Made by a program: the position numbers and the translations under genes. From assembly GCF_003019035.1 (NCBI RefSeq), contig NZ_CP027447.1: DNA of 64,000 nucleotides; one strand, 5' to 3'. The notes under the pieces were generated by a model. The model saw only the letters and a program-made list of their open reading frames with translations, was not told the DNA's origin and ran no database searches. Numbering within the stretch: the first letter of the stretch is position 1; each line of letters opens with the position of its first letter. The stretch is from Escherichia coli. Lineage in GTDB: Bacteria > Pseudomonadota > Gammaproteobacteria > Enterobacterales > Enterobacteriaceae. Of this stretch, positions 1 to 64,000 are shown one piece after another.

Positions 1-3000
1 CATTATTACTTCCGCGACTATCGACCCGGAACGCTTTTCGCGCCACTTTAATAATGCGCCGATTATCGAAGTCTCCGGTCGGACCTATCCGGTGGAAGTG
101 CGCTATCGCCCGATCGTTGAAGAAGCTGATGACACCGAGCGCGATCAGTTGCAGGCGATTTTTGACGCCGTAGACGAACTGAGCCAGGAAAGCCCTGGCG
201 ACATTCTGATCTTTATGAGCGGTGAGCGGGAAATTCGCGATACCGCCGATGCGCTGAACAAGCTAAATCTGCGGCATACCGAAATCTTGCCGCTTTATGC
301 GCGGCTTTCGAACAGCGAACAGAACCGCGTGTTCCAGTCGCACAGTGGACGGCGCATTGTGCTGGCGACCAACGTCGCGGAAACCTCGCTGACCGTACCG
401 GGTATTAAATACGTTATCGACCCCGGTACAGCGCGTATCAGCCGCTACAGCTATCGCACCAAAGTGCAGCGTTTGCCGATTGAACCCATTTCGCAGGCGT
501 CTGCCAATCAGCGTAAAGGCCGCTGTGGTCGTGTGTCCGAAGGGATCTGTATTCGTCTCTATTCCGAAGACGATTTCCTTTCGCGCCCGGAATTTACCGA
601 TCCGGAGATTCTGCGTACCAACCTGGCCTCGGTTATTTTGCAGATGACTGCGCTGGGGCTGGGCGATATCGCTGCGTTCCCGTTTGTTGAAGCACCGGAT
701 AAACGCAATATCCAGGATGGCGTGCGTCTGCTCGAAGAACTGGGCGCGATCACCACGGATGAACAGGCCAGCGCCTATAAACTGACGCCGCTCGGTCGCC
801 AGCTCTCGCAGTTGCCTGTCGACCCACGTCTGGCGCGTATGGTGCTGGAAGCGCAAAAACATGGCTGCGTGCGTGAGGCGATGATTATCACGTCCGCGCT
901 CTCCATTCAGGATCCGCGCGAGCGTCCGATGGATAAACAGCAGGCATCGGACGAAAAACATCGTCGCTTCCACGACAAAGAATCCGACTTCCTCGCGTTT
1001 GTAAATCTGTGGAATTATCTTGGCGAGCAGCAAAAGGCGCTTTCTTCCAACGCCTTCCGTCGCCTGTGTCGTACCGATTATCTCAACTATCTGCGCGTGC
1101 GCGAATGGCAGGATATCTACACCCAGTTGCGCCAGGTGGTGAAAGAACTTGGCATTCCGGTTAACAGCGAACCGGCGGAGTATCGTGAAATTCACATTGC
1201 GTTGCTGACGGGTTTACTTTCCCATATCGGCATGAAAGATGCCGATAAACAAGAATATACCGGCGCACGTAACGCGCGTTTCTCCATTTTCCCCGGTTCC
1301 GGCTTATTTAAAAAGCCGCCGAAATGGGTAATGGTGGCGGAACTGGTAGAAACCAGCCGCCTGTGGGGGCGCATTGCTGCGCGTATCGACCCGGAATGGG
1401 TAGAACCCGTTGCTCAGCATTTGATTAAACGCACCTACAGCGAACCGCACTGGGAACGGGCGCAGGGCGCGGTGATGGCAACGGAAAAAGTCACTGTTTA
1501 TGGTTTGCCGATTGTTGCTGCGCGCAAGGTCAACTACAGCCAGATCGATCCGGCGTTATGTCGTGAACTCTTTATTCGCCACGCTCTGGTGGAAGGTGAC
1601 TGGCAGACGCGTCACGCATTCTTCCGTGAAAACCTGAAACTGCGGGCCGAAGTGGAAGAGCTGGAACACAAATCACGTCGCCGCGATATTCTGGTTGATG
1701 ACGAAACGTTGTTTGAGTTCTACGACCAGCGCATCAGCCACGATGTAATCTCCGCTCGTCACTTCGACAGCTGGTGGAAAAAAGTCAGCCGCGAAACGCC
1801 TGATTTGCTCAACTTTGAAAAGAGCATGTTGATCAAAGAAGGGGCGGAAAAAATCAGCAAGCTGGATTATCCGAACTTCTGGCATCAGAGCAATCTCAAG
1901 CTGCGTTTGAGCTATCAGTTTGAGCCCGGCGCGGATGCTGACGGTGTGACTGTGCATATCCCGCTGCCGCTGCTTAATCAGGTAGAAGAGAGCGGGTTTG
2001 AATGGCAAATCCCCGGCCTGCGCCGCGAACTGGTGATTGCTCTGATTAAATCGTTGCCGAAACCGGTACGCCGTAATTTTGTACCTGCGCCAAACTATGC
2101 CGAAGCGTTTTTAGGCCGCGTCAAACCGCTGGAGTTACCGTTGCTCGACAGTCTTGAGCGCGAGTTACGGCGGATGACCGGTGTTACCGTTGACCGCGAA
2201 GACTGGCACTGGGATCAGGTGCCCGATCACCTGAAAATCACCTTCCGCGTGGTGGATGACAAAAACAAGAAGCTAAAAGAAGGGCGCTCTCTACAAGATC
2301 TGAAAGATGCGCTGAAAGGCAAAGTGCAGGAAACGCTGTCTGCGGTGGCGGATGACGGTATCGAGCAGAGCGGCTTACATATCTGGAGTTTTGGTCAGCT
2401 GCCGGAAAGCTACGAACAGAAGCGTGGTAACTACAAAGTGAAGGCGTGGCCGGCGCTGGTGGATGAACGCGACAGCGTGGCGATCAAACTGTTTGATAAT
2501 CCGCTGGAACAAAAGCAGGCAATGTGGAACGGTCTTCGCCGTCTACTGCTGCTGAATATTCCATCGCCGATCAAGTATTTGCATGAAAAGTTACCGAACA
2601 AAGCCAAGCTGGGGCTGTACTTTAACCCGTATGGCAAAGTGCTGGAGCTGATCGACGACTGTATCTCCTGCGGGGTGGATCAACTGATCGACGCCAATGG
2701 TGGCCCGGTCTGGACGGAAGAAGGCTTTGCTGCGCTGCATGAGAAAGTGCGTGCCGAACTGAACGACACGGTGGTGGATATTGCGAAGCAGGTCGAGCAA
2801 ATTCTTACGGCAGTGTTCAATATCAACAAACGTCTGAAAGGGCGGGTGGATATGACCATGGCGCTGGGGCTTTCTGACATTAAAGCGCAGATGGGCGGGC
2901 TGGTGTATCGCGGTTTTGTGACTGGTAACGGCTTCAAACGGTTGGGCGACACGCTGCGTTATTTGCAGGCGATTGAAAAACGACTGGAAAAACTGGCGGT

Positions 3001-3229
3001 TGATCCGCATCGTGACCGTGCTCAGATGCTGAAAGTCGAAAACGTCCAGCAGGCGTGGCAGCAATGGATCAACAAACTGCCGCCTGCACGTCGTGAGGAT
3101 GAAGACGTGAAAGAGATCCGCTGGATGATAGAAGAGCTGCGCGTCAGCTACTTCGCTCAACAACTTGGTACGCCTTATCCGATTTCGGATAAGCGTATTT
3201 TGCAGGCGATGGAGCAGATTAGCGGTTAA
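1..3229 (+). CDS. hrpA: ATP-dependent RNA helicase HrpA, C-terminal ~1045 codons; 5' end lies upstream of the window
   Basis: Open frame runs from the window edge to the stop at 3227-3229; translated sequence recognised as the HrpA C-terminal region; hairpin terminator follows. Confidence 0.9.
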   Translation, partial: IITSATIDPERFSRHFNNAPIIEVSGRTYPVEVRYRPIVEEADDTERDQLQAIFDAVDELSQESPGDILIFMSGEREIRDTADALNKLNLRHTEILPLYARLSNSEQNRVFQSHSGRRIVLATNVAETSLTVPGIKYVIDPGTARISRYSYRTKVQRLPIEPISQASANQRKGRCGRVSEGICIRLYSEDDFLSRPEFTDPEILRTNLASVILQMTALGLGDIAAFPFVEAPDKRNIQDGVRLLEELGAITTDEQASAYKLTPLGRQLSQLPVDPRLARMVLEAQKHGCVREAMIITSALSIQDPRERPMDKQQASDEKHRRFHDKESDFLAFVNLWNYLGEQQKALSSNAFRRLCRTDYLNYLRVREWQDIYTQLRQVVKELGIPVNSEPAEYREIHIALLTGLLSHIGMKDADKQEYTGARNARFSIFPGSGLFKKPPKWVMVAELVETSRLWGRIAARIDPEWVEPVAQHLIKRTYSEPHWERAQGAVMATEKVTVYGLPIVAARKVNYSQIDPALCRELFIRHALVEGDWQTRHAFFRENLKLRAEVEELEHKSRRRDILVDDETLFEFYDQRISHDVISARHFDSWWKKVSRETPDLLNFEKSMLIKEGAEKISKLDYPNFWHQSNLKLRLSYQFEPGADADGVTVHIPLPLLNQVEESGFEWQIPGLRRELVIALIKSLPKPVRRNFVPAPNYAEAFLGRVKPLELPLLDSLERELRRMTGVTVDREDWHWDQVPDHLKITFRVVDDKNKKLKEGRSLQDLKDALKGKVQETLSAVADDGIEQSGLHIWSFGQLPESYEQKRGNYKVKAWPALVDERDSVAIKLFDNPLEQKQAMWNGLRRLLLLNIPSPIKYLHEKLPNKAKLGLYFNPYGKVLELIDDCISCGVDQLIDANGGPVWTEEGFAALHEKVRAELNDTVVDIAKQVEQILTAVFNINKRLKGRVDMTMALGLSDIKAQMGGLVYRGFVTGNGFKRLGDTLRYLQAIEKRLEKLAVDPHRDRAQMLKVENVQQAWQQWINKLPPARREDEDVKEIRWMIEELRVSYFAQQLGTPYPISDKRILQAMEQISG

Positions 3230-3253
3230 CCCTGCTATTTGCCTGATAAATCT

Positions 3254-3287
3254 AAAACCCGGTAAGCATTTAGCGCCGGGTTTTTTA
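3254..3287 (+). terminator. Rho-independent terminator after hrpA
   Basis: Inverted repeat aaaacccgg...ccgggtttt followed by a T-run. Confidence 0.6.
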
Positions 3288-3500
3288 TTAATTCTAAAAC
3301 GGTAAGCGAAAAAATTCAGGAATTCAGAAAAATACAATTCTCTGCTGCAAGATGAATAATGTTTATCTACAGCATTTCCTTAAAAGATATGTCAGGCTTG
3401 CGGAGTGGCGGTTAAGGGAATACGACTTCCTCCTTTCAGAGTGCTCCGCTTCTCACTATTATCTCACGCAGTATTCTTAAGGGAACGATAAGGAGGAACC

Positions 3501-4301
3501 ATGAACATTACCCCGTTTCCGACGCTTTCGCCGGCAACCATAGATGCCATAAATGTTATCGGACAGTGGCTGGCGCAGGATGATTTCTCCGGTGAGGTGC
3601 CGTATCAGGCCGATTGCGTGATCCTTGCAGGCAATGCGGTTATGCCGACTATCGACGCGGCATGTAAGATTGCTCGCGATCAGCAAATTCCTTTACTGAT
3701 TAGTGGTGGTATCGGTCACTCGACAACTTTTTTGTATAACGCCATCGCACAGCATCCGCACTACAACACTATCCGCGCCACCGGCAGAGCAGAAGCTACC
3801 ATTCTGGCGGATATCGCTCATCAGTTCTGGCACATTCCGCATGAAAAAATCTGGATTGAAGACCAGTCAACAAACTGCGGTGAAAACGCACGCTTTAGCA
3901 TCGCGCTATTGAATCAGGCCGTAGAACGAGTTCACACAGCTATCGTTGTACAGGACCCCACCATGCAGCGGCGCACGATGGCGACGTTCCGCCGTATGAC
4001 CGGGGACAATCCCGATGCACCACGCTGGTTGAGTTATCCCGGATTCGTTCCTCAGTTAGGAAATAACGCAGACAGTGTAATCTTTGTTAATCCGTTGCAA
4101 GGATTATGGCCGGTTGAGCGTTATCTATCGCTACTCACTGGCGAGCTGCCGCGTTTACGCGATGATAGCGATGGCTACGGCCCCCGCGGGCGAGATTTTA
4201 TCGTTCACGTTGATTTTCCGGCAGAAGTCATTCAGGCATGGCAAACGCTGAAACACGATGCGGTGCTCATCGAGGCGATGGAAAGTCGCTCGTTACGTTA
4301 A
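3501..4301 (+). CDS. ydcF: DUF218-family protein YdcF
   Basis: 266-aa ORF with strong SD (aaggagg) 7 nt upstream; sequence and position match E. coli ydcF. Confidence 0.85.
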
Positions 4302-4497
4302 AAATTGCCCGTTTGTGAACCACTTGTTTGCAAACGGGCATAACTCCTGCCTTTTATTTCTGCCTCTTATTCCTTTTACACTTGTTTTTATGAAGCCCTT
4401 CACAGAATTGTCCTTTCATGATGCCGTCTCTCTGATGATTGATGTTAATTAACAATGTATTTACCAAAAACAAACATATAAATCACAGGAGTCGCTC

Positions 4498-5937
4498 ATG
4501 TCAGTACCCGTTCAACATCCTATGTATATTGATGGACAGTTTGTTACCTGGCGTGGAGACGCATGGATTGATGTGGTAAACCCTGCTACAGAGGCTGTCA
4601 TTTCCCGCATTCCCGATGGTCAGGCCGAGGATGCCCGTAAGGCAATCGATGCAGCAGAACGTGCACAACCAGAATGGGAAGCGTTGCCTGCTATTGAACG
4701 CGCCAGTTGGTTGCGCAAAATCTCCGCCGGGATCCGCAAACGCGCCAGCGAAATCAGTGCGCTGATTGTTGAAGAAGGGGGCAAGATCCAGCAGCTGGCT
4801 GAAGTCGAAGTGGCTTTTACTGCGGACTATATCGATTACATGGCGGAGTGGGCACGGCGTTATGAAGGCGAGATTATTCAAAGCGATCGTCCAGGAGAAA
4901 ATATTCTTCTGTTTAAACGTGCGCTTGGCGTGACTACCGGCATTCTGCCGTGGAACTTCCCGTTCTTCCTCATTGCCCGCAAAATGGCCCCCGCTCTTTT
5001 GACCGGTAATACCATCGTCATTAAACCCAGTGAATTTACGCCAAACAATGCGATTGCATTCGCCAAAATTGTCGATGAAATAGGCCTTCCGCGCGGCGTG
5101 TTTAACCTTGTTCTGGGGCGTGGTGAAACCGTTGGGCAAGAACTGGCGGGTAACCCAAAGGTCGCAATGGTCAGTATGACAGGCAGCGTCTCTGCAGGTG
5201 AAAAGATTATGGCGACTGCGGCGAAAAACATCACCAAAGTGTGCCTGGAATTGGGGGGTAAAGCACCGGCTATCGTAATGGACGATGCCGATCTTGAACT
5301 GGCAGTCAAAGCCATCGTTGATTCACGCGTTATTAATAGTGGGCAAGTGTGTAACTGTGCAGAACGTGTTTATGTACAGAAAGGCATTTATGATCAGTTT
5401 GTCAATCGGCTGGGTGAAGCGTTGCAGGCGGTTCAATTTGGTAACCCCGCTGAACGCAACGACATTGCGATGGGGCCGTTGATTAACGCCGCGGCGCTGG
5501 AAAGGGTCGAGCAAAAAGTGGCGCGCGCAGTAGAAGAAGGGGCGAGAGTGGCGTTGGGTGGCAAAGCGGTAGAGGGGAAAGGATATTATTATCCGCCGAC
5601 ATTGCTGCTGGATGTTCGCCAGGAAATGTCGATTATGCATGAGGAAACCTTTGGCCCGGTTCTGCCGGTGGTCGCATTTGATACGCTGGAAGAGGCTATC
5701 TCAATGGCGAATGATAGTGATTACGGCCTGACCTCATCAATCTATACCCAAAATCTGAACGTCGCGATGAAAGCCATTAACGGGCTGAAGTTTGGTGAAA
5801 CTTACATCAACCGTGAAAACTTCGAAGCTATGCAAGGCTTCCACGCCGGATGGCGTAAATCTGGTATTGGCGGCGCAGATGGTAAACATGGCCTGCATGA
5901 ATATCTGCAGACCCAGGTGGTTTATTTACAGTCTTAA
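4498..5937 (+). CDS. aldA: Lactaldehyde dehydrogenase (NAD-dependent aldehyde dehydrogenase)
   Basis: 479-aa ORF; aldehyde dehydrogenase catalytic Cys/Glu context ([15 protein letters not shown]); synteny. Confidence 0.93.
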   Translation: MSVPVQHPMYIDGQFVTWRGDAWIDVVNPATEAVISRIPDGQAEDARKAIDAAERAQPEWEALPAIERASWLRKISAGIRKRASEISALIVEEGGKIQQLAEVEVAFTADYIDYMAEWARRYEGEIIQSDRPGENILLFKRALGVTTGILPWNFPFFLIARKMAPALLTGNTIVIKPSEFTPNNAIAFAKIVDEIGLPRGVFNLVLGRGETVGQELAGNPKVAMVSMTGSVSAGEKIMATAAKNITKVCLELGGKAPAIVMDDADLELAVKAIVDSRVINSGQVCNCAERVYVQKGIYDQFVNRLGEALQAVQFGNPAERNDIAMGPLINAAALERVEQKVARAVEEGARVALGGKAVEGKGYYYPPTLLLDVRQEMSIMHEETFGPVLPVVAFDTLEEAISMANDSDYGLTSSIYTQNLNVAMKAINGLKFGETYINRENFEAMQGFHAGWRKSGIGGADGKHGLHEYLQTQVVYLQS

Positions 5938-5947
5938 TGAGTGGAAG

Positions 5948-5970
5948 AGGCGGAGGTTTTTCCTCCGCCT
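5948..5970. terminator. Bidirectional hairpin between convergent aldA and gapC
   Basis: aggcggagg-ttttt-cctccgcct perfect inverted repeat. Confidence 0.6.
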
Positions 5971-5977
5971 GTGTGCG

Positions 5978-6979
5978 TCAGAGTTTAGCGAATTTTTCGA
6001 GGGTGCGAATGAGCTGTGTGACGAAGCCATATTCGTTATCGTACCAGGCGACCGTTTTCACCAGTTGTAAATCGCCCACGGCGGTAATTTCCGTTTGCGT
6101 GGCATCAAACACCGAACCGAAATGGCTGCCAATGATATCGGAAGAGACTATTTCTTCATCGGTATAACCAAATGACTCGTTATTGGTGGTTGCTTGTTTA
6201 AGTGCGTTATTCACCTCTTCGGCAGTCACTTTTTTTCCGAGAATGGACACCAGCTCAGTGACCGAACCTGTTTTCACCGGCACGCGTTGCGCATGACCTT
6301 TCAGTTTGCCGCTCAGTTCCGGGATCACCAGACCAATGGCTTTTGCCGCACCTGTAGTGTGGGGAATGATATTTTCTGCCGCTGCACGTGAAGCGCGTAG
6401 ATCTTTACCTCGCGGACCATCCACCAGTGACTGAGTGCCGGTATAGGCATGAATGGTCGTCATCGTGCCGACTTCTATTCCGAAACTGTCGTGCAAGGCT
6501 TTGGCCATCGGTGCAAGACAGTTAGTGGTGCATGACGCCACGGAAACAATGGTGTCGTTGCCATCCAGTGTGTCGTCATTGACGTTATAAACGATGGTTT
6601 TCATTTCACCGGCAGGGGCGGAAATCAACACCTTCTTCGCACCAGCATCAAGGTGCGCCTGCGATTTCTCGGCGGAGGTATAAAAGCCAGTACATTCGAC
6701 AATGATTTCTGCGCCTTTCGCTTTCCATGGAATATTTTTAGCCTCTTTTTCGGCGTAAACCGCGATACTTTTTCCATCAACGATAAGTGAATCTTCCGTA
6801 AAATCAACGCTCCAGGGGAACGGTCCGTAGTTTGAATCATGTTTCAACAGGTAGGCGAGAATTTTTGGGGAAGTGAGATCATTAATAGCAACAATGTCTA
6901 TGTTGCTTTTGACTTCAAGTAATCGACGCAACACCAGTCGACCGATACGACCAAAACCGTTAATACCAACTTTACTCAT
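5978..6979 (-). CDS. gapC: Glyceraldehyde-3-phosphate dehydrogenase C, intact 333-aa frame
   Basis: Uninterrupted 333-aa ORF with GAPDH motifs (NGFGRIGR N-terminus, SCTTNCLAP active-site Cys region). Confidence 0.9.
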
Positions 6980-7167
6980 GGTCTTCTCCTGTCAGGAACG
7001 TTCGGATGAAAATTGATCCTTTCCAGGCTTAGACCAGGATGGCGGGATGGGCAATCTACATTCTTGCCGTGAAACGTAACGTACTGAAAACGGGTGAACA
7101 ATATTTAATGAAATTTTAAGAAAAGCTCGTTATGTTAACGGAAAATTATGTTAAAGCAGGAAATGTT

Positions 7168-7698
7168 ATGGAAAGTAAATATTCAAGGTTACAAATCGGC
7201 ATTCACTGGCTGGTCTTTTTGCTGGTTATCGCAGCGTATTGCGCAATGGAGTTTCGTGGTTTTTTCCCACGTGGCGATAGGCCGCTTATCAACATGATTC
7301 ATGTTTCCTGTGGCATCTCAATTCTCGTGCTGATGGTTGTTCGTCTTTTGTTAAGGCTTAAATACCCAACTCCGCCGATTGTACCTAAACCAAAACCGAT
7401 GATGACGGGACTGGCGCATTTGGGACATTTGGTGATCTATCTCCTGTTTATTGCGCTGCCAGTGATTGGTTTGGTGATGATGTATAACCGGGGCAACCCG
7501 TGGTCTGCGTTTGGTATGACAATGCCTTATGCAGCAGAGGCCAATTTCGAACGGGTTGATAGCTTAAAGTGGTGGCATGAGACGCTGGCGAATCTGGGAT
7601 ATTTTGTCATCGGGTTGCACGCTGCGGCTGCACTGGCACACCACTATTTCTGGAAGGACAACACACTTCTACGCATGATGCCGCGTAAACGTTCCTGA
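7168..7698 (+). CDS. cybB: Cytochrome b561
   Basis: ORF 7132-7698; internal Met at 7168 gives the 176-aa protein beginning MESKYSRLQ; multiple TM helices. Confidence 0.85.
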   Translation: MESKYSRLQIGIHWLVFLLVIAAYCAMEFRGFFPRGDRPLINMIHVSCGISILVLMVVRLLLRLKYPTPPIVPKPKPMMTGLAHLGHLVIYLLFIALPVIGLVMMYNRGNPWSAFGMTMPYAAEANFERVDSLKWWHETLANLGYFVIGLHAAAALAHHYFWKDNTLLRMMPRKRS

Positions 7699-7704
7699 AG
7701 GATC

Positions 7705-7772
7705 TTTAAAGAAAACGCCTGTACTAAAACCGACCCGCGGTACAGGCGAAGAGTACGGGCCTACATCGGAAG
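7705..7772 (-). ncRNA. rydC: Candidate small RNA RydC with its own minus-strand terminator
   Basis: Minus-strand sequence cttccgatgtaggcccgtactcttcgcctgtaccgcgggtcggttttagtacaggcg followed by a T-run; matches recalled RydC sequence and its position between cybB and ydcA. Confidence 0.5.
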
Positions 7773-7942
7773 CGCCTATTATATTTATTTGTATGACAAA
7801 TAAAACCATAATCCTTGTCCATATGTCCATCTGGCTTATCTTTAATCAATTCACACGATCTTTGATCTCATCAACAGTATCAAAATAAACCAGCGTATAA
7901 CGTTCAAATCGAACATAAGATTCGATAAACCATGGAGGTTAT

Positions 7943-8116
7943 ATGAAAAAACTGGCACTTATCTTGGTTATAGGAGCGCTTGTTTCCTTTTATGCCGATG
8001 CCGGGCGCAAACCCTGTTCTGGTTCGAAAGGGGGGATCTCACACTGTACGGCAGGCGGCAAATTTGTCTGTAATGATGGTTCTATTAGTGCATCGAAAAA
8101 AACATGCACTAACTGA
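7943..8116 (+). CDS. ydcA: Small secreted protein YdcA (57 aa, N-terminal signal peptide)
   Basis: ATG at 7943 preceded by ggagg; hydrophobic N-terminus MKKLALILVIGALVSFYADA; below the 60-aa ORF track cutoff. Confidence 0.75.
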   Translation: MKKLALILVIGALVSFYADAGRKPCSGSKGGISHCTAGGKFVCNDGSISASKKTCTN

Positions 8117-8160
8117 AGTGTAAAAGGGGTGCCATGAGAAAATGAATCTGCTAGTCAGAT

Positions 8161-8181
8161 GCGCGGGGAAAATCCCCGCGC
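8161..8181 (-). terminator. Hairpin terminator of the hokB transcript
   Basis: gcgcgggga-aaa-tccccgcgc perfect inverted repeat immediately 3' of hokB on the minus strand. Confidence 0.6.
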
Positions 8182-8187
8182 TTGCCC

Positions 8188-8347
<160 letters not shown>

Positions 8348-8735
8348 TTTGCCGGATGGCGGGTAAGAGGCTAAGATCTGAATTGCTAGGTTCATTCGTT
8401 GGCCTCGGTTGATAGAAATATCGGTCGGGGCCTTCGTCTTTCTGATTCCCGGTTAGCCTGAAAACAGAAAGTCTCAGGCACCCGTGAGCATCCTATGTGG
8501 TTTCCTTAGGGACGAAAATAATCACCTGACGAAATTGCGTGCTGTTTTCCAGAATTTTTCGTCATTCGGGTTAGCCGGTTTAGCCATTCGTTACTCTCTT
8601 CATTCCAATAGCATTAATTTTCTCTGCAATAATTGTTGTAAAAATGTGACGCAAAGAGGTTTTTGGTCATAAGTAATTACCGTCAAGTGCCGATGACTTT
8701 CTATCAGGAGTAAACCTGGACGAGAGACAACGGTA

Positions 8736-10376
8736 ATGAATACAACTCCCTCACAGCGATTAGGTTTTTTGCATCACATCAGGCTGGTTCCGTTATTTGC
8801 CTGCATTCTTGGCGGTATCTTAGTTCTATTCGCATTAAGTTCTGCTCTGGCTGGCTATTTCCTCTGGCAGGCCGATCGCGATCAGCGTGATGTTACTGCG
8901 GAGATTGAGATTCGGACCGGGTTAGCGAACAGTTCAGATTTTTTGCGTTCAGCCCGGATCAATATGATTCAGGCCGGGGCAGCGAGTCGTATTGCGGAAA
9001 TGGAAGCAATGAAGCGAAATATTGCGCAAGCCGAATCGGAGATTAAACAGTCGCAGCAAGGTTATCGTGCTTATCAGAATCGGTCGGTGAAAACACCTGC
9101 TGATGAAGCCCTCGACACTGAATTAAATCAACGCTTCCAGGCTTATATCACGGGTATGCAACCGATGTTGAAATATGCCAAAAATGGCATGTTTGAAGCG
9201 ATTATCAATCATGAAAGTGAGCAGATCCGACCGCTGGATAATGCTTATACCGATATTTTGAACAAAGCCGTTAAGATACGTAGCACCAGAGCCAACCAAC
9301 TGGCGGAACTGGCCCATCAGCGCACCCGCTTGGGTGGGATGTTCATGATTGGCGCGTTTGTGCTTGCCCTGGTCATGACGCTGATAACATTTATAGTGCT
9401 ACGTCGGATCGTCATTCGTCCACTGCAACATGCCGCACAACGGATTGAAAAAATCGCCAGTGGCGATCTGACGATGAATGATGAACCGGCGGGTCGTAAT
9501 GAAATCGGTCGCTTAAGTCGTCATTTACAGCAAATGCAGCATTCACTGGGGATGACTGTAGGGACCGTTCGACAGGGCGCGGAAGAGATTTATCGTGGCA
9601 CCAGCGAAATTTCCGCTGGCAATGCGGACCTTTCATCTCGCACTGAAGAACAAGCGGCGGCAATTGAACAAACTGCCGCCAGCATGGAGCAACTCACTGC
9701 GACGGTGAAACAGAATGCGGATAACGCGCATCATGCCAGCAAACTGGCGCAAGAGGCTTCTATTAAAGCCTGCAATGGCGGGCAGACGGTTTCCGGTGTA
9801 GTAAAAACGATGGGCGCTATCTCCACGAGTTCGAAGAAAATTTCTGAGATCACCGCCGTCATCAACAGTATTGCTTTCCAGACGAATATTCTGGCACTGA
9901 ATGCTGCCGTTGAAGCCGCGCGAGCGGGTGAGCAAGGGCGTGGATTTGCCGTTGTCGCCAGCGAAGTACGGACACTCGCAAGCCGCAGCGCTCAGGCGGC
10001 GAAAGAGATTGAAGGCTTGATCAGTGAATCAGTCAGGTTAATTGACCTGGGATCGGATGAGGTGGCCACGGCCGGGAAAACCATGAGCACTATTGTTGAT
10101 GCCGTCGCGAGTGTCACACATATCATGCAGGAAATTGCCGCCGCCTCGGATGAACAAAGCAGAGGCATAACGCAGGTTAGCCAGGCGATTTCAGAAATGG
10201 ATAAGGTGACGCAACAGAATGCTTCTCTGGTAGAAGAGGCCTCAGCGGCGGCGGTGTCCCTTGAAGAACAGGCTGCACGATTAACTGAGGCGGTGGACGT
10301 ATTCCGTCTGAACAAACATTCTGTGTCGGCAGAACCTCGCGGAGCGGGTGAACCAGTTAGTTTCGCTACGGTGTGA
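8736..10376 (+). CDS. trg: Methyl-accepting chemotaxis protein III (ribose/galactose sensor)
   Basis: 546-aa ORF with two TM segments, HAMP region and conserved MCP signalling domain. Confidence 0.9.
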
Positions 10377-10387
10377 AAATGTTCAAG

Positions 10388-10409
10388 GAAGGGATCGACA
10401 GATCCCTTC
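10388..10409. terminator. Hairpin between convergent trg and ydcI
   Basis: gaagggatc-gaca-gatcccttc inverted repeat. Confidence 0.5.
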
Positions 10410-10414
10410 ACCTT

Positions 10415-11338
10415 TCAGAACGGCATTGATTTTCGAATAGCGTTAATCATCAACTGGCAACCAGAAGAGAACGTCGCATCTACGCGGGTCAGTATTCCAA
10501 TCGGTTCGCCTGCACCATGCCCCGGAACAGGCAGGGCCACCAGCGTGGCATGACGCAGGTCGTCTTTTACAGCGCCAGAAGGGACAAACCACACGTAGTC
10601 GTATTCAACCGTAAGTTGACGAGATAGCGAAGCAGACAGTGTTTCGATACAGCCCGAAGGAATTTTACAGCCTTGGCTCTGCACTAATGCATCTGAATGC
10701 TGGCGTGGCGCAGTGCCTTCTGGTGATACAACGACCGGCCATTCCAGCACCCGGCTTAGCGTTACGTTCTCCTGAAGTAGCGGATGATTAGGGCGGACAA
10801 CCAGCTTCAGCGATTCAAGAAACAGCAGTTCGTAATTAAGCCCGGTCATCAGTTCAGGATCTGACATCCGACCAATGCCGATATCTATTTCCCCGGTTTT
10901 TAAACCCGCAAGAATCATAGGGTTACTCATTGTCGCAACTTGCAAGGTCGTCTCTTTTTGTTGCTGATGAAACTGACCTATAACCGAAGGTAATATCCCC
11001 AGTGCCGCAGTCGGTAGTGCACCAACCCTGACGACATCATTATTAAGACCTTCTTTACGATGAAGCGACTGTCCAGCAGTGTTGATGGCGTCAAGAACTC
11101 TGACTGCATGCGTTAAAAATTGTTCGCCGGGTAAGGTAAGTTGCGCCCCCTGACGACCACGCTCAAACAAGCGTGCGCCCGTCAGCTGCTCCAGTTCATT
11201 CAATGTCTTAGAGAGCGCAGGTTGACTCAAATTAAGGGTTTCAGCCGCGCGCCCCAAAGTTCCTTGTTGTGCGACAGCTACGAATGTATGAAGGTGGCGC
11301 AAACGGATGCGCTGACTAAACAGACTATTTTTTTCCAT
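10415..11338 (-). CDS. ydcI: LysR-family transcriptional regulator
   Basis: ORF 10415-11479; likely start at the Met of MEKNSLFSQRIRLRHLHTF (307 aa); N-terminal HTH, LysR substrate-binding domain. Confidence 0.85.
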   Translation of the reverse strand: MEKNSLFSQRIRLRHLHTFVAVAQQGTLGRAAETLNLSQPALSKTLNELEQLTGARLFERGRQGAQLTLPGEQFLTHAVRVLDAINTAGQSLHRKEGLNNDVVRVGALPTAALGILPSVIGQFHQQQKETTLQVATMSNPMILAGLKTGEIDIGIGRMSDPELMTGLNYELLFLESLKLVVRPNHPLLQENVTLSRVLEWPVVVSPEGTAPRQHSDALVQSQGCKIPSGCIETLSASLSRQLTVEYDYVWFVPSGAVKDDLRHATLVALPVPGHGAGEPIGILTRVDATFSSGCQLMINAIRKSMPF

Positions 11339-11554
11339 AAGCGATGTTAAAAACGAAGCGGTGTCGCTGACAAGTGAAGTTGTTTGATTATGATAACTTG
11401 ATTGCAAAATATTATTAACAATTAAAGCAATTATGTTACAGCAAAATGGATAATATTGATGTTTTCGCGGCGAGATCACAGTTTGTAAATTCTTCCCGCC
11501 GGAGTGAATGCGGTTACCTACACTCCAGATTACTGACCACTGGAGGCAGACACT

Positions 11555-12898
11555 ATGGCGAACAGCATCACGGCGGATGAGATTCGGGAACAGTTTTCGC
11601 AGGCAATGTCAGCCATGTACCAGCAAGAAGTTCCGCAGTACGGCACGCTGCTGGAACTGGTAGCTGATGTGAATCTGGCTGTGCTGGAAAACAATCCTCA
11701 ACTGCACGAAAAAATGGTAAATGCAGACGAGCTGGCGCGACTGAATGTTGAACGTCATGGGGCGATTCGTGTTGGGACTGCACAAGAGCTTGCTACTCTT
11801 CGGCGGATGTTTGCCATTATGGGGATGTACCCGGTGAGCTATTACGATCTCTCGCAGGCGGGAGTGCCGGTACATTCCACAGCATTTCGGCCCATTGATG
11901 ATGCTTCTCTGGCGCGTAATCCCTTCCGCGTTTTTACTTCATTACTCCGCCTTGAGCTTATCGAGAACGAAATTTTGCGCCAGAAAGCGGCGGAGATTCT
12001 GCGTCAGCGCGATATCTTCACCCCACGTTGTCGACAATTGTTAGAGGAATATGAGCAGCGGGGCGGTTTTAACGAAACACAGGCACAGGAGTTTGTGCAG
12101 GAAGCCCTGGAAACGTTTCGCTGGCACCAGTCAGCAACGGTGGATGAAGTAACCTATCGCGCCTTGCATAACGAACATCGGCTGATTGCTGATGTGGTCT
12201 GTTTTCCTGGATGCCATATCAACCACCTGACGCCACGCACGCTGGATATCGACCGGGTGCAGTCGATGATGCCTGAATGCGGAATTGAACCCAAAATTCT
12301 GATCGAAGGGCCGCCGCGCCGCGAGGTACCGATTTTACTACGCCAGACCAGCTTTAAAGCACTGGAAGAGACGGTGTTGTTTGCAGGGCAGAAACAGGGC
12401 ACGCATACCGCGCGCTTTGGTGAAATAGAGCAGCGTGGCGTGGCATTAACGCCGAAAGGACGACAACTGTATGATGATCTACTGCGGAACGCTGGAACCG
12501 GGCAGGATAATCTCACTCACCAAATGCATTTACAGGAAACCTTCCGCACTTTTCCTGACAGTGAGTTTTTAATGCGTCAGCAAGGGTTGGCATGGTTCCG
12601 GTACCGTCTGACGCCTTCAGGTGAGGCGCATCGTCAGGCGATTCATCCCGGAGACGATCCACAGCCCTTAATTGAACGTGGTTGGGTAGTGGCGCAACCC
12701 ATTACCTATGAAGATTTCTTGCCTGTTAGCGCGGCGGGGATCTTCCAGTCAAATCTGGGTAATGAAACGCAGGCACGCAGTCACGGTAATGCCAGTCGCG
12801 AAGCATTTGAGCAGGCGTTGGGCTGCCCGGTTTTGGATGAGTTCCAGCTTTATCAGGAAGCGGAAGAACGCAGTAAACGTCGCTGTGGTTTGCTTTAA
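11555..12898 (+). CDS. ydcJ: DUF1338-family protein YdcJ
   Basis: 447-aa ORF; synteny between ydcI and opgD. Confidence 0.85.
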   Translation: MANSITADEIREQFSQAMSAMYQQEVPQYGTLLELVADVNLAVLENNPQLHEKMVNADELARLNVERHGAIRVGTAQELATLRRMFAIMGMYPVSYYDLSQAGVPVHSTAFRPIDDASLARNPFRVFTSLLRLELIENEILRQKAAEILRQRDIFTPRCRQLLEEYEQRGGFNETQAQEFVQEALETFRWHQSATVDEVTYRALHNEHRLIADVVCFPGCHINHLTPRTLDIDRVQSMMPECGIEPKILIEGPPRREVPILLRQTSFKALEETVLFAGQKQGTHTARFGEIEQRGVALTPKGRQLYDDLLRNAGTGQDNLTHQMHLQETFRTFPDSEFLMRQQGLAWFRYRLTPSGEAHRQAIHPGDDPQPLIERGWVVAQPITYEDFLPVSAAGIFQSNLGNETQARSHGNASREAFEQALGCPVLDEFQLYQEAEERSKRRCGLL

Positions 12899-13122
12899 AT
12901 TCTGACCATCCGCCTTTGCAAAAATTTGCCTGATTTTACAAACGAATCAGGCTCATCCCATCGACATAAAAAAATTGCCGATTTATGCATATTCTCTCAG
13001 TTCAACAATTGGATTATTAATAAATATTGTCTAGAGTGAGCGGTCATAAATAAGCACTTTCTTGCCGCTGAAAACGACCAGCGCGGGACCATTCACAACA
13101 CCAGAAGGACTCACTTTCAGGT

Positions 13123-14778
13123 ATGGATCGTAGACGATTTATTAAAGGTTCAATGGCTATGGCCGCCGTGTGCGGTACCAGCGGCATTGCTTCTCTTTTT
13201 TCTCAGGCGGCATTCGCGGCAGATTCTGATATTGCCGACGGGCAAACCCAGCGTTTTGACTTCTCCATTCTACAGTCAATGGCGCACGACTTAGCGCAAA
13301 CAGCGTGGCGTGGTGCGCCGCGTCCGTTACCTGACACGCTGGCGACAATGACGCCGCAGGCTTATAACAGTATTCAATACGACGCCGAAAAATCGCTCTG
13401 GCATAACGTTGAGAACCGTCAACTGGACGCTCAGTTTTTCCATATGGGAATGGGATTCCGTCGCCGCGTTCGTATGTTTTCTGTTGATCCCGCAACACAT
13501 CTGGCGCGTGAAATTCACTTTCGCCCGGAGTTGTTCAAATACAACGATGCGGGTGTGGATACCAAACAATTAGAAGGGCAAAGCGATCTCGGTTTTGCCG
13601 GTTTTCGCGTGTTTAAAGCCCCCGAACTGGCGCGCCGTGATGTCGTATCATTCCTCGGTGCGAGTTATTTCCGCGCCGTTGACGACACATATCAATACGG
13701 TCTATCGGCTCGCGGCCTGGCGATCGACACTTACACCGACAGTAAAGAAGAGTTCCCCGACTTTACCGCCTTCTGGTTTGATACGGTAAAACCGGGGGCA
13801 ACCACCTTTACCGTTTATGCGTTGCTCGATAGCGCCAGCATTACTGGTGCCTATAAGTTCACTATCCATTGCGAGAAAAGTCAGGTGATTATGGATGTGG
13901 AAAATCACCTGTATGCGCGCAAAGACATTAAACAGCTGGGCATTGCGCCGATGACCAGTATGTTCAGCTGCGGTACTAATGAACGTCGGATGTGCGACAC
14001 CATTCATCCGCAAATCCATGACTCTGATCGTTTGTCCATGTGGCGGGGCAACGGCGAGTGGATTTGTCGTCCGCTGAACAATCCGCAAAAATTGCAGTTC
14101 AATGCTTACACCGACAACAACCCGAAAGGGTTTGGTTTATTGCAACTGGATCGTGATTTCTCCCATTATCAGGACATTATGGGCTGGTATAACAAACGCC
14201 CAAGTCTGTGGGTGGAACCGCGTAACAAGTGGGGTAAGGGCACCATCGGCCTGATGGAAATCCCAACAACGGGCGAAACGCTGGATAACATTGTCTGCTT
14301 CTGGCAGCCAGAAAAAGCTGTAAAAGCGGGTGATGAGTTTGCATTCCAGTATCGTCTGTACTGGAGTGCGCAACCGCCTGTTCATTGCCCATTAGCGCGC
14401 GTTATGGCGACGCGTACCGGCATGGGTGGTTTCCCGGAAGGTTGGGCTCCTGGTGAACACTATCCCGAAAAATGGGCGCGTCGTTTTGCCGTCGATTTCG
14501 TTGGTGGTGATCTGAAAGCTGCCGCGCCAAAAGGCATTGAGCCGGTGATTACGCTTTCCAGTGGGGAAGCGAAGCAAATCGAAATTCTCTATATTGAACC
14601 CATTGATGGTTATCGTATTCAGTTTGACTGGTATCCGACTTCGGACTCCACTGATCCGGTCGATATGCGGATGTATCTGCGTTGTCAGGGCGACGCTATC
14701 AGTGAAACATGGCTGTATCAGTATTTCCCGCCAGCGCCGGATAAACGTCAGTATGTTGACGACCGCGTGATGAGTTAA
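13123..14778 (+). CDS. opgD: Glucan biosynthesis protein D (periplasmic, Tat signal)
   Basis: 551-aa ORF; N-terminal twin-arginine motif RRRFIKGS. Confidence 0.9.
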
Positions 14779-14917
14779 TCGTTTTTTCTTCGGCACCTTC
14801 TTCGGGAGGTGCCGTCTGGTTAAACACGATCCCGCTCGCATTTTTCCCTAAGTTAAATGAGTAATCTGATGGTGTGTATTTCAGATACACCTTGTCAGCC
14901 ACTAACAGGGAGTGCGT

Positions 14918-15142
14918 ATGTTTCCAGAATATCGAGATTTAATATCCCGTCTGAAAAACGAAAATCCTCGCTTTATGTCCTTGTTCGATAAACACAATAA
15001 ACTTGATCATGAAATTGCCAGAAAGGAAGGTTCCGACGGTCGAGGGTACAATGCGGAAGTGGTCCGCATGAAAAAACAAAAGCTACAGTTAAAAGATGAG
15101 ATGCTCAAAATCCTGCAGCAGGAGAGCGTCAAAGAGGTGTAA
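14918..15142 (+). CDS. ydcH: Small conserved protein YdcH (DUF465-like)
   Basis: ORF 14912-15142; likely start at second Met (MFPEYRDLISRLKNENPRF). Confidence 0.8.
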   Translation: MFPEYRDLISRLKNENPRFMSLFDKHNKLDHEIARKEGSDGRGYNAEVVRMKKQKLQLKDEMLKILQQESVKEV

Positions 15143-15151
15143 ACTTTCCTA

Positions 15152-15176
15152 AGCCGCCAGCCAGGCGGCTTTTTTA
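15152..15176 (+). terminator. Rho-independent terminator after ydcH
   Basis: agccgcc-agcc-aggcggct followed by ttttt. Confidence 0.6.
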
Positions 15177-15204
15177 ACAACTGCATGGATTGACTGGAGA
15201 TAAG

Positions 15205-15744
15205 ATGACCGAAACGATAAAAGTAAGTGAATCACTTGAATTACATGCTGTTGCAGAAAGTCATGTCACACCTCTTTATCAGTTAATCTGTAAAAATAGA
15301 ACCTGGTTACAGCAGTCGCTAAACTGGCCGCAGTTTGTTCAAAGTGAAGAGGACACGCGAAAAACGGTGCAGGGCAATGTAATGTTGCATCAACGCGGCT
15401 ATGCCAAAATGTTCATGATTTTCAAAGAAGATGAACTTATCGGCGTTATCTCGTTTAATCGTATTGAACCACTGAATAAAACCGCTGAAATCGGCTACTG
15501 GCTGGACGAATCTCATCAGGGGCAGGGGATCATTTCTCAGGCGCTGCAGGCATTGATTCATCATTACGCTCAGTCTGGTGAACTTAGACGCTTCGTGATC
15601 AAATGTCGGGTGGACAATGCGCAAAGCAACCAGGTCGCTTTGCGCAATGGTTTTATCCTTGAAGGTTGCCTGAAACAGGCTGAGTTCCTGAATGATGCCT
15701 ATGATGATGTGAACTTATACGCGCGTATTATCGATTCACAATAA
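15205..15744 (+). CDS. rimL: Ribosomal-protein-L7/L12 serine acetyltransferase (GNAT)
   Basis: ORF 15190-15744; start at [14 protein letters not shown] gives 179 aa; GNAT fold motifs. Confidence 0.88.
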
Positions 15745-16716
15745 CCCTGCCAACGGCGTTCGAGTAATGCGCTCCTCGCCGTTAATGACTTTTGGACCAC
15801 GGACATGAACCGTGTCGCCATCAAAGGCTTCAACGACGGCGTGGTCGGTTAACTCCACATGGTTTTCAATTATCACCGCACCTGTAATACGGCTCTCACC
15901 TTGTATGACAACGTGCTCGTCGAGCAGAATCGGTCCGCCACGTACCACGGCATTTCCGCCAATCAAGACATGATGTTTTAACACACAATTACCTTCCACA
16001 ATGGCATATTCCGCCACCTGCGAACTGTAATGAATCGTCGGAATGGCATCTTCTTCTATGCCAGCTTTCACCTGCGCGTGACCGTAGACTTTAGCACAAT
16101 CGCATAGCCAGACGTTGTTCTCTTCATTACCCTCAATACTGGCAAAATCAAAAACTTCGGCGCGATGTTCAATAAAAGCATACCGGACGACGGCATCGCC
16201 ATAAATTTGTGCCTGGTGGACAATCCGCGAGGCGCTAACCCTCGCGCGATCATAAATTTGTAGCAGGAGTTGATGGTCGGGCGTTAAGCCTTGTGCGGCG
16301 ACGATCATAGAATGTTGATCAATTAAGGCGTGACCAAATATTCTACATTGACCGCAAACTAATGAGCCACGAATGGTGACACTGTCACTTATATATGCAC
16401 CCTGGCTGATTTCACTATTATCGATCCAGACATTATCCGTTGCGTAAACCTCTCCCCACAGCACGCTGGTGCCGGTGATACGCGTATTCCCGGAAATCAC
16501 CGTTCCGCCGAACGCAATAGCATTCTGGTCGTAAATCCAGCAATTTCCTTCCTGTGCTAACACCGTTTCGCGATCGATCCAGCCGCCAGCGGTTCCTGCT
16601 ATCACATCGTTAAAATCGCTAATGGCGATAATCTGCCGTAATAACACATTTTTTTTAGTGCCATCATCCTGATAACTAAAGGCTCGCTGTTCTTCACTTA
16701 GACGATATTTGCGCAT
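15736..16716 (-). CDS. ydcK: Hexapeptide-repeat (left-handed beta-helix) protein YdcK
   Basis: 326-aa ORF with repeated hexapeptide-like motifs; 3' end overlaps rimL by 9 nt. Confidence 0.85.
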
Positions 16717-16839
16717 AGCGTTTTCCCACAGGTGACTTACTATAACCGTAGCAAATTCTGCGGCTCTGGCTATGCTCGAGAAAATTCCATAAAATGCATT
16801 TCAAATATACTTTATAAATTAAACAAAATGAGTAAGAAG

Positions 16840-17832
16840 ATGCAGAGCGATAAAGTGCTCAATTTGCCGGCAGGCTACTTTGGTATTGTGTTGGGGACGA
16901 TAGGGATGGGATTTGCCTGGCGCTATGCCAGCCAGGTTTGGCAGGTCAGCCACTGGTTGGGGGATGGGCTGGTGATTCTGGCGATGATCATCTGGGGACT
17001 ATTGACTGGCGCATTTATTACCCGACTCATACGCTTTCCGCATAGCGTGCTGGCAGAAGTGCGCCATCCAGTGCTGAGCAGTTTTGTGAGTTTGTTTCCG
17101 GCAACGACGATGCTGGTGGCGATTGGTTTTGTTCCGTGGTTTCGCCCACTGGCGGTGTGCCTGTTCAGTTTTGGTGTCGTGGTTCAGTTGGCTTATGCCG
17201 CCTGGCAAACTGCGGGATTATGGCGCGGATCTCACCCTGAAGAAGCTACCACGCCTGGACTGTATCTGCCGACAGTTGCCAACAACTTTATCAGCGCAAT
17301 GGCCTGTGGTGCGTTGGGCTACACCGACGCCGGTCTGGTGTTTTTAGGCGCAGGCGTTTTCTCATGGCTAAGCCTGGAACCGGTGATCTTGCAGCGTCTG
17401 CGCAGTTCGGGAGAATTACCCACGGCACTGAGGACATCACTCGGCATTCAGCTCGCTCCTGCGCTGGTGGCCTGTAGTGCCTGGCTGAGCGTCAACGGCG
17501 GCGAGGGTGACACGCTGGCGAAAATGCTTTTCGGTTATGGACTGCTGCAACTGCTGTTTATGCTACGTCTGATGCCATGGTATCTCTCCCAGCCATTTAA
17601 TGCTTCATTCTGGAGTTTCTCGTTCGGCGTATCTGCACTGGCAACCACCGGTTTGCATCTGGGGAGTGGCAGCGATAATGGATTTTTCCATACGCTGGCG
17701 GTGCCGCTGTTTATCTTTACCAATTTTATTATTGCAATACTGCTCATCCGTACTTTTGCGCTTCTGATGCAGGGAAAATTGTTAGTCAGAACCGAGCGCG
17801 CCGTTTTAATGAAAGCAGAGGACAAAGAATGA
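16840..17832 (+). CDS. tehA: Tellurite resistance protein TehA (TDT-family transporter)
   Basis: ORF 16732-17832; start at [15 protein letters not shown] gives 330 aa; polytopic membrane protein. Confidence 0.9.
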
Positions 17833-18422
17833 TCATTCGTGACGAAAACTATTTTACTGATAAATATGAATTAACCCGCACACACTCTGAAGTGCTGGAA
17901 GCGGTGAAAGTGGTTAAACCGGGTAAAACGCTGGATCTGGGCTGTGGCAATGGTCGTAACAGTCTTTACCTGGCAGCCAATGGTTATGATGTTGACGCAT
18001 GGGATAAAAATGCCATGAGTATCGCCAACGTCGAGCGCATTAAGTCCATTGAAAATCTGGATAATTTACACACCCGGGTCGTTGATCTGAATAACCTCAC
18101 ATTTGATGGACAGTACGATTTTATTCTTTCGACTGTGGTGCTGATGTTCCTTGAGGCTAAAACCATCCCAGGGCTGATTGCCAATATGCAACGTTGCACT
18201 AAACCTGGCGGTTACAACCTGATTGTGGCGGCGATGGATACCGCTGATTATCCATGTACCGTCGGCTTCCCGTTTGCCTTCAAAGAGGGAGAATTACGTC
18301 GATATTACGAAGGCTGGGAGAGGGTGAAATACAATGAGGACGTCGGCGAGCTGCACCGCACCGACGCCAACGGTAATCGTATTAAACTGCGTTTCGCCAC
18401 GATGCTGGCACGTAAAAAATGA
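17829..18422 (+). CDS. tehB: Tellurite methyltransferase TehB (SAM-dependent)
   Basis: 197-aa ORF overlapping the tehA stop by 4 nt (ATGA coupling); SAM-binding motif [11 protein letters not shown]. Confidence 0.9.
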
Positions 18423-18724
18423 TCCGGTAAGAACAAAGCGCGTGAAAATTCCCCACGCTGAGATGGTTTACTGTTCTTCTTTTCGGTAAGCATATTTTTA
18501 ATCAAAAGGATGTGAAATTAATCACAGTAGTCGAAGTTTTTCATCAGATTAACGCACTGATATTTAACTACTGATGATTGACTTAGCCCCTTTTTCGGCA
18601 TTGACTATGTCGTCTGTAAAGGGGCTGAAAAATTTATTTTCACCAACACTTTTTTTGCCACAACACGAAGCGGCGCTTTTTGCTATAACTTAAAAAGTAA
18701 TATAATCATCTCAGGAAACTATTC

Positions 18725-19393
18725 ATGCGTACCACATCATTTGCGAAAGTTGCAGCTTTATGCGGCTTGTTGGCTCTGTCTGGTTGTGCCTCTAAAATCA
18801 CCCAGCCAGATAAATATTCTGGTTTTTTAAACAATTACTCTGATTTAAAAGAAACAACCTCAGCAACAGGTAAACCTGTTTTACGTTGGGTAGACCCGAG
18901 TTTTGATCAAAGCAAATATGACAGCATCGTCTGGAACCCAATCACTTATTATCCGGTACCAAAACCTTCTACCCAGGTAGGGCAGAAAGTTCTGGATAAA
19001 ATTTTGAACTATACCAACACCGAAATGAAAGAAGCGATAGCGCAGCGTAAACCACTGGTTACCACCGCTGGGCCGCGTAGTCTGATTTTCCGTGGGGCCA
19101 TTACCGGTGTAGATACCAGCAAAGAAGGGCTGCAATTCTATGAAGTGGTTCCTGTTGCATTAGTGGTTGCGGGGACGCAAATGGCTACAGGCCACCGTAC
19201 CATGGATACTCGCCTCTATTTTGAAGGTGAGCTGATTGATGCAGCGACTAATAAACCGGTTATCAAAGTCGTTCGTCAGGGCGAAGGTAAAGACCTGAAT
19301 AACGAAAGTACGCCAATGGCTTTCGAAAATATTAAACAAGTTATTGATGACATGGCGACCGATGCCACCATGTTTGACGTTAACAAAAAGTAG
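18725..19393 (+). CDS. ydcL: Lipoprotein YdcL
   Basis: 222-aa ORF; lipobox LALSGC near N-terminus. Confidence 0.85.
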   Translation: MRTTSFAKVAALCGLLALSGCASKITQPDKYSGFLNNYSDLKETTSATGKPVLRWVDPSFDQSKYDSIVWNPITYYPVPKPSTQVGQKVLDKILNYTNTEMKEAIAQRKPLVTTAGPRSLIFRGAITGVDTSKEGLQFYEVVPVALVVAGTQMATGHRTMDTRLYFEGELIDAATNKPVIKVVRQGEGKDLNNESTPMAFENIKQVIDDMATDATMFDVNKK

Positions 19394-19401
19394 TTCCAGA
19401 C

Positions 19402-19426
19402 GCGCCATCGTTAGATGGCGCTTTTT
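19402..19426 (+). terminator. Rho-independent terminator after ydcL
   Basis: gcgccatc-gtta-gatggcgc followed by ttttt. Confidence 0.6.
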
Positions 19427-19477
19427 ATCCGGTGCGCCGTAAAACCCCGTCCTTCAGGGCGGGGATATAAGGCGCGG

Positions 19478-19917
19478 TTTTGCACCTGACCAGGTGTTTG
19501 CTGTTGTTCAATGTATTGGCGGATGACGGATATTGGCGCACCTCCGCAGCTACTGGCAAAATAGCCAGGACTCCACAAAACGCCTTTGTAGTAATACCTG
19601 ACTGCAATATCTGGTCGATCTCGTCGCAGTAACCTACCCGATACGCCTTTGAGGCTGTTTACCAGACTGGATATCGCCAGTTTGGGAGGTTAGTTAATTA
19701 ACAAATGGACGTGATCTGGTTCGCCATCCATTTCAACCAGTTCAGCTTCAAAATCAGCACATACATTTGAAAAGTAAGTGCGTAGTTTTTCTGTCGCGTC
19801 ATGGTCAAAAATCTGGCGTCGGTATCTGGTGACAAAGACCAGATGAACATGCATCAGGAAAACACAATGCCTTCCACGCCGGATATCGGTTTCTTTTTTC
19901 ACAGACCAAAGTATCAT
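19478..19917 (-). pseudogene. insP: IS200-type Y1 (HuH) transposase tnpA, disrupted by frameshifts
   Basis: N-terminal 75 codons (19693-19917) carry HVHLVFVTRYRR and the HuH motif DHVHLLI and then stop; downstream minus-strand frames give SLVNSLKGVSGRLLRRD and LWSPGYFASSCGGAPISVIRQYIEQQ in two different frames. Confidence 0.7.
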
Positions 19918-19924
19918 TTGACCT

Positions 19925-21133
19925 GTGAAACGATTACAGGCATTTAAATTCCAGTTAAGACCAGGTGGTCAACAGGAGTGTGAAATGAGGCGCTTCGCAG
20001 GCGCATGTCGTTTCGTTTTCAATCGTGCTCTGGCACGTCAGAATGAGAATCATGAGGCCGGTAATAAATACATCCCTTACGGGAAAATGGCTTCCTGGCT
20101 GGTTGAGTGGAAAAATGCCACTGAAACGCAATGGCTTAAAGATTCTCCCTCACAGCCATTGCAACAGTCACTGAAAGACCTTGAGCGGGCTTACAAAAAC
20201 TTCTTCCGGAAGCGGGCTGCTTTTCCCCGATTCAAAAAGCGGGGACAGAATGATGCATTCCGCTACCCGCAGGGCGTTAAGCTCGATCAGGAAAACAGCC
20301 GTATTTTTCTGCCGAAACTGGGCTGGATGCGCTACCGGAATAGCCGTCAGGTCACGGGTGTTGTGAAAAATGTCACTGTCAGCCAGTCCTGCGGTAAGTG
20401 GTACATCAGTATTCAGACAGAAAGTGAAGTATCCACTCCGGCTCACCCTTCAGCATCAATGGTCGGGCTGGATGCTGGCGTGGCTAAACTCGCCACGCTG
20501 TCAGATGGCACAGTCTTTGAGCCTGTAAACAGTTTTCAGAAAAACCAGAAGACGCTGGCGAGACTTCAGCGACAGTTAAGCCGCAAGGTCAAATTCAGCA
20601 ACAACTGGCAGAAGCAGAAACGCAAAATACAGCGACTGCATTCCTGTATCGCAAATATCCGCAGGGACTACCTTCACAAAGTCACAACGGCCGTCAGCAA
20701 AAACCACGCAATGATAGTCATTGAGGATTTGAAGGTCAGCAACATGTCAAAGTCAGCAGCGGGTACGGTCAGCCAGCCGGGGCGCAATGTCCGGGCAAAA
20801 TCAGGTTTAAACCGTTCGATACTGGATCAGGGCTGGTATGAAATGCGCCGCCAGCTTGAGTACAAGCAGCTCTGGCGTGGCGGTCAGGTGCTTGCTGTTC
20901 CGCCAGCGTATACAAGCCAGCGTTGCGCGTACTGTGGTCATACAGCGAAAGAGAACCGCCTGTCACAAAGTAAATTCAGATGCCAGGTATGTGGATATAC
21001 AGCGAACGCCGATGTAAATGGCGCTCGTAACATTTTAGCGGCGGGGCACGCCGTTCTTGCCTGTGGAGAGATGGTGCAGTCAGGCCGCCCGTTGAAGCAG
21101 GAACCCACCGAAATGATTCAGGCGACAGCCTGA
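19925..21133 (+). CDS. insQ: TnpB-family (OrfB/IS605-type) protein, RuvC-like RNA-guided nuclease family
   Basis: 402-aa intact ORF; N-terminal FKFQLRPGG...RFVFNRAL motif and C-terminal zinc-finger-like CAYCGH/CQVCG cysteine pairs typical of TnpB. Confidence 0.85.
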
Positions 21134-21172
21134 ACGTAGCAGGGATCCACGTCCTTCAGGGCGTGGAGGATG

Positions 21173-22348
21173 TCAATATCGGTTTCTGTCAGCGATTAAA
21201 TTCAACACCACGTAACAAACGCCTCCGGCAATTAATCCCCAAAACGCAGAACCAATCCCGGCCAGCGTCAATCCACTTGCCGTTACCAGAAATGCCACCA
21301 CCGCCGCGTCGCGCTCACGCTCATTATGCAGCGCCTGATACAAACTGCCGCCAATGGTACTCAACAGCGCCAGACCTGCCAGCATCTGGATCCAACTTAC
21401 GGGCAGGGCAGCCATCATCCCGGTAATGGCACTACCAAACAGACCTGCGAGCAAATAGAAAATGCCTGCAACGGCAGCGGCCAGCCAACGTTGATCTTTA
21501 TCCGGATGCGCTTCCGGGCTTTGGCAAATAGCCGCGGTGATTGCCGCAATACCGACGGAATAAACGCCGAAAGGGGAAAAAACCAGTGCCAGCAATCCAG
21601 TAAATACAATTAATGGCGAAACAGGAGCCGAATATCCGGCGGCTTTCATTGCTGCGATACCCGGTGCGTTTTGCGATGCCATCGTCACCAGAAAAAGGGG
21701 GAGTGCAACGCTCAGGCTGTGAGCAAACGAAAAATCAGGGCTAATATAAGTGGGGAGAACGGGTTTAAAGACAACATCAGTTGTGACAACGTCACCTTGC
21801 GCGATAACGATCACGACCCCAATAATCATCGCGGCAATTACCGCATAGCGCGGCGCAACGGCCCTGGTTGCCAGCCATACCAGCAACATACTGCCACACA
21901 ACGTAAATTGACCATCCAGGCTCGCAAACGCCTGTAAACCAAAGCGTAATAAAATCCCGGCAAGCATTGCCGCCGCAAGCGAGTGCGGAATAATGCGCAT
22001 CAGACGAGCAAAGAGTCCCGTTATGCCGCAGAGGACTATTAACGCGTTGGTGACAATAAAAACGCCGATGGTTTCGTTAAGTGTTAGTCCCTGCAATCCG
22101 GTGACCAACAAAGCCGCGCCAGGCGTTGACCATGCGGTGAGAACAGGTACGCGATACCATAATGTCAGAGCCAGCGTACTGACGCCCATTACCAGCCCCA
22201 GCGCCGTCATCCAGCCAGAGATTTGTGCAGTGGTGGCTCCGGCGACAATCGCTGCTTGCCAGATTATTGCCGCTGAACTGGCGTAGCCAATTAATACCGC
22301 CAGAAACCCCGCCAGTAGCGTGGGTGGAGGAATAGAAAACAGACGCAT
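21173..22348 (-). CDS. ydcO: BenE-family (benzoate-type) membrane transporter
   Basis: ORF 21173-22471; start at MRLFSIPPPTLLAGF gives 391 aa; about 12 TM helices. Confidence 0.85.
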   Translation of the reverse strand: MRLFSIPPPTLLAGFLAVLIGYASSAAIIWQAAIVAGATTAQISGWMTALGLVMGVSTLALTLWYRVPVLTAWSTPGAALLVTGLQGLTLNETIGVFIVTNALIVLCGITGLFARLMRIIPHSLAAAMLAGILLRFGLQAFASLDGQFTLCGSMLLVWLATRAVAPRYAVIAAMIIGVVIVIAQGDVVTTDVVFKPVLPTYISPDFSFAHSLSVALPLFLVTMASQNAPGIAAMKAAGYSAPVSPLIVFTGLLALVFSPFGVYSVGIAAITAAICQSPEAHPDKDQRWLAAAVAGIFYLLAGLFGSAITGMMAALPVSWIQMLAGLALLSTIGGSLYQALHNERERDAAVVAFLVTASGLTLAGIGSAFWGLIAGGVCYVVLNLIADRNRY

Positions 22349-22439
22349 AGTCACCTCGTGCGTTATAGCGTACAGGCACCGTAGCATTTGTCCGTTATAA
22401 CGCACAAGTGATAAACTTCCGTTTTGCCGGAGGAGTCGC

Positions 22440-22976
22440 ATGGAAAATCTCGCTTGCTTTTTATCCACCACACTTAAACAACTACGTCAGCAGCGCGGCT
22501 GGAGTCTTTCGCGACTGGCAGAAGCGACGGGCGTTTCTAAAGCGATGTTAGGGCAGATTGAGCGTAATGAATCCAGCCCGACGGTCGCGACATTATGGAA
22601 AATAGCCACCGGGTTGAACGTGCCATTTTCGACATTTATTTCTCCGCCGCAGTCCGCAACGCCTTCAGTTTATGATCCACAACAACAGGCGATGGTGATC
22701 ACTTCGCTGTTTCCTTATGATCCACAACTCTGCTTTGAACACTTCTCGATTCAGATGGCACCCGGTGCAATAAGCGAATCGACGCCCCATGAGAAGGGGG
22801 TAATCGAACATGTTGTCGTCATTGATGGACAACTTGATTTGTGCGTTGATGGTGAATGGCAGAGCCTTAATTGTGGGGAAGGCGCTCGATTTGCTGCAGA
22901 CGTCACGCATGTCTATCGTAATGGTGGGGAGCAAACCGTACATTTTCATTCCCTCATCCATTACCCGCGCAGTTAA
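22440..22976 (+). CDS. sutR: XRE-HTH plus cupin transcriptional regulator
   Basis: 178-aa ORF; N-terminal HTH (LSRLAEATGVSKAMLGQIERNESSP) and C-terminal cupin. Confidence 0.85.
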   Translation: MENLACFLSTTLKQLRQQRGWSLSRLAEATGVSKAMLGQIERNESSPTVATLWKIATGLNVPFSTFISPPQSATPSVYDPQQQAMVITSLFPYDPQLCFEHFSIQMAPGAISESTPHEKGVIEHVVVIDGQLDLCVDGEWQSLNCGEGARFAADVTHVYRNGGEQTVHFHSLIHYPRS

Positions 22977-23048
22977 GCGGGAAAACTATTTCGTAACGTC
23001 GCGCTTGTGGCTAAAATAGCCGCCATTTTTCAGCTACTGGATAAGAAA

Positions 23049-25010
23049 GTGACCGTATCTTCTCATCGTCTTGAACTGTTAAGTCCGGCACGCGATGCCG
23101 CCATTGCCCGCGAAGCTATTTTGCACGGTGCCGATGCTGTTTATATCGGCGGCCCTGGTTTTGGTGCCCGTCATAATGCCAGTAATAGCCTGAAAGATAT
23201 TGCCGAGCTGGTGCCGTTTGCCCATCGTTATGGTGCAAAAATTTTCGTCACGCTTAACACCATTTTGCATGATGATGAGCTGGAACCTGCGCAACGGCTG
23301 ATTACCGACCTCTACCAGACCGGCGTCGATGCGCTGATTGTTCAGGATATGGGGATTCTGGAACTTGATATTCCGCCGATTGAACTGCACGCCAGTACGC
23401 AGTGCGACATTCGCACGGTAGAAAAAGCGAAGTTCCTCTCTGATGTTGGCTTCACGCAGATTGTGCTGGCGCGAGAGCTGAATCTTGAGCAGATCCGCGC
23501 GATTCACCAGGCCACGGACGCGACCATTGAATTCTTTATTCATGGCGCACTGTGCGTGGCCTATTCGGGTCAGTGCTACATTTCTCATGCGCAAACAGGG
23601 CGTAGCGCCAACCGTGGCGATTGCTCGCAGGCGTGCCGTTTGCCATACACATTGAAAGACGATCAGGGGCGGGTGGTTTCCTATGAAAAACATCTGCTGT
23701 CGATGAAAGATAACGATCAGACTGCCAACCTCGGCGCGCTGATTGATGCTGGCGTACGCTCCTTCAAGATTGAAGGGCGTTACAAAGATATGAGCTACGT
23801 GAAGAATATCACCGCCCATTATCGCCAGATGCTGGATGCCATTATTGAAGAACGTGGCGATCTGACGCGTGCTTCATCAGGTCGTACTGAACATTTCTTT
23901 GTTCCATCGACGGAAAAGACTTTCCACCGTGGTAGCACAGATTATTTTGTGAATGCCCGTAAAGGCGATATTGGCGCGTTCGATTCGCCGAAATTTATCG
24001 GCCTGCCGGTGGGCGAAGTATTGAAAGTAGCGAAAGATCATATTGATGTTGCCGTTACCGAGCCACTGGCAAATGGCGATGGCCTGAACGTGATGATTAA
24101 ACGTGAAGTCGTCGGTTTTCGTGCCAATACGGTCGAGAAAACCGGAGAAAATCAGTACCGCGTCTGGCCCAATGAAATGCCAGCAGATTTGCACAAAATT
24201 CGCCCGCATCACCCACTAAACCGTAATCTTGATCATAACTGGCAGCAGGCACTGACAAAAACCTCCAGCGAACGTCGGGTGGCGGTAGACATTGAACTGG
24301 GCGGCTGGCAGGAACAACTGATTCTGACCCTCACCAGTGAAGAGGGTGTCAGCATCACGCATACGCTGGACGGGCAGTTCGACGAAGCCAATAACGCCGA
24401 AAAAGCAATGAACAATCTAAAGGATGGTCTGGCAAAACTGGGGCAAACCATCTATTACGCCCGCGATGTGCAAATTAATTTGCCGGGTGCGCTGTTTGTA
24501 CCAAACAGTCTGTTAAACCAGTTCCGCCGTGAAGCCGCCGACATGCTGGATGCTGCACGTCTTGCCGGTTACCAGCGGGGCAGCCGTAAACCGGTTGCTG
24601 ATCCTGCGCCGGTTTATCCGCAAACGCATCTGAGTTTCCTCGCGAACGTATACAACCAGAAAGCGCGTGAATTTTATCATCGCTATGGTGTGCAACTGAT
24701 TGACGCGGCGTATGAGGCACATGAAGAGAAGGGCGAAGTCCCGGTGATGATCACCAAGCATTGTCTGCGCTTTGCCTTCAATCTGTGCCCGAAACAGGCG
24801 AAAGGCAATATCAAAAGCTGGAAGGCGACGCCAATGCAACTGGTTAACGGCGATGAAGTATTAACGCTAAAGTTTGATTGCCGCCCATGCGAGATGCACG
24901 TCATTGGCAAAATCAAAAATCACATACTGAAAATGCCGTTACCGGGAAGCGTAGTGGCATCCGTAAGTCCGGATGATCTGCTGAAAACATTGCCGAAGCG
25001 AAAAGGGTAA
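23049..25010 (+). CDS. rlhA: Peptidase U32-family protein YdcP/RlhA
   Basis: ORF 23007-25010; probable GTG start at 23049 gives 653 aa; U32 family signature. Confidence 0.85.
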   Translation: MTVSSHRLELLSPARDAAIAREAILHGADAVYIGGPGFGARHNASNSLKDIAELVPFAHRYGAKIFVTLNTILHDDELEPAQRLITDLYQTGVDALIVQDMGILELDIPPIELHASTQCDIRTVEKAKFLSDVGFTQIVLARELNLEQIRAIHQATDATIEFFIHGALCVAYSGQCYISHAQTGRSANRGDCSQACRLPYTLKDDQGRVVSYEKHLLSMKDNDQTANLGALIDAGVRSFKIEGRYKDMSYVKNITAHYRQMLDAIIEERGDLTRASSGRTEHFFVPSTEKTFHRGSTDYFVNARKGDIGAFDSPKFIGLPVGEVLKVAKDHIDVAVTEPLANGDGLNVMIKREVVGFRANTVEKTGENQYRVWPNEMPADLHKIRPHHPLNRNLDHNWQQALTKTSSERRVAVDIELGGWQEQLILTLTSEEGVSITHTLDGQFDEANNAEKAMNNLKDGLAKLGQTIYYARDVQINLPGALFVPNSLLNQFRREAADMLDAARLAGYQRGSRKPVADPAPVYPQTHLSFLANVYNQKAREFYHRYGVQLIDAAYEAHEEKGEVPVMITKHCLRFAFNLCPKQAKGNIKSWKATPMQLVNGDEVLTLKFDCRPCEMHVIGKIKNHILKMPLPGSVVASVSPDDLLKTLPKRKG

Positions 25011-25101
25011 AACGCCAGTTTTCGGGTTACTCACCACTCATCAAATCTGCATGATATTGCCTGGCGGGTAAGGCGTCATGCCGCATCCGGCAACAAATGA
25101 C

Positions 25102-25332
25102 TCAACGCTGTCCCGCTTCTGGTTTGCGCGATTTTTGCCAGTAAAAATGCTCGCGCAAACCTTCCGCCGACTCTTCCGCCACAGCACGCAATTCATCGCT
25201 GTCCGCTTCATGACGCAGCTGATGATCCACATTCTTTACCCACATAAATTCATGTCCTTTGTGCCCTGCCATGAGTTGTCCTGAGAACAGTGCACACGTT
25301 AATAAGACAACCGATAACGCCTTCGAAAACAT
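25102..25332 (-). CDS. yncJ: Small secreted protein YncJ (DUF2554)
   Basis: 76-aa ORF with N-terminal signal peptide (MFSKALSVVLLTCALFSGQLMA). Confidence 0.8.
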   Translation of the reverse strand: MFSKALSVVLLTCALFSGQLMAGHKGHEFMWVKNVDHQLRHEADSDELRAVAEESAEGLREHFYWQKSRKPEAGQR

Positions 25333-25493
25333 CCCGCCACCTTTTTCTAACCTTTTGCCGCTATGATGCCAATCGTTTCTTGAGGTTATTATTCAGTTTT
25401 GCAAATTAGCGCAAAGAAATTCTGGAATCTTCCTTCCTGATTTTGCATTGCATTCTGCCGTTGCGGCGATTTAGTGCTATTTTCGAGCAAATT

Positions 25494-25574
25494 ACACACG
25501 GAGGTAAAAAAATCGACGCCGTCCAGCTCGCGGCTAAGGCGCTTGGCAAAGAGTTATCACTGGTGATGGTTTAA
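25494..25574 (+). pseudogene. hicB: 3'-terminal remnant of an XRE-HTH antitoxin gene (hicB-like); no hicA and no hicB body present
   Basis: In-frame tail ...KKIDAVQLAAKALGKELSLVMV* ending at 25574 in the yncJ-ydcR intergenic region, with no start codon or N-terminal domain upstream. Confidence 0.45.
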
Positions 25575-25652
25575 TTACAGTTAACGAAAAGTTGTCATTT
25601 TTAACAACTGATATAGACTGCCGAATCATCTGCACATAATTACGATTCGATA

Positions 25653-27059
25653 ATGAAAAAATACCAGCAGCTTGCAGAACAATTACGCGAGCAGATTGCG
25701 TCGGGTATCTGGCAACCCGGCGATCGTTTGCCTTCGTTGCGTGACCAGGTGGCGCTTTCTGGCATGAGCTTTATGACCGTGAGCCATGCCTATCAGTTGC
25801 TCGAAAGTCAGGGATATATTATCGCGCGACCGCAGTCGGGTTATTACGTTGCGCCACAGGCAATAAAAATGCCGAAAGCGCCAGTCATTCCAGTCACTCG
25901 AGATGAAGCAGTCGATATCAACACCTATATTTTTGATATGTTGCAGGCCAGTCGCGATCCGTCGGTAGTTCCGTTTGCCTCGGCCTTTCCCGACCCGCGA
26001 CTTTTCCCCCTCCAACAACTAAACCGCTCGCTGGCGCAGGTAAGCAAAACCGCCACAGCGATGAGCGTGATTGAAAACTTACCGCCAGGAAACGCAGAAC
26101 TGCGTCAGGCTATTGCTCGTCGCTATGCCTTACAGGGCATCACTATTTCTCCAGATGAAATTGTCATTACCGCCGGGGCGTTAGAGGCATTAAACCTCAG
26201 TTTGCAAGTGGTAACTGAACCGGGCGATTGGGTGATAGTAGAGAATCCTTGTTTCTACGGCGCTTTGCAGGCGCTGGAGCGGTTACGGCTGAAGGCGTTA
26301 TCGGTGGCGACGGACGTTAAAGAAGGGATCGATCTTCAGGCGCTGGAACTGGCGTTGCAGGAGTATCCGGTGAAAGCGTGCTGGCTGATGACTAATAGCC
26401 AGAATCCACTCGGATTTACCTTAACACCGCAAAAAAAAGCACAACTGGTGGCGTTGCTCAATCAGTACAACGTAACGTTGATTGAAGATGACGTTTACAG
26501 CGAACTTTATTTTGGACGGGAAAAACCGCTGCCTGCGAAAGCGTGGGATCACCACGATGGTGTTTTGCATTGCTCTTCGTTTTCGAAATGTCTGGTGCCT
26601 GGTTTTCGTATTGGTTGGGTCGCCGCCGGAAAACATGCACGTAAAATTCAACGCTTGCAGTTGATGAGTACGCTTTCCACCAGCTCACCGATGCAGCTTG
26701 CGCTGGTGGATTACCTTTCTACTCGCCGATACGATGCTCATCTTCGTCGTCTGCGTCGCCAGCTTGCGGAACGTAAACAACGCGCCTGGCAGGCTTTGCT
26801 GCGTTATCTGCCTGCGGAAGTCAAAATTCATCACAATGACAGCGGTTATTTTCTCTGGCTGGAGCTCCCCGAGCCGTTAGATGCAGGAGAATTAAGCCTG
26901 GTGGCACTGACGCATCATATCAGTATTGCGCCGGGTAAAATGTTTTCTACCGGTGAAAACTGGTCACGTTTTTTTCGTTTTAATACCGCGTGGCAGTGGG
27001 GAGAACGTGAAGAACAGGCGGTAAAACAATTAGGCAAACTTATTCAAGAACGGCTGTAA
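25653..27059 (+). CDS. ydcR: GntR/MocR-family regulator with aminotransferase-like domain
   Basis: 468-aa ORF; N-terminal GntR HTH, C-terminal PLP-fold domain. Confidence 0.88.
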   Translation: MKKYQQLAEQLREQIASGIWQPGDRLPSLRDQVALSGMSFMTVSHAYQLLESQGYIIARPQSGYYVAPQAIKMPKAPVIPVTRDEAVDINTYIFDMLQASRDPSVVPFASAFPDPRLFPLQQLNRSLAQVSKTATAMSVIENLPPGNAELRQAIARRYALQGITISPDEIVITAGALEALNLSLQVVTEPGDWVIVENPCFYGALQALERLRLKALSVATDVKEGIDLQALELALQEYPVKACWLMTNSQNPLGFTLTPQKKAQLVALLNQYNVTLIEDDVYSELYFGREKPLPAKAWDHHDGVLHCSSFSKCLVPGFRIGWVAAGKHARKIQRLQLMSTLSTSSPMQLALVDYLSTRRYDAHLRRLRRQLAERKQRAWQALLRYLPAEVKIHHNDSGYFLWLELPEPLDAGELSLVALTHHISIAPGKMFSTGENWSRFFRFNTAWQWGEREEQAVKQLGKLIQERL

Positions 27060-27303
27060 TAGCGTTTAATTTAATTCCTCTCAGGATGGGTAATATGAAT
27101 TTCGAATAGCAGTCATATTTCCTAACTCCTTGTCTATACTCCAGAAGATAACCTTACAGAGGGCATAATGCGCGGTAGCTCACAACCTGATTAAATTTTC
27201 TCAGGGGCGAAGGTGTGCCTGCTAGCCGCCGTCTATGGTTAAACAAGGAGATATTTTTACGGCACGGCGGCTGAACAATTAATTACGACAGGAGTAAGAC
27301 CTT

Positions 27304-28449
27304 ATGAGCAAGATATTTGCCCGCAGCAGCCTGTGTGCGCTCACCATGACAATAATGACCGCTCACGCCGCCGAACCGCCTACCAATTTAGATAAACCGG
27401 AAGGGCGACTGGATATTATCGCCTGGCCGGGATACATCGAACGCGGACAAACTGATAAACAATACGACTGGGTAACGCAATTCGAAAAAGAGACAGGCTG
27501 CGCGGTGAATGTGAAAACCGCCGCGACTTCCGATGAAATGGTCAGTCTGATGACCAAAGGGGGTTACGATCTGGTTACGGCATCCGGCGATGCCTCGCTG
27601 CGCCTGATTATGGGCAAACGCGTGCAGCCGATTAATACCGCCTTGATTCCCAACTGGAAAGCGCTCGATCCGCGCGTGGTTAAAGGCGACTGGTTTAACG
27701 TTGGCGGCAAAGTTTACGGCACACCTTACCAATGGGGGCCGAACCTGCTGATGTACAACACTAAAACCTTCCCGACGCCGCCGAATAGCTGGCAAGTGGT
27801 TTTTGTTGAGCAGAATCTGCCGGACGGCAAGAGCAATAAAGGCCGGGTACAGGCTTATGATGGCCCTATCTACATTGCGGATGCCGCGTTGTTCGTCAAA
27901 GCCACGCAGCCACAGTTGGGCATCAGCGATCCGTATCAACTCACCGAAGAACAGTACCAGGCGGTGCTGAAAGTGCTGCGCGATCAACATAGTTTGATCC
28001 ATCGCTACTGGCATGACACTACCGTGCAAATGAGCGATTTCAAAAACGAGGGTGTGGTTGCTTCCAGTGCATGGCCCTATCAGGCCAACGCCCTGAAAGC
28101 CGAAGGCCAGCCTGTCGCTACCGTTTTCCCGAAGGAGGGCGTTACCGGTTGGGCTGATACCACCATGCTACATAGCGAAGCGAAACATCCGGTTTGCGCC
28201 TACAAATGGATGAACTGGTCATTAACCCCAAAAGTGCAGGGCGATGTGGCGGCCTGGTTTGGCTCGCTACCAGTAGTGCCGCAAGGGTGTAAAGCCAGTC
28301 CGTTATTAGGCGAGAAAGGTTGTGAAACAAACGGTTTTAACTATTTCGATAAAATCGCCTTCTGGAAAACGCCTATAGCAGAAGGGGGCAAGTTTGTTCC
28401 CTACAGTCGCTGGACGCAGGATTACATTGCCATTATGGGTGGTCGCTAA
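27304..28449 (+). CDS. ydcS: Periplasmic substrate-binding protein of a polyamine-type ABC transporter
   Basis: 381-aa ORF with signal peptide; first gene of the ydcSTUV-patD cluster. Confidence 0.88.
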   Translation: MSKIFARSSLCALTMTIMTAHAAEPPTNLDKPEGRLDIIAWPGYIERGQTDKQYDWVTQFEKETGCAVNVKTAATSDEMVSLMTKGGYDLVTASGDASLRLIMGKRVQPINTALIPNWKALDPRVVKGDWFNVGGKVYGTPYQWGPNLLMYNTKTFPTPPNSWQVVFVEQNLPDGKSNKGRVQAYDGPIYIADAALFVKATQPQLGISDPYQLTEEQYQAVLKVLRDQHSLIHRYWHDTTVQMSDFKNEGVVASSAWPYQANALKAEGQPVATVFPKEGVTGWADTTMLHSEAKHPVCAYKWMNWSLTPKVQGDVAAWFGSLPVVPQGCKASPLLGEKGCETNGFNYFDKIAFWKTPIAEGGKFVPYSRWTQDYIAIMGGR

Positions 28450-28466
28450 CTTCGCTGGGGTGTTTT

Positions 28467-29480
28467 ATGACGTACGCAGTGGAGTTTGACAACGTCTCAC
28501 GGTTGTACGGTGACGTGCGCGCAGTAGATGGCGTCAGTATTGCGATAAAAGATGGTGAGTTCTTCTCTATGCTGGGGCCGTCCGGTTCCGGCAAAACCAC
28601 CTGCCTGCGCCTGATTGCTGGATTCGAACAACTTTCCGGCGGGGCTATCTCTATCTTTGGTAAACCCGCCAGCAATCTGCCACCGTGGGAGCGGGACGTG
28701 AATACTGTCTTCCAGGACTACGCGCTATTTCCGCATATGTCGATTCTTGACAACGTCGCCTACGGGCTGATGGTCAAAGGCGTGGATAAAAAACAGCGGC
28801 ATGCGATGGCGCAAGAGGCGCTGGAGAAAGTGGCGCTGGGTTTTGTTCAGCAACGTAAACCGTCACAACTTTCTGGTGGTCAGCGCCAGCGGGTTGCTAT
28901 CGCCAGAGCATTGGTGAATGAACCGCGTGTGTTGTTGCTGGATGAACCGCTCGGCGCACTGGATCTCAAATTGCGTGAGCAGATGCAACTGGAACTGAAA
29001 AAGCTGCAACAGTCTCTCGGTATCACTTTTATCTTCGTTACCCACGATCAGGGCGAAGCGTTATCGATGTCCGATCGTGTGGCGGTTTTCAATAATGGAC
29101 GCATTGAGCAGGTCGATTCCCCGCGCGATCTCTATATGCGCCCGCGCACGCCGTTTGTTGCCGGGTTCGTTGGTACATCGAATGTTTTTGATGCACTGAT
29201 GGCAGAGAAACTTTGTGGCATGACGGGAAGCTTCGCCCTGCGACCGGAACATATCCGCCTCAACACCCCTGGTGAACTGCAGGCCAATGGCACGATCCAG
29301 GCGGTGCAATATCAGGGCGCGGCAACTCGTTTTGAACTGAGACTGAACGGCGGTGAAAAACTGCTTGTGAGTCAGGCCAATATGACAGGCGAAGAACTGC
29401 CTGCCACGCTCACGCCCGGACAACAGGTGATGGTTTCCTGGTCGCGTGATGTGATGGTGCCGCTGGTTGAGGAGAGGTGA
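28467..29480 (+). CDS. ydcT: ABC transporter ATP-binding protein
   Basis: Walker A GPSGSGKTT, ABC signature LSGGQRQR, Walker B LLLDEP. Confidence 0.9.
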   Translation: MTYAVEFDNVSRLYGDVRAVDGVSIAIKDGEFFSMLGPSGSGKTTCLRLIAGFEQLSGGAISIFGKPASNLPPWERDVNTVFQDYALFPHMSILDNVAYGLMVKGVDKKQRHAMAQEALEKVALGFVQQRKPSQLSGGQRQRVAIARALVNEPRVLLLDEPLGALDLKLREQMQLELKKLQQSLGITFIFVTHDQGEALSMSDRVAVFNNGRIEQVDSPRDLYMRPRTPFVAGFVGTSNVFDALMAEKLCGMTGSFALRPEHIRLNTPGELQANGTIQAVQYQGAATRFELRLNGGEKLLVSQANMTGEELPATLTPGQQVMVSWSRDVMVPLVEER

Positions 29481-30422
29481 ATGGCGATGAATGTATTGCA
29501 ATCACCTTCACGTCCAGGTCTGGGTAAGGTGTCCGGTTTCTTCTGGCGTAATCCGGGGCTGGGGCTGTTTTTGTTGCTGCTTGGCCCGCTAATGTGGTTT
29601 GGCATTGTCTATTTCGGCTCGCTGCTAACGCTGTTATGGCAGGGCTTTTATACCTTTGACGATTTCACCATGTCGGTAACGCCGGAACTGACGCTGGCGA
29701 ATATCCGTGCGCTGTTTAATCCGGCGAATTACGACATCATTCTCCGCACGCTGACTATGGCTGTGGCAGTCACTATCGCCAGCGCCATTCTGGCTTTTCC
29801 AATGGCGTGGTATATGGCGCGCTATACCAGCGGGAAAATGAAAGCGTTTTTTTATATTGCGGTAATGTTGCCGATGTGGGCGAGCTACATTGTTAAAGCC
29901 TATGCCTGGACGTTATTGCTGGCAAAAGATGGCGTGGCTCAGTGGTTTTTACAACATCTTGGGCTGGAACCACTGCTGACTGCGTTCCTTACATTACCTG
30001 CGGTGGGCGGCAATACGCTGTCAACTTCCGGGCTGGGGCGCTTTCTGGTGTTTCTCTATATCTGGCTGCCGTTCATGATCCTGCCCGTGCAGGCGGCGCT
30101 TGAGCGTTTGCCGCCGTCATTGTTGCAGGCGTCAGCTGATCTCGGCGCACGTCCACGACAAACCTTTCGCTATGTGGTGCTGCCGCTGGCGATCCCGGGT
30201 ATTGCCGCTGGCTCTATCTTTACCTTCTCACTCACACTGGGCGATTTTATTGTCCCGCAGCTGGTTGGCCCTCCAGGATATTTTATCGGCAATATGGTTT
30301 ATTCCCAGCAGGGGGCGATTGGCAATATGCCGATGGCGGCGGCATTCACCCTGGTGCCGATTGTTCTCATCGCACTCTATCTGGCGTTCGTGAAACGTCT
30401 GGGAGCGTTCGATGCACTCTGA
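29481..30422 (+). CDS. ydcU: ABC transporter permease
   Basis: 313-aa polytopic membrane ORF immediately following ydcT. Confidence 0.88.
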
Positions 30423-31206
30423 ACGCGCACCGTTTTTCCTCAAACTGGCGGCCTGGGGCGGCGTGGTTTTCCTACATTTTCCCATCCTGATTATCGCCGC
30501 CTATGCGTTTAACACTGAAGATGCGGCGTTTAGTTTTCCACCGCAAGGCCTGACGCTGCGCTGGTTTAGCGTGGCAGCACAGCGTAGTGATATTCTTGAT
30601 GCCGTGACACTGTCACTTAAAGTGGCAGCGCTGGCGACATTAATCGCGCTGGTGTTAGGGACGCTGGCCGCTGCCGCGCTGTGGCGACGAGACTTTTTCG
30701 GCAAAAACGCCATTTCGCTGTTACTGCTGCTGCCCATTGCGCTGCCGGGCATTGTCACTGGTCTGGCGCTATTAACCGCCTTTAAAACCATCAATCTGGA
30801 GCCGGGATTTTTCACCATCGTGGTCGGCCATGCGACTTTTTGCGTAGTGGTGGTGTTTAACAATGTCATCGCCCGTTTTCGCCGCACCTCGTGGAGTCTG
30901 GTTGAGGCGTCAATGGATCTTGGGGCCAATGGCTGGCAAACCTTCCGCTACGTAGTGTTGCCGAATCTCAGTTCGGCGCTACTGGCAGGAGGAATGCTGG
31001 CGTTTGCCTTGTCGTTCGATGAAATCATCGTGACGACCTTTACGGCAGGTCATGAACGAACGTTACCGTTGTGGTTGCTCAATCAGCTTGGGCGACCGCG
31101 TGATGTACCGGTAACCAACGTGGTGGCACTGCTGGTTATGTTGGTAACAACCTTGCCGATCCTGGGGGCCTGGTGGCTAACCCGCGAAGGCGACAATGGT
31201 CAATAA
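30412..31206 (+). CDS. ydcV: ABC transporter permease
   Basis: 264-aa membrane ORF overlapping the ydcU 3' end. Confidence 0.88.
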
Positions 31207-31227
31207 CCACTGATACAGGAATATGCT

Positions 31228-32652
31228 ATGCAACATAAGTTACTGATTAACGGAGAACTGGTTAGCGGCGAAGGGGAAAAACAGCCTGTTTATAATCCGG
31301 CAACGGGGGACGTTTTACTTGAGATTGCCGAGGCATCCGCAGAGCAGGTGGATGCTGCTGTGCGCGCGGCAGATGCAGCATTTGCCGAATGGGGGCAAAC
31401 CACGCCGAAAGCGCGTGCGGAATACCTGCTGAAACTGGCGGATGTTATCGAAGACAATGGTCAGGTTTTTGCTGAACTGGAATCCCGTAATTGTGGCAAA
31501 CCGCTGCATAGTGCGTTCAATGATGAAATTCCGGCGATTGTCGATGTCTTTCGCTTTTTCGCTGGTGCGGCGCGCTGTCTGAATGGTCTGGCGGCAGGTG
31601 AATATCTCGAAGGCCACACATCGATGATCCGTCGCGATCCGGTGGGGGTGGTGGCCTCTATTGCCCCGTGGAACTACCCGCTGATGATGGCGGCGTGGAA
31701 ACTGGCTCCGGCGTTGGCGGCAGGGAATTGTGTGGTACTCAAGCCCTCGGAAATCACGCCCCTCACTGCCCTGAAGCTGGCTGAGCTGGCGAAAGATATC
31801 TTCCCGGCAGGCGTGATTAACGTACTGTTTGGCAGAGGCAAAACGGTGGGCGATCCGCTGACCGGACATCCCAAAGTGCGGATGGTGTCGCTCACGGGCT
31901 CTATCGCCACTGGGGAACACATCATCAGCCATACCGCGCCGTCCATAAAGCGTACTCATATGGAACTTGGAGGCAAAGCACCAGTGATAGTTTTTGATGA
32001 TGCGGATATTGAAGCAGTGGTCGAAGGTGTACGTACTTTTGGCTATTACAATGCCGGACAGGATTGTACAGCGGCTTGTCGGATCTATGCGCAAAAAGGT
32101 ATTTACGATACGCTGGTGGAAAAACTCGGTGCTGCAGTGGCAACGTTAAAATCGGGTGCACCGGCTGAAGAGTCTACGGAGCTTGGACCTTTAAGCTCGC
32201 TGGCGCATCTCGAACGCGTCAGCAAGGCGGTAGAAGAGGCGAAAGCGACAGGGCACATCAAAGTGATCACCGGTGGTGAAAAGCGCAAGGGTAATGGCTA
32301 TTACTATGCGCCGACGCTACTGGCTGGCGCATTACAGGATGATGCCATCGTGCAAAAAGAGGTATTTGGTCCGGTAGTGAGTGTTACGCTCTTCGACAAC
32401 GAAGAACAGGTGGTGAACTGGGCGAATGACAGTCAGTACGGACTTGCATCCTCGGTATGGACGAAAGATGTGGGCAGGGCGCATCGCGTCAGCGCGCGGC
32501 TGCAATATGGTTGTACCTGGGTCAATACCCATTTCATGCTGGTAAGTGAAATGCCGCACGGTGGGCAGAAACTTTCTGGTTACGGCAAGGATATGTCACT
32601 TTATGGGCTGGAGGATTACACCGTCGTCCGCCACGTCATGGTTAAACATTAA
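31228..32652 (+). CDS. patD: Gamma-aminobutyraldehyde dehydrogenase
   Basis: 474-aa aldehyde dehydrogenase (ELGGKAP, catalytic Cys context); synteny after ydcV. Confidence 0.9.
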
Positions 32653-32748
32653 GGATAATATTGCAGATCGTAAGAGTATGAGATGATCTTGCGTACTGTC
32701 AGAGCACTGATTTCTCTGACAGTACGTGCTGCGTGCAAAATCACTACA

Positions 32749-32844
32749 TCAAATAAACCAGCCAAATCTCATAGAGATAAGAGTAAACAAACCAACAGCA
32801 GCAAAGACATTTATCAGTACTACAGTTCTACTGGAAACATTCAT
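32749..32844 (-). CDS. yncL: Small membrane protein YncL (31 aa)
   Basis: Minus-strand translation MNVSSRTVVLINVFAAVGLFTLISMRFGWFI; below the ORF track cutoff. Confidence 0.7.
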   Translation of the reverse strand: MNVSSRTVVLINVFAAVGLFTLISMRFGWFI

Positions 32845-33038
32845 TTTTGCCACCTTTTATCATTGCCCCTATGTGTATAGTACGGGTTAAGAAAATCCGC
32901 AATAATACTCATTCTGAAGATGGATAAGGGCAAGTTGCTGTTTGATGATTTTTTCTCAAACGGGTGAAAAAACTTGATGCACGTCAAAAAATGACGCATA
33001 TTTGCGCGCGTTTTATTCATCTGGCTGGACGCCCGTAC

Positions 33039-33212
33039 ATGTCTCTCTATCAACACATGCTTGTTTTTTATGCGGTTATGGCAGCAATCGCATTTCTTAT
33101 CACCTGGTTTCTTTCTCACGATAAGAAACGCATCCGTCTCTTAAGCGCCTTTCTGGTGGGGGCAACATGGCCGATGAGTTTCCCGGTGGCGCTGTTATTT
33201 TCACTGTTTTAA
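33039..33212 (+). CDS. ortT: Small membrane toxin OrtT (57 aa)
   Basis: ORF 32964-33212; start at MSLYQHMLVFYAVMAAIAFLITWFLSHDKK gives 57 aa; two predicted TM segments. Confidence 0.8.
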   Translation: MSLYQHMLVFYAVMAAIAFLITWFLSHDKKRIRLLSAFLVGATWPMSFPVALLFSLF

Positions 33213-33297
33213 ATCTTACGCACTGGCTTGACGGCACCACGCAGACTTATATCATTTGGATGAATCGATAAATTTCACAAGTGGCTAAGGAGAAAGT

Positions 33298-33531
33298 ATG
33301 TCGCATCTGGATGAAGTCATCGCGCGCGTGGATGCCGCGATTGAAGAGAGCGTCATTGCCCATATGAACGAATTATTAATCGCCCTGAGCGATGACGCGG
33401 AGTTAAGTCGGGAAGATCGCTACACCCAGCAGCAGCGTTTGCGCACAGCGATCGCCCATCACGGTCGCAAACATAAAGAAGATATGGAAGCGCGCCACGA
33501 ACAGTTAACCAAAGGTGGCACCATCCTCTGA
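33298..33531 (+). CDS. ydcY: Small conserved protein YdcY
   Basis: 77-aa ORF; synteny. Confidence 0.8.
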   Translation: MSHLDEVIARVDAAIEESVIAHMNELLIALSDDAELSREDRYTQQQRLRTAIAHHGRKHKEDMEARHEQLTKGGTIL

Positions 33532-33981
33532 TTAAAATGTGCGCCTGGCCACCAGCCAGGCGCCAACCACAAGTAAAATTGCGCCACAAATTGGGCCGAA
33601 CAACGCCCGTAGTGGTACGCCATGACTGCGAAAGATATCCAGCACCAGACCGCCAATCAACTGGCTGGCGACCAGTACTGCAATAGTTGTCGCCGCTCCC
33701 ACATTCTGATATCCGCTGATACTGGCGAAGACAAAAAACGATCCCAGCAAGCCAGGTATAAGTGTCCACCATCGCACGCTGGACACCAGTTCGCCAAACC
33801 CCGCCATACCTTGTTTAAACCATAAAATAGAAACAAAGAGCACAATCCCCACCAGTGAGTTCAGCAACATGGCGATGAGAATGGTAGAGGAGGTCTGGGT
33901 GATGCGCACCATCAGCGTGTTCTGGACTACCAGACCAATTCCGGCGGCAATCAAAAAAGCAAGGGTGAGCGACTGATTCAT
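33532..33981 (-). CDS. ydcZ: DMT-superfamily inner membrane protein
   Basis: 149-aa hydrophobic ORF; overlaps the mnaT start by 4 nt. Confidence 0.85.
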   Translation of the reverse strand: MNQSLTLAFLIAAGIGLVVQNTLMVRITQTSSTILIAMLLNSLVGIVLFVSILWFKQGMAGFGELVSSVRWWTLIPGLLGSFFVFASISGYQNVGAATTIAVLVASQLIGGLVLDIFRSHGVPLRALFGPICGAILLVVGAWLVARRTF

Positions 33982-34496
33982 CCAATCGCGTCCGGTTCAG
34001 TGCGTTCGTCGAGTTGCAACTGCATAAATGTCAGATCCAGCCAGCGCCCAAATTTAGTGCCCACCTGCGGCATTTGCGCGGTGACGACAAATCCCAGCGA
34101 CTGGTGGAGATGCAGCGAAGCCTGATTTTGCGATTCGATCCCGGCGACCATGACATGCTTCCCGCAATCCCTCGCTTCATCAATCAATCGGCTTAACAAT
34201 TTACGCCCAAGACCTTTGCCCTGATGATCGGGATGGACATAAATCGAATGTTCCACGGTATGGCGAAAACCATCGAAACTACGCCAGTCGCCAAACGAGG
34301 CATATCCTGTAACTACGCCATCTTCTTCACTCACCAGCACCGGATAACCTGCTAAAGTCCGCGCTTCGAACCAGGCAATGCGGTTATCTGCATCCACCGT
34401 TTGGTCATTCCAGATAGCCGCCGTATACAACACGGCGTGGTTATAAATTTCCGCAATGGCAGCACAGTCGGCTTTGCGGGCAAAACGGATGGACAT
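33978..34496 (-). CDS. mnaT: L-amino acid N-acyltransferase (GNAT)
   Basis: ORF 33978-34730; start at MSIRFARKADCAAIAEIYN gives 172 aa; GNAT motifs. Confidence 0.85.
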   Translation of the reverse strand: MSIRFARKADCAAIAEIYNHAVLYTAAIWNDQTVDADNRIAWFEARTLAGYPVLVSEEDGVVTGYASFGDWRSFDGFRHTVEHSIYVHPDHQGKGLGRKLLSRLIDEARDCGKHVMVAGIESQNQASLHLHQSLGFVVTAQMPQVGTKFGRWLDLTFMQLQLDERTEPDAIG

Positions 34497-34676
34497 GTCT
34501 GGCCTCGATAAAATAATGATGGTGATGTTATCAATACTATCGAAAACAGCCCGAAGCAACGGATTCCTCGATGAAATTATTGCGTGCTGCAGAGGGGATG
34601 TGACGGCTGCAAACAAAACCATTCCTGCGAGCCTGCTACTATTGATGGATTCATGCCAAAAGCACAGGAGAGCATT

Positions 34677-35714
34677 ATGGGGCAACAAAAGCAGCGTAAC
34701 CGCCGTTGGGTTCTGGCCTCGCGTCCGCATGGCGCACCGGTTCCGGAGAATTTCCGTCTTGAAGAAGATGATGTCGCCACACCGGGTGAAGGACAGGTGT
34801 TACTGCGCACAGTTTATTTGTCCCTGGACCCGTATATGCGTGGACGTATGAGCGATGAGCCATCTTATTCACCGCCGGTTGATATTGGCGGCGTGATGGT
34901 CGGCGGTACGGTGAGCCGTGTCGTGGAGTCGAATCATCCTGATTACCAGCCTGGCGACTGGGTGCTGGGCTACAGTGGATGGCAGGACTATGACATATCC
35001 AGTGGTGATGAACTGGTGAAACTTGGCGATCATCCGCAAAATCCATCGTGGTCGCTGGGTGTGCTGGGGATGCCAGGCTTTACTGCTTATATGGGCCTAC
35101 TGGATATCGGTCAGCCTAAAGAGGGCGAAACGCTGGTGGTTGCGGCGGCGACAGGACCAGTAGGGGCGACGGTGGGGCAAATCGGCAAACTTAAAGGTTG
35201 TAGAGTGGTTGGGGTGGCCGGCGGCGTGGAAAAATGCCGCCATGCTACTGAGGTGCTGGGCTTCGATGTTTGTCTTGACCATCACGCGGATGATTTTGCC
35301 GAACAACTGGCGAAAGCGTGCCCAAAAGGTATTGATATCTATTATGAAAACGTGGGCGGTAAGGTATTTGATGCAGTGCTACCTTTACTTAATACATCTG
35401 CGCGCATTCCCGTTTGTGGCTTAGTGAGCAGCTATAACGCTACAGAGCTACCACCCGGTCCGGATCGTTTACCTCTGTTGATGGCTACGGTGCTGAAAAA
35501 ACGTATTCGCTTGCAAGGATTTATTATCGCTCAGGATTATGGTCACCGCATCCATGAGTTTCAGAAGGAGATGGGGCAATGGGTGAAAGAGGATAAAATT
35601 CACTATCGTGAACAAATTACCAACGGTTTGGAGAATGCCCCACAGACGTTTATTGGCCTGCTGAACGGCAAAAACTTCGGTAAAGTTGTTATTCGCGTCG
35701 CGGATGATGATTAA
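34677..35714 (+). CDS. curA: NADPH-dependent curcumin/enone reductase (MDR family)
   Basis: ORF 34584-35714; start at MGQQKQRNRRWVLASRPHG gives 345 aa; Rossmann motif AAATGPVG. Confidence 0.88.
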   Translation: MGQQKQRNRRWVLASRPHGAPVPENFRLEEDDVATPGEGQVLLRTVYLSLDPYMRGRMSDEPSYSPPVDIGGVMVGGTVSRVVESNHPDYQPGDWVLGYSGWQDYDISSGDELVKLGDHPQNPSWSLGVLGMPGFTAYMGLLDIGQPKEGETLVVAAATGPVGATVGQIGKLKGCRVVGVAGGVEKCRHATEVLGFDVCLDHHADDFAEQLAKACPKGIDIYYENVGGKVFDAVLPLLNTSARIPVCGLVSSYNATELPPGPDRLPLLMATVLKKRIRLQGFIIAQDYGHRIHEFQKEMGQWVKEDKIHYREQITNGLENAPQTFIGLLNGKNFGKVVIRVADDD

Positions 35715-35912
35715 AGATACGACGGCGGCATAAAGCCGCCATAAAAATCCAGGCAAAAAGCTTATTTTCAGCTTTAATTAACTAACCACGTCATTGTTCT
35801 GCTGCTAATAACAACAAAGGTGAGTGGTTTATGATTATTCACTTTAATACACCAGGTGAACTCCTTCTGCCATGCAGGCAGGGTTGGACAGAAAACACGC
35901 GAAGGAATTAAA

Positions 35913-36578
35913 ATGCCTGGAACGGGAAAAATGAAACATGTCAGTTTGACTCTGCAGGTTGAGAACGACCTGAAACATCAGCTTAGTATTGGCGCATTAA
36001 AACCTGGCGCACGCCTGATTACTAAAAATCTGGCGGAGCAATTAGGTATGAGTATTACACCTGTGCGTGAAGCATTATTACGTCTGGTTTCGGTGAATGC
36101 GCTTTCTGTCGCACCAGCGCAAGCATTTACAGTTCCGGAAGTGGGGAAACGTCAATTAGACGAAATCAATCGGATCCGCTACGAGCTGGAATTAATGGCA
36201 GTTACTCTGGCTGTTGAAAACCTCACCCCGCAAGACCTGGCGGAACTCCAGGAATTGCTTGAGAAATTACAGCAGGCGCAAGAAAAGGGCGACATGGAAC
36301 GAATCATTAATGCGAGCAGGCTATTTCGCTTAGCAATTTATCATCGTTCAAATATGCCCATTCTGTGTGAGATGATTGAGCAACTGTGGGTCAGGATGGG
36401 ACCTGGTTTACATTATCTCTATGAAGCGATTAATCCAGCGGAATTACGGGAGCGTATAGCAAACTATCATCTATTACTCGCCACGCTAAAAGCAAAAGAC
36501 AAAGAGGGATGCAGACATTGTCTTGCTGAAATTATGCAACAGAATATTGCTATTCTATACCAGCAATACAATCGTTAA
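35913..36578 (+). CDS. mcbR: GntR-family transcriptional regulator
   Basis: ORF 35856-36578; start at MPGTGKMKHVSL gives 221 aa; GntR HTH plus FCD domain. Confidence 0.88.
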   Translation: MPGTGKMKHVSLTLQVENDLKHQLSIGALKPGARLITKNLAEQLGMSITPVREALLRLVSVNALSVAPAQAFTVPEVGKRQLDEINRIRYELELMAVTLAVENLTPQDLAELQELLEKLQQAQEKGDMERIINASRLFRLAIYHRSNMPILCEMIEQLWVRMGPGLHYLYEAINPAELRERIANYHLLLATLKAKDKEGCRHCLAEIMQQNIAILYQQYNR

Positions 36579-36584
36579 ATTAAA

Positions 36585-36604
36585 TGCCCGGCAAATGCCG
36601 GGCA
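36585..36604. terminator. Bidirectional hairpin between convergent mcbR and yncD
   Basis: tgcccggca-aat-gccgggca inverted repeat. Confidence 0.55.
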
Positions 36605-36613
36605 TCAAGGTAA

Positions 36614-38716
36614 TTACTCAAATCGCCACGCAATATTCATGCCGACACCATAATTTCGCCCGGGAGCTGGTTCGTAATATCGACCATTTGATTCATTAAC
36701 AATCACCGATCCGACATATTCTTTATCGAATAAATTATCGACACGACCAAATAAATCCATAGTTAAATTGTGGTAATTGTATTTATACCCCGTGAATAAG
36801 CCGACGAGTGTATAAGAAGGTGCTTTGGCCGTATTTTCATCATCTGCCATAATATCGCCCATATAACGTGTTTCTGTGCCTGCATACCAGCCATCTTCCG
36901 GTACGTAACCTAAAGACACAAAGCCCATATTACGGGCGATCCCTGGCATCCGGTTACCGTTACAATCCTGTTCATTGCAAACATTGCTGCGATAGGTCGC
37001 ATCAAGCCAGGTCCAGGACGCTTTTACGCGAAAATCTCCCGCGAAACGTTGATCCCATGCCAGTTCAGCGCCTTGACGACGGGTCTTTCCGGCATTTTTG
37101 TAAGTCGTACGCCCACCGCTACTGCTATCGACAACAATTTCATCATCGGTGTCGGTCTGGAACAATGCGAGACTAAGCAGCCCATCACCAATACGCGTTT
37201 TACTGCCGATCTCAATTGTATCGTTGGTGGAGGGTTTTAACCCAAAGTTCATACCGCTTTGTCCATCAGCACGATAAGACAGCTCATTAATCGTCGGCGT
37301 TTCAAAACCTCGCCCGGCTGCCAGATAGATATTCCAGGCATCGGTCATTGCATATTTTAACGAACCGGCAGGTAGCCATTTGTGATAACTGGCATCACCG
37401 CTGTCATCGCCGTTACCCGGAGTAACGTAATGGTCGTTGGAATCAAACCACACGGAGCTGTAGCGCACGCCAGCATCCAGCGACAGTTTTTCGCTCAGCT
37501 GCCACTGCGTCTGTAAATAGGGATCGACGTTCCACATCAGATTGCGTTCGTCGCGGCGCAACTCACCTTTTTGCCCGTATTCCGGCACGCCGCTATTCAG
37601 GCGGAAGTTATTGTAGCCCTTGCGGTTTTCACTCATGTTTTCGTAGTTCAGGCCGGTAGTGAACGTGAGCGGAACGCCCAGTTCACCACGGTGTGTCCAG
37701 CGGCTGTCTATCCCCTGGTAATGGCGTTGCAGAGTAATCACGCCGCCCGCATGCGACGGGTTAAGTTGGGGGGCCATCGGGATTGACTGGTACTGGGTCG
37801 TTTCTCGCTCTCCGGCATACATCATCACACTCATATCATCCCGCGAACTCAGGCTACGTTCATAGCGCAACCCAGCCTGAGTTTGCTTGATGGTTTTTCG
37901 CGTGTCGTACTGTTCTGCACGAGGCGCTTGTTGTGGATTCGCCTTCCATTCTGCTTTGGTTAGCCCACCTGGGTCATCTGCTTTGATATCCACACTATTG
38001 AAAATCAGGCTTAATTTGCTGGCGTCATCAATGCGTACGCCCAGTTTGGCATTGGCTAAATTTTTCTGTGCGCCACTATGGTCACGATAGCCGTGGGTCG
38101 TAAAACGCGTGGTTGAGACGGTGTAATCAACATCGCCGGGCTGTGTGCCGTCTCCCGTTGCGCCCGTTGCTTTCAGCCCATAGCGCCAGCTGCCAAAACT
38201 GCCGTAGTAACTACTGGCTTCAATGGTTGGTGGCTGTTGTCCGGTCTGGGTGGTGACATTCATTACACCGCCAGACGCGTTGCCATACAGGGCAGAGAAG
38301 GGGCCACGCAGCACTTCCACATTTTGCACACTGCTTAAATCGATGTTGGATGTTTGCCCTTGCCCGTCGGGCATGGTGGCGGGAATACCGTCCACATACA
38401 GGCGAATACCGCGAATTCCGTAAGTGGAACGGGAGCCAAATCCGCGAATCGACAGCTGTAAATCTTGCGCATAGTTCTGCCGGTTTTGTACCTGCAAACC
38501 AGGCACGCCGGTCAGTGATTCGGACAAGTTAATGCGCGGTGTTGCCAGGCGCATCTCCTCGCCATCCACCACGCTTACTGCTGCAGGGGTATCCAGTTCT
38601 GAAACCACCTGCGGCGCGGCACTGACAATCATGGTCTGTTCATCAGCGGCAAAAACAACGGGGGAAAGGACAAGCAGTGCGGGCAAAACGGTCTGTCGGA
38701 CGGAAAAAATCTTCAT
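36614..38716 (-). CDS. yncD: TonB-dependent outer membrane receptor
   Basis: 700-aa ORF with signal peptide, plug region and C-terminal beta-barrel ending ...AWRFE. Confidence 0.9.
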   Translation of the reverse strand: MKIFSVRQTVLPALLVLSPVVFAADEQTMIVSAAPQVVSELDTPAAVSVVDGEEMRLATPRINLSESLTGVPGLQVQNRQNYAQDLQLSIRGFGSRSTYGIRGIRLYVDGIPATMPDGQGQTSNIDLSSVQNVEVLRGPFSALYGNASGGVMNVTTQTGQQPPTIEASSYYGSFGSWRYGLKATGATGDGTQPGDVDYTVSTTRFTTHGYRDHSGAQKNLANAKLGVRIDDASKLSLIFNSVDIKADDPGGLTKAEWKANPQQAPRAEQYDTRKTIKQTQAGLRYERSLSSRDDMSVMMYAGERETTQYQSIPMAPQLNPSHAGGVITLQRHYQGIDSRWTHRGELGVPLTFTTGLNYENMSENRKGYNNFRLNSGVPEYGQKGELRRDERNLMWNVDPYLQTQWQLSEKLSLDAGVRYSSVWFDSNDHYVTPGNGDDSGDASYHKWLPAGSLKYAMTDAWNIYLAAGRGFETPTINELSYRADGQSGMNFGLKPSTNDTIEIGSKTRIGDGLLSLALFQTDTDDEIVVDSSSGGRTTYKNAGKTRRQGAELAWDQRFAGDFRVKASWTWLDATYRSNVCNEQDCNGNRMPGIARNMGFVSLGYVPEDGWYAGTETRYMGDIMADDENTAKAPSYTLVGLFTGYKYNYHNLTMDLFGRVDNLFDKEYVGSVIVNESNGRYYEPAPGRNYGVGMNIAWRFE

Positions 38717-38957
38717 GAAAAAAGCCAGGTTAAGAATGGGAAAACGCCGTCATGGTAATGAAATTGTAAATTTATGGAAAATGAAACGGCACAATACGTT
38801 AAGTAATTGAGAAAATTGTAGTCGTAACGGCAAGAAATGCTCCACATTTGAGAAAATAATGATTACCATTCCCATTTATAACAAGAGCGTAACGATGATT
38901 ACGCTTAGCGAAGCATTGTGAAGCAGCAAAAATATCGGTTCATCAAAGGGAGTCGTC

Positions 38958-40019
38958 ATGCATTTACGTCATCTGTTTTCATTGCGCCTGCGTGGTTCAT
39001 TACTGTTAGGTTCATTGCTTGTTGCTTCATCATTCAGTACGCAGGCCGCAGAAGAAATGCTGCGTAAAGCGGTAGGTAAAGGTGCCTACGAAATGGCTTA
39101 TAGCCAGCAAGAAAACGCGCTGTGGCTCGCCACTTCGCAAAGCCGCAAACTGGATAAAGGTGGCGTGGTTTATCGTCTTGATCCGGTCACTCTGGAAGTG
39201 ACGCAGGCGATCCATAACGATCTCAAGCCGTTTGGTGCCACCATCAATAACACGACTCAGACGTTGTGGTTTGGTAACACCGTAAATAGTGCGGTCACGG
39301 CGATAGATGCCAAAACGGGCGAAGTGAAAGGACGTCTGGTGCTTGATGAGCGTAAACGTACCGAAGAAGTGCGTCCGTTGCAGCCGCGTGAGCTGGTAAC
39401 TGATGATGCCACGAACACCGTTTACATCAGTGGTATTGGTAAAGAGAGCGTGATTTGGGTCGTTGATGGCGAGAATATCAAACTGAAAACCGCCATCCAG
39501 AACACCGGTAAAATGAGTACCGGTCTGGCGCAGGATAGCAAAGGCAAACGTCTTTACACCACTAACGCTGACGGCGAATTGATTACCATCGACACCGCCG
39601 ACAATAAAATCCTCAGCCGTAAAAAGCTGCTGGATGACGGCAAAGAGCACTTCTTTATCAACATCAGCCTTGATACCACCAATCAGCGTGCATTTATCAC
39701 CGATTCTAAAGCGGCAGAAGTGTTAGTGGTTGATACCCGTAATGGCAATATTCTTGCGAAGGTTGCGGCACCGGAATCACTGGCTGTGCTGTTTAACCCA
39801 GCGCGTAATGAAGCCTACGTGACGCATCGTCAGGCAGGTAAAGTCAGTGTGATTGACGCGAAAAGCTATAAAGTGGTGAAAACGTTCGATACGCCGACTC
39901 ATCCGAACAGCCTGGCGCTGTCTGCAGATGGCAAAACGCTGTATGTCAGTGTGAAACAAAAATCCACTAAACAGCAGGAAGCTACCCAGCCGGACGATGT
40001 GATTCGTATTGCGCTGTAA
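38958..40019 (+). CDS. yncE: Secreted beta-propeller protein YncE
   Basis: 353-aa ORF with signal peptide; repeated propeller-blade motifs. Confidence 0.88.
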   Translation: MHLRHLFSLRLRGSLLLGSLLVASSFSTQAAEEMLRKAVGKGAYEMAYSQQENALWLATSQSRKLDKGGVVYRLDPVTLEVTQAIHNDLKPFGATINNTTQTLWFGNTVNSAVTAIDAKTGEVKGRLVLDERKRTEEVRPLQPRELVTDDATNTVYISGIGKESVIWVVDGENIKLKTAIQNTGKMSTGLAQDSKGKRLYTTNADGELITIDTADNKILSRKKLLDDGKEHFFINISLDTTNQRAFITDSKAAEVLVVDTRNGNILAKVAAPESLAVLFNPARNEAYVTHRQAGKVSVIDAKSYKVVKTFDTPTHPNSLALSADGKTLYVSVKQKSTKQQEATQPDDVIRIAL

Positions 40020-40102
40020 TAGATATGGCGAGGGTGAAAACGGAGAGACTTGCCTGACTTTTATCACGCCGTATCCGGCACCTTCGTCAGTAATTTGAAT
40101 TT

Positions 40103-40127
40103 GCCCGGCACGTAGCCGGGCAATTTT
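40103..40127 (+). terminator. Possible hairpin terminator in the yncE-ansP convergent gap
   Basis: gcccggc-acgta-gccgggc followed by aatttt. Confidence 0.4.
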
Positions 40128-40131
40128 GCAA

Positions 40132-41631
40132 TTAACTCGCCGTTTCAGGCTTAAACACAATTTCCTGTTGTTCTTCATCTTCCTCGACGACTGGCGCAGT
40201 GCTGTGAATTTCAGCAACGCGTTTGCGCACACCAAACCAGCCTATAACCAGCAGAATACCGATAATCGGCAGCGCCGCGATAGTATAAGTCCCGTTCGGG
40301 TAATCGAACGCCATCAGCACCAGAACACTCAGTAAAAACAGTAATGTCAGCCAGGAAGTGAAGGGCGCGCCAGGCAGTTTAAAACTGACATCCGCTGCTT
40401 TGCCTTCTTTAATCGCTTTACGCAGGCGCATCTGGCACACGATGATAAACGCCCATGAAGCGATGATTCCCAGCGACGCGAAGTTCAACACAATCTCAAA
40501 TACGCGCGACGGCACCAGATAGTTGAGGAATACGCCGACGACATACACAACCAGTGTCGCCAGAATCCCGGCATACGGCACATGCTGACGACTCATTTTC
40601 GCCATAAAACTCGGTGCGGAACCGCCCATCGCCATTGAGCGCAGAATGCGTCCGGTGCAGTACAGACCTGAATTCAGGCTGGAGAGGGCAGCGGTCAGCA
40701 CCACAATGTTCATAATGCTGCCGATATATGGCACACCCAGTTTAGAGAAAAACGTCACGAACGGACTTTGCCCCGCCTGATACGCGCTCCACGGCAATAA
40801 CATAACCAGCAACACCACGGAGCCGACGTAAAACAGGCCAATACGCCAAATCACACTGTTAATGGCTTTAGGCACCATGGTCTGCGGATCTTTACATTCT
40901 CCGGCAGCTGTCCCCACCATTTCAATGGAGGCAAAAGCAAACACTACGCCCTGAATCAACACCAGCGCAGGCAGCAAACCGTGGGGGAAGAAGCCGCCAT
41001 TATCGGTGATTAAATGAAAGCCAGTGGTGTTGCCATCCAGCGGCTGACCACTACCGAGGAACACTGTACCCACGACCAAAAAGGTCACAATGGCGAGCAC
41101 TTTAATAAGCGCAAACCAGAACTCCATCTCCGCAAACCATTTCACACCGATCATATTCATGGTGCCAACGATGGTAAGTGCAGCGAGCGCAAAGACCCAC
41201 TGCGGCACGCCGCCAAACGCACCCCAGTAATGCATATACAGAGCGACGGCGGTAATATCAACAATCCCCGTCATCGCCCAGTTGATGAAGTACATCCAGC
41301 CAGCAACATAAGCGGCTTTCTCACCCAAAAACTCACGGGCATAAGAGACAAAACTGCCACTGGAAGGGCGGTGTAGCACCAGCTCACCCAATGCACGCAG
41401 AATAAAAAACGAAAACAAGCCACAAATTAAATAAACCAGTGCCAGTGCTGGACCCGCCATTTGCAGTCGGGCTCCTGCACCTAAAAACAAGCCGGTGCCA
41501 ATCGCGCCGCCAATGGCGATCATCTGTACCTGGCGATTGCCCATCGCTTTGTGATACCCCTCTTCGTGGGCATTAAGCCAGCGGCGTTTCGCGGCGTGTT
41601 GATCTGAAGTGTCGGTGTCGTGTTTACTCAT
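40132..41631 (-). CDS. ansP: L-asparagine permease (APC family)
   Basis: ORF 40132-41682; start at MSKHDTDTSDQHAAKRRWLNAHEEGYHKAMGNRQVQMIAIGG gives 499 aa. Confidence 0.9.
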   Translation of the reverse strand: MSKHDTDTSDQHAAKRRWLNAHEEGYHKAMGNRQVQMIAIGGAIGTGLFLGAGARLQMAGPALALVYLICGLFSFFILRALGELVLHRPSSGSFVSYAREFLGEKAAYVAGWMYFINWAMTGIVDITAVALYMHYWGAFGGVPQWVFALAALTIVGTMNMIGVKWFAEMEFWFALIKVLAIVTFLVVGTVFLGSGQPLDGNTTGFHLITDNGGFFPHGLLPALVLIQGVVFAFASIEMVGTAAGECKDPQTMVPKAINSVIWRIGLFYVGSVVLLVMLLPWSAYQAGQSPFVTFFSKLGVPYIGSIMNIVVLTAALSSLNSGLYCTGRILRSMAMGGSAPSFMAKMSRQHVPYAGILATLVVYVVGVFLNYLVPSRVFEIVLNFASLGIIASWAFIIVCQMRLRKAIKEGKAADVSFKLPGAPFTSWLTLLFLLSVLVLMAFDYPNGTYTIAALPIIGILLVIGWFGVRKRVAEIHSTAPVVEEDEEQQEIVFKPETAS

Positions 41632-41897
41632 TGCTCTCCCTGATTGCTTTAATGAAAAAGTCATATAAGTTGCCATGAACAATGTTTATTCATCCTGGCG
41701 ATGATAGTTATCACCATTATTCTTTATGGGTATAAAACTATCGGCGCAGCATCCTACCCGTTATCGATAAACGATGCAAAACATCCCCTTACAATCCTGA
41801 AGGGGAATAATACAACTGACGAAAAAATGACAAATCCTTTTGCTGGTTAACCTGTGTACTGTCCTACACTTAATCTTTAAAAGATTGTGAGGGGCAT

Positions 41898-42515
41898 ATG
41901 ATTAAGGTGTATGGCGTACCCGGATGGGGCTCTACAATCAGTGAGCTGATGCTAACACTGGCTGATATTCCTTATCAGTTCTTTGATGTCAGTGGTTTTG
42001 ACCACGAGGGAACTTCACGCGAGTTATTGAAAACCCTGAACCCGTTGTGTCAGATTCCGACACTGGCGCTGGAAAATGACGAGATTATGACGGAGACAGC
42101 GGCGATTGCATTGATGGTTCTCGATCGTCGCCCGGACCTTGCGCCACCGGTTGGGCGCGCCGAACGTCAGCAGTTTCAACGGCTATTGGTCTGGCTGGTT
42201 GCTAATGTCTATCCAACATTCACTTTCGCCGATTACCCTGAGCGTTGGGCTCCTGACGCACCTGAACAGTTAAAGAAGAATGTTATTGAATATCGAAAAT
42301 CGCTTTATATCTGGTTGAATTCGCAGCTCACTGCTGAACCTTATGCGTTTGGTGAGCAACTAACGCTGGTGGACTGTTATCTTTGCACTATGCGCACATG
42401 GGGGCCTGGGCATGAATGGTTTCAGGATAATGCCACGAATATCAGTGCGATTGCTGATGCTGTATGTCAGTTACCGAAATTACAAGAAGTATTAAAAAGG
42501 AATGAAATTATTTGA
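41898..42515 (+). CDS. yncG: Glutathione S-transferase-like protein
   Basis: 205-aa ORF; GST N- and C-domain features. Confidence 0.85.
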   Translation: MIKVYGVPGWGSTISELMLTLADIPYQFFDVSGFDHEGTSRELLKTLNPLCQIPTLALENDEIMTETAAIALMVLDRRPDLAPPVGRAERQQFQRLLVWLVANVYPTFTFADYPERWAPDAPEQLKKNVIEYRKSLYIWLNSQLTAEPYAFGEQLTLVDCYLCTMRTWGPGHEWFQDNATNISAIADAVCQLPKLQEVLKRNEII

Positions 42516-42590
42516 GTGGGATACCAGAAGATTATGTTATTTATTATTCAGTAACTTTATCCACAATGATGGGCGTAATTAATTAAATTC

Positions 42591-42803
42591 ATGTTATGTT
42601 TTTTAATTTATATCACTCTCCCTTTCATTCAGCTTGTCTATTTCATTTCCTCTGAAAAGAAACTAACTATTCACATTGTGCAGATGTTTCAGTTGTTATC
42701 ACAGGTATTCTATAATCTCAAAATGTTTTTAATGATGGATATGCTCGGAGTTGGAGATGCAATTAATATTAATACAAATAAAAATATCCGGCAGGTATGC
42801 TAA
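42591..42803 (+). CDS. yncH: Small hypothetical protein YncH (AT-rich)
   Basis: 70-aa ORF in an AT-rich interval; position after yncG. Confidence 0.55.
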   Translation: MLCFLIYITLPFIQLVYFISSEKKLTIHIVQMFQLLSQVFYNLKMFLMMDMLGVGDAININTNKNIRQVC

Positions 42804-43623
42804 AAGGATAAATGGCGTTCTCTGTATTTATTCGCAATTATCTGTAGGACAAATATGGAGAGCTTGATGAGTCAGAGCTAAAACAGCAATTGATTAATAA
42901 ACATGTTGATTTATTCAAGAAAATGGATGTATTTTAAATATTGATTCTTAATATAACCTAATCAATAGATTATCACGTGAGAGCTGCACATTATTGGAGG
43001 GGCAGGGGAAAACACCATTTTGGGAACAATGCATCAGGTACTCTTACCACTGAAGCAAGATCATCCGGGCACCAGGTGGTGGTGCAGTGCTTTGGAAATG
43101 GTCCCCTCGGGGGAGTTGTCATTATTTTCTATGCTATTTGCTTATTATATTCATCAGGTGAATTTAATAAATTCCTAATTTGAAATATCCACTATTAAGC
43201 TAGTGTTTAACGACGTTAAGATGGCAATGTGCAGATCATGTTATCAGGGTGGGGCGGTAGCGTATATTCCTTATACAAACCATCATTCATTTCAATGATT
43301 GTTATTGAATTATTTATTGTTGTGAATAAAAAGACATTATGAATATTGGTTTGACTTTGCATATCAGGTTTTTTATTACTCGCTGTAATGTACGAGCCTG
43401 TCGTGAATAACGTCGAGAACCCATCCGTTGCGTTTGTGATTATTTTGTTGACTAAACAGACACCCGTTTCTCTGAAGTAAAATCCCAGACTAAATCATCA
43501 CATAACCATGACATTTTTCTGATATTCCCCGGTAACGCCAGATGTCGACTCGCTTATCTCATCCGCCCGACATGTTGTACATGCAATATGTGCGGATTAT
43601 TATTCATTTTCACGGAGGTTGCT

Positions 43624-45732
43624 ATGTCAACCGGATTACGTTTCACGCTGGAAGTGGACGGCCTGCCACCGGACGCGTTTGCGGTGGTTTCCTTTCATCT
43701 CACCCAGTCACTCTCTTCACTTTTTTCCCTTGACCTTTCTCTGGTCAGTCAGCAGTTTCTCTCCCTTGAATTTGCGCAGGTGCTGGACAAAATGGCCTAC
43801 CTGACGGTATGGCAGGGCGATGACGTACAGCGCCGGGTGAAAGGCGTGGTGACCTGGTTTGAACTCGGGGAGAACGACAAAAACCAGATGCTGTACAGCA
43901 TAAAGGTGCGCCCGCCGCTGTGGCGGGCAGGACTGCGTCAGAACTTCCGTATCTTCCAGAACGAGGACATCAGAAGCATCCTCGGCACCATACTGCAGGA
44001 AAATGACGTCACGGAGTGGAGTCCGCTGTTCAGCGAGCCGCATCCTTCCCGTGAGTTTTGTGTCCAGTACGGCGAAACCGATTACGATTTCCTGTGCCGG
44101 ATGGCGGCGGAGGAAGGCATCTTCTTTTATGAGGAGCACGCGCAAAAAAGTACCGACCAGAGCCTGGTCCTGTGCGACACCGTGCGTTATCTGCCGGAGT
44201 CCTTTGAGATCCCCTGGAATCCGAACACCCGTACCGAGGTGAGCACCCTATGCATCAGCCAGTTCCTCTACAGCGCACAAATCCGCCCATCTTCCGTGGT
44301 GACCAAAGACTACACCTTTAAACGACCCGGCTGGGCAGGGCGTTTTGATCAGGAAGGCCAGCACCAGGATTACCAGCGCACACAGTATGAAGTGTATGAC
44401 TACCCCGGACGTTTCAAGGGTGCCCACGGGCAGAACTTTGCCTGCTGGCAGATGGATGGCTGGCGAAACAACGCAGAAGTGGCGCGCGGAACAAGCCGTT
44501 CGCCGGAGATATGGCCGGGACGGCGAATTGCGCTGACGGGGCATCCGCAGGCGAACCTGAACCGGGAATGGCAGGTGGTGGCAAGTGAACTGCACGGCGA
44601 GCAGCCGCAGGCGGTGCCGGGACGCAGTGGTTCAGGTACCACGCTGAATAACCACTTTGCGGTAATACCGGCAGACAGAACATGGCGGCCACAGCCGTTG
44701 CTGAAACCGCTGGTGGACGGCCCGCAGAGCGCCGTCGTGACGGGACCGGCAGGAGAAGAAATCTTCTGTGATGAACATGGCCGCGTGCGGGTGAAATTTA
44801 ACTGGGACCGTTATAACCCGTCAAACCAGGACAGTTCATGCTGGATCCGTGTGGCACAGGCGTGGGCAGGCACCGGGTTTGGTAACCTGGCGATACCGCG
44901 TGTGGGTCAGGAGGTCATTGTGGACTTCCTCAACGGCGATCCGGACCAGCCGATTATTATGGGGCGCACCTACCACCAGGAAAACCGCACCCCCGGCAGC
45001 CTGCCGGGAACAAAGACGCAAATGACCATTCGTTCAAAAACCTATAAGGGCAGCGGGTTTAATGAACTGAAGTTTGACGATGCGACAGGGAAAGAACAGG
45101 TCTACATCCACGCGCAGAAGAACATGAACACCGAGGTGCTGAATAACCGCACCACGGATGTGATAAACAACCATGCTGAGACCATCGGCAACAATCAGGT
45201 GATTGCGGTTACCAACAATCAGATACAGACGGTGGGCGTTAACCAGATAGAGACGGTGGGCAGTAACCAGATCATTAAAGTGGGCTCTGTTCAGGTGGAA
45301 ACGATTGGACTTGTTCGTGCGCTGACTGTGGGCGTGGCGTATCAGACGACGGTAGGTGGCATTATGAACACCTCGGTGGCCCTGATGCAGTCCTCGCAGA
45401 TCGGTTTGCATAAATCGTTGATGGTCGGGCTGGGTTATGACGTCAAAGTCGGAAATAACGTTACCTTCACCGTTGGTAAAACGAAAAAGGATGATACCGG
45501 GCAGACCGCGATTTACTCCGCCGGTGAGCATCTGGAACTCTGCTGTGGTAAGGCAAGGCTGGTGCTGACTAAGGACGGACAAATTTTTCTCAACGGCACA
45601 AAAATTCATTTGCAGGGTAAGGAGCAGGTTAATGGTGACTCACTGTTGATTAACTGGAACTGTGCAGCCTCGAAATCCCCACCGAAGACCCCTGATGAAA
45701 AGCAGGATACGCCGGATATGAGAGAGTACTGA
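43624..45732 (+). CDS. vgrG: Type VI secretion spike protein VgrG (orphan, no other T6SS core genes in window)
   Basis: ORF 43588-45732; start at MSTGLRFTLEVDGL with SD ggagg upstream; gp27/gp5-like N-terminus and C-terminal beta-helical repeats (VIAVTNNQIQTVGVNQIETVGSNQIIKVG). Confidence 0.9.
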   Translation: MSTGLRFTLEVDGLPPDAFAVVSFHLTQSLSSLFSLDLSLVSQQFLSLEFAQVLDKMAYLTVWQGDDVQRRVKGVVTWFELGENDKNQMLYSIKVRPPLWRAGLRQNFRIFQNEDIRSILGTILQENDVTEWSPLFSEPHPSREFCVQYGETDYDFLCRMAAEEGIFFYEEHAQKSTDQSLVLCDTVRYLPESFEIPWNPNTRTEVSTLCISQFLYSAQIRPSSVVTKDYTFKRPGWAGRFDQEGQHQDYQRTQYEVYDYPGRFKGAHGQNFACWQMDGWRNNAEVARGTSRSPEIWPGRRIALTGHPQANLNREWQVVASELHGEQPQAVPGRSGSGTTLNNHFAVIPADRTWRPQPLLKPLVDGPQSAVVTGPAGEEIFCDEHGRVRVKFNWDRYNPSNQDSSCWIRVAQAWAGTGFGNLAIPRVGQEVIVDFLNGDPDQPIIMGRTYHQENRTPGSLPGTKTQMTIRSKTYKGSGFNELKFDDATGKEQVYIHAQKNMNTEVLNNRTTDVINNHAETIGNNQVIAVTNNQIQTVGVNQIETVGSNQIIKVGSVQVETIGLVRALTVGVAYQTTVGGIMNTSVALMQSSQIGLHKSLMVGLGYDVKVGNNVTFTVGKTKKDDTGQTAIYSAGEHLELCCGKARLVLTKDGQIFLNGTKIHLQGKEQVNGDSLLINWNCAASKSPPKTPDEKQDTPDMREY

Positions 45733-45798
45733 TCCCGTACCTGTTCAGTATTCAGTAACAAACAAGCATTAAAAATAAACAGAAGAAGGAATTGAATC

Positions 45799-45815
45799 AT
45801 GAGCGGAAAACCAGC
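45799..45815 (+). pseudogene. 5' stub of an rhs gene (start codon plus about 5 codons) truncated by an H-repeat element
   Basis: atgagcggaaaacc matches the first 14 nt of the intact rhs at 53550 (atgagcggaaaacccgcg...), followed directly by the H-repeat left end cagggaaagatca at 45816. Confidence 0.7.
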
Positions 45816-47106
45816 CAGGGAAAGATCATCAGAAGTACACTTTTTGTACTAAACAATTCGCATTTTATGTTTAAAAATTGAGATATTCCTCATTACCTGA
45901 AGCTGTTTTTTATTGCTTATACATGATCAAATACTCCTTACATAATTAAGGAGAACAAAATGGAACTTAAAAAATTGATGGAGCATATTTCTATTATCCC
46001 CGATTACAGACAAGCCTGGAAAGTGGAACATAAATTATCGGACATTCTACTGTTGACTATTTGTGCCGTTATTTCTGGTGCAGAAGGCTGGGAAGATATA
46101 GAGGATTTTGGGGAAACACATCTCGATTTTTTGAAGCAATATGGTGATTTTGAAAATGGTATTCCTGTTCACGATACCATTGCCAGAGTTGTATCCTGTA
46201 TCAGTCCTGCAAAATTTCACGAGTGCTTTATTAACTGGATGCGTGACTGCCATTCTTCAGATGATAAAGGCGTCATTGCAATTGATGGAAAAACGCTCCG
46301 GCACTCTTATGACAAGAGTCGCCGCAGGGGAGCGATTCATGTCATTAGTGCGTTCTCAACAATGCACAGTCTGGTCATCGGACAGATCAAGACGGATGAG
46401 AAATCCAATGAGATTACAGCTATCCCAGAACTTCTTAACATGCTGGATATTAAAGGAAAAATCATCACAACTGATGCGATGGGTTGCCAGAAAGATATTG
46501 CAGAGAAGATACAAAAACAGGGAGGTGATTATTTATTCGCTGTAAAAGGAAATCAGGGGCGGCTTAATAAAGCCTTTGAGGAAAAATTTCCACTGAAAGA
46601 ATTAAATAATCCAGAGCATGACAGTTACGCAATGAGTGAAAAGAGTCACGGCAGAGAAGAAATCCGTCTTCACATTGTTTGCGATGTCCCTGATGAACTT
46701 ATTGATTTCACGTTTGAATGGAAAGGTCTGAAGAAATTATGCGTGGCAGTCTCCTTTCGGTCAATAATAGCAGAACAAAAGAAAGAGCCAGAAATGACGG
46801 TCAGATATTATATCAGTTCTGCTGATTTAACCGCAGAGAAGTTCGCCACAGCAATCCGAAACCACTGGCACGTGGAGAATAAGCTGCACTGGCGTCTGGA
46901 CGTGGTAATGAATGAAGACGACTGCAAAATAAGAAGAGGAAACGCCGCAGAATTATTTTCAGGGATACGGCACATCGCTATTAATATTTTAACGAATGAT
47001 AAGGTATTCAAGGCAGGGTTAAGACGTAAGATGCGAAAAGCTGCCATGGACAGAAACTATCTCGCGTCAGTCCTTGCGGGGAGCGGGCTTTCGTAATCTT
47101 TCCCTG
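45816..47106 (+). mobile_element. H-repeat (ISAs1-family) element, copy A, 1291 bp
   Basis: Terminal inverted repeats cagggaaaga (left) and tctttccctg (right); encodes a 378-aa transposase; nearly identical to copies at 50594-51884 and 58348-59638. Confidence 0.85.
45960..47096 (+). CDS. ISAs1-family transposase (H repeat-associated protein, YdcC/YhhI-like)
   Basis: 378-aa ORF with SD aaggag; three near-identical copies in the window. Confidence 0.88.
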
Positions 47107-48889
47107 GCTGCTGGAGTTCACGCGCGACCGCCTGCACCGGGAGACGGTGCGCAGCTTCGGCAGCATGGCAGGCAGTAATGCCGCATACGAACTGACCAGC
47201 ACATACACCCCCGCAGGCCAGTTACAGAGCCAGCACCTGAACAGCCTGGTATATGACCGTGACTACGGGTGGAGTGACAACGGCGACCTGGTGCGCATCA
47301 GCGGCCCGCGACAGACGCGGGAATACGGCTACAGCGCCACGGGCAGGCTGGAGAGTGTGCGCACCCTCGCACCGGACCTGGACATCCGCATCCCGTATGC
47401 CACGGACCCGGCGGGCAACCGGCTGCCGGACCCGGAGCTGCACCCGGACAGTACACTCACAGTGTGGCCGGATAACCGAATCACCGAAGACGCGCACTAC
47501 CTGTACCGTTACGATGAATACGGCAGGCTGACGGAGAAGACGGACCGCATCCCGGCGGGTGTGATACGGACGGACGACGAGCGGACCCACCACTACCGCT
47601 ACGACAGCCAGCACCGCCTGGTGTTCCACACGCGGATACAGCATGGCGAGCCACTGGTCGAGAGCCGCTACCTCTACGACCCGCTGGGACGGCGAATGGC
47701 AAAACGGGTCTGGCGGCGGGAGCGTGACCTGACGGGGTGGATGTCGCTGTCGCGTAAACCGGAGGAGACATGGTACGGGTGGGACGGCGACAGGCTGACG
47801 ACGGTGCAGACTGACACCACACGTATCCAGACGGTCTACCAGCCGGGGAGCTTCACGCCGCTCATCCGTATCGAGACAGAGAACGGCGAACGGGAGAAAA
47901 TGCAACGCCGCAGCCTGGCGGAGAAGTTACAGTCGGAAGGGAGTGAGGACGGTCACGGTGTGGTGTTCCCGGCTGAGCTGGTGAGGATGCTGGACAGGCT
48001 GGAGGAAGAAATCCGGGCAGACCGCGTGAGCAGTGAAAGCCGGGCGTGGCTTGCGCAGTGCGGGCTGACGGTGGAGCAACTGGCCAGACAGGTGGAGCCG
48101 GAATACACACCGGCGCGAAAAGTTCATTTTTACCACTGCGACCACCGGGGCCTGCCGCTGGCGCTCATCAGCGAAGACGGCAATACGGTGTGGAGCGGGG
48201 AGTATGATGAATGGGGCAACCAGCTTAATGAGGAGAACCCGCATCATGTGTATCAGCCATACCGCCTGCCGGGGCAGCAGTATGATGAGGAGTCGGGGCT
48301 GTACTATAACCGCAACCGGTACTATGATCCGTTGCAGGGGAGGTATATTACCCAGGATCCGATTGGGCCGGTGGGGGGGTGGAATCCCTATAGTTATGTG
48401 CTTATTAATCCAGCCCAGTTTATTGACCCAACAGGTTTAACTCAAGAGGACAATTGGACCTATGGTGAGGTAGGTAATAGCTGTGTTACGAGTCAACGCG
48501 ATTTTACTCCCCCGCCCGGACTTGCGGATATGAAAGCCAGCATTGGCGCTGCCTGCTCAAGAAACAATGCTTCCAGAAACTGCCACCCCGTAGATGGTAG
48601 TAATGCTTCTGCACCATCGGATAAAGCCGCATGGGAAAATATTCAAAATGCGACAAATGGTAAAGATTTATCTGGTGGTGGAAATATGTTTTGTGTAGGA
48701 AATGAGGACTGTGCGGTTGTTCATAGCTGTCGTGAAATAGTTAATGCTCGACACCCGGCAGGACGAGTGCGTGAACGTGTAACTCCGTTAACAACGTCAG
48801 GAACAGCAACGCTCAATGGAACAACAGTTTACTTTTATAATGATCCCCGGAATGGCAATTGTCCTGCTCACGAATATATTCCTCAATAA
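47107..48889 (+). pseudogene. rhsE: Orphan Rhs 3' fragment (rhsE-like): distal core repeats plus a divergent C-terminal toxin tip; no native start codon
   Basis: Begins abruptly at the right end of H-repeat copy A; 47107-48355 is collinear, without indels, with 55994-57242 of the intact rhs (about 93% amino-acid identity); DPIGP motif at 48356-48370; unique C-terminal about 173 codons. Confidence 0.8.
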
Positions 48890-48939
48890 AGAAAAGTGGC
48901 CAGACTAAGCTCTAGCCACATTTTTTGGAGATCCTTTTC

Positions 48940-49563
48940 ATGAAAAGGTTTTTTATAACATGTTGCGTTATGACATTATTTTTATTTGTTAAATGTAAAG
49001 CAGCGTGTGTAACTTCCTTATATGAGGTTCAGCAATCGCTCTTTACATACATTTATTTGATTAGACAAGACCCTGTTCATTTTGATTCATATATTAAGAA
49101 TGTGCATAACGAATTAAAAATATTCCATGATATTGATAAAGCAATGAATATAGCCTCAGATATGGTCAAAATTATTGATATAAAGACCCGTTTATCATTT
49201 AATAATGATTTATATATATTACAAGGGGAACGACAGTATGCAATAGTTAAGAGTGAAGGGGAAAGTAGTCAATTAAAATCATCAGCATTTATCATATCTA
49301 ATTACCCACTATTTAAAAACAAAGTTCTGTTAATTTTATCCGCTACTAGTCCCGTTCAGTTGGTTATATTGTCTTTTGATCAATGTCTTAATGTGGAGGT
49401 GTTATTTGATTCAATGTCTCCAGTTTTCGCTAAGTATAGAGAAGATATTAGTGCAACATTACCATTATGGAAGGTTATTTTGACAAAAAATGATATAGAA
49501 TTATATGAGTACCATAGAACAAATCCATACTCACTTAACAAATTATTGAGCATGTCAAAATAA
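48940..49563 (+). CDS. Putative immunity protein for the orphan Rhs-CT (AT-rich, signal-peptide-like N-terminus)
   Basis: ORF 48925-49563 (TTG) or ATG at 48940 (MKRFFITCCVMTLFLFVKCKAAC...); directly downstream of the toxin tip; low GC. Confidence 0.6.
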   Translation: MKRFFITCCVMTLFLFVKCKAACVTSLYEVQQSLFTYIYLIRQDPVHFDSYIKNVHNELKIFHDIDKAMNIASDMVKIIDIKTRLSFNNDLYILQGERQYAIVKSEGESSQLKSSAFIISNYPLFKNKVLLILSATSPVQLVILSFDQCLNVEVLFDSMSPVFAKYREDISATLPLWKVILTKNDIELYEYHRTNPYSLNKLLSMSK

Positions 49564-49748
49564 CGGTCAAGTATTCAACGTTGTAATATTATTCCTTTTG
49601 CTGAGTGTCTCGAACGGCTAAAGTTGACGTAAAATGCCACGTTTTGTGGGCAAACCGAATCGGTTAAAAAGCATGGTCCGGGAAAAGCTTAACATCAGCG
49701 CTATCGGTGCCAAATGTGCAGCAGGCCTTTCCAGCCTGATTACCAGGG

Positions 49749-50004
49749 CAGGGCGGGATCGTGAATATTGTGATGCATATCACATGAACTCCTGGTTTTA
49801 ACTTATTATTTCGGTTAAAATTTAACCACTGAAATCATTAGGATTCGAGCAAAGGGACGGCATATGGATATTCAAAATTTACTGGATTATATTTCTATAA
49901 TTCCTGATTATCGTCAGCAAGGGAAAATAAGGCATAAATTGTCAGATATTTTATTGCTCACTATATGTGCTATTATTGCCGGTTCTGATGAATGGGAGGA
50001 TATT
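49749..50004 (+). mobile_element. Truncated H-repeat variant (fragment D): left end plus first about 47 codons of transposase
   Basis: IR-like cagggcgggatcgtga at about 49749; ORF start 49864 ([48 protein letters not shown]) interrupted by the next element. Confidence 0.65.
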
Positions 50005-50593
50005 CAGGGCAAGATCATGAAAATCGTGATGTAAATCACAATTTTCAACCTGGCTTTAACTCCTTCAGGAGATTAAAATTTAACCTATGGAATAACTAAA
50101 AAGATAAAAAAGGACGCCAGATGAGTATTCAAAGTTTGCTTGATTATATTTCAGTGTTCCCTGATATACGACAACAAGGAAAGGTTAAACATAAATTATC
50201 TGATATTTTGTTTCTCACCGTATGTGCAGTAATTGCAGGTGCCGATGAGTGGCAGGAAATTGAAGATTTTGGACATGAAAGACTGGAATGGCTAAAGAAA
50301 TATGGTGATTTTGATAATGGCATTCCGGTCGATGACACCATTGCACGCGTTGTGAGTAACATTGACAGTTTGGCCTTTGAAAAGATGTTTATTGAATGGA
50401 TGCAGGAGTGCCATGAAATCACTGATGGTGAAATTATAGCAATAGATGGAAAGACCATAAGAGGCTCCTTTGATAAGGGAAAAAGGAAAGGAGCAATCCA
50501 TATGGTGAGTGCATTCTCGACTGAAAATGGTGTTGTACTGGGGCAGGTGAAAACGGAAGCCAAAAGTAATGAGATTACAGCCATTCCAGAGTT
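50005..50593 (+). mobile_element. Truncated H-repeat variant (fragment E) inserted into fragment D and itself cut by copy B
   Basis: Left end cagggcaagatca at 50005; transposase N-terminal 158 codons (ORF 50121..., diverged from copies A-C) ending where the copy B left IR starts at 50594. Confidence 0.7.
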
Positions 50594-51884
50594 CAGGGAA
50601 AGATCATCAGAAGTACACTTTTTGTACTAAACAATTCGCATTTTATGTTTAAAAATTGAGATATTCCTCATTACCTGAAGCTGTTTTTTATTGCTTATAC
50701 ATGATCAAATACTCCTTACATAATTAAGGAGAACAAAATGGAACTTAAAAAATTGATGGAACATATTTCTATTATCCCCGATTACAGACAAGCCTGGAAA
50801 GTGGAACATAAATTATCGGATATTCTACTGTTGACTATTTGTGCCGTTATTTCGGGTGCAGAAGGCTGGGAAGATATAGAGGATTTTGGGGAAACACATC
50901 TCGATTTTTTGAAGCAATATGGTGATTTTGATAATGGTATTCCTGTTCACGATACCATTGCCAGAGTTGTATCCTGTATCAGTCCTGCAAAATTTCACGA
51001 GTGCTTTATTAACTGGATGCGTGACTGCCATTCTTCAGATGATAAAGACGTCATCGCAATTGATGGAAAAACACTCCGGCATTCTTATGACAAGAGTCGC
51101 CGCAGGGGAGCGATTCATGTCATTAGTGCGTTCTCAACAATGCACAGTCTGGTCATCGGACAGATCAGGACGGATGAGAAATCCAATGAGATCACAGCTA
51201 TCCCTGAACTTCTTAACATGCTGGATATTAAAGGAAAAATTATCACAACTGATGCAATGGGTTGCCAGAAAGATATTGCAGAGAAGATACAAAAACAGGG
51301 CGGTGATTATTTATTCGCTGTAAAAGGAAATCAGGGTCGGCTAAATAAAGCCTTTGAGGAAAAATTCCCACTGAAAGAATTAAATAATCCAGAACATGAC
51401 AGTTACGCAATGAGTGAAAAGAGTCACGGCAGAGAAGAAATCCGTCTTCACATTGTTTGCGATGTCCCTGATGAACTTATTGATTTCACGTTTGAATGGA
51501 AAGGTCTGAAGAAATTATGCGTGGCAGTCTCCTTTCGGTCAATAATAGCAGAACAAAAGAAAGAGCCAGAAATGACGGTCAGATATTATATCAGTTCTGC
51601 TGATTTAACCGCAGAGAAGTTCGCCACAGCAATCCGAAACCACTGGCACGTGGAGAATAAGCTGCACTGGCGTCTGGACGTGGTAATGAATGAAGACGAC
51701 TGCAAAATAAGAAGAGGAAACGCCGCAGAATTATTTTCAGGGATACGGCACATCGCTATTAATATTTTGACGAATGATAAGGTATTCAAGGCAGGGTTAA
51801 GACGTAAGATGCGAAAAGCTGCCATGGACAGAAACTATCTCGCGTCAGTCCTTGCGGGGAGCGGGCTTTCGTAATCTTGCCCTG
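50594..51884 (+). mobile_element. H-repeat (ISAs1-family) element, copy B, 1291 bp
   Basis: Same IRs and length as copy A. Confidence 0.85.
50738..51874 (+). CDS. ISAs1-family transposase (H repeat-associated protein)
   Basis: 378-aa ORF, a few substitutions relative to copy A. Confidence 0.88.
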
Positions 51885-51896
51885 CTTTGTAATGGT

Positions 51897-52079
51897 ATGG
51901 CAGGAGGATATGAATTTGCAGTAAGTAAATTTGGTCAGTCGGCCTATGATGCCGCACAGGAAAAAGCATTAAATAACTATATGGAATTTGAAATGTTAGA
52001 TTTATTACAAAGCATGGGAGAGAATGTCAATCCAGATGAATATAAGCAGGCGCATGATAGAGTTGTTAATCCAAATTGA
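51897..52079 (+). CDS. Small ORF (60 aa) starting just outside the copy B right end; possibly the 3' remnant of a toxin tip
   Basis: ORF 51852-52079 begins inside the IS right end; first ATG outside the IS at 51897 (MAGGYEFAVSKFG...); stop overlaps the next gene. Confidence 0.35.
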   Translation: MAGGYEFAVSKFGQSAYDAAQEKALNNYMEFEMLDLLQSMGENVNPDEYKQAHDRVVNPN

Positions 52080-52093
52080 ATGCAGAGGGGAGT

Positions 52094-52657
52094 ATGTTAT
52101 TAAAACTGATAATGTTATTTTCAATATTTTTTATCCCGTTTTTGGCAGGTTGCAGTATGTTTGATGATGTTTTTGAGAAAAACTACTCATTGAGTTCTGT
52201 CGCCAGTTTTCCAGATGACGTTGATGAATTAAAAGAAATATGGTTTTTTTGTGAAAGATGTTTAAGTGATGAGCAGTGCGAAAATCATGACATTAAACAA
52301 TGTAGAGATGTAACTATTCCCGGTAGAGATGAAGCATTAAGTAAAGCTGTAGGCAGAGCCAATGTCGAAGCTGTTTACTTTCTTGTTGATGTGGCAAAAA
52401 CTGATGTCAATGGTATTACAGGTAAATATAAGGAAACACCATTAATTATTGCTGCATATTATGGAACTCAAGCACATCAGGATATAGCTGAATTTTTGCT
52501 ATTGCATGGGGCAGATATTAATAAAACTTACCCAGCCATTGGGCGAAATCCTCTAGGTGTCGCCAGATGGAAGCATAATGTCGATTTCGTTAATTTTCTA
52601 CTGAAGCATGGTGCTGAACCAGCAGTACATATGGGGTCGATTGAGAATAAAGAGTGA
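52094..52657 (+). CDS. Ankyrin-repeat lipoprotein (candidate immunity protein)
   Basis: ORF 52076-52657; ATG at 52094 preceded by gagggga; lipobox FLAGC; ankyrin-like repeats (TPLIIAAYYGTQAHQDIAEFLLLHGADIN, NPLGVARWKHNVDFVNFLLKHGAEP). Confidence 0.7.
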   Translation: MLLKLIMLFSIFFIPFLAGCSMFDDVFEKNYSLSSVASFPDDVDELKEIWFFCERCLSDEQCENHDIKQCRDVTIPGRDEALSKAVGRANVEAVYFLVDVAKTDVNGITGKYKETPLIIAAYYGTQAHQDIAEFLLLHGADINKTYPAIGRNPLGVARWKHNVDFVNFLLKHGAEPAVHMGSIENKE

Positions 52658-53100
52658 GATTTAACAAAAATGCAATTCATGCTCTCGCCTTGGGTGACGG
52701 TATTGATACTGCTTTTAAGTGTTCAGGAAAAATGGAAAGTGGTAAACCCTTAAAATCTTCGGGCAAATGGGATTACTCTGTTGGTGGGACAAATGGTGCC
52801 TTTCTTTATCTTAAAGACTATTCAAATATTTTGACGGCTGGCCACACAGGAAATCTGGCAGTTACTTTTCTTGGAAGTTACAATGCTCAATATTCAATAA
52901 ACGGAAACTCTCTGGATGTAGTTGTAACAAATTCTTCAACGATACAATCAGCGACACATCCCCCAATCCTGGAGTATACAAAATGGTGGCAGGATAATAT
53001 TGGTAATCCTTTGGATAGAAAATTTCAAAAAGGTCCCACGTCCCCAAAAACACAAACCATAAATTTACACTTTGATTTGTCATGTGCGTGCAAAAAATGA
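52654..53100 (+). CDS. Hypothetical protein, translationally coupled to flanking genes
   Basis: GTG at 52654 overlaps the upstream stop; alternative ATG at 52732; stop overlaps the downstream ATG (atga) at 53097. Confidence 0.5.
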   Translation: MRFNKNAIHALALGDGIDTAFKCSGKMESGKPLKSSGKWDYSVGGTNGAFLYLKDYSNILTAGHTGNLAVTFLGSYNAQYSINGNSLDVVVTNSSTIQSATHPPILEYTKWWQDNIGNPLDRKFQKGPTSPKTQTINLHFDLSCACKK

Positions 53101-53480
53101 AAATTTTATTTATGTTATTATTAATTATCTTGAGTGGATGTGATGGCGAAAATGATGCCAAATTTGTTGGGCAATGGCTTGCTGATATTGATGGTGATAT
53201 AAAATCAGAATTGATCGTGAAGGCAAATGGAATTTTTTATTTCAAGAATATGCCTATGGAGACAGTTTGTCGCGAGGATAAAACATATAAGGCTAATTTT
53301 TTCGGGGATTGGACTATTAATATTGACAATAGGATTGATATTTCAATGGATAATGTTAATTCTGAACGGTGTAATATTCCATCCTCGTATTTAATTAATG
53401 GGTTTTATGATGGTGGATATTTTTTATGTCAGAAAGGATTGTCTTTTTTCCAGACGGACCTGATGAGCCAGGTAATATGA
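53097..53480 (+). CDS. Small lipoprotein (candidate immunity protein)
   Basis: ORF 53082-53480; ATG at 53097 (MKILFMLLLIILSGCDGEND) with lipobox LSGC; AT-rich. Confidence 0.6.
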   Translation: MKILFMLLLIILSGCDGENDAKFVGQWLADIDGDIKSELIVKANGIFYFKNMPMETVCREDKTYKANFFGDWTINIDNRIDISMDNVNSERCNIPSSYLINGFYDGGYFLCQKGLSFFQTDLMSQVI

Positions 53481-53549
53481 TCATTTATATTAAACAATGA
53501 AAGTATTGATCGTGAGCAGATTAAATATATAAGAAATTAAGGAGATACC

Positions 53550-56500
53550 ATGAGCGGAAAACCCGCGGCACGCCAGGGTGATGCCACGCTGAAAGGCGGT
53601 CCGATAGTCCAGGGGTCAGCGGGGGTGCTGATAGGCGCGCCCACCGGCGTGGCGTGCTCGGTGTGTCCGGGCGGGATGACTTCGGGCAACCCGGTAAATC
53701 CGCTGCTGGGGGCGAAGGTGCTGCCCGGCGAGACGGACCTTGCCCTGCCCGGCCCGCTGCCGTTCATTCTCTCCCGCACCTACAGCAGCTACCGGACGAG
53801 GACGCCTGCCCCGGTGGGCGTTTTCGGCCCCGGCTGGAAAGCGCCTTCGGATATCCGCTTACAGCTACGTGATGACGCACTGATACTCAACGACAACGGC
53901 GGGCGGAGCATTCACTTTGAGCCGCTGCTGCCGGGGGAGGCGGTGTACAGCCGCAGCGAGTCAATGTGGCTGGTGCGCGGTGGTAAGGCAGCGCAGCCGG
54001 ACGGCCACACGCTGGCGCGACTGTGGGGGGCGCTGCCGCCGGATATCCGGTTAAGCCCGCATCTTTACCTGGCGACCAACAGCGCACAGGGGCCGTGGTG
54101 GATACTCGGCTGGTCAGAGCGGGTGCCGGGTACTGAGGACGTACTGCCAGCGCCGCTGCCGCCGTACCGGGTGCTTACCGGGCTGGCGGACCGCTTCGGG
54201 CAGACGCTGACGTACCGGCGTGAGGCCGCCGGTGACCTGGCCGGGGAAATCACCGGCGTGACGGACGGTGCCGGGCGGAAGTTCCGTCTGGTGCTGACCA
54301 CGCAGGCGCAGCGTGCGGAAGAGGCCCGCACCTCTTCGCTATCTTCTTCTGACCGTTCCCGCCCTCTCTCAGCCTCAGCGTTCCCCGACACACTGCCCGG
54401 TACGGAATACGGCCCCGACAGGGGCATCCGTCTTTCGGCGGTGTGGCTGATGCACGACCCGGCATACCCGGAAAGCCTGCCCGGTGCGCCACTGGCGCGG
54501 TACACGTATACGGAAGCCGGTGAACTGCTGGCGGTATATGACCGCAGCAATACGCAGGTGCGCGCTTTCACGTATGACGCGCAGCACCCGGGCCGGATGG
54601 TGGCGCACCGTTACGCGGGAAGGCCGGAGATGCGCTACCGCTACGACGATACGGGGCGGGTGGTGGAGCAACTGAACCCGGCAGGGTTAAGCTACCGCTA
54701 TCTTTATGAGCAGGACCGCATCACCATCACGGACAGCCTGAACCGGCGAGAGGTGCTGCATACAGAAGGCGGGGCCGGGCTGAAGCGGGTGGTGAAAAAA
54801 GAACTGGCGGACGGCAGCGTCACGCACAGCGGGTATGACGCGGCAGGAAGGCTCACGGCACAGACGGACGCGGCGGGACGGCAGACAGAGTACGGTCTGA
54901 ATGTGGTGTCAGGCGATATCACGGACATCACCACGCCGGACGGGCGGGAGACGAAATTTTACTATAACGACGGGAACCAGGTGACGGCAGTGGTGTCCCC
55001 GGACGGGCTGGAGAGCCGCCGGGCGTATGATGAGCGGGACAGGCTGGTAACGGAGACATCGCGCAGTGGGGACGTCATCCGGTATGCTTATGATAATCCG
55101 CACAGTGAATTACCGGCCACGACAACAGATGCGACGGGCAGCACCCGGCAGATGACCTGGAGCCGCTACGGGCAGTTGCTGGCGTTCACCGACTGCTCGG
55201 GCTACCAGACCCGCTATGAATACGACCGCTTCGGCCAGATGACGGCGGTCCACCGCGAGGAAGGCATCAGCCTTTACCGCCGCTATGACAACCGTGGCCG
55301 GTTAACCTCGGTGAAAGACGCACAGGCCCGTGAAACGCAGTATGAGTACAACGCCGCAGGCGACCTGACTGCCGTTATCACCCCGGATGGCAACCGGAGT
55401 GAGACACAGTACGATGGGTGGGGAAAGGCCATCAGCACCACGCAGGGCGGGCTGACGCGCAGTATGGAGTACGATGCTGCCGGACGTATCACCACGCTGA
55501 CTAACGAGAACGGCAGCCACAGCGACTTTAGTTACGATGCGCTGGACCGCCTGATACAGCAGGGCGGCTTTGACGGGCGGACGCAACGTTATCATTATGA
55601 CCTGACCGGAAAACTCACGCAGAGTGAAGATGAGGGGCTTGTCATCCTCTGGTACTACGATGAATCGGACCGTATTACTCACCGCACGGTAAACGGTGAA
55701 CCGGCAGAACAGTGGCGGTATGACGGCCACGGCTGGCTGAGAGAAATCAGCCACCTGAGCGAAGGCCACCGTGTTGCCGTCCACTATGGCTATGATAATA
55801 AAGGCCGCCTGACCAGTGAGCGCCAGACGGTGCATCACCCGGAGACGGGAGAGCTGCTCTGGCAGCATGAGACCGGACATGCGTACAACGAACAGGGGCT
55901 GGCAAACCGCGTCACGCCGGACAGTCTGCCGCCGGTGGAGTGGCTGACCTATGGTAGCGGTTATCTGGCAGGCATGAAGCTGGGCGGGACGCCGCTGCTG
56001 GAGTTCACGCGCGACCGCCTGCACCGTGAGACGGTGCGCAGCTTCGGCAGCATGGCAGGCAGTAATGCCGCATACGAACTGACCAGCACATACACCCCTG
56101 CAGGCCAGTTACAGAGTCAGCACCTGAACAGCCTGGTGTATGACCGTGACTACGGGTGGAATGACAACGGAGACCTGGTGCGCATCAGCGGCCCGCGACA
56201 GACGCGGGAATACGGCTACAGCGCCACGGGCAGGCTGGAGAGTGTGCGCACCCTCGCACCGGACCTGGACATCCGCATCCCGTATGCCACGGACCCGGCG
56301 GGCAACCGGCTGCCGGACCCGGAGCTGCACCCGGACAGTACACTCACAGTGTGGCCGGATAACCGCATCGCGGAGGATGCGCACTATGTCTACCGCCACG
56401 ATGAATACGGCAGGCTGACGGAGAAGACGGACCGCATCCCGGCGGGTGTGATACGGACGGACGACGAGCGGACCCACCACTACCACTACGACAGCCAGCA

Positions 56501-57803
56501 CCGCCTGGTGTTCTACACGCGGATACAGCATGGCGAGCCACTGGTCGAGAGCCGCTACGTCTACGACCCGCAGGGACGGCGAATGGCGAAACGGGTATGG
56601 CGGCGGGAGCGTGACCTGACGGGGTGGATGTCGCTGTCGCGTAAACCGGAGGTGACGTGGTACGGCTGGGACGGCGACCACCTGACGACGGTGCAGACCG
56701 ACAGCACACGTATCCAGACGGTATACGAGCCGGGAAGCTTCACACCGCTCATCCGCATCGAAACAGACAACGGCGAGCGGGAGAAAACGCAGCGGCGGAG
56801 CCTGGCGGAGAAGCTCCAGCAGGAAGGGAGCGAGGACGGACACGGTGTGGTGTTCCCGGCTGAACTGGTGAGGATGCTGGACAGGCTGGAGGAAGAAATC
56901 CGGGCAGACCGCGTGAGCGGTGAAAGCCGGACGTGGCTTGCACAGTGCGGGCTGGCGGTGGAGCAACTGGAAAAACAGGTGGAGCCGGAATACACGCCGG
57001 AACGCACACTGCATCTTTACCACTGCGACCACCGGGGACTGCCGCTGGCGCTTATCAGCGAAGACGGCAATACGGTGTGGAGCGCGGAGTATGATGAATG
57101 GGGAAACCTGCTTAATGAGGAGAACCCGCATCATGTGTATCAGTCATACCGTCTGCCGGGGCAGCAGCATGATGAGGAGTCGGGGCTGTATTATAACCGG
57201 AACCGGTACTATGACCCGCTACAGGGGAGGTATATCACCCAGGATCCAATCGGGCTAAGAGGTGAATGGAATCTGTATAAATATCCATTAAACCCTGTTC
57301 GGTTTATAGATTCTTTGGGTTTAAAATTCCATGTTAACGGTGATCCAAGTGATTTTAATCAGGCTGTTGAGTATTTAAAACAAGATTCACGAATGAAAGA
57401 AGCTATAGATTTTTTATCAAGCTCTGAAGAAACCATAAAGATAGAGTATATTGATGAAACCGACGTTAGATTTGACCCGGATAAAATGACTATATATTGG
57501 AATGGTAAGGCGGCTTTATTTTGTTCAACTGATTTAAAATCGAAATCACAATCACCTGCATTAGGTTTGGGGCATGAGTTTGCTCATGCGCACTTATATC
57601 TTATTGATAAGGATGGTTATATGGGGCTTGTGAGACGTGCGGATGAACAATATAAAAATAAAGAAGAGGCGAGAGTTATCACTTTAATTGAACAGCATGC
57701 GGCGAAAACTTTAGGTGAGTGTACCAGAACAGCATATAATGGAGTGTATTATCGTGTGAATACACCAACGCAGACGGCAACAATAAATGGCACGCCAGAA
57801 TAG
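53550..57803 (+). CDS. rhs: Full-length Rhs polymorphic toxin: PAAR-like N-terminus, YD-repeat shell, DPxGL autoproteolysis motif, C-terminal HExxH-containing toxin tip
   Basis: 1417-aa ORF with SD aaggag; N-terminal [11 protein letters not shown]...CSVCPGG; RHS/YD repeats; PxxxxDPIGL at 57243-57257; C-terminal about 180 aa contain [11 protein letters not shown]. Confidence 0.92.
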
Positions 57804-57815
57804 TGAGATTTTTTT

Positions 57816-58265
57816 ATGATGAAATATTTGATGGTTTTATTGTCTCTATTTTCTGCTTCGGTATTGGGGATGGGGCGAGTGAATGAATTGTGTGGAATAG
57901 ATAGTGTGAAAACGATAGAAATAATTAATCTTCCAGCATATGTTACCACCTTAACCCCGCTTAGCAAGGAAGGTCTCAAGAGAATATACAAACATAAAGT
58001 GGTGGTGAATGGAGTTAGCGATTTTTATGCTGGTGAGATAATTGATTTATTGCAAATGAAGTATTTCAGGAAGGAGGAGAATAACGATATAAGATGGGGG
58101 GTTGACATTGTTTCGAATAAAAATAATAAATGTGAAATTTATTTTGATGGTTTTGGTGAATGTGGAAGTGTGAATGGCATTAACGTATGTTTTGAAAAAA
58201 ATGAAATGATAGATTGGATTAAAAAAGAAATCCCTTTTCTGTCGCAAGAAATAGGTGGTCTTTAA
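57816..58265 (+). CDS. Putative cognate immunity protein with N-terminal signal peptide
   Basis: 149-aa ORF 12 nt downstream of the rhs stop; hydrophobic N-terminus MMKYLMVLLSLFSASVLG; AT-rich. Confidence 0.7.
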   Translation: MMKYLMVLLSLFSASVLGMGRVNELCGIDSVKTIEIINLPAYVTTLTPLSKEGLKRIYKHKVVVNGVSDFYAGEIIDLLQMKYFRKEENNDIRWGVDIVSNKNNKCEIYFDGFGECGSVNGINVCFEKNEMIDWIKKEIPFLSQEIGGL

Positions 58266-58322
58266 ATGGTAGGGCAATATTCAAAGACAGTATAGGTAAC
58301 TATTTGTATGGACATGTAAGGT

Positions 58323-58372
58323 CAGGGAAAGATCACGTAACGCTGCTCAGGGAAAGATCACGTAACGCTGCT
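58323..58372 (+). repeat. Perfect 25-bp tandem duplication of the H-repeat left terminus
   Basis: cagggaaagatcacgtaacgctgct occurs twice in direct tandem (58323-58347 and 58348-58372); measured from the second unit the element is 1291 bp, the same as copies A and B. Confidence 0.85.
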
Positions 58373-59638
58373 TTTTTGTACTAAACAATCCGCATTTTAT
58401 GTTTAAAAATTGAGATATTCCTCATTACCTAAAGCTGTTTTTTATTGCTTATACATGATCAAATACTCCTTACATAATTAAGGAGAACAAAATGGAACTT
58501 AAAAAATTGATGGAACATATTTCTATTATCCCCGATTACAGACAAGCCTGGAAAGTGGAACATAAATTATCGGATATTCTACTGTTGACTATTTGTGCCG
58601 TTATTTCGGGTGCAGAAGGCTGGGAAGATATAGAGGATTTTGGGGAAACACATCTCGATTTTTTGAAGCAATATGGTGATTTTGATAATGGTATTCCTGT
58701 TCACGATACCATTGCCAGAGTTGTATCCTGTATCAGTCCTGCAAAATTTCACGAGTGCTTTATTAACTGGATGCGTGACTGCCATTCTTCAGATGATAAA
58801 GACGTCATCGCAATTGATGGAAAAACACTCCGGCATTCTTATGACAAGAGTCGCCGCAGGGGAGCGATTCATGTCATTAGTGCGTTCTCAACAATGCACA
58901 GTCTGGTCATCGGACAGATCAGGACGGATGAGAAATCCAATGAGATCACAGCTATCCCTGAACTTCTTAACATGCTGGATATTAAAGGAAAAATTATCAC
59001 AACTGATGCAATGGGTTGCCAGAAAGATATTGCAGAGAAGATACAAAAACAGGGCGGTGATTATTTATTCGCTGTAAAAGGAAACCAGGGGCGGCTAAAT
59101 AAAGCCTTCGAGGAAAAATTTCCGCTGAAAGAATTAAATAATCCAGAGCATGACAGTTACGCAATGAGTGAAAAGAGTCACGGCAGAGAAGAAATCCGTC
59201 TTCACATTTTTTGCGATGTCCCTGATGAACTTATTGATTTCACGTTTGAATGGAAAGGTCTGAAGAAATTATGCGTGGCAGTCTCCTTTCGGTCAATAAT
59301 AGCAGAACAAAAGAAAGAGCCAGAAATGACGGTCAGATATTATATCAGTTCTGCTGATTTAACCGCAGAGAAGTTCGCCACAGCAATCCGAAACCACTGG
59401 CACGTGGAGAATAAGCTGCACTGGCGTCTGGACGTGGTAATGAATGAAGACGACTGCAAAATAAGAAGAGGAAATGCAGCAGAATTATTTTCAGGGATAC
59501 GGCACATCGCTATTAATATTTTGACGAATGATAAGGTATTCAAGGCAGGGTTAAGACGTAAGATGCGAAAAGCAGCCATGGACAGAAACTATCTGGCGTC
59601 AGTCCTTGCGGGGAGCGGGCTTTCGTAATCTTTCCCTG
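58348..59638 (+). mobile_element. H-repeat (ISAs1-family) element, copy C, 1291 bp
   Basis: Same terminal IRs; internal bases 14-25 differ from copies A and B (cgtaacgctgct versus tcagaagtacac). Confidence 0.85.
58492..59628 (+). CDS. ydcC: ISAs1-family transposase (H repeat-associated protein, ydcC-equivalent position)
   Basis: 378-aa ORF; position before yddH corresponds to ydcC of reference strains. Confidence 0.8.
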
Positions 59639-59744
59639 TTTGTTTATATAAATGCCAAGATATTCTTTCTCAAAATATTGACTTCAGATTAACCGTGTTC
59701 CACGCAAACAATTTTCAAACATTCATCAATAGATAAGGAATTCC

Positions 59745-60212
59745 ATGTTTATACGACCAGTCAAACCTTCAGATGTTGAACCATTACTGGATATGCTGCT
59801 TGCCAGTGGACAATTTGATCAAGATGGCCTTCATCATGTACAAAAAACACTAACACATTATTTCTCAGGTCAATCTGCCGATTTATGGTTTAGTGCAGAA
59901 CACTTAGGACTGGCAGGGATTGCCTATTGCGCTCCTGAAGTGATGACAAATGATGTCTGGAATTTATTAATGCTCTGGATCAGTCCTTCCCATCAGCGCC
60001 AGGGAGTGGGACATCTGCTGATTAACGAAATAGAAAAAGAGCTCACAATTAAACAGGCAAGACTACTTTTAGTAGAGACCTCCAGCCATATCGATTTTAG
60101 TGCCGCCCGCGCATTTTATACAAAACAGGGCTTTATCAATGAAGCTATAATACGCAATTACTATGATGTTGGTGAGGATAAATTAATCTTCACTAAGAAT
60201 ATACAATCGTGA
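59745..60212 (+). CDS. GNAT-family N-acetyltransferase
   Basis: 155-aa ORF; acetyl-CoA binding motif QRQGVGHLL; sits where a 77-aa tautomerase gene (pptA) is expected from recalled reference gene order. Confidence 0.7.
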   Translation: MFIRPVKPSDVEPLLDMLLASGQFDQDGLHHVQKTLTHYFSGQSADLWFSAEHLGLAGIAYCAPEVMTNDVWNLLMLWISPSHQRQGVGHLLINEIEKELTIKQARLLLVETSSHIDFSAARAFYTKQGFINEAIIRNYYDVGEDKLIFTKNIQS

Positions 60213-60277
60213 AATAAAATGTGCTTTTAACTCATATGGAAACATTGCTTAAAAAACCGGTCGCTGCATATGATTCT

Positions 60278-60847
60278 TTAGCCCGCGGTGACTCGCTTCC
60301 CGCTGGTAACAAACGTGCCAGCGCCTAAATGATGCAACGTATTGAGCTTATCATCATCAAACTGCCAGCGGCCTTCGACAAATACCCGTGCGTCTGCCGC
60401 TGCTGATACCACTTCGCCAAACAGCGTGTCGTATTTCTCTTGCGCGGAAGTCGCTGGTAGCAATCGGCACTCCATCCACGCCAGACATTTCTCTTCAACA
60501 AGTGGCAAACCAAGCACCGGACCTTCCACCACCGGAATGCCATAGCAATTAAATTTATCCTCTTCACGCCCAGATACACTTCCCACTGCCCACGTCCAGT
60601 TAGTCGCTGCAACGCCTGGGATAACGATGCCAAATTTACCGTTACGCTCAATCAACTCCCTGGTCCATGTCGACTTATCTACCACAATCGCCACGCGTGG
60701 CGGTTCAAACTCTACGGGCATAGACCAGGCTGCTGCCATCACATTACGTCGCTGTGATTTTTCATCAAAAGTTGTTATCAAAACTGTGGGGCCGTGGTTT
60801 AACAGACGGCTGGCATGGTGTAATTCGACGGGAATGAATTGGCTCAC
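60278..60847 (-). CDS. yddH: Flavin reductase-like protein
   Basis: 189-aa ORF; flavin reductase-like fold; synteny next to nhoA. Confidence 0.85.
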   Translation of the reverse strand: MSQFIPVELHHASRLLNHGPTVLITTFDEKSQRRNVMAAAWSMPVEFEPPRVAIVVDKSTWTRELIERNGKFGIVIPGVAATNWTWAVGSVSGREEDKFNCYGIPVVEGPVLGLPLVEEKCLAWMECRLLPATSAQEKYDTLFGEVVSAAADARVFVEGRWQFDDDKLNTLHHLGAGTFVTSGKRVTAG

Positions 60848-61021
60848 GATATCGCCTCGCTATGAAGGGTGTTTTAAAAGCGTAGCTCGTAACGCAATAA
60901 GTAACGAAATTAACGGGATTGGCGATTTGCGAACGTGATGCATGTCCGCGATCGCACAAAATAGCCGGTGCGGCGTCTATTCCAGGTTATAAGTTGAGAA
61001 AACCACTAAGGGAAACGCCTG

Positions 61022-61867
61022 ATGACGCCCATTCTGAATCATTATTTTGCCCGTATTAACTGGTCGGGAGCTGCTGCGGTCAATATTGATACGCTGCGTG
61101 CATTGCACCTGAAACACAATTGCACTATTCCGTTTGAAAACCTCGACGTTTTGCTGCCGAGGGAAATACAGCTTGATGATCAATCGCTGGAAGAGAAACT
61201 GGTGATAGCCCGTCGTGGCGGTTACTGTTTTGAGCAGAATGGCGTGTTTGAGCGGGTGTTATGCGAGCTGGGGTTTAACGTTCGCAGCTTGTTAGGGCGC
61301 GTAGTGTTATCAAATCCGCCAGCATTACCGCCGCGCACCCATCGTTTGCTGTTGGTGGAACTGGAAGGGGAAAAATGGATTGCTGATGTCGGCTTCGGTG
61401 GGCAGACGCTAACCGCGCCGATTCGTTTAGTTCCCGATCTCGTGCAGTTCACGCCACACGGAGAGTATCGGTTGTTACAGGAGGGTGATGATTGGGTGTT
61501 GCAGTTTAATCATCATCAGCACTGGCAGTCGATGTACCGTTTTGATCTCTGCGAGCAGCAACAAAGCGATTATGTGATGGGCAATTTCTGGTCGGCGCAC
61601 TGGCCGCAGTCGCATTTTCGCCATCATTTGCTGATGTGTCGCCATTTGCCGGACGGTGGCAAGCTAACGCTGACCAATTTTCATTTTACCCATTATGAAA
61701 ATGGGCACGCAGTTGAGCAGCGAAATCTACCAGATGTGGCGTCGTTATATGCCGTGATGCAGGAACAGTTTGGTCTGGGCATGGATGATGTGAAACATGG
61801 CTTTACTGTGGATGAGTTAGCGCTGGTGATGGCGGCGTTTGATACGCACCCGGAGGCGGGAAAATAA
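61022..61867 (+). CDS. nhoA: Arylamine N-acetyltransferase (N-hydroxyarylamine O-acetyltransferase)
   Basis: 281-aa ORF; catalytic Cys in RRGGYCFEQN. Confidence 0.92.
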   Translation: MTPILNHYFARINWSGAAAVNIDTLRALHLKHNCTIPFENLDVLLPREIQLDDQSLEEKLVIARRGGYCFEQNGVFERVLCELGFNVRSLLGRVVLSNPPALPPRTHRLLLVELEGEKWIADVGFGGQTLTAPIRLVPDLVQFTPHGEYRLLQEGDDWVLQFNHHQHWQSMYRFDLCEQQQSDYVMGNFWSAHWPQSHFRHHLLMCRHLPDGGKLTLTNFHFTHYENGHAVEQRNLPDVASLYAVMQEQFGLGMDDVKHGFTVDELALVMAAFDTHPEAGK

Positions 61868-61880
61868 TTTATGTCAGGTT

Positions 61881-61985
<105 letters not shown>

Positions 61986-62014
61986 GCCAGACACAGCGCC
62001 GTCAGGCGCTGTTG

Positions 62015-63238
<1,224 letters not shown>

Positions 63239-63241
63239 GTT

Positions 63242-64000
63242 TCAGAGTTCAATTGCCCATTCGGCATGAAACAAAATCACCGCCGTGCCAGAAATGGTGA
63301 CTTTCTCCGGTTGGTTATCGCGAATTGTCACCGTCACTTCAATTACGCCGTCACGCCCTAATGCGCGCCCCTGATGGCCTTTAACATGCAACACGTTGCC
63401 ATCGTGGGGCAATACGTTGTGATGTACCAACCATGCACCCATCGGGCCATTGGCATTGCCAGTCACCGGATCTTCCACAATACCAATCGCAGGCGAGAAC
63501 ATGCGACCATCGGTTTCGTTTTTGCCTGGGCGGATCTGGAACGGGAAGAAACCATTGCAGCCAATCTGTTTGCTGATTGTGGTCAGCGCAGCAAGGTCAG
63601 GCGAAAGGGCGTCGATATCCACTTCCGGCTTCAGTGGAATCATCACTTTTGAGTGTCCTGTGGTAGCCACCTGGATTGGCAAGCCTTGCAAAATATCGTC
63701 TTCAGTGAGATGAAGCGCGTTGATAATCGCTGCACGTGTTTCACCTTTCAGCGGTGGCTCAAAGCCTGGAGTACCTTGTTCCAGCGAAATACGATAATCA
63801 TCATTTTGCTTTTCGATAGTCACACGATGTTTTCCTGCCAGCGACGTTTGCCAGACGGTGCAATTTCCTAAACCTAACACCTTTGCACGTACATAGTGCG
63901 CAGCTACTGTCGCGTGACCACAAATCGGAACTTCAACCGTTGGCGTAAAGTAGCGGATGCGCACATCGCTGTCGTCGCTGTGCAGCAGAAAAGCAGTTTC
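63242..64000 (-). CDS. yddE: PhzF-family isomerase-like protein, C-terminal 240 codons; 5' end beyond the window
   Basis: Open minus-strand frame to the window edge; PhzF/DapF-like fold motifs. Confidence 0.85.
   Translation of the reverse strand, partial: ETAFLLHSDDSDVRIRYFTPTVEVPICGHATVAAHYVRAKVLGLGNCTVWQTSLAGKHRVTIEKQNDDYRISLEQGTPGFEPPLKGETRAAIINALHLTEDDILQGLPIQVATTGHSKVMIPLKPEVDIDALSPDLAALTTISKQIGCNGFFPFQIRPGKNETDGRMFSPAIGIVEDPVTGNANGPMGAWLVHHNVLPHDGNVLHVKGHQGRALGRDGVIEVTVTIRDNQPEKVTISGTAVILFHAEWAIEL

Follow-up and report, generated by a model that had tools for sequence, protein, structure and literature searches.

Our analysis revealed that the stretch at positions 51885-53480 of the window (the whole 64,000 nt of Escherichia coli DNA analysed here) holds two toxin-remnant/immunity pairs, which lie between two tandem rhs genes of an E. 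coli vgrG–rhsE-type locus. With good confidence, we regard the region as the tail of a dead Rhs effector gene, in which toxin tips of two generations are preserved, each with its immunity gene. In fact the stretch is filled by four consecutive ORFs, all on the plus strand, with a GC content of 32-40% against about 67% in the rhs core 3' of it, and on the ORF strand 1434 of its 1596 nt belong to stop-free runs of 100 codons or more. Since none of 1000 dinucleotide-preserving shuffles equals this same-strand coverage (mean 19 nt, maximum 744), the ORFs are real. The first-pass annotation, made by a model from the sequence alone, was thus right in seeing a stretch of small AT-rich ORFs, and also right in the general kind when it spoke of an orphan immunity array. 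However, the stretch is neither a row of immunity genes nor a set of four genes as it had proposed, because ORF1 and ORF3 are gene fragments and ORF2 and ORF4 alone are intact. No housekeeping family was matched, and toxin-linked homologues were found for all four ORFs; neither of the two refuting outcomes named in the first-pass annotation was thus observed. Such orphan toxin/immunity debris is already known as a kind, and the members described here are new.

The origin of this arrangement can be read from the synteny with E. coli strain D8, where the gene order is vgrG, rhs1 with a phospholipase A2 (PLA2) tip, the ankyrin lipoprotein gene, the ORF3 remnant, ORF4 and rhs2. Positions 43000-45815 of the window are collinear with vgrG and the first 17 nt of the intact rhs1 of D8, positions 51885-54510 correspond to the D8 rhs1 3' end, the ankyrin gene, ORF3, ORF4 and the rhs2 5' end, and the block between them consists of the D8 rhs2 3' end, the rhs2 immunity gene and an IS1 fragment, with ISAs1 copies on both flanks. 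At the left edge of the block, the stranded 5' end of rhs1 (45799-45815, plus strand; 17 nt, ATGAGCGGAAAACCAGC, encoding MSGKP) is cut by the left inverted repeat of ISAs1-family (H-repeat) copy A (45816-47106, plus strand, 1291 bp); at its right edge lies ISAs1-family copy B (50594-51884, plus strand, also 1291 bp), whose right inverted repeat, AATCTTGCCCTG, runs up to 51884 and directly adjoins the toxin-tip remnant. As the synteny shows, codons ~6-1336 of rhs1 have been replaced in the window lineage by a 6-kb block with an ISAs1 copy at either end, and what remains of rhs1 is 17 nt of its start and the last 64 codons of its PLA2 tip. On the right, the array is bounded both in the window and in D8 by rhs2, which in the window is an intact gene for 1417 aa (53550-57803, plus strand) with a different tip that carries HExxH. 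The first-pass annotation had taken the position of the array upstream of an intact rhs as the product of a rearrangement. An H-repeat rearrangement did occur, but the position is native, for D8 has the same four ORFs between its tandem rhs genes; what the ISAs1 elements removed is the upstream rhs body. An apparent immunity array upstream of rhs is thereby explained as the downstream debris of a second rhs, destroyed by ISAs1 elements.

ORF1 (51885-52079, plus strand; 64 codons and a stop, beginning 'LCNGMAGGYEFAVSKFG') is the 3' remnant of the PLA2-type C-terminal tip of rhs1. It shows 97% DNA identity to D8 from position 9001 onward, the end of a 1400-aa Rhs protein. The earlier suggestions that this ORF begins at the edge of H-repeat copy B and is the stranded 3' end of a toxin tip are both confirmed, since the repeat ends at 51884, the toxin-tip homology begins at 51885, and the match is to the last 64 codons of the intact 1400-aa D8 Rhs; the ATG at 51897, where the ORF had been started, codes for a Met inside the tip. 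The D8 Rhs1 tip is a predicted phospholipase A2-type toxin. It matches Phospholip_A2_3 (PF09056, 5.3e-5) and PLA2G12 (PF06951, 3.3e-4) in Pfam, and it aligns to solved microbial PLA2s over the HD motif and the C-terminal CN..A..Y..AV.KFG helix; its catalytic motif is ACRNHDICYG, which is aligned in the match to 7ygk (E=0.008), and precomputed Pfam PLA2 matches are present on homologues of the tip. In having CxxHD and a C-terminal Cys-containing helix, it resembles the Tox-PLA2/Phospholip_A2_3 family of prokaryotic secreted PLA2s (Streptomyces 1kp4 and 1faz), although its scores are modest (E ~1e-4) and the window copy consists of the last helix region and tail. The first residue of ORF1 lies ~80 residues past the DPLG boundary of D8 Rhs1, after the catalytic His-Asp, so that the Ca-loop and the catalytic CxxHD are both missing. 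Because it retains only the last helix region of the PLA2 and a 45-aa tail, ORF1 cannot be an enzyme.

Next to it, ORF2 (52094-52657, plus strand) encodes an ankyrin-repeat lipoprotein of 187 aa. Two lipoboxes had been noted earlier in the array and both are present, FLAGC in ORF2 and LSGC in ORF4; in ORF2 the leader, MLLKLIMLFSIFFIPFLAGC, reads as a signal peptide with a basic n-region, a hydrophobic core and the lipobox L-A-G-C. The ankyrin repeats, also noticed before, are borne out by Pfam (Ank_2 at E=2.4e-11 and 1.1e-8, Ank_4 at 1.8e-5) and by ankyrin and DARPin chains in the PDB down to 1e-34, and the sole PADLOC match is the generic ankyrin similarity of ORF2. All three E. coli records with the gene have it intact, and in D8 it starts 14 nt past the stop of the intact PLA2-tipped rhs. 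Moreover, Salmonella salamae has a PLA2 tip and, directly after it, an ankyrin protein, each 51% identical to its E. coli counterpart; this ankyrin protein has an N-terminal hydrophobic leader ending in Cys, and the E. coli one is ~40 aa shorter at the C-terminus. Because this pair of tip and ankyrin protein recurs, ORF2 is probably a periplasmic immunity protein against the PLA2 tip. The pairing is not universal, since in Enterobacter mori the genes after a PLA2 tip of 74% identity encode a non-ankyrin lipoprotein and a protein of 313 aa. The repeats of the latter, judged by eye from the sequence, look Sel1-like.

A precedent for such a pair is provided by Enterobacter cloacae, where Tle6 lipases are always encoded with ankyrin-repeat lipoproteins, the Tli immunity proteins, of which the cytosolic form has an activating role (PMC11470151); likewise, both Tox-PLA2 and Imm-ank are included in the list of polymorphic toxin systems (PMC3482391). 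As in Tle6/Tli, a membrane-lipid-degrading toxin of a type VI secretion system (T6SS) would here be accompanied by an ankyrin-repeat lipoprotein that is expected in the periplasm, the likeness being one of repeat type; the best 60 of the 292 PDB matches of ORF2 are generic ankyrin and DARPin chains with no chain named Tli among them. In contrast, Tle6 is an alpha/beta-hydrolase lipase and a separate effector, whereas the tip discussed here is joined to an Rhs cage as a domain of the all-alpha PLA2 fold, and ORF2 is smaller than Tli, with 187 aa, about 3 repeats and a Cys-rich N-terminal segment. A PLA2-tipped Rhs with a small ankyrin lipoprotein would extend the ankyrin-immunity theme of Tle6/Tli to an unrelated enzyme fold.

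The second pair begins with ORF3 (52654-53100, plus strand). Though counted before in an array of immunity genes, it is a 5'-truncated orphan copy of an unnamed toxin domain, which is C-terminal in all of the 150 proteins listed for the family (138-2729 aa). In the family alignment ORF3 covers the C-terminal two thirds of the domain; the first 20-35 residues are gone, and with them the conserved N-terminal segment 'PWxxGWEWLTGTGPRxRxFxDGDxFTELLRxHxHIQ' and the near-invariant E9, W10, R17, D25 and H34. Since the stop of the ankyrin gene overlaps its first codon, ORF3 has no rhs core sequence. Both in the window and in a small cluster of Escherichia proteins it is an intact ORF of 148 aa, and it may have some residual function. 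In D8, however, a TGG>TGA nonsense change at codon 39 interrupts it and it is left unannotated, while the ankyrin gene and ORF4 are intact there. This lesion is more credible than the frameshifts of strain SCU-301, which we do not take as evidence of decay; each is a deletion of one base or of 3 nt, short homopolymer runs are the site of two, and in a record with many frameshifted genes they look like assembly errors. A distant blastn search with ORF3 and ORF4 through 5426 E. coli genomes returned the same three records and no intact ORF3-type tip.

Neither ORF3 nor ORF4 has any match in Pfam, NCBIfam or PADLOC, and none of 50 members of the ORF3-type family matches any Pfam family at E<=0.001. 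An AF2 model of the domain has a pLDDT of 86.8, its matches in AFDB are annotated 'RHS repeat-associated core', and the modelled fold appears to be without a convincing solved relative. Several candidate relatives were rejected. A colicin M-type lipid II phosphodiesterase would be recognised by the catalytic motif DxYDx5HR, which is absent from the family consensus, and the scores do not suffice for assigning a fold. Bte3/Bti3 of Bacteroides fragilis is no relative of ORF3/ORF4, for Bte3 is a 768-aa beta-barrel effector that has no relation to the ORF3-type domain. Ntox44 ('Bacterial toxin 44'), with its motifs DxK, GNxxxG and DxxxD (PMC3482391), gave none of the Pfam matches among the 50 members and only distant Foldseek matches (E ~1e-6, TM ~0.6).

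The partner of ORF3 is ORF4 (53097-53480, plus strand), a lipoprotein of 127 aa with the lipobox LSGC and Asp at +2. A word-index search with it finds three near-identical Escherichia proteins only, and its family becomes visible only when the neighbours of ORF3-type domains are collected and made into an HMM. In fact, the next gene after the domain in 33 of 38 genomic loci, from several phyla, encodes a protein of 127-161 aa, whose signal peptide ends in Cys and which carries a GxW...GxW pattern. The HMM built from these neighbours, with ORF4 left out, matched ORF4 alone among the 362 window ORFs (E=1.8e-12), and ORF4 retains the invariant or near-invariant C15, G25, W27, G70 and W72. ORF4 is, by its family membership, a putative neutraliser of the ORF3-type toxin. 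Lipocalin-like proteins are marked by a barrel of eight antiparallel strands and a GxW motif near the N-terminus. The predicted structure of ORF4 is a lipocalin-like beta-barrel, in a model with pLDDT 74 that falls near 50 in the C-terminal third; it has no detectable sequence relationship to the small beta-barrel lipoproteins of the lipocalin-like (calycin) kind, including periplasmic protease inhibitors of the Inh/APRin type.

As to the junctions, the first-pass annotation had chained the four ORFs by ATGA overlaps at three places into a translationally coupled array, which is overstated. The overlap at 53097-53100 between ORF3 and ORF4 is indeed ATGA, and it is the one conserved toxin/immunity overlap, since a 4-nt overlap can be read from the coordinates in ~15 of 32 related loci. 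At 52654-52657, however, the letters are GTGA, with the GTG merely the first possible start in the truncated reading frame of ORF3, and at 52076-52079 they are TTGA; there the ankyrin gene most credibly starts at ATG 52094, 14 nt past the ORF1 stop and with GAGGGGAG ahead of it, which RefSeq also uses in D8 and SCU-301. A scan of the array region found no more promoter-like or terminator-like sites than in shuffles, and no Rfam family was matched in it.

The known systems closest to this array are the orphan rhs-CT/rhsI and cdiA-CT/cdiI modules (Poole et al. 2011, PMC3150448). As in these, the fragments in the window are pieces of toxin tip whose relatives form the C-termini of full-length Rhs proteins in other places. 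A small immunity ORF of the same orientation comes after each piece, the whole belongs behind a vgrG-linked rhs, and the immunity genes are intact, with the toxin pieces devoid of delivery domains. The homology to full-length Rhs/YD C-termini is found for ORF1 in the D8 Rhs and for the ORF3-type domain on Rhs-core proteins of up to 2729 aa, and a cognate immunity ORF follows each fragment, as seen from the ankyrin gene in D8 and Salmonella and from the ORF4 family in its 33 of 38 loci. Orphan rhs-CT/rhsI modules were reportedly described by Jackson et al. in 2009 downstream of full-length toxin genes; the fragments do lie downstream of a full-length rhs in the same orientation in D8, and in the window that upstream rhs is reduced to 17 nt. 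In contrast to this likeness, a classical orphan still has part of the rhs core, the PxxxxDPxGL boundary included, as well as an entire toxin domain, and therefore can be reactivated, whereas neither ORF1 nor ORF3 retains these; each of the two has been cut within its toxin domain, and the parent rhs was deleted by ISAs1 elements.

It is for this reason that a reservoir role, in which ORF1 or ORF3 as a silent cassette would be recombined onto the intact rhs and switch its tip, a process reported for the Salmonella orphan rhs, deserves hardly any credence. Orphan modules have indeed been proposed as stores of toxin diversity (PMC3150448), a Salmonella study showed that expression of an orphan Rhs toxin is selected for (PMC3967940), and the array adjoins an intact rhs in the same orientation. 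Reactivation, however, requires rhs-core homology upstream of the DPxGL boundary as well as a complete toxin domain, and the array has neither, ORF1 being without the PLA2 active site and ORF3 without the N-terminal conserved segment; moreover, it lies upstream of the intact rhs, not downstream. The truncations also bear on the view that the four ORFs form a single operon with coupled translation, such as a poly-immunity island, in which all are functional and ORF1 and ORF3 would act, for instance, as immunity proteins, adaptors or regulators. The tight packing on one strand, the stop/start overlaps at two junctions, the RefSeq annotation of ORF1 and ORF3 as hypothetical proteins in SCU-301 and the intact 148-aa ORF3 of the Escherichia cluster all speak for it, but ORF1 matches the C-terminal end of a 1400-aa Rhs collinearly and its start coincides with an IS end, while ORF3 is two thirds of a domain that occurs in longer proteins in 147 of the 150 listed, without its near-invariant residues and prematurely stopped in D8. 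Such an operon is accordingly quite unlikely.

Another view concerns ORF2 only, namely that the ankyrin lipoprotein is an effector or host-interaction factor and its linkage to rhs incidental. Proteins with ankyrin repeats are typical of the effectors that intracellular bacteria secrete, a weak NCBIfam similarity to Legionella Dot/Icm ankyrin effectors exists (best E=3e-5, far below the curated cut-offs), and in E. mori other genes stand next to the PLA2 tip. This similarity, however, is that of generic ankyrin repeats, for which designed ankyrin proteins score far better, and the lipoprotein signal peptide argues for retention in the envelope; the 14-nt spacing in D8, the co-variation with the tip in Salmonella (51% for both) and the precedent of ankyrin lipoprotein immunity to T6SS lipases (PMC11470151) likewise stand against it, so that we consider it highly improbable.

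Returning to the remains of a dead Rhs effector gene, we propose that the ancestral layout was the D8 order. Before it, an rhs1 with an ORF3-type tip and ORF4 would have gained the PLA2-tip/ankyrin cassette by recombination, by which the old pair would be pushed downstream and ~20-35 codons clipped off the 5' end of the old tip; we infer this displacement from the truncation of ORF3. Afterwards, in the window lineage, the ISAs1-bounded 6-kb block replaced the rhs1 body, as the synteny shows. The toxin fragments left behind are expected to be inert, ORF1 without catalytic residues and ORF3 without a delivery domain and the conserved N-terminal segment. The two intact lipoproteins would be exported and lipidated, most likely at the periplasmic side of the envelope, where each may bind and block its cognate toxin when this is injected by the T6SS of a neighbour; the ankyrin solenoid would block a PLA2 that attacks membrane phospholipids, and the lipocalin-like barrel an ORF3-type toxin. 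In the window, the rhs1 promoter is now 6 kb of IS-bounded DNA away from the array, and because of this and since no promoter signal above chance was seen, both immunity genes may be silent. The locus illustrates how H-repeats and tip displacement remodel Rhs loci, with immunity genes outliving their toxins.

More generally, in each of the five phyla sampled, diderms as well as monoderms, the N-terminal leader of the immunity proteins of ORF3-type toxins ends in Cys, so that the target of the toxin would have to be outside the cytoplasm. We tentatively propose, with the balance of probability somewhat against it, that ORF3/ORF4 represents an uncharacterised multi-phylum toxin/immunity system with an extracytoplasmic target, of which the E. 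coli copy is a fossil and ORF4 a still-useful shield. If so, a cell-wall precursor or the membrane would be candidate targets, possibly with a new enzymatic mechanism. With neither a Pfam or NCBIfam model nor a solved structure for the unnamed toxin domain and its lipocalin-like lipoprotein immunity family, the pair is a candidate for biochemical study as a new envelope-targeting toxin. The ORF3-type family comprises 539 clusters at 50% identity, from Bacteroidota, Actinomycetota, Chloroflexota, Verrucomicrobiota, Bacillota and rare Proteobacteria. Its carriers are Rhs proteins, where the core often ends directly upstream of the domain, and by AFDB annotation also proteins of the ALF-repeat and WXG100 types; in one case the domain is encoded within a T6SS locus of the Bacteroidales type, where an Hcp-domain gene precedes it. 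The domain is common in gut and soil Bacteroidota.

Four ORFs follow one another on the plus strand at 51885-53480, and the array is shown to be made up of the remnant of a phospholipase A2 (PLA2) tip (ORF1, 51885-52079), a probable ankyrin immunity gene (ORF2, 52094-52657), the remnant of an older tip (ORF3, 52654-53100) and the immunity gene of the latter (ORF4, 53097-53480). Its GC content is 32-40%, and it is flanked by an ISAs1-family H-repeat on one side and by the GC-rich intact rhs on the other. Stop-free runs of at least 100 codons span 1434 of the 1596 nt of the coding strand, and since not one of 1000 dinucleotide-preserving shuffles approaches such coverage, the ORFs are not due to chance; no promoter signal stands out in a scan of the array. 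The lipoboxes reported in the first-pass annotation (FLAGC and LSGC) are both present, and so are its ankyrin repeats (Pfam Ank_2, E=2.4e-11), while of its three atga-type overlaps only that at 53097-53100 is an ATGA, the others being GTGA (52654-52657) and TTGA (52076-52079). The ankyrin gene more credibly starts with the ATG at 52094, which lies 14 nt beyond the ORF1 stop, is preceded by GAGGGGAG, and is the RefSeq choice in two other strains.

The window corresponds to the E. coli locus running from yncG, yncH, vgrG and rhs to yddH and nhoA. The 1.6-kb array is very rare, as a search of 5426 complete E. coli genomes by megablast and by sensitive blastn gave 3 records only. SCU-301 has the same layout as the window, and strain D8 has the undamaged order: vgrG, an intact 1400-aa Rhs protein (rhs1), the ankyrin gene beginning 14 nt past the rhs1 stop, ORF3, ORF4 and a second rhs (rhs2). 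In a block-by-block comparison, 43000-45815 corresponds to vgrG of D8 followed by the first 17 nt of rhs1, where ATGAGCGGAAAACCAGC can still be read at 45799-45815, and 51885-54510 corresponds to the D8 stretch that begins with the final 195 nt of rhs1 and runs into the beginning of rhs2. The intervening 6-kb block is bordered by two ISAs1 copies of 1291 bp each (45816-47106 and 50594-51884) and holds what in D8 is the rhs2 3' end, with the immunity gene and the IS1 fragment that come after it; the second copy closes with its right inverted repeat at 51884, and homology to the toxin tip sets in exactly at this point. The parent rhs is thus shown to have been gutted by IS-bounded DNA. The position upstream of the intact rhs had been read as a sign of rearrangement, but it is native, because the array lies between two tandem rhs genes in D8; the H-repeats took away the body of rhs1.

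The tip of D8 Rhs1 after the DPLGQ boundary carries WGYGCGD and ACRNHDICYG, matches Pfam Phospholip_A2_3 (5.3e-5) and PLA2G12 (3.3e-4), and is alignable to solved microbial phospholipases A2 across the HD motif and the C-terminal CN..A..Y..AV.KFG helix; its few homologues have the same precomputed Pfam hits. Judging from its sequence this tip is a phospholipase A2, and Tox-PLA2 is a recognised domain of polymorphic toxins (PMC3482391). The suggestion that ORF1 is the stranded 3' end of a toxin tip is borne out by its match to the end of this very tip, from 'LCNGMAGGYEFAVSKFG' onwards, and the ATG at 51897 where the ORF had been started is a Met codon inside the tip. Only the last helix region and a 45-aa tail are left, the active site being lost, and therefore ORF1 is an inert remnant.

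The ORF2 protein has a classical lipoprotein leader, a Cys-rich segment and about three ankyrin repeats. It is probably the immunity protein for the PLA2 tip, because its gene is the first after the PLA2-tipped Rhs in D8 and because in Salmonella enterica subsp. salamae the gene directly after a PLA2 tip encodes an ankyrin protein whose hydrophobic N-terminal leader ends in Cys; tip and ankyrin protein are each 51% identical to their counterparts, so that toxin and partner have diverged together. The pairing is not universal, since the neighbours downstream of a 74%-identical tip in Enterobacter mori are another lipoprotein and a protein of 313 aa with repeats that look Sel1-like by eye. A T6SS-delivered phospholipase acts on membranes from the periplasmic side, and an exported, lipid-anchored inhibitor fits this. 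Among systems that have been studied, the nearest analogue is Tle6/Tli of E. cloacae, where an ankyrin-repeat lipoprotein neutralises a T6SS lipase (PMC11470151), although the fold of the Tle6 enzyme differs from that of the PLA2 tip. The E. coli protein (187 aa) ends about 40 residues short of the S. salamae one (229 aa with a Cys-rich tail, 656-1345 of that locus), and both genes may have been shortened in the event that joined the ankyrin gene to what is left of ORF3. The residue at +2 past the lipobox Cys is Ser in the ankyrin protein (52151-52156) and Asp in ORF4 (53139-53144). In E. coli this residue governs outer- versus inner-membrane destination of lipoproteins by the Lol sorting rule, under which the ankyrin protein would go to the outer membrane and ORF4 would be kept in the inner membrane.

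ORF3 has no match in Pfam, NCBIfam or PADLOC, and clear homologues exist: an HMM search of 1.84 billion representative proteins found the domain in 539 clusters. It is C-terminal in all 150 proteins among the matches listed (138 to 2729 residues), many have the end of an Rhs/YD core directly upstream, and AFDB matches are annotated as 'RHS repeat-associated core', 'ALF repeat' or 'WXG100' proteins. Moreover, one member lies inside a Bacteroidales-type T6SS locus, directly behind an Hcp-domain gene. For these reasons of position the domain is a polymorphic-toxin tip; none of 50 family members matches any Pfam family, and sequence search detects no solved structure for it. The complete domain starts with 'PWxxGWEWLTGTGPRxRxFxDGDxFTELLRxHxHIQ', a segment absent from ORF3, whose homology begins near domain residue 35. 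Its frame opens only 3 bases ahead of the GTG overlapping the ankyrin stop, which means that it contains no part of an Rhs core. The D8 copy has a nonsense change (TGG>TGA) at codon 39 and is unannotated. The missing 5' segment and this nonsense codon make ORF3 a truncated, decaying toxin remnant rather than an immunity gene, and the array is therefore not the row of orphan immunity genes that the first-pass annotation had envisaged. In two Bacteroidales-type T6SS loci (8699-9193 and 8699-9196) the lipoprotein that follows the ORF3-type effector has 'LDAWRNTVGKKINESFETG' at its end, which duplicates the C-terminal segment of the effector itself and looks like a scar left by recombination in tip or immunity swapping.

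Direct searches with ORF4 gave near-identical Escherichia proteins only, and its family was assembled instead from genes adjoining ORF3-type domains, scanning one genome per species. The resulting 38 loci are from Bacteroidota, Actinomycetota (Leifsonia, Cryobacterium), Chloroflexota, Verrucomicrobiota, Bacillota and one proteobacterial MAG. In 33 of them the gene that follows codes for a protein of 127-161 aa whose signal peptide ends in Cys and which has the conserved pattern '(F/I)(V/I)GxW ... DG(T)F ... GxW', and by our own reading of coordinates this gene overlaps the toxin stop by 4 nt in about 15 of 32 loci. An HMM of these neighbours, built with ORF4 excluded, matches ORF4 at E=1.8e-12 and no other of the 362 stop-to-stop ORFs of the window, and ORF4 retains the invariant or near-invariant Cys15, Gly25, Trp27, Gly70 and Trp72. 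The linkage, the match and these residues together place ORF4, as predicted from sequence comparison, in the cognate immunity family of the ORF3-type toxin, and the ATGA at 53097-53100 is the usual toxin/immunity junction of this family. As the immunity proteins of both diderm and monoderm lineages have an N-terminal leader that ends in Cys, the target of the toxin would be extracytoplasmic.

We infer that the ORF3/ORF4 pair was the earlier tip of rhs1, and that recombination bringing in the PLA2/ankyrin cassette pushed it aside and clipped it; tip displacement is the standard model for Rhs and CDI loci (PMC3150448). Both toxin pieces would now be inert, and the two lipoproteins, if transcribed after the loss of the rhs1 transcription unit, may still shield the cell from neighbours firing these two toxins. 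The array belongs to the known class of orphan toxin/immunity modules. However, classical reactivatable orphans retain the core/DPxGL boundary and a complete toxin domain, which the array does not, and a set of degraded remnants whose immunity genes have survived is the better description. Nothing in it is categorically new; new within known kinds are the Rhs-PLA2/ankyrin-lipoprotein pair and an uncatalogued toxin/lipocalin-like immunity family common outside Enterobacteriaceae, and the unnamed ORF3-type toxin family is where experiments would pay off.

Several neighbouring features can be added. The segment 47107-49710 (+), with an rhs 3' fragment (core end and Cys-rich tip), a 212-aa ORF downstream and an IS1 fragment, is collinear with the D8 rhs2 end and now lies between the two ISAs1 copies in place of the rhs1 body; further H-repeat fragments follow at 49864-50630. 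The SCU-301 record flags many genes as frameshifted (vgrG, three ISAs1 copies and both rhs genes), and deletions of a single base or of 3 nt occur within its ORF3, two of which fall in short homopolymer runs; assembly errors are the probable cause, not biology. The intact rhs (53550-57803, +) has a tip with an HExxH motif (GHEFAHAH) and a weak Pfam Peptidase_M91 match (E=0.086), and a 149-aa ORF starting 13 nt past its stop (57816-58265, +) is probably its immunity gene. Between nhoA and yddE, a 326-aa ORF (62035-63015, -) is collinear with a SCU-301 gene that RefSeq names 'IS110-like element IS621 family transposase'.

Follow-up and report, generated by a model that had tools for sequence, protein, structure and literature searches.

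Organization of the locus and comparison with K-12

Which gene occupies the place to the left of yddH in Escherichia coli, and does it owe that place to the rearrangements of the neighboring Rhs island? The question is raised by the 3′ end of a stretch of 64,000 nucleotides of E. coli DNA (the window, taken at its full length). A sequence-only reading of this stretch had noticed a 155-aa GNAT ORF in a slot where, from the reference gene order, a 77-aa tautomerase gene (pptA) was expected, and had proposed a gene replacement at the island edge, possibly with the acetyltransferase as cargo.

According to the ORF table, Pfam, the RefSeq annotation of the near-identical SCU-301 and a blastn synteny map, the 3′ end of the window represents the rhsE region, i.e. 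Rhs locus 6 (yncG to pptA) of Jackson et al. (2009, BMC Genomics 10:584; PMC2935791). Between yncG/yncH and yddH it holds Rhs, immunity-like ORFs and three copies of ISAs1 (H-repeat), all in direct orientation. A gene for an Rhs protein of 1417 aa (53550–57803, plus strand; ORF table and Pfam) is followed by an immunity-like ORF of 149 aa (57816–58265) and by the third and last ISAs1-family element of the island (58348–59638, plus strand), which was recognized by Pfam and by its homology to ydcC of K-12 (96.7% identity over 1292 bp in blastn). The transposase ORF of this element (58492–59628, plus strand) matches DDE_Tnp_1_assoc (PF13808, 9e-34) and DDE_Tnp_1 (PF01609, 6e-31). The right end of the element, ...TAATCTTTCCCTG, passes without a gap into the DNA upstream of the GNAT gene, and the ISAs1 homology with K-12 and WP4 stops at 59638.

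The following 106 bp (59639–59744, plus strand; 31% GC) are the part kept from a longer intergenic region that is present in MB53, since homology to MB53-type genomes begins exactly at 59639. They include a Shine-Dalgarno sequence, AAGGA, at 59735–59739, 5 nt 5′ of the ATG. The GNAT N-acetyltransferase gene itself (59745–60212, plus strand; 155 aa) is intact, is identified by Pfam, homologs and a fold model, and represents the sole ORF of at least 40 aa between the stop of the ISAs1 transposase (59628) and the stop of yddH (60278). A spacer of 65 bp lies between the stops of the GNAT gene and yddH; inside it, an alignment anchored at the yddH stop places a candidate non-coding vestige of the pptA 3′ end (60233–60277, plus strand). 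The conserved right-hand anchor of the locus is yddH (60278–60847, minus strand), a flavin reductase-like gene (Pfam Flavin_Reduct, 2.5e-22; SCU-301 RefSeq annotation) that is convergent with the GNAT gene. It is followed by the arylamine N-acetyltransferase gene nhoA (61022–61867, plus strand; Pfam Acetyltransf_2, 1.4e-87, and K-12 synteny), an IS621 insertion downstream of nhoA (61932–63207), and yddE downstream of IS621. The GC content of the GNAT gene is 40% versus 51–52% for yddH and nhoA. A promoter and terminator scan of 59500–60400 returned neither a consensus sigma-70 promoter nor a terminator.

In K-12 MG1655, the order is ydcC (H-repeat), pptA (234 bp), yddH, so the expected gene order was correct. 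The stops of pptA and yddH overlap by 4 bp in K-12, and the pair figures in a list of convergent overlapping gene/transcription pairs of this strain (PMC12288877); in the window, the convergent pair GNAT/yddH is 65 bp apart, with no terminator predicted. The window is collinear with K-12 up to 59638, unrelated to it from 59639 to 60232, weakly similar from 60233 to 60277, and collinear again from the yddH stop onwards; the segment singled out beforehand, 59640–60280, thus coincides with the non-homologous one. The yddH gene of the window is a mosaic relative to K-12, with identities of 72–98% across 50-nt bins. The slot holds the GNAT gene and no tautomerase gene, as had been claimed: the ORF table shows no tautomerase ORF in the window, the best tblastn match of PptA to the whole window has an E-value of 1.4, and at 59640–60280 there is no ORF of 60–80 aa that starts with Met-Pro and has homology to tautomerases. 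K-12 PptA (YdcE), a 77-aa member of the 4-oxalocrotonate tautomerase family, shares with the GNAT protein only the slot and the convergent orientation towards yddH; in protein family and fold the two are unrelated.

Alternative states to the left of yddH

The junction was compared across 5,426 complete E. coli genomes, which revealed several alternative states. A pptA gene with at least 80% coverage is present in 4,084 of them. In about 569 genomes, pptA is reduced to its last 63 bp; in the example of truncated pptA that was inspected, WP4-W18-ESBL-08 (locus L007), an ISAs1 end abuts this 63-bp remnant. DNA of the GNAT gene, of any extent, occurs in 660 genomes, at least 80% of the gene in 432, and the whole 652-bp segment in 431, but an annotated intact GNAT gene accompanies the whole segment in just 16 of the 5,426. 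In about 415 genomes, the homology sets in at the equivalent of window position 59683 and the annotation is that of a 71-aa hypothetical protein, i.e. the gene is a pseudogene; this group includes 536, LF82, NRG 857C, Nissle 1917 and the type strain ATCC 11775, whose sequenced allele carries W72* and a frameshift caused by a 1-bp deletion. A further 229 or so retain solely the last 156–162 bp, the 3′ third of the gene, which in Ecol_316 and N3 is joined to sequence resembling the MB53 DNA upstream of GNAT. Altogether, about 98% of the E. coli genomes with any GNAT DNA have the gene in a decayed or largely deleted form.

The exact ISAs1-GNAT junction of the window recurs in one complete genome, SCU-301, which also has the IS621 insertion: its GNAT gene is 100% identical in DNA to that of the window, and the context is likewise ISAs1-GNAT-yddH-nhoA-IS621-yddE. 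The protein search found the identical protein in RefSeq (WP_123000022.1, from SCU-301) and UniRef (A0A4C9CCU5_ECOLX), without a single amino acid difference, as well as homologs down to E 3e-83; the exact protein is already public under the name 'GNAT family N-acetyltransferase [Escherichia coli]' and occurs on 603 contigs. Gene and placement are thus both found, with annotation, in public genomes.

GNAT in the pptA slot is a common polymorphism and one of at least four alternative states to the left of yddH. The proposed replacement at the island edge holds relative to K-12, at the right edge of the yncG-yddH interval, but it is not a private event of the strain; it is ordinary accessory-genome variation at a known hotspot. 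Reference genomes that carry the GNAT gene at this position had been named beforehand as the observation that would speak against the expected order, and here the references are divided: K-12 has pptA, while ATCC 11775, 536, LF82 and Nissle 1917 have the GNAT gene in the form of a pseudogene. A literature search found no paper on the pptA/GNAT polymorphism, just the K-12 pair list and the Rhs locus table cited above (PMC12288877, PMC2935791). In the latter, pptA is taken as the fixed downstream flank of Rhs locus 6; in the window and in about a quarter of the complete genomes, in contrast, pptA is replaced or truncated, so that the stable flank is yddH.

PLSDB also contains E. coli records (34 kb, 386 kb and 4.9 Mb) with GNAT DNA. 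They were not taken as a sign that plasmids carry the gene in E. coli: the records are non-mobilizable, bear the pseudogene allele or the 3′ remnant, and most likely are chromosomal pieces.

Junctions with ISAs1 and Rhs

Did the GNAT gene reach the island edge through the Rhs and H-repeat (ISAs1) rearrangements, as the cargo that it had been suspected to be? The arrangement in the window invites this interpretation, because an ISAs1 end immediately precedes the gene and an Rhs toxin/immunity pair lies upstream; in the 2012C-4502 group and in ATCC 11775, too, ISAs1 sequence is next to the gene, and the GC content of the gene is low compared to that of yddH and nhoA. The interpretation is contradicted by MB53-type genomes. 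Between yncG and yddH, MB53 possesses neither Rhs nor ISAs1, and its GNAT gene is the last gene of a 3.3-kb islet of 30% GC with five unannotated ORFs, which extends from the yncG stop to yddH. A left-hand homology that starts at 59639, and not inside ISAs1, is found in 11 of the 16 genomes with an intact GNAT gene, i.e. in MB53, the one that was inspected, and in ten more.

Furthermore, the GNAT-proximal DNA (59639–60277) does not change from one context to another, but the ISAs1 junction does, falling on three points. In the window and in SCU-301, the full ISAs1 end lies at 59638/59639. In the 2012C-4502 group, whose GNAT gene carries K127*, the full ISAs1 end is located 462 bp further left, inside the last ORF of the islet. 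In ATCC 11775, where the GNAT gene lies downstream of a PAAR/VgrG/M35 cluster, an internal ISAs1 fragment is fused at 59683, and the same boundary is seen in the approximately 415 genomes with the pseudogene. Moreover, islands of the K-12 type, with both ISAs1 and Rhs, bear pptA and not GNAT, and ISAs1 is unlinked to the GNAT homologs of other genera. The cargo proposal did not survive this comparison, and we regard it as very unlikely. Because ISAs1 abuts the GNAT region at three positions in different lineages, it was the H-repeat that encroached on a resident GNAT gene; the simplest reading is that the gene was already beside yddH and lost DNA on its left side to the ISAs1/Rhs island.

The older occupant of the slot

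The order of occupation was approached through the DNA adjoining yddH and through the gene order of outgroups. In all five GNAT haplotypes that were examined, about 45 nt to the left of the yddH stop align to nt 186–232 of K-12 pptA. In the window, the segment 60233–60277 has about 70% identity to the pptA 3′ end (codons ~62–77), and its reading METLLKKP compares to MEALIKKP in K-12; aligned to pptA of Citrobacter farmeri, the similarity starts again at nt 186. This vestige is short, and its significance depends on the anchoring at the yddH stop: anchored there, the alignments reach z-scores of 3.7–4.8, with 0–4 of 5000 shuffles attaining the score, while without the anchor a local alignment fails to reach significance (269 of 2000 shuffles). 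As evidence for an older pptA the vestige is thus supportive, not decisive. A pptA 5′ remnant, which would help to tell insertion from replacement, was searched for in the loci of the GNAT haplotype and not found, so the event appears to have removed about three quarters of pptA instead of splitting it. The divergence of the vestige, about 30%, together with the mosaic yddH, points to old, recombining haplotypes at this place.

The outgroups add a second line of evidence. The yddH gene is conserved across Enterobacteriaceae. In Enterobacter ludwigii, the order is GST (yncG-like), a 76-aa tautomerase, HTH, EF-G-like, yddH, nhoA, narVWYZ, and in C. farmeri, a pptA-like tautomerase of 75 aa is situated 1.4 kb from yddH; neither has a GNAT gene at this place. 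As the tautomerase gene of these outgroups lies close to yddH without adjoining it, their gene order supports an old pptA in the neighborhood, not the exact junction. Based on this gene order and on the candidate vestige in the examined GNAT haplotypes, pptA was probably the older occupant, with GNAT as the later one.

The converse model, in which E. coli started out with GNAT next to yddH and most lineages later exchanged GNAT for an incoming pptA, appeals to the decayed haplotype in hundreds of genomes, with the B2 strains 536, LF82 and Nissle 1917 among them, and to the age of the alleles (dS 0.085 between the window and MB53). It conflicts with the pptA-like tautomerase and the absence of GNAT in the yncG/yddH neighborhood of Enterobacter and Citrobacter, as well as with the candidate pptA vestige at the yddH stop of GNAT haplotypes. 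The gene is also AT-rich and sporadic across genera, where it resides on islands and plasmids, and a peptide-pattern scan of 100,044 species returned just one other named species, Phytobacter ursingii. We hold an ancestral GNAT to be highly improbable.

We therefore return to the model with pptA as the earlier gene, and we are fairly confident of the following history, in which the GNAT gene would mark one alternative state to the left of yddH and whose direction and order of events we infer. Originally, pptA would have been next to yddH, in a K-12-like arrangement. AT-rich foreign DNA with GNAT as its last gene would then have replaced the promoter and the first ~185 bp of pptA, leaving about 45 nt of its 3′ end as a decaying vestige. 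Thereafter, the GNAT haplotype would have stayed intact in a few lineages, become a pseudogene in approximately 415 genomes, known B2 strains among them, or been mostly deleted. In the lineage of the window and SCU-301, finally, an ISAs1 copy of the Rhs island would have arrived 106 bp 5′ of the GNAT start, either through transposition or because a deletion of about 462 bp next to the IS altered an arrangement like that of 2012C-4502, and the remainder of the AT-rich islet would have been removed.

The GNAT gene, its relatives and its possible role

The protein passes the Pfam gathering cut-offs of four GNAT families, i.e. Acetyltransf_7 (PF13508, 1e-10, 42.3 bits versus a cut-off of 27), Acetyltransf_1 (PF00583, 35.6 versus 20.7), Acetyltransf_10 (PF13673, 29.5 versus 23.6) and FR47 (PF08445, 25.3 versus 22.1). 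Motif A, which binds the pyrophosphate of acetyl-CoA (Q/R-x-x-G-x-G/A, after strand β4), is present as Q84-R-Q-G87-V-G89; over 66 homologs, G89 is invariant and G87 is conserved in at least 90%, and 20 alignment columns are invariant in total. Full-length homologs reach down to E 3e-83. Compared with the MB53 allele the dN/dS ratio is 0.10, and compared with a Salmonella homolog 0.05, values that indicate purifying selection on the gene of the window. An AF2 model with the mixed α/β GNAT fold was obtained with pLDDT 95.8 and pTM 0.90, and every top match of a Foldseek search against the PDB is a GNAT (TM 0.69–0.89), with 2r7h as the nearest solved structure, followed by AAC(6′)-Ii, RimI, Ard1 and PaiA.

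The structure 2r7h (Dde_3044 from Desulfovibrio; a structural-genomics entry annotated as putative GNAT) ranks first in sequence (E 9e-15 over the full length) as well as in fold (TM 0.89, rmsd 1.8 Å), and both proteins are compact single domains of about 155 residues. The two share just 25% identity, and since 2r7h is functionally uncharacterised, a substrate is not transferable from it. By profile, the nearest characterised family is RimI, the alanine N-acetyltransferase of bS18 (TIGR01575, 1.6e-10), and the RimI structures 5isv and 2cnm are close fold neighbors; yet the GNAT gene, unlike the conserved rimI, is accessory and sporadic. Among NCBIfam models, the protein stays below the RimI equivalog cut-offs (TIGR01575, 41.3 bits versus 86.4; NF007025, 28.7 versus 173) and below that for AAC(6′) (NF033078, 21 bits versus 265). 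A specific NCBIfam subfamily was therefore dropped, the matches to RimI, AAC and PAT all being sub-threshold; the fold likeness to AAC(6′) structures 1b87 and 1n71 is generic, with identities of 16–18%.

From family and fold, the protein is most likely a functional-looking, single-domain, acetyl-CoA-dependent N-acetyltransferase, whose predicted mechanism would be the acetylation of an amine on a small molecule or a protein N-terminus. The enzyme is presumably expressed and active. As the promoter scan of its 106 bp of native upstream DNA was negative, expression in the present context may rely on transcription that runs on from the ISAs1 transposase gene.

Homologs with 62–77% identity are scattered in Enterobacterales, with further cases in an Aeromonas and a betaproteobacterium. 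The exact-peptide-pattern scan with one genome per species yielded, apart from P. ursingii, one contaminated MAG contig and one distant match. Nucleotide homology to the E. coli gene ends within about 13 bp of the gene ends, and neither blastp of the upstream small ORFs nor blastn of the flanks detected conserved neighbors or shared flanking DNA across genera; nine small ORFs upstream of GNAT homologs had no Pfam matches. The sites are diverse: the Salmonella homolog is found on a P4-like integrase island, that of Enterobacter bugandensis beside a resolvase on a 39-kb contig (the protein is labelled plasmid-borne by NCBI), those of Phytobacter and Citrobacter between a CdiA-CT (PT-VENN) orphan array and marR-MFS, and there are further sites in Serratia, Enterobacillus and Yokenella. 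The gene behaves as a singleton accessory gene without a conserved partner, such a partner not having been found in the other genera. A toxin of a TacT/AtaT/KacT-like toxin-antitoxin pair was likewise rejected as a candidate function: the homologs are singletons, and an adjacent ORF of antitoxin size is missing, with no ORF of at least 40 aa from the ISAs1 stop (59628) to the GNAT start or from the GNAT stop to yddH.

Could the gene be an immunity-like part of polymorphic-toxin islands? In such a model, a detoxifying acetyltransferase, analogous in principle to MccE/RimL, the tabtoxin-resistance protein and the phosphinothricin acetyltransferases, would neutralize a toxin or a small-molecule antibiotic and travel as a self-contained single-gene module with Rhs/VgrG or CdiA-CT orphan arrays, at their distal end. 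The exchange of pptA for GNAT would then amount to a metabolic gene traded for a defence gene. Consistent with the model, the E. coli gene comes after clusters of Rhs or PAAR/VgrG, the homologs in P. ursingii and Citrobacter sp. come after a CdiA-CT (PT-VENN) orphan array, and the fold neighbors include AAC(6′), the tabtoxin-resistance protein TTR and the phosphinothricin (bialaphos) acetyltransferases BAR/PAT. That fold resemblance to resistance enzymes is, however, generic to GNATs, and toxin arrays are general insertion hotspots, so that the adjacency may be incidental. Conserved neighbors and shared flanking DNA are both absent across genera; other homologs sit by a plasmid resolvase, in the P4-like integrase island or between housekeeping genes; and of the E. 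coli genomes with the gene, about 98% have lost it to pseudogenization or deletion. We give very little credence to an immunity-like role; most simply, the closeness to polymorphic-toxin arrays reflects that those arrays are insertion hotspots. The last alternative, a chance open frame in AT-rich junk, which the lack of a consensus promoter and a terminator nearby might suggest, is refuted by the Pfam matches (1e-10), the homologs (E 3e-83), the 20 invariant columns over 66 homologs, the dN/dS of 0.05–0.10 and the confident GNAT model, and carries next to no probability. The 155-aa ORF is a real gene, as Pfam, homologs, purifying selection and the GNAT fold concur.

Implications for the locus

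That the GNAT gene is decayed or mostly deleted in nearly all of its carriers argues against an important conserved role. The overall significance of the finding is small, since it describes an ordinary variant of a variable chromosomal spot. What it changes is the description of that spot: pptA, intact in just about three quarters of the complete E. coli genomes, does not form a fixed flank of the rhsE/Rhs locus 6 hotspot, whose stable right-hand anchor is yddH. In addition, the locus provides a small worked example of ISAs1/H-repeat copies eroding adjacent DNA at several independent junctions.

Rhs island and IS elements

The Rhs island contains three copies of the ISAs1/H-repeat element (the IS family of K-12 ydcC) as direct repeats, at window positions 45816-47107, 50594-51884 and 58348-59638, and each is about 97% identical to K-12 ydcC. 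Such repeated copies offer an obvious target for homologous recombination and for adjacent deletions. Another state of the pptA-yddH junction has the look of an IS-mediated adjacent deletion: in about 569 of 5,426 complete E. coli genomes only the last 63 bp of pptA are left. In the one example of this state that we inspected, strain WP4-W18-ESBL-08 (NZ_AP022064.1; remnant at 5990-6064 of its locus), the right end of ISAs1 directly adjoins what is left of pptA, and the locus lacks yncG.

In the region 57300-58265, the Rhs protein ends in a stretch of ~165 aa that has no Pfam match but includes an HExxH-like motif, HEFAH. The Rhs gene is followed by a 149-aa ORF (57816-58265) with a hydrophobic, signal-peptide-like N-terminus, for which neither Pfam nor NCBIfam yields a match. 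Probably, the Rhs C-terminus and this ORF represent an uncharacterised pair of toxin tip and immunity protein.

On the other side of the junction, an IS621 element of the IS110 family (61932-63207) separates nhoA from yddE; the transposase that it encodes (62035-63015, minus strand) matches the Pfam families DEDD_Tnp_IS110 and Transposase_20. According to the locus comparison, SCU-301 carries the insertion at the identical site, and K-12 and MB53 lack it between these two genes.

Divergence and decay of yddH and the GNAT gene

Compared with K-12, yddH and the yddH-nhoA intergenic region (60278-60912) form a mosaic: identity is 72% at the 3' end and 78-86% across 60713-60912; nhoA, in contrast, is 90-100% identical. 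This pattern suggests that the yddH alleles are old and recombining.

The acetyltransferase (GNAT) gene has decayed independently. In ATCC 11775 (7001-7467 of its locus) it bears W72* and a 1-bp deletion, an allele type common to about 415 complete genomes; in 2012C-4502 (6811-7191), K127* leaves a 126-aa product. A 3' remnant of the E. coli GNAT gene and yddH are also encoded on a 2459-bp contig of a 'Collinsella sp.' MAG (JAIJJM010000490.1), whose gene layout is that of Ecol_316; this contig is almost certainly mis-binned E. coli DNA.

Orthologs with 73% identity occur in Phytobacter ursingii (locus L008, 3178-6468) and Citrobacter sp. MNAZ 1397 (locus L024, 1-7468), where a CdiA-CT (PT-VENN) orphan toxin/immunity array has the gene at its end, immediately ahead of a marR-MFS pair. 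This placement after a toxin array resembles that of the E. coli gene after Rhs or VgrG clusters.
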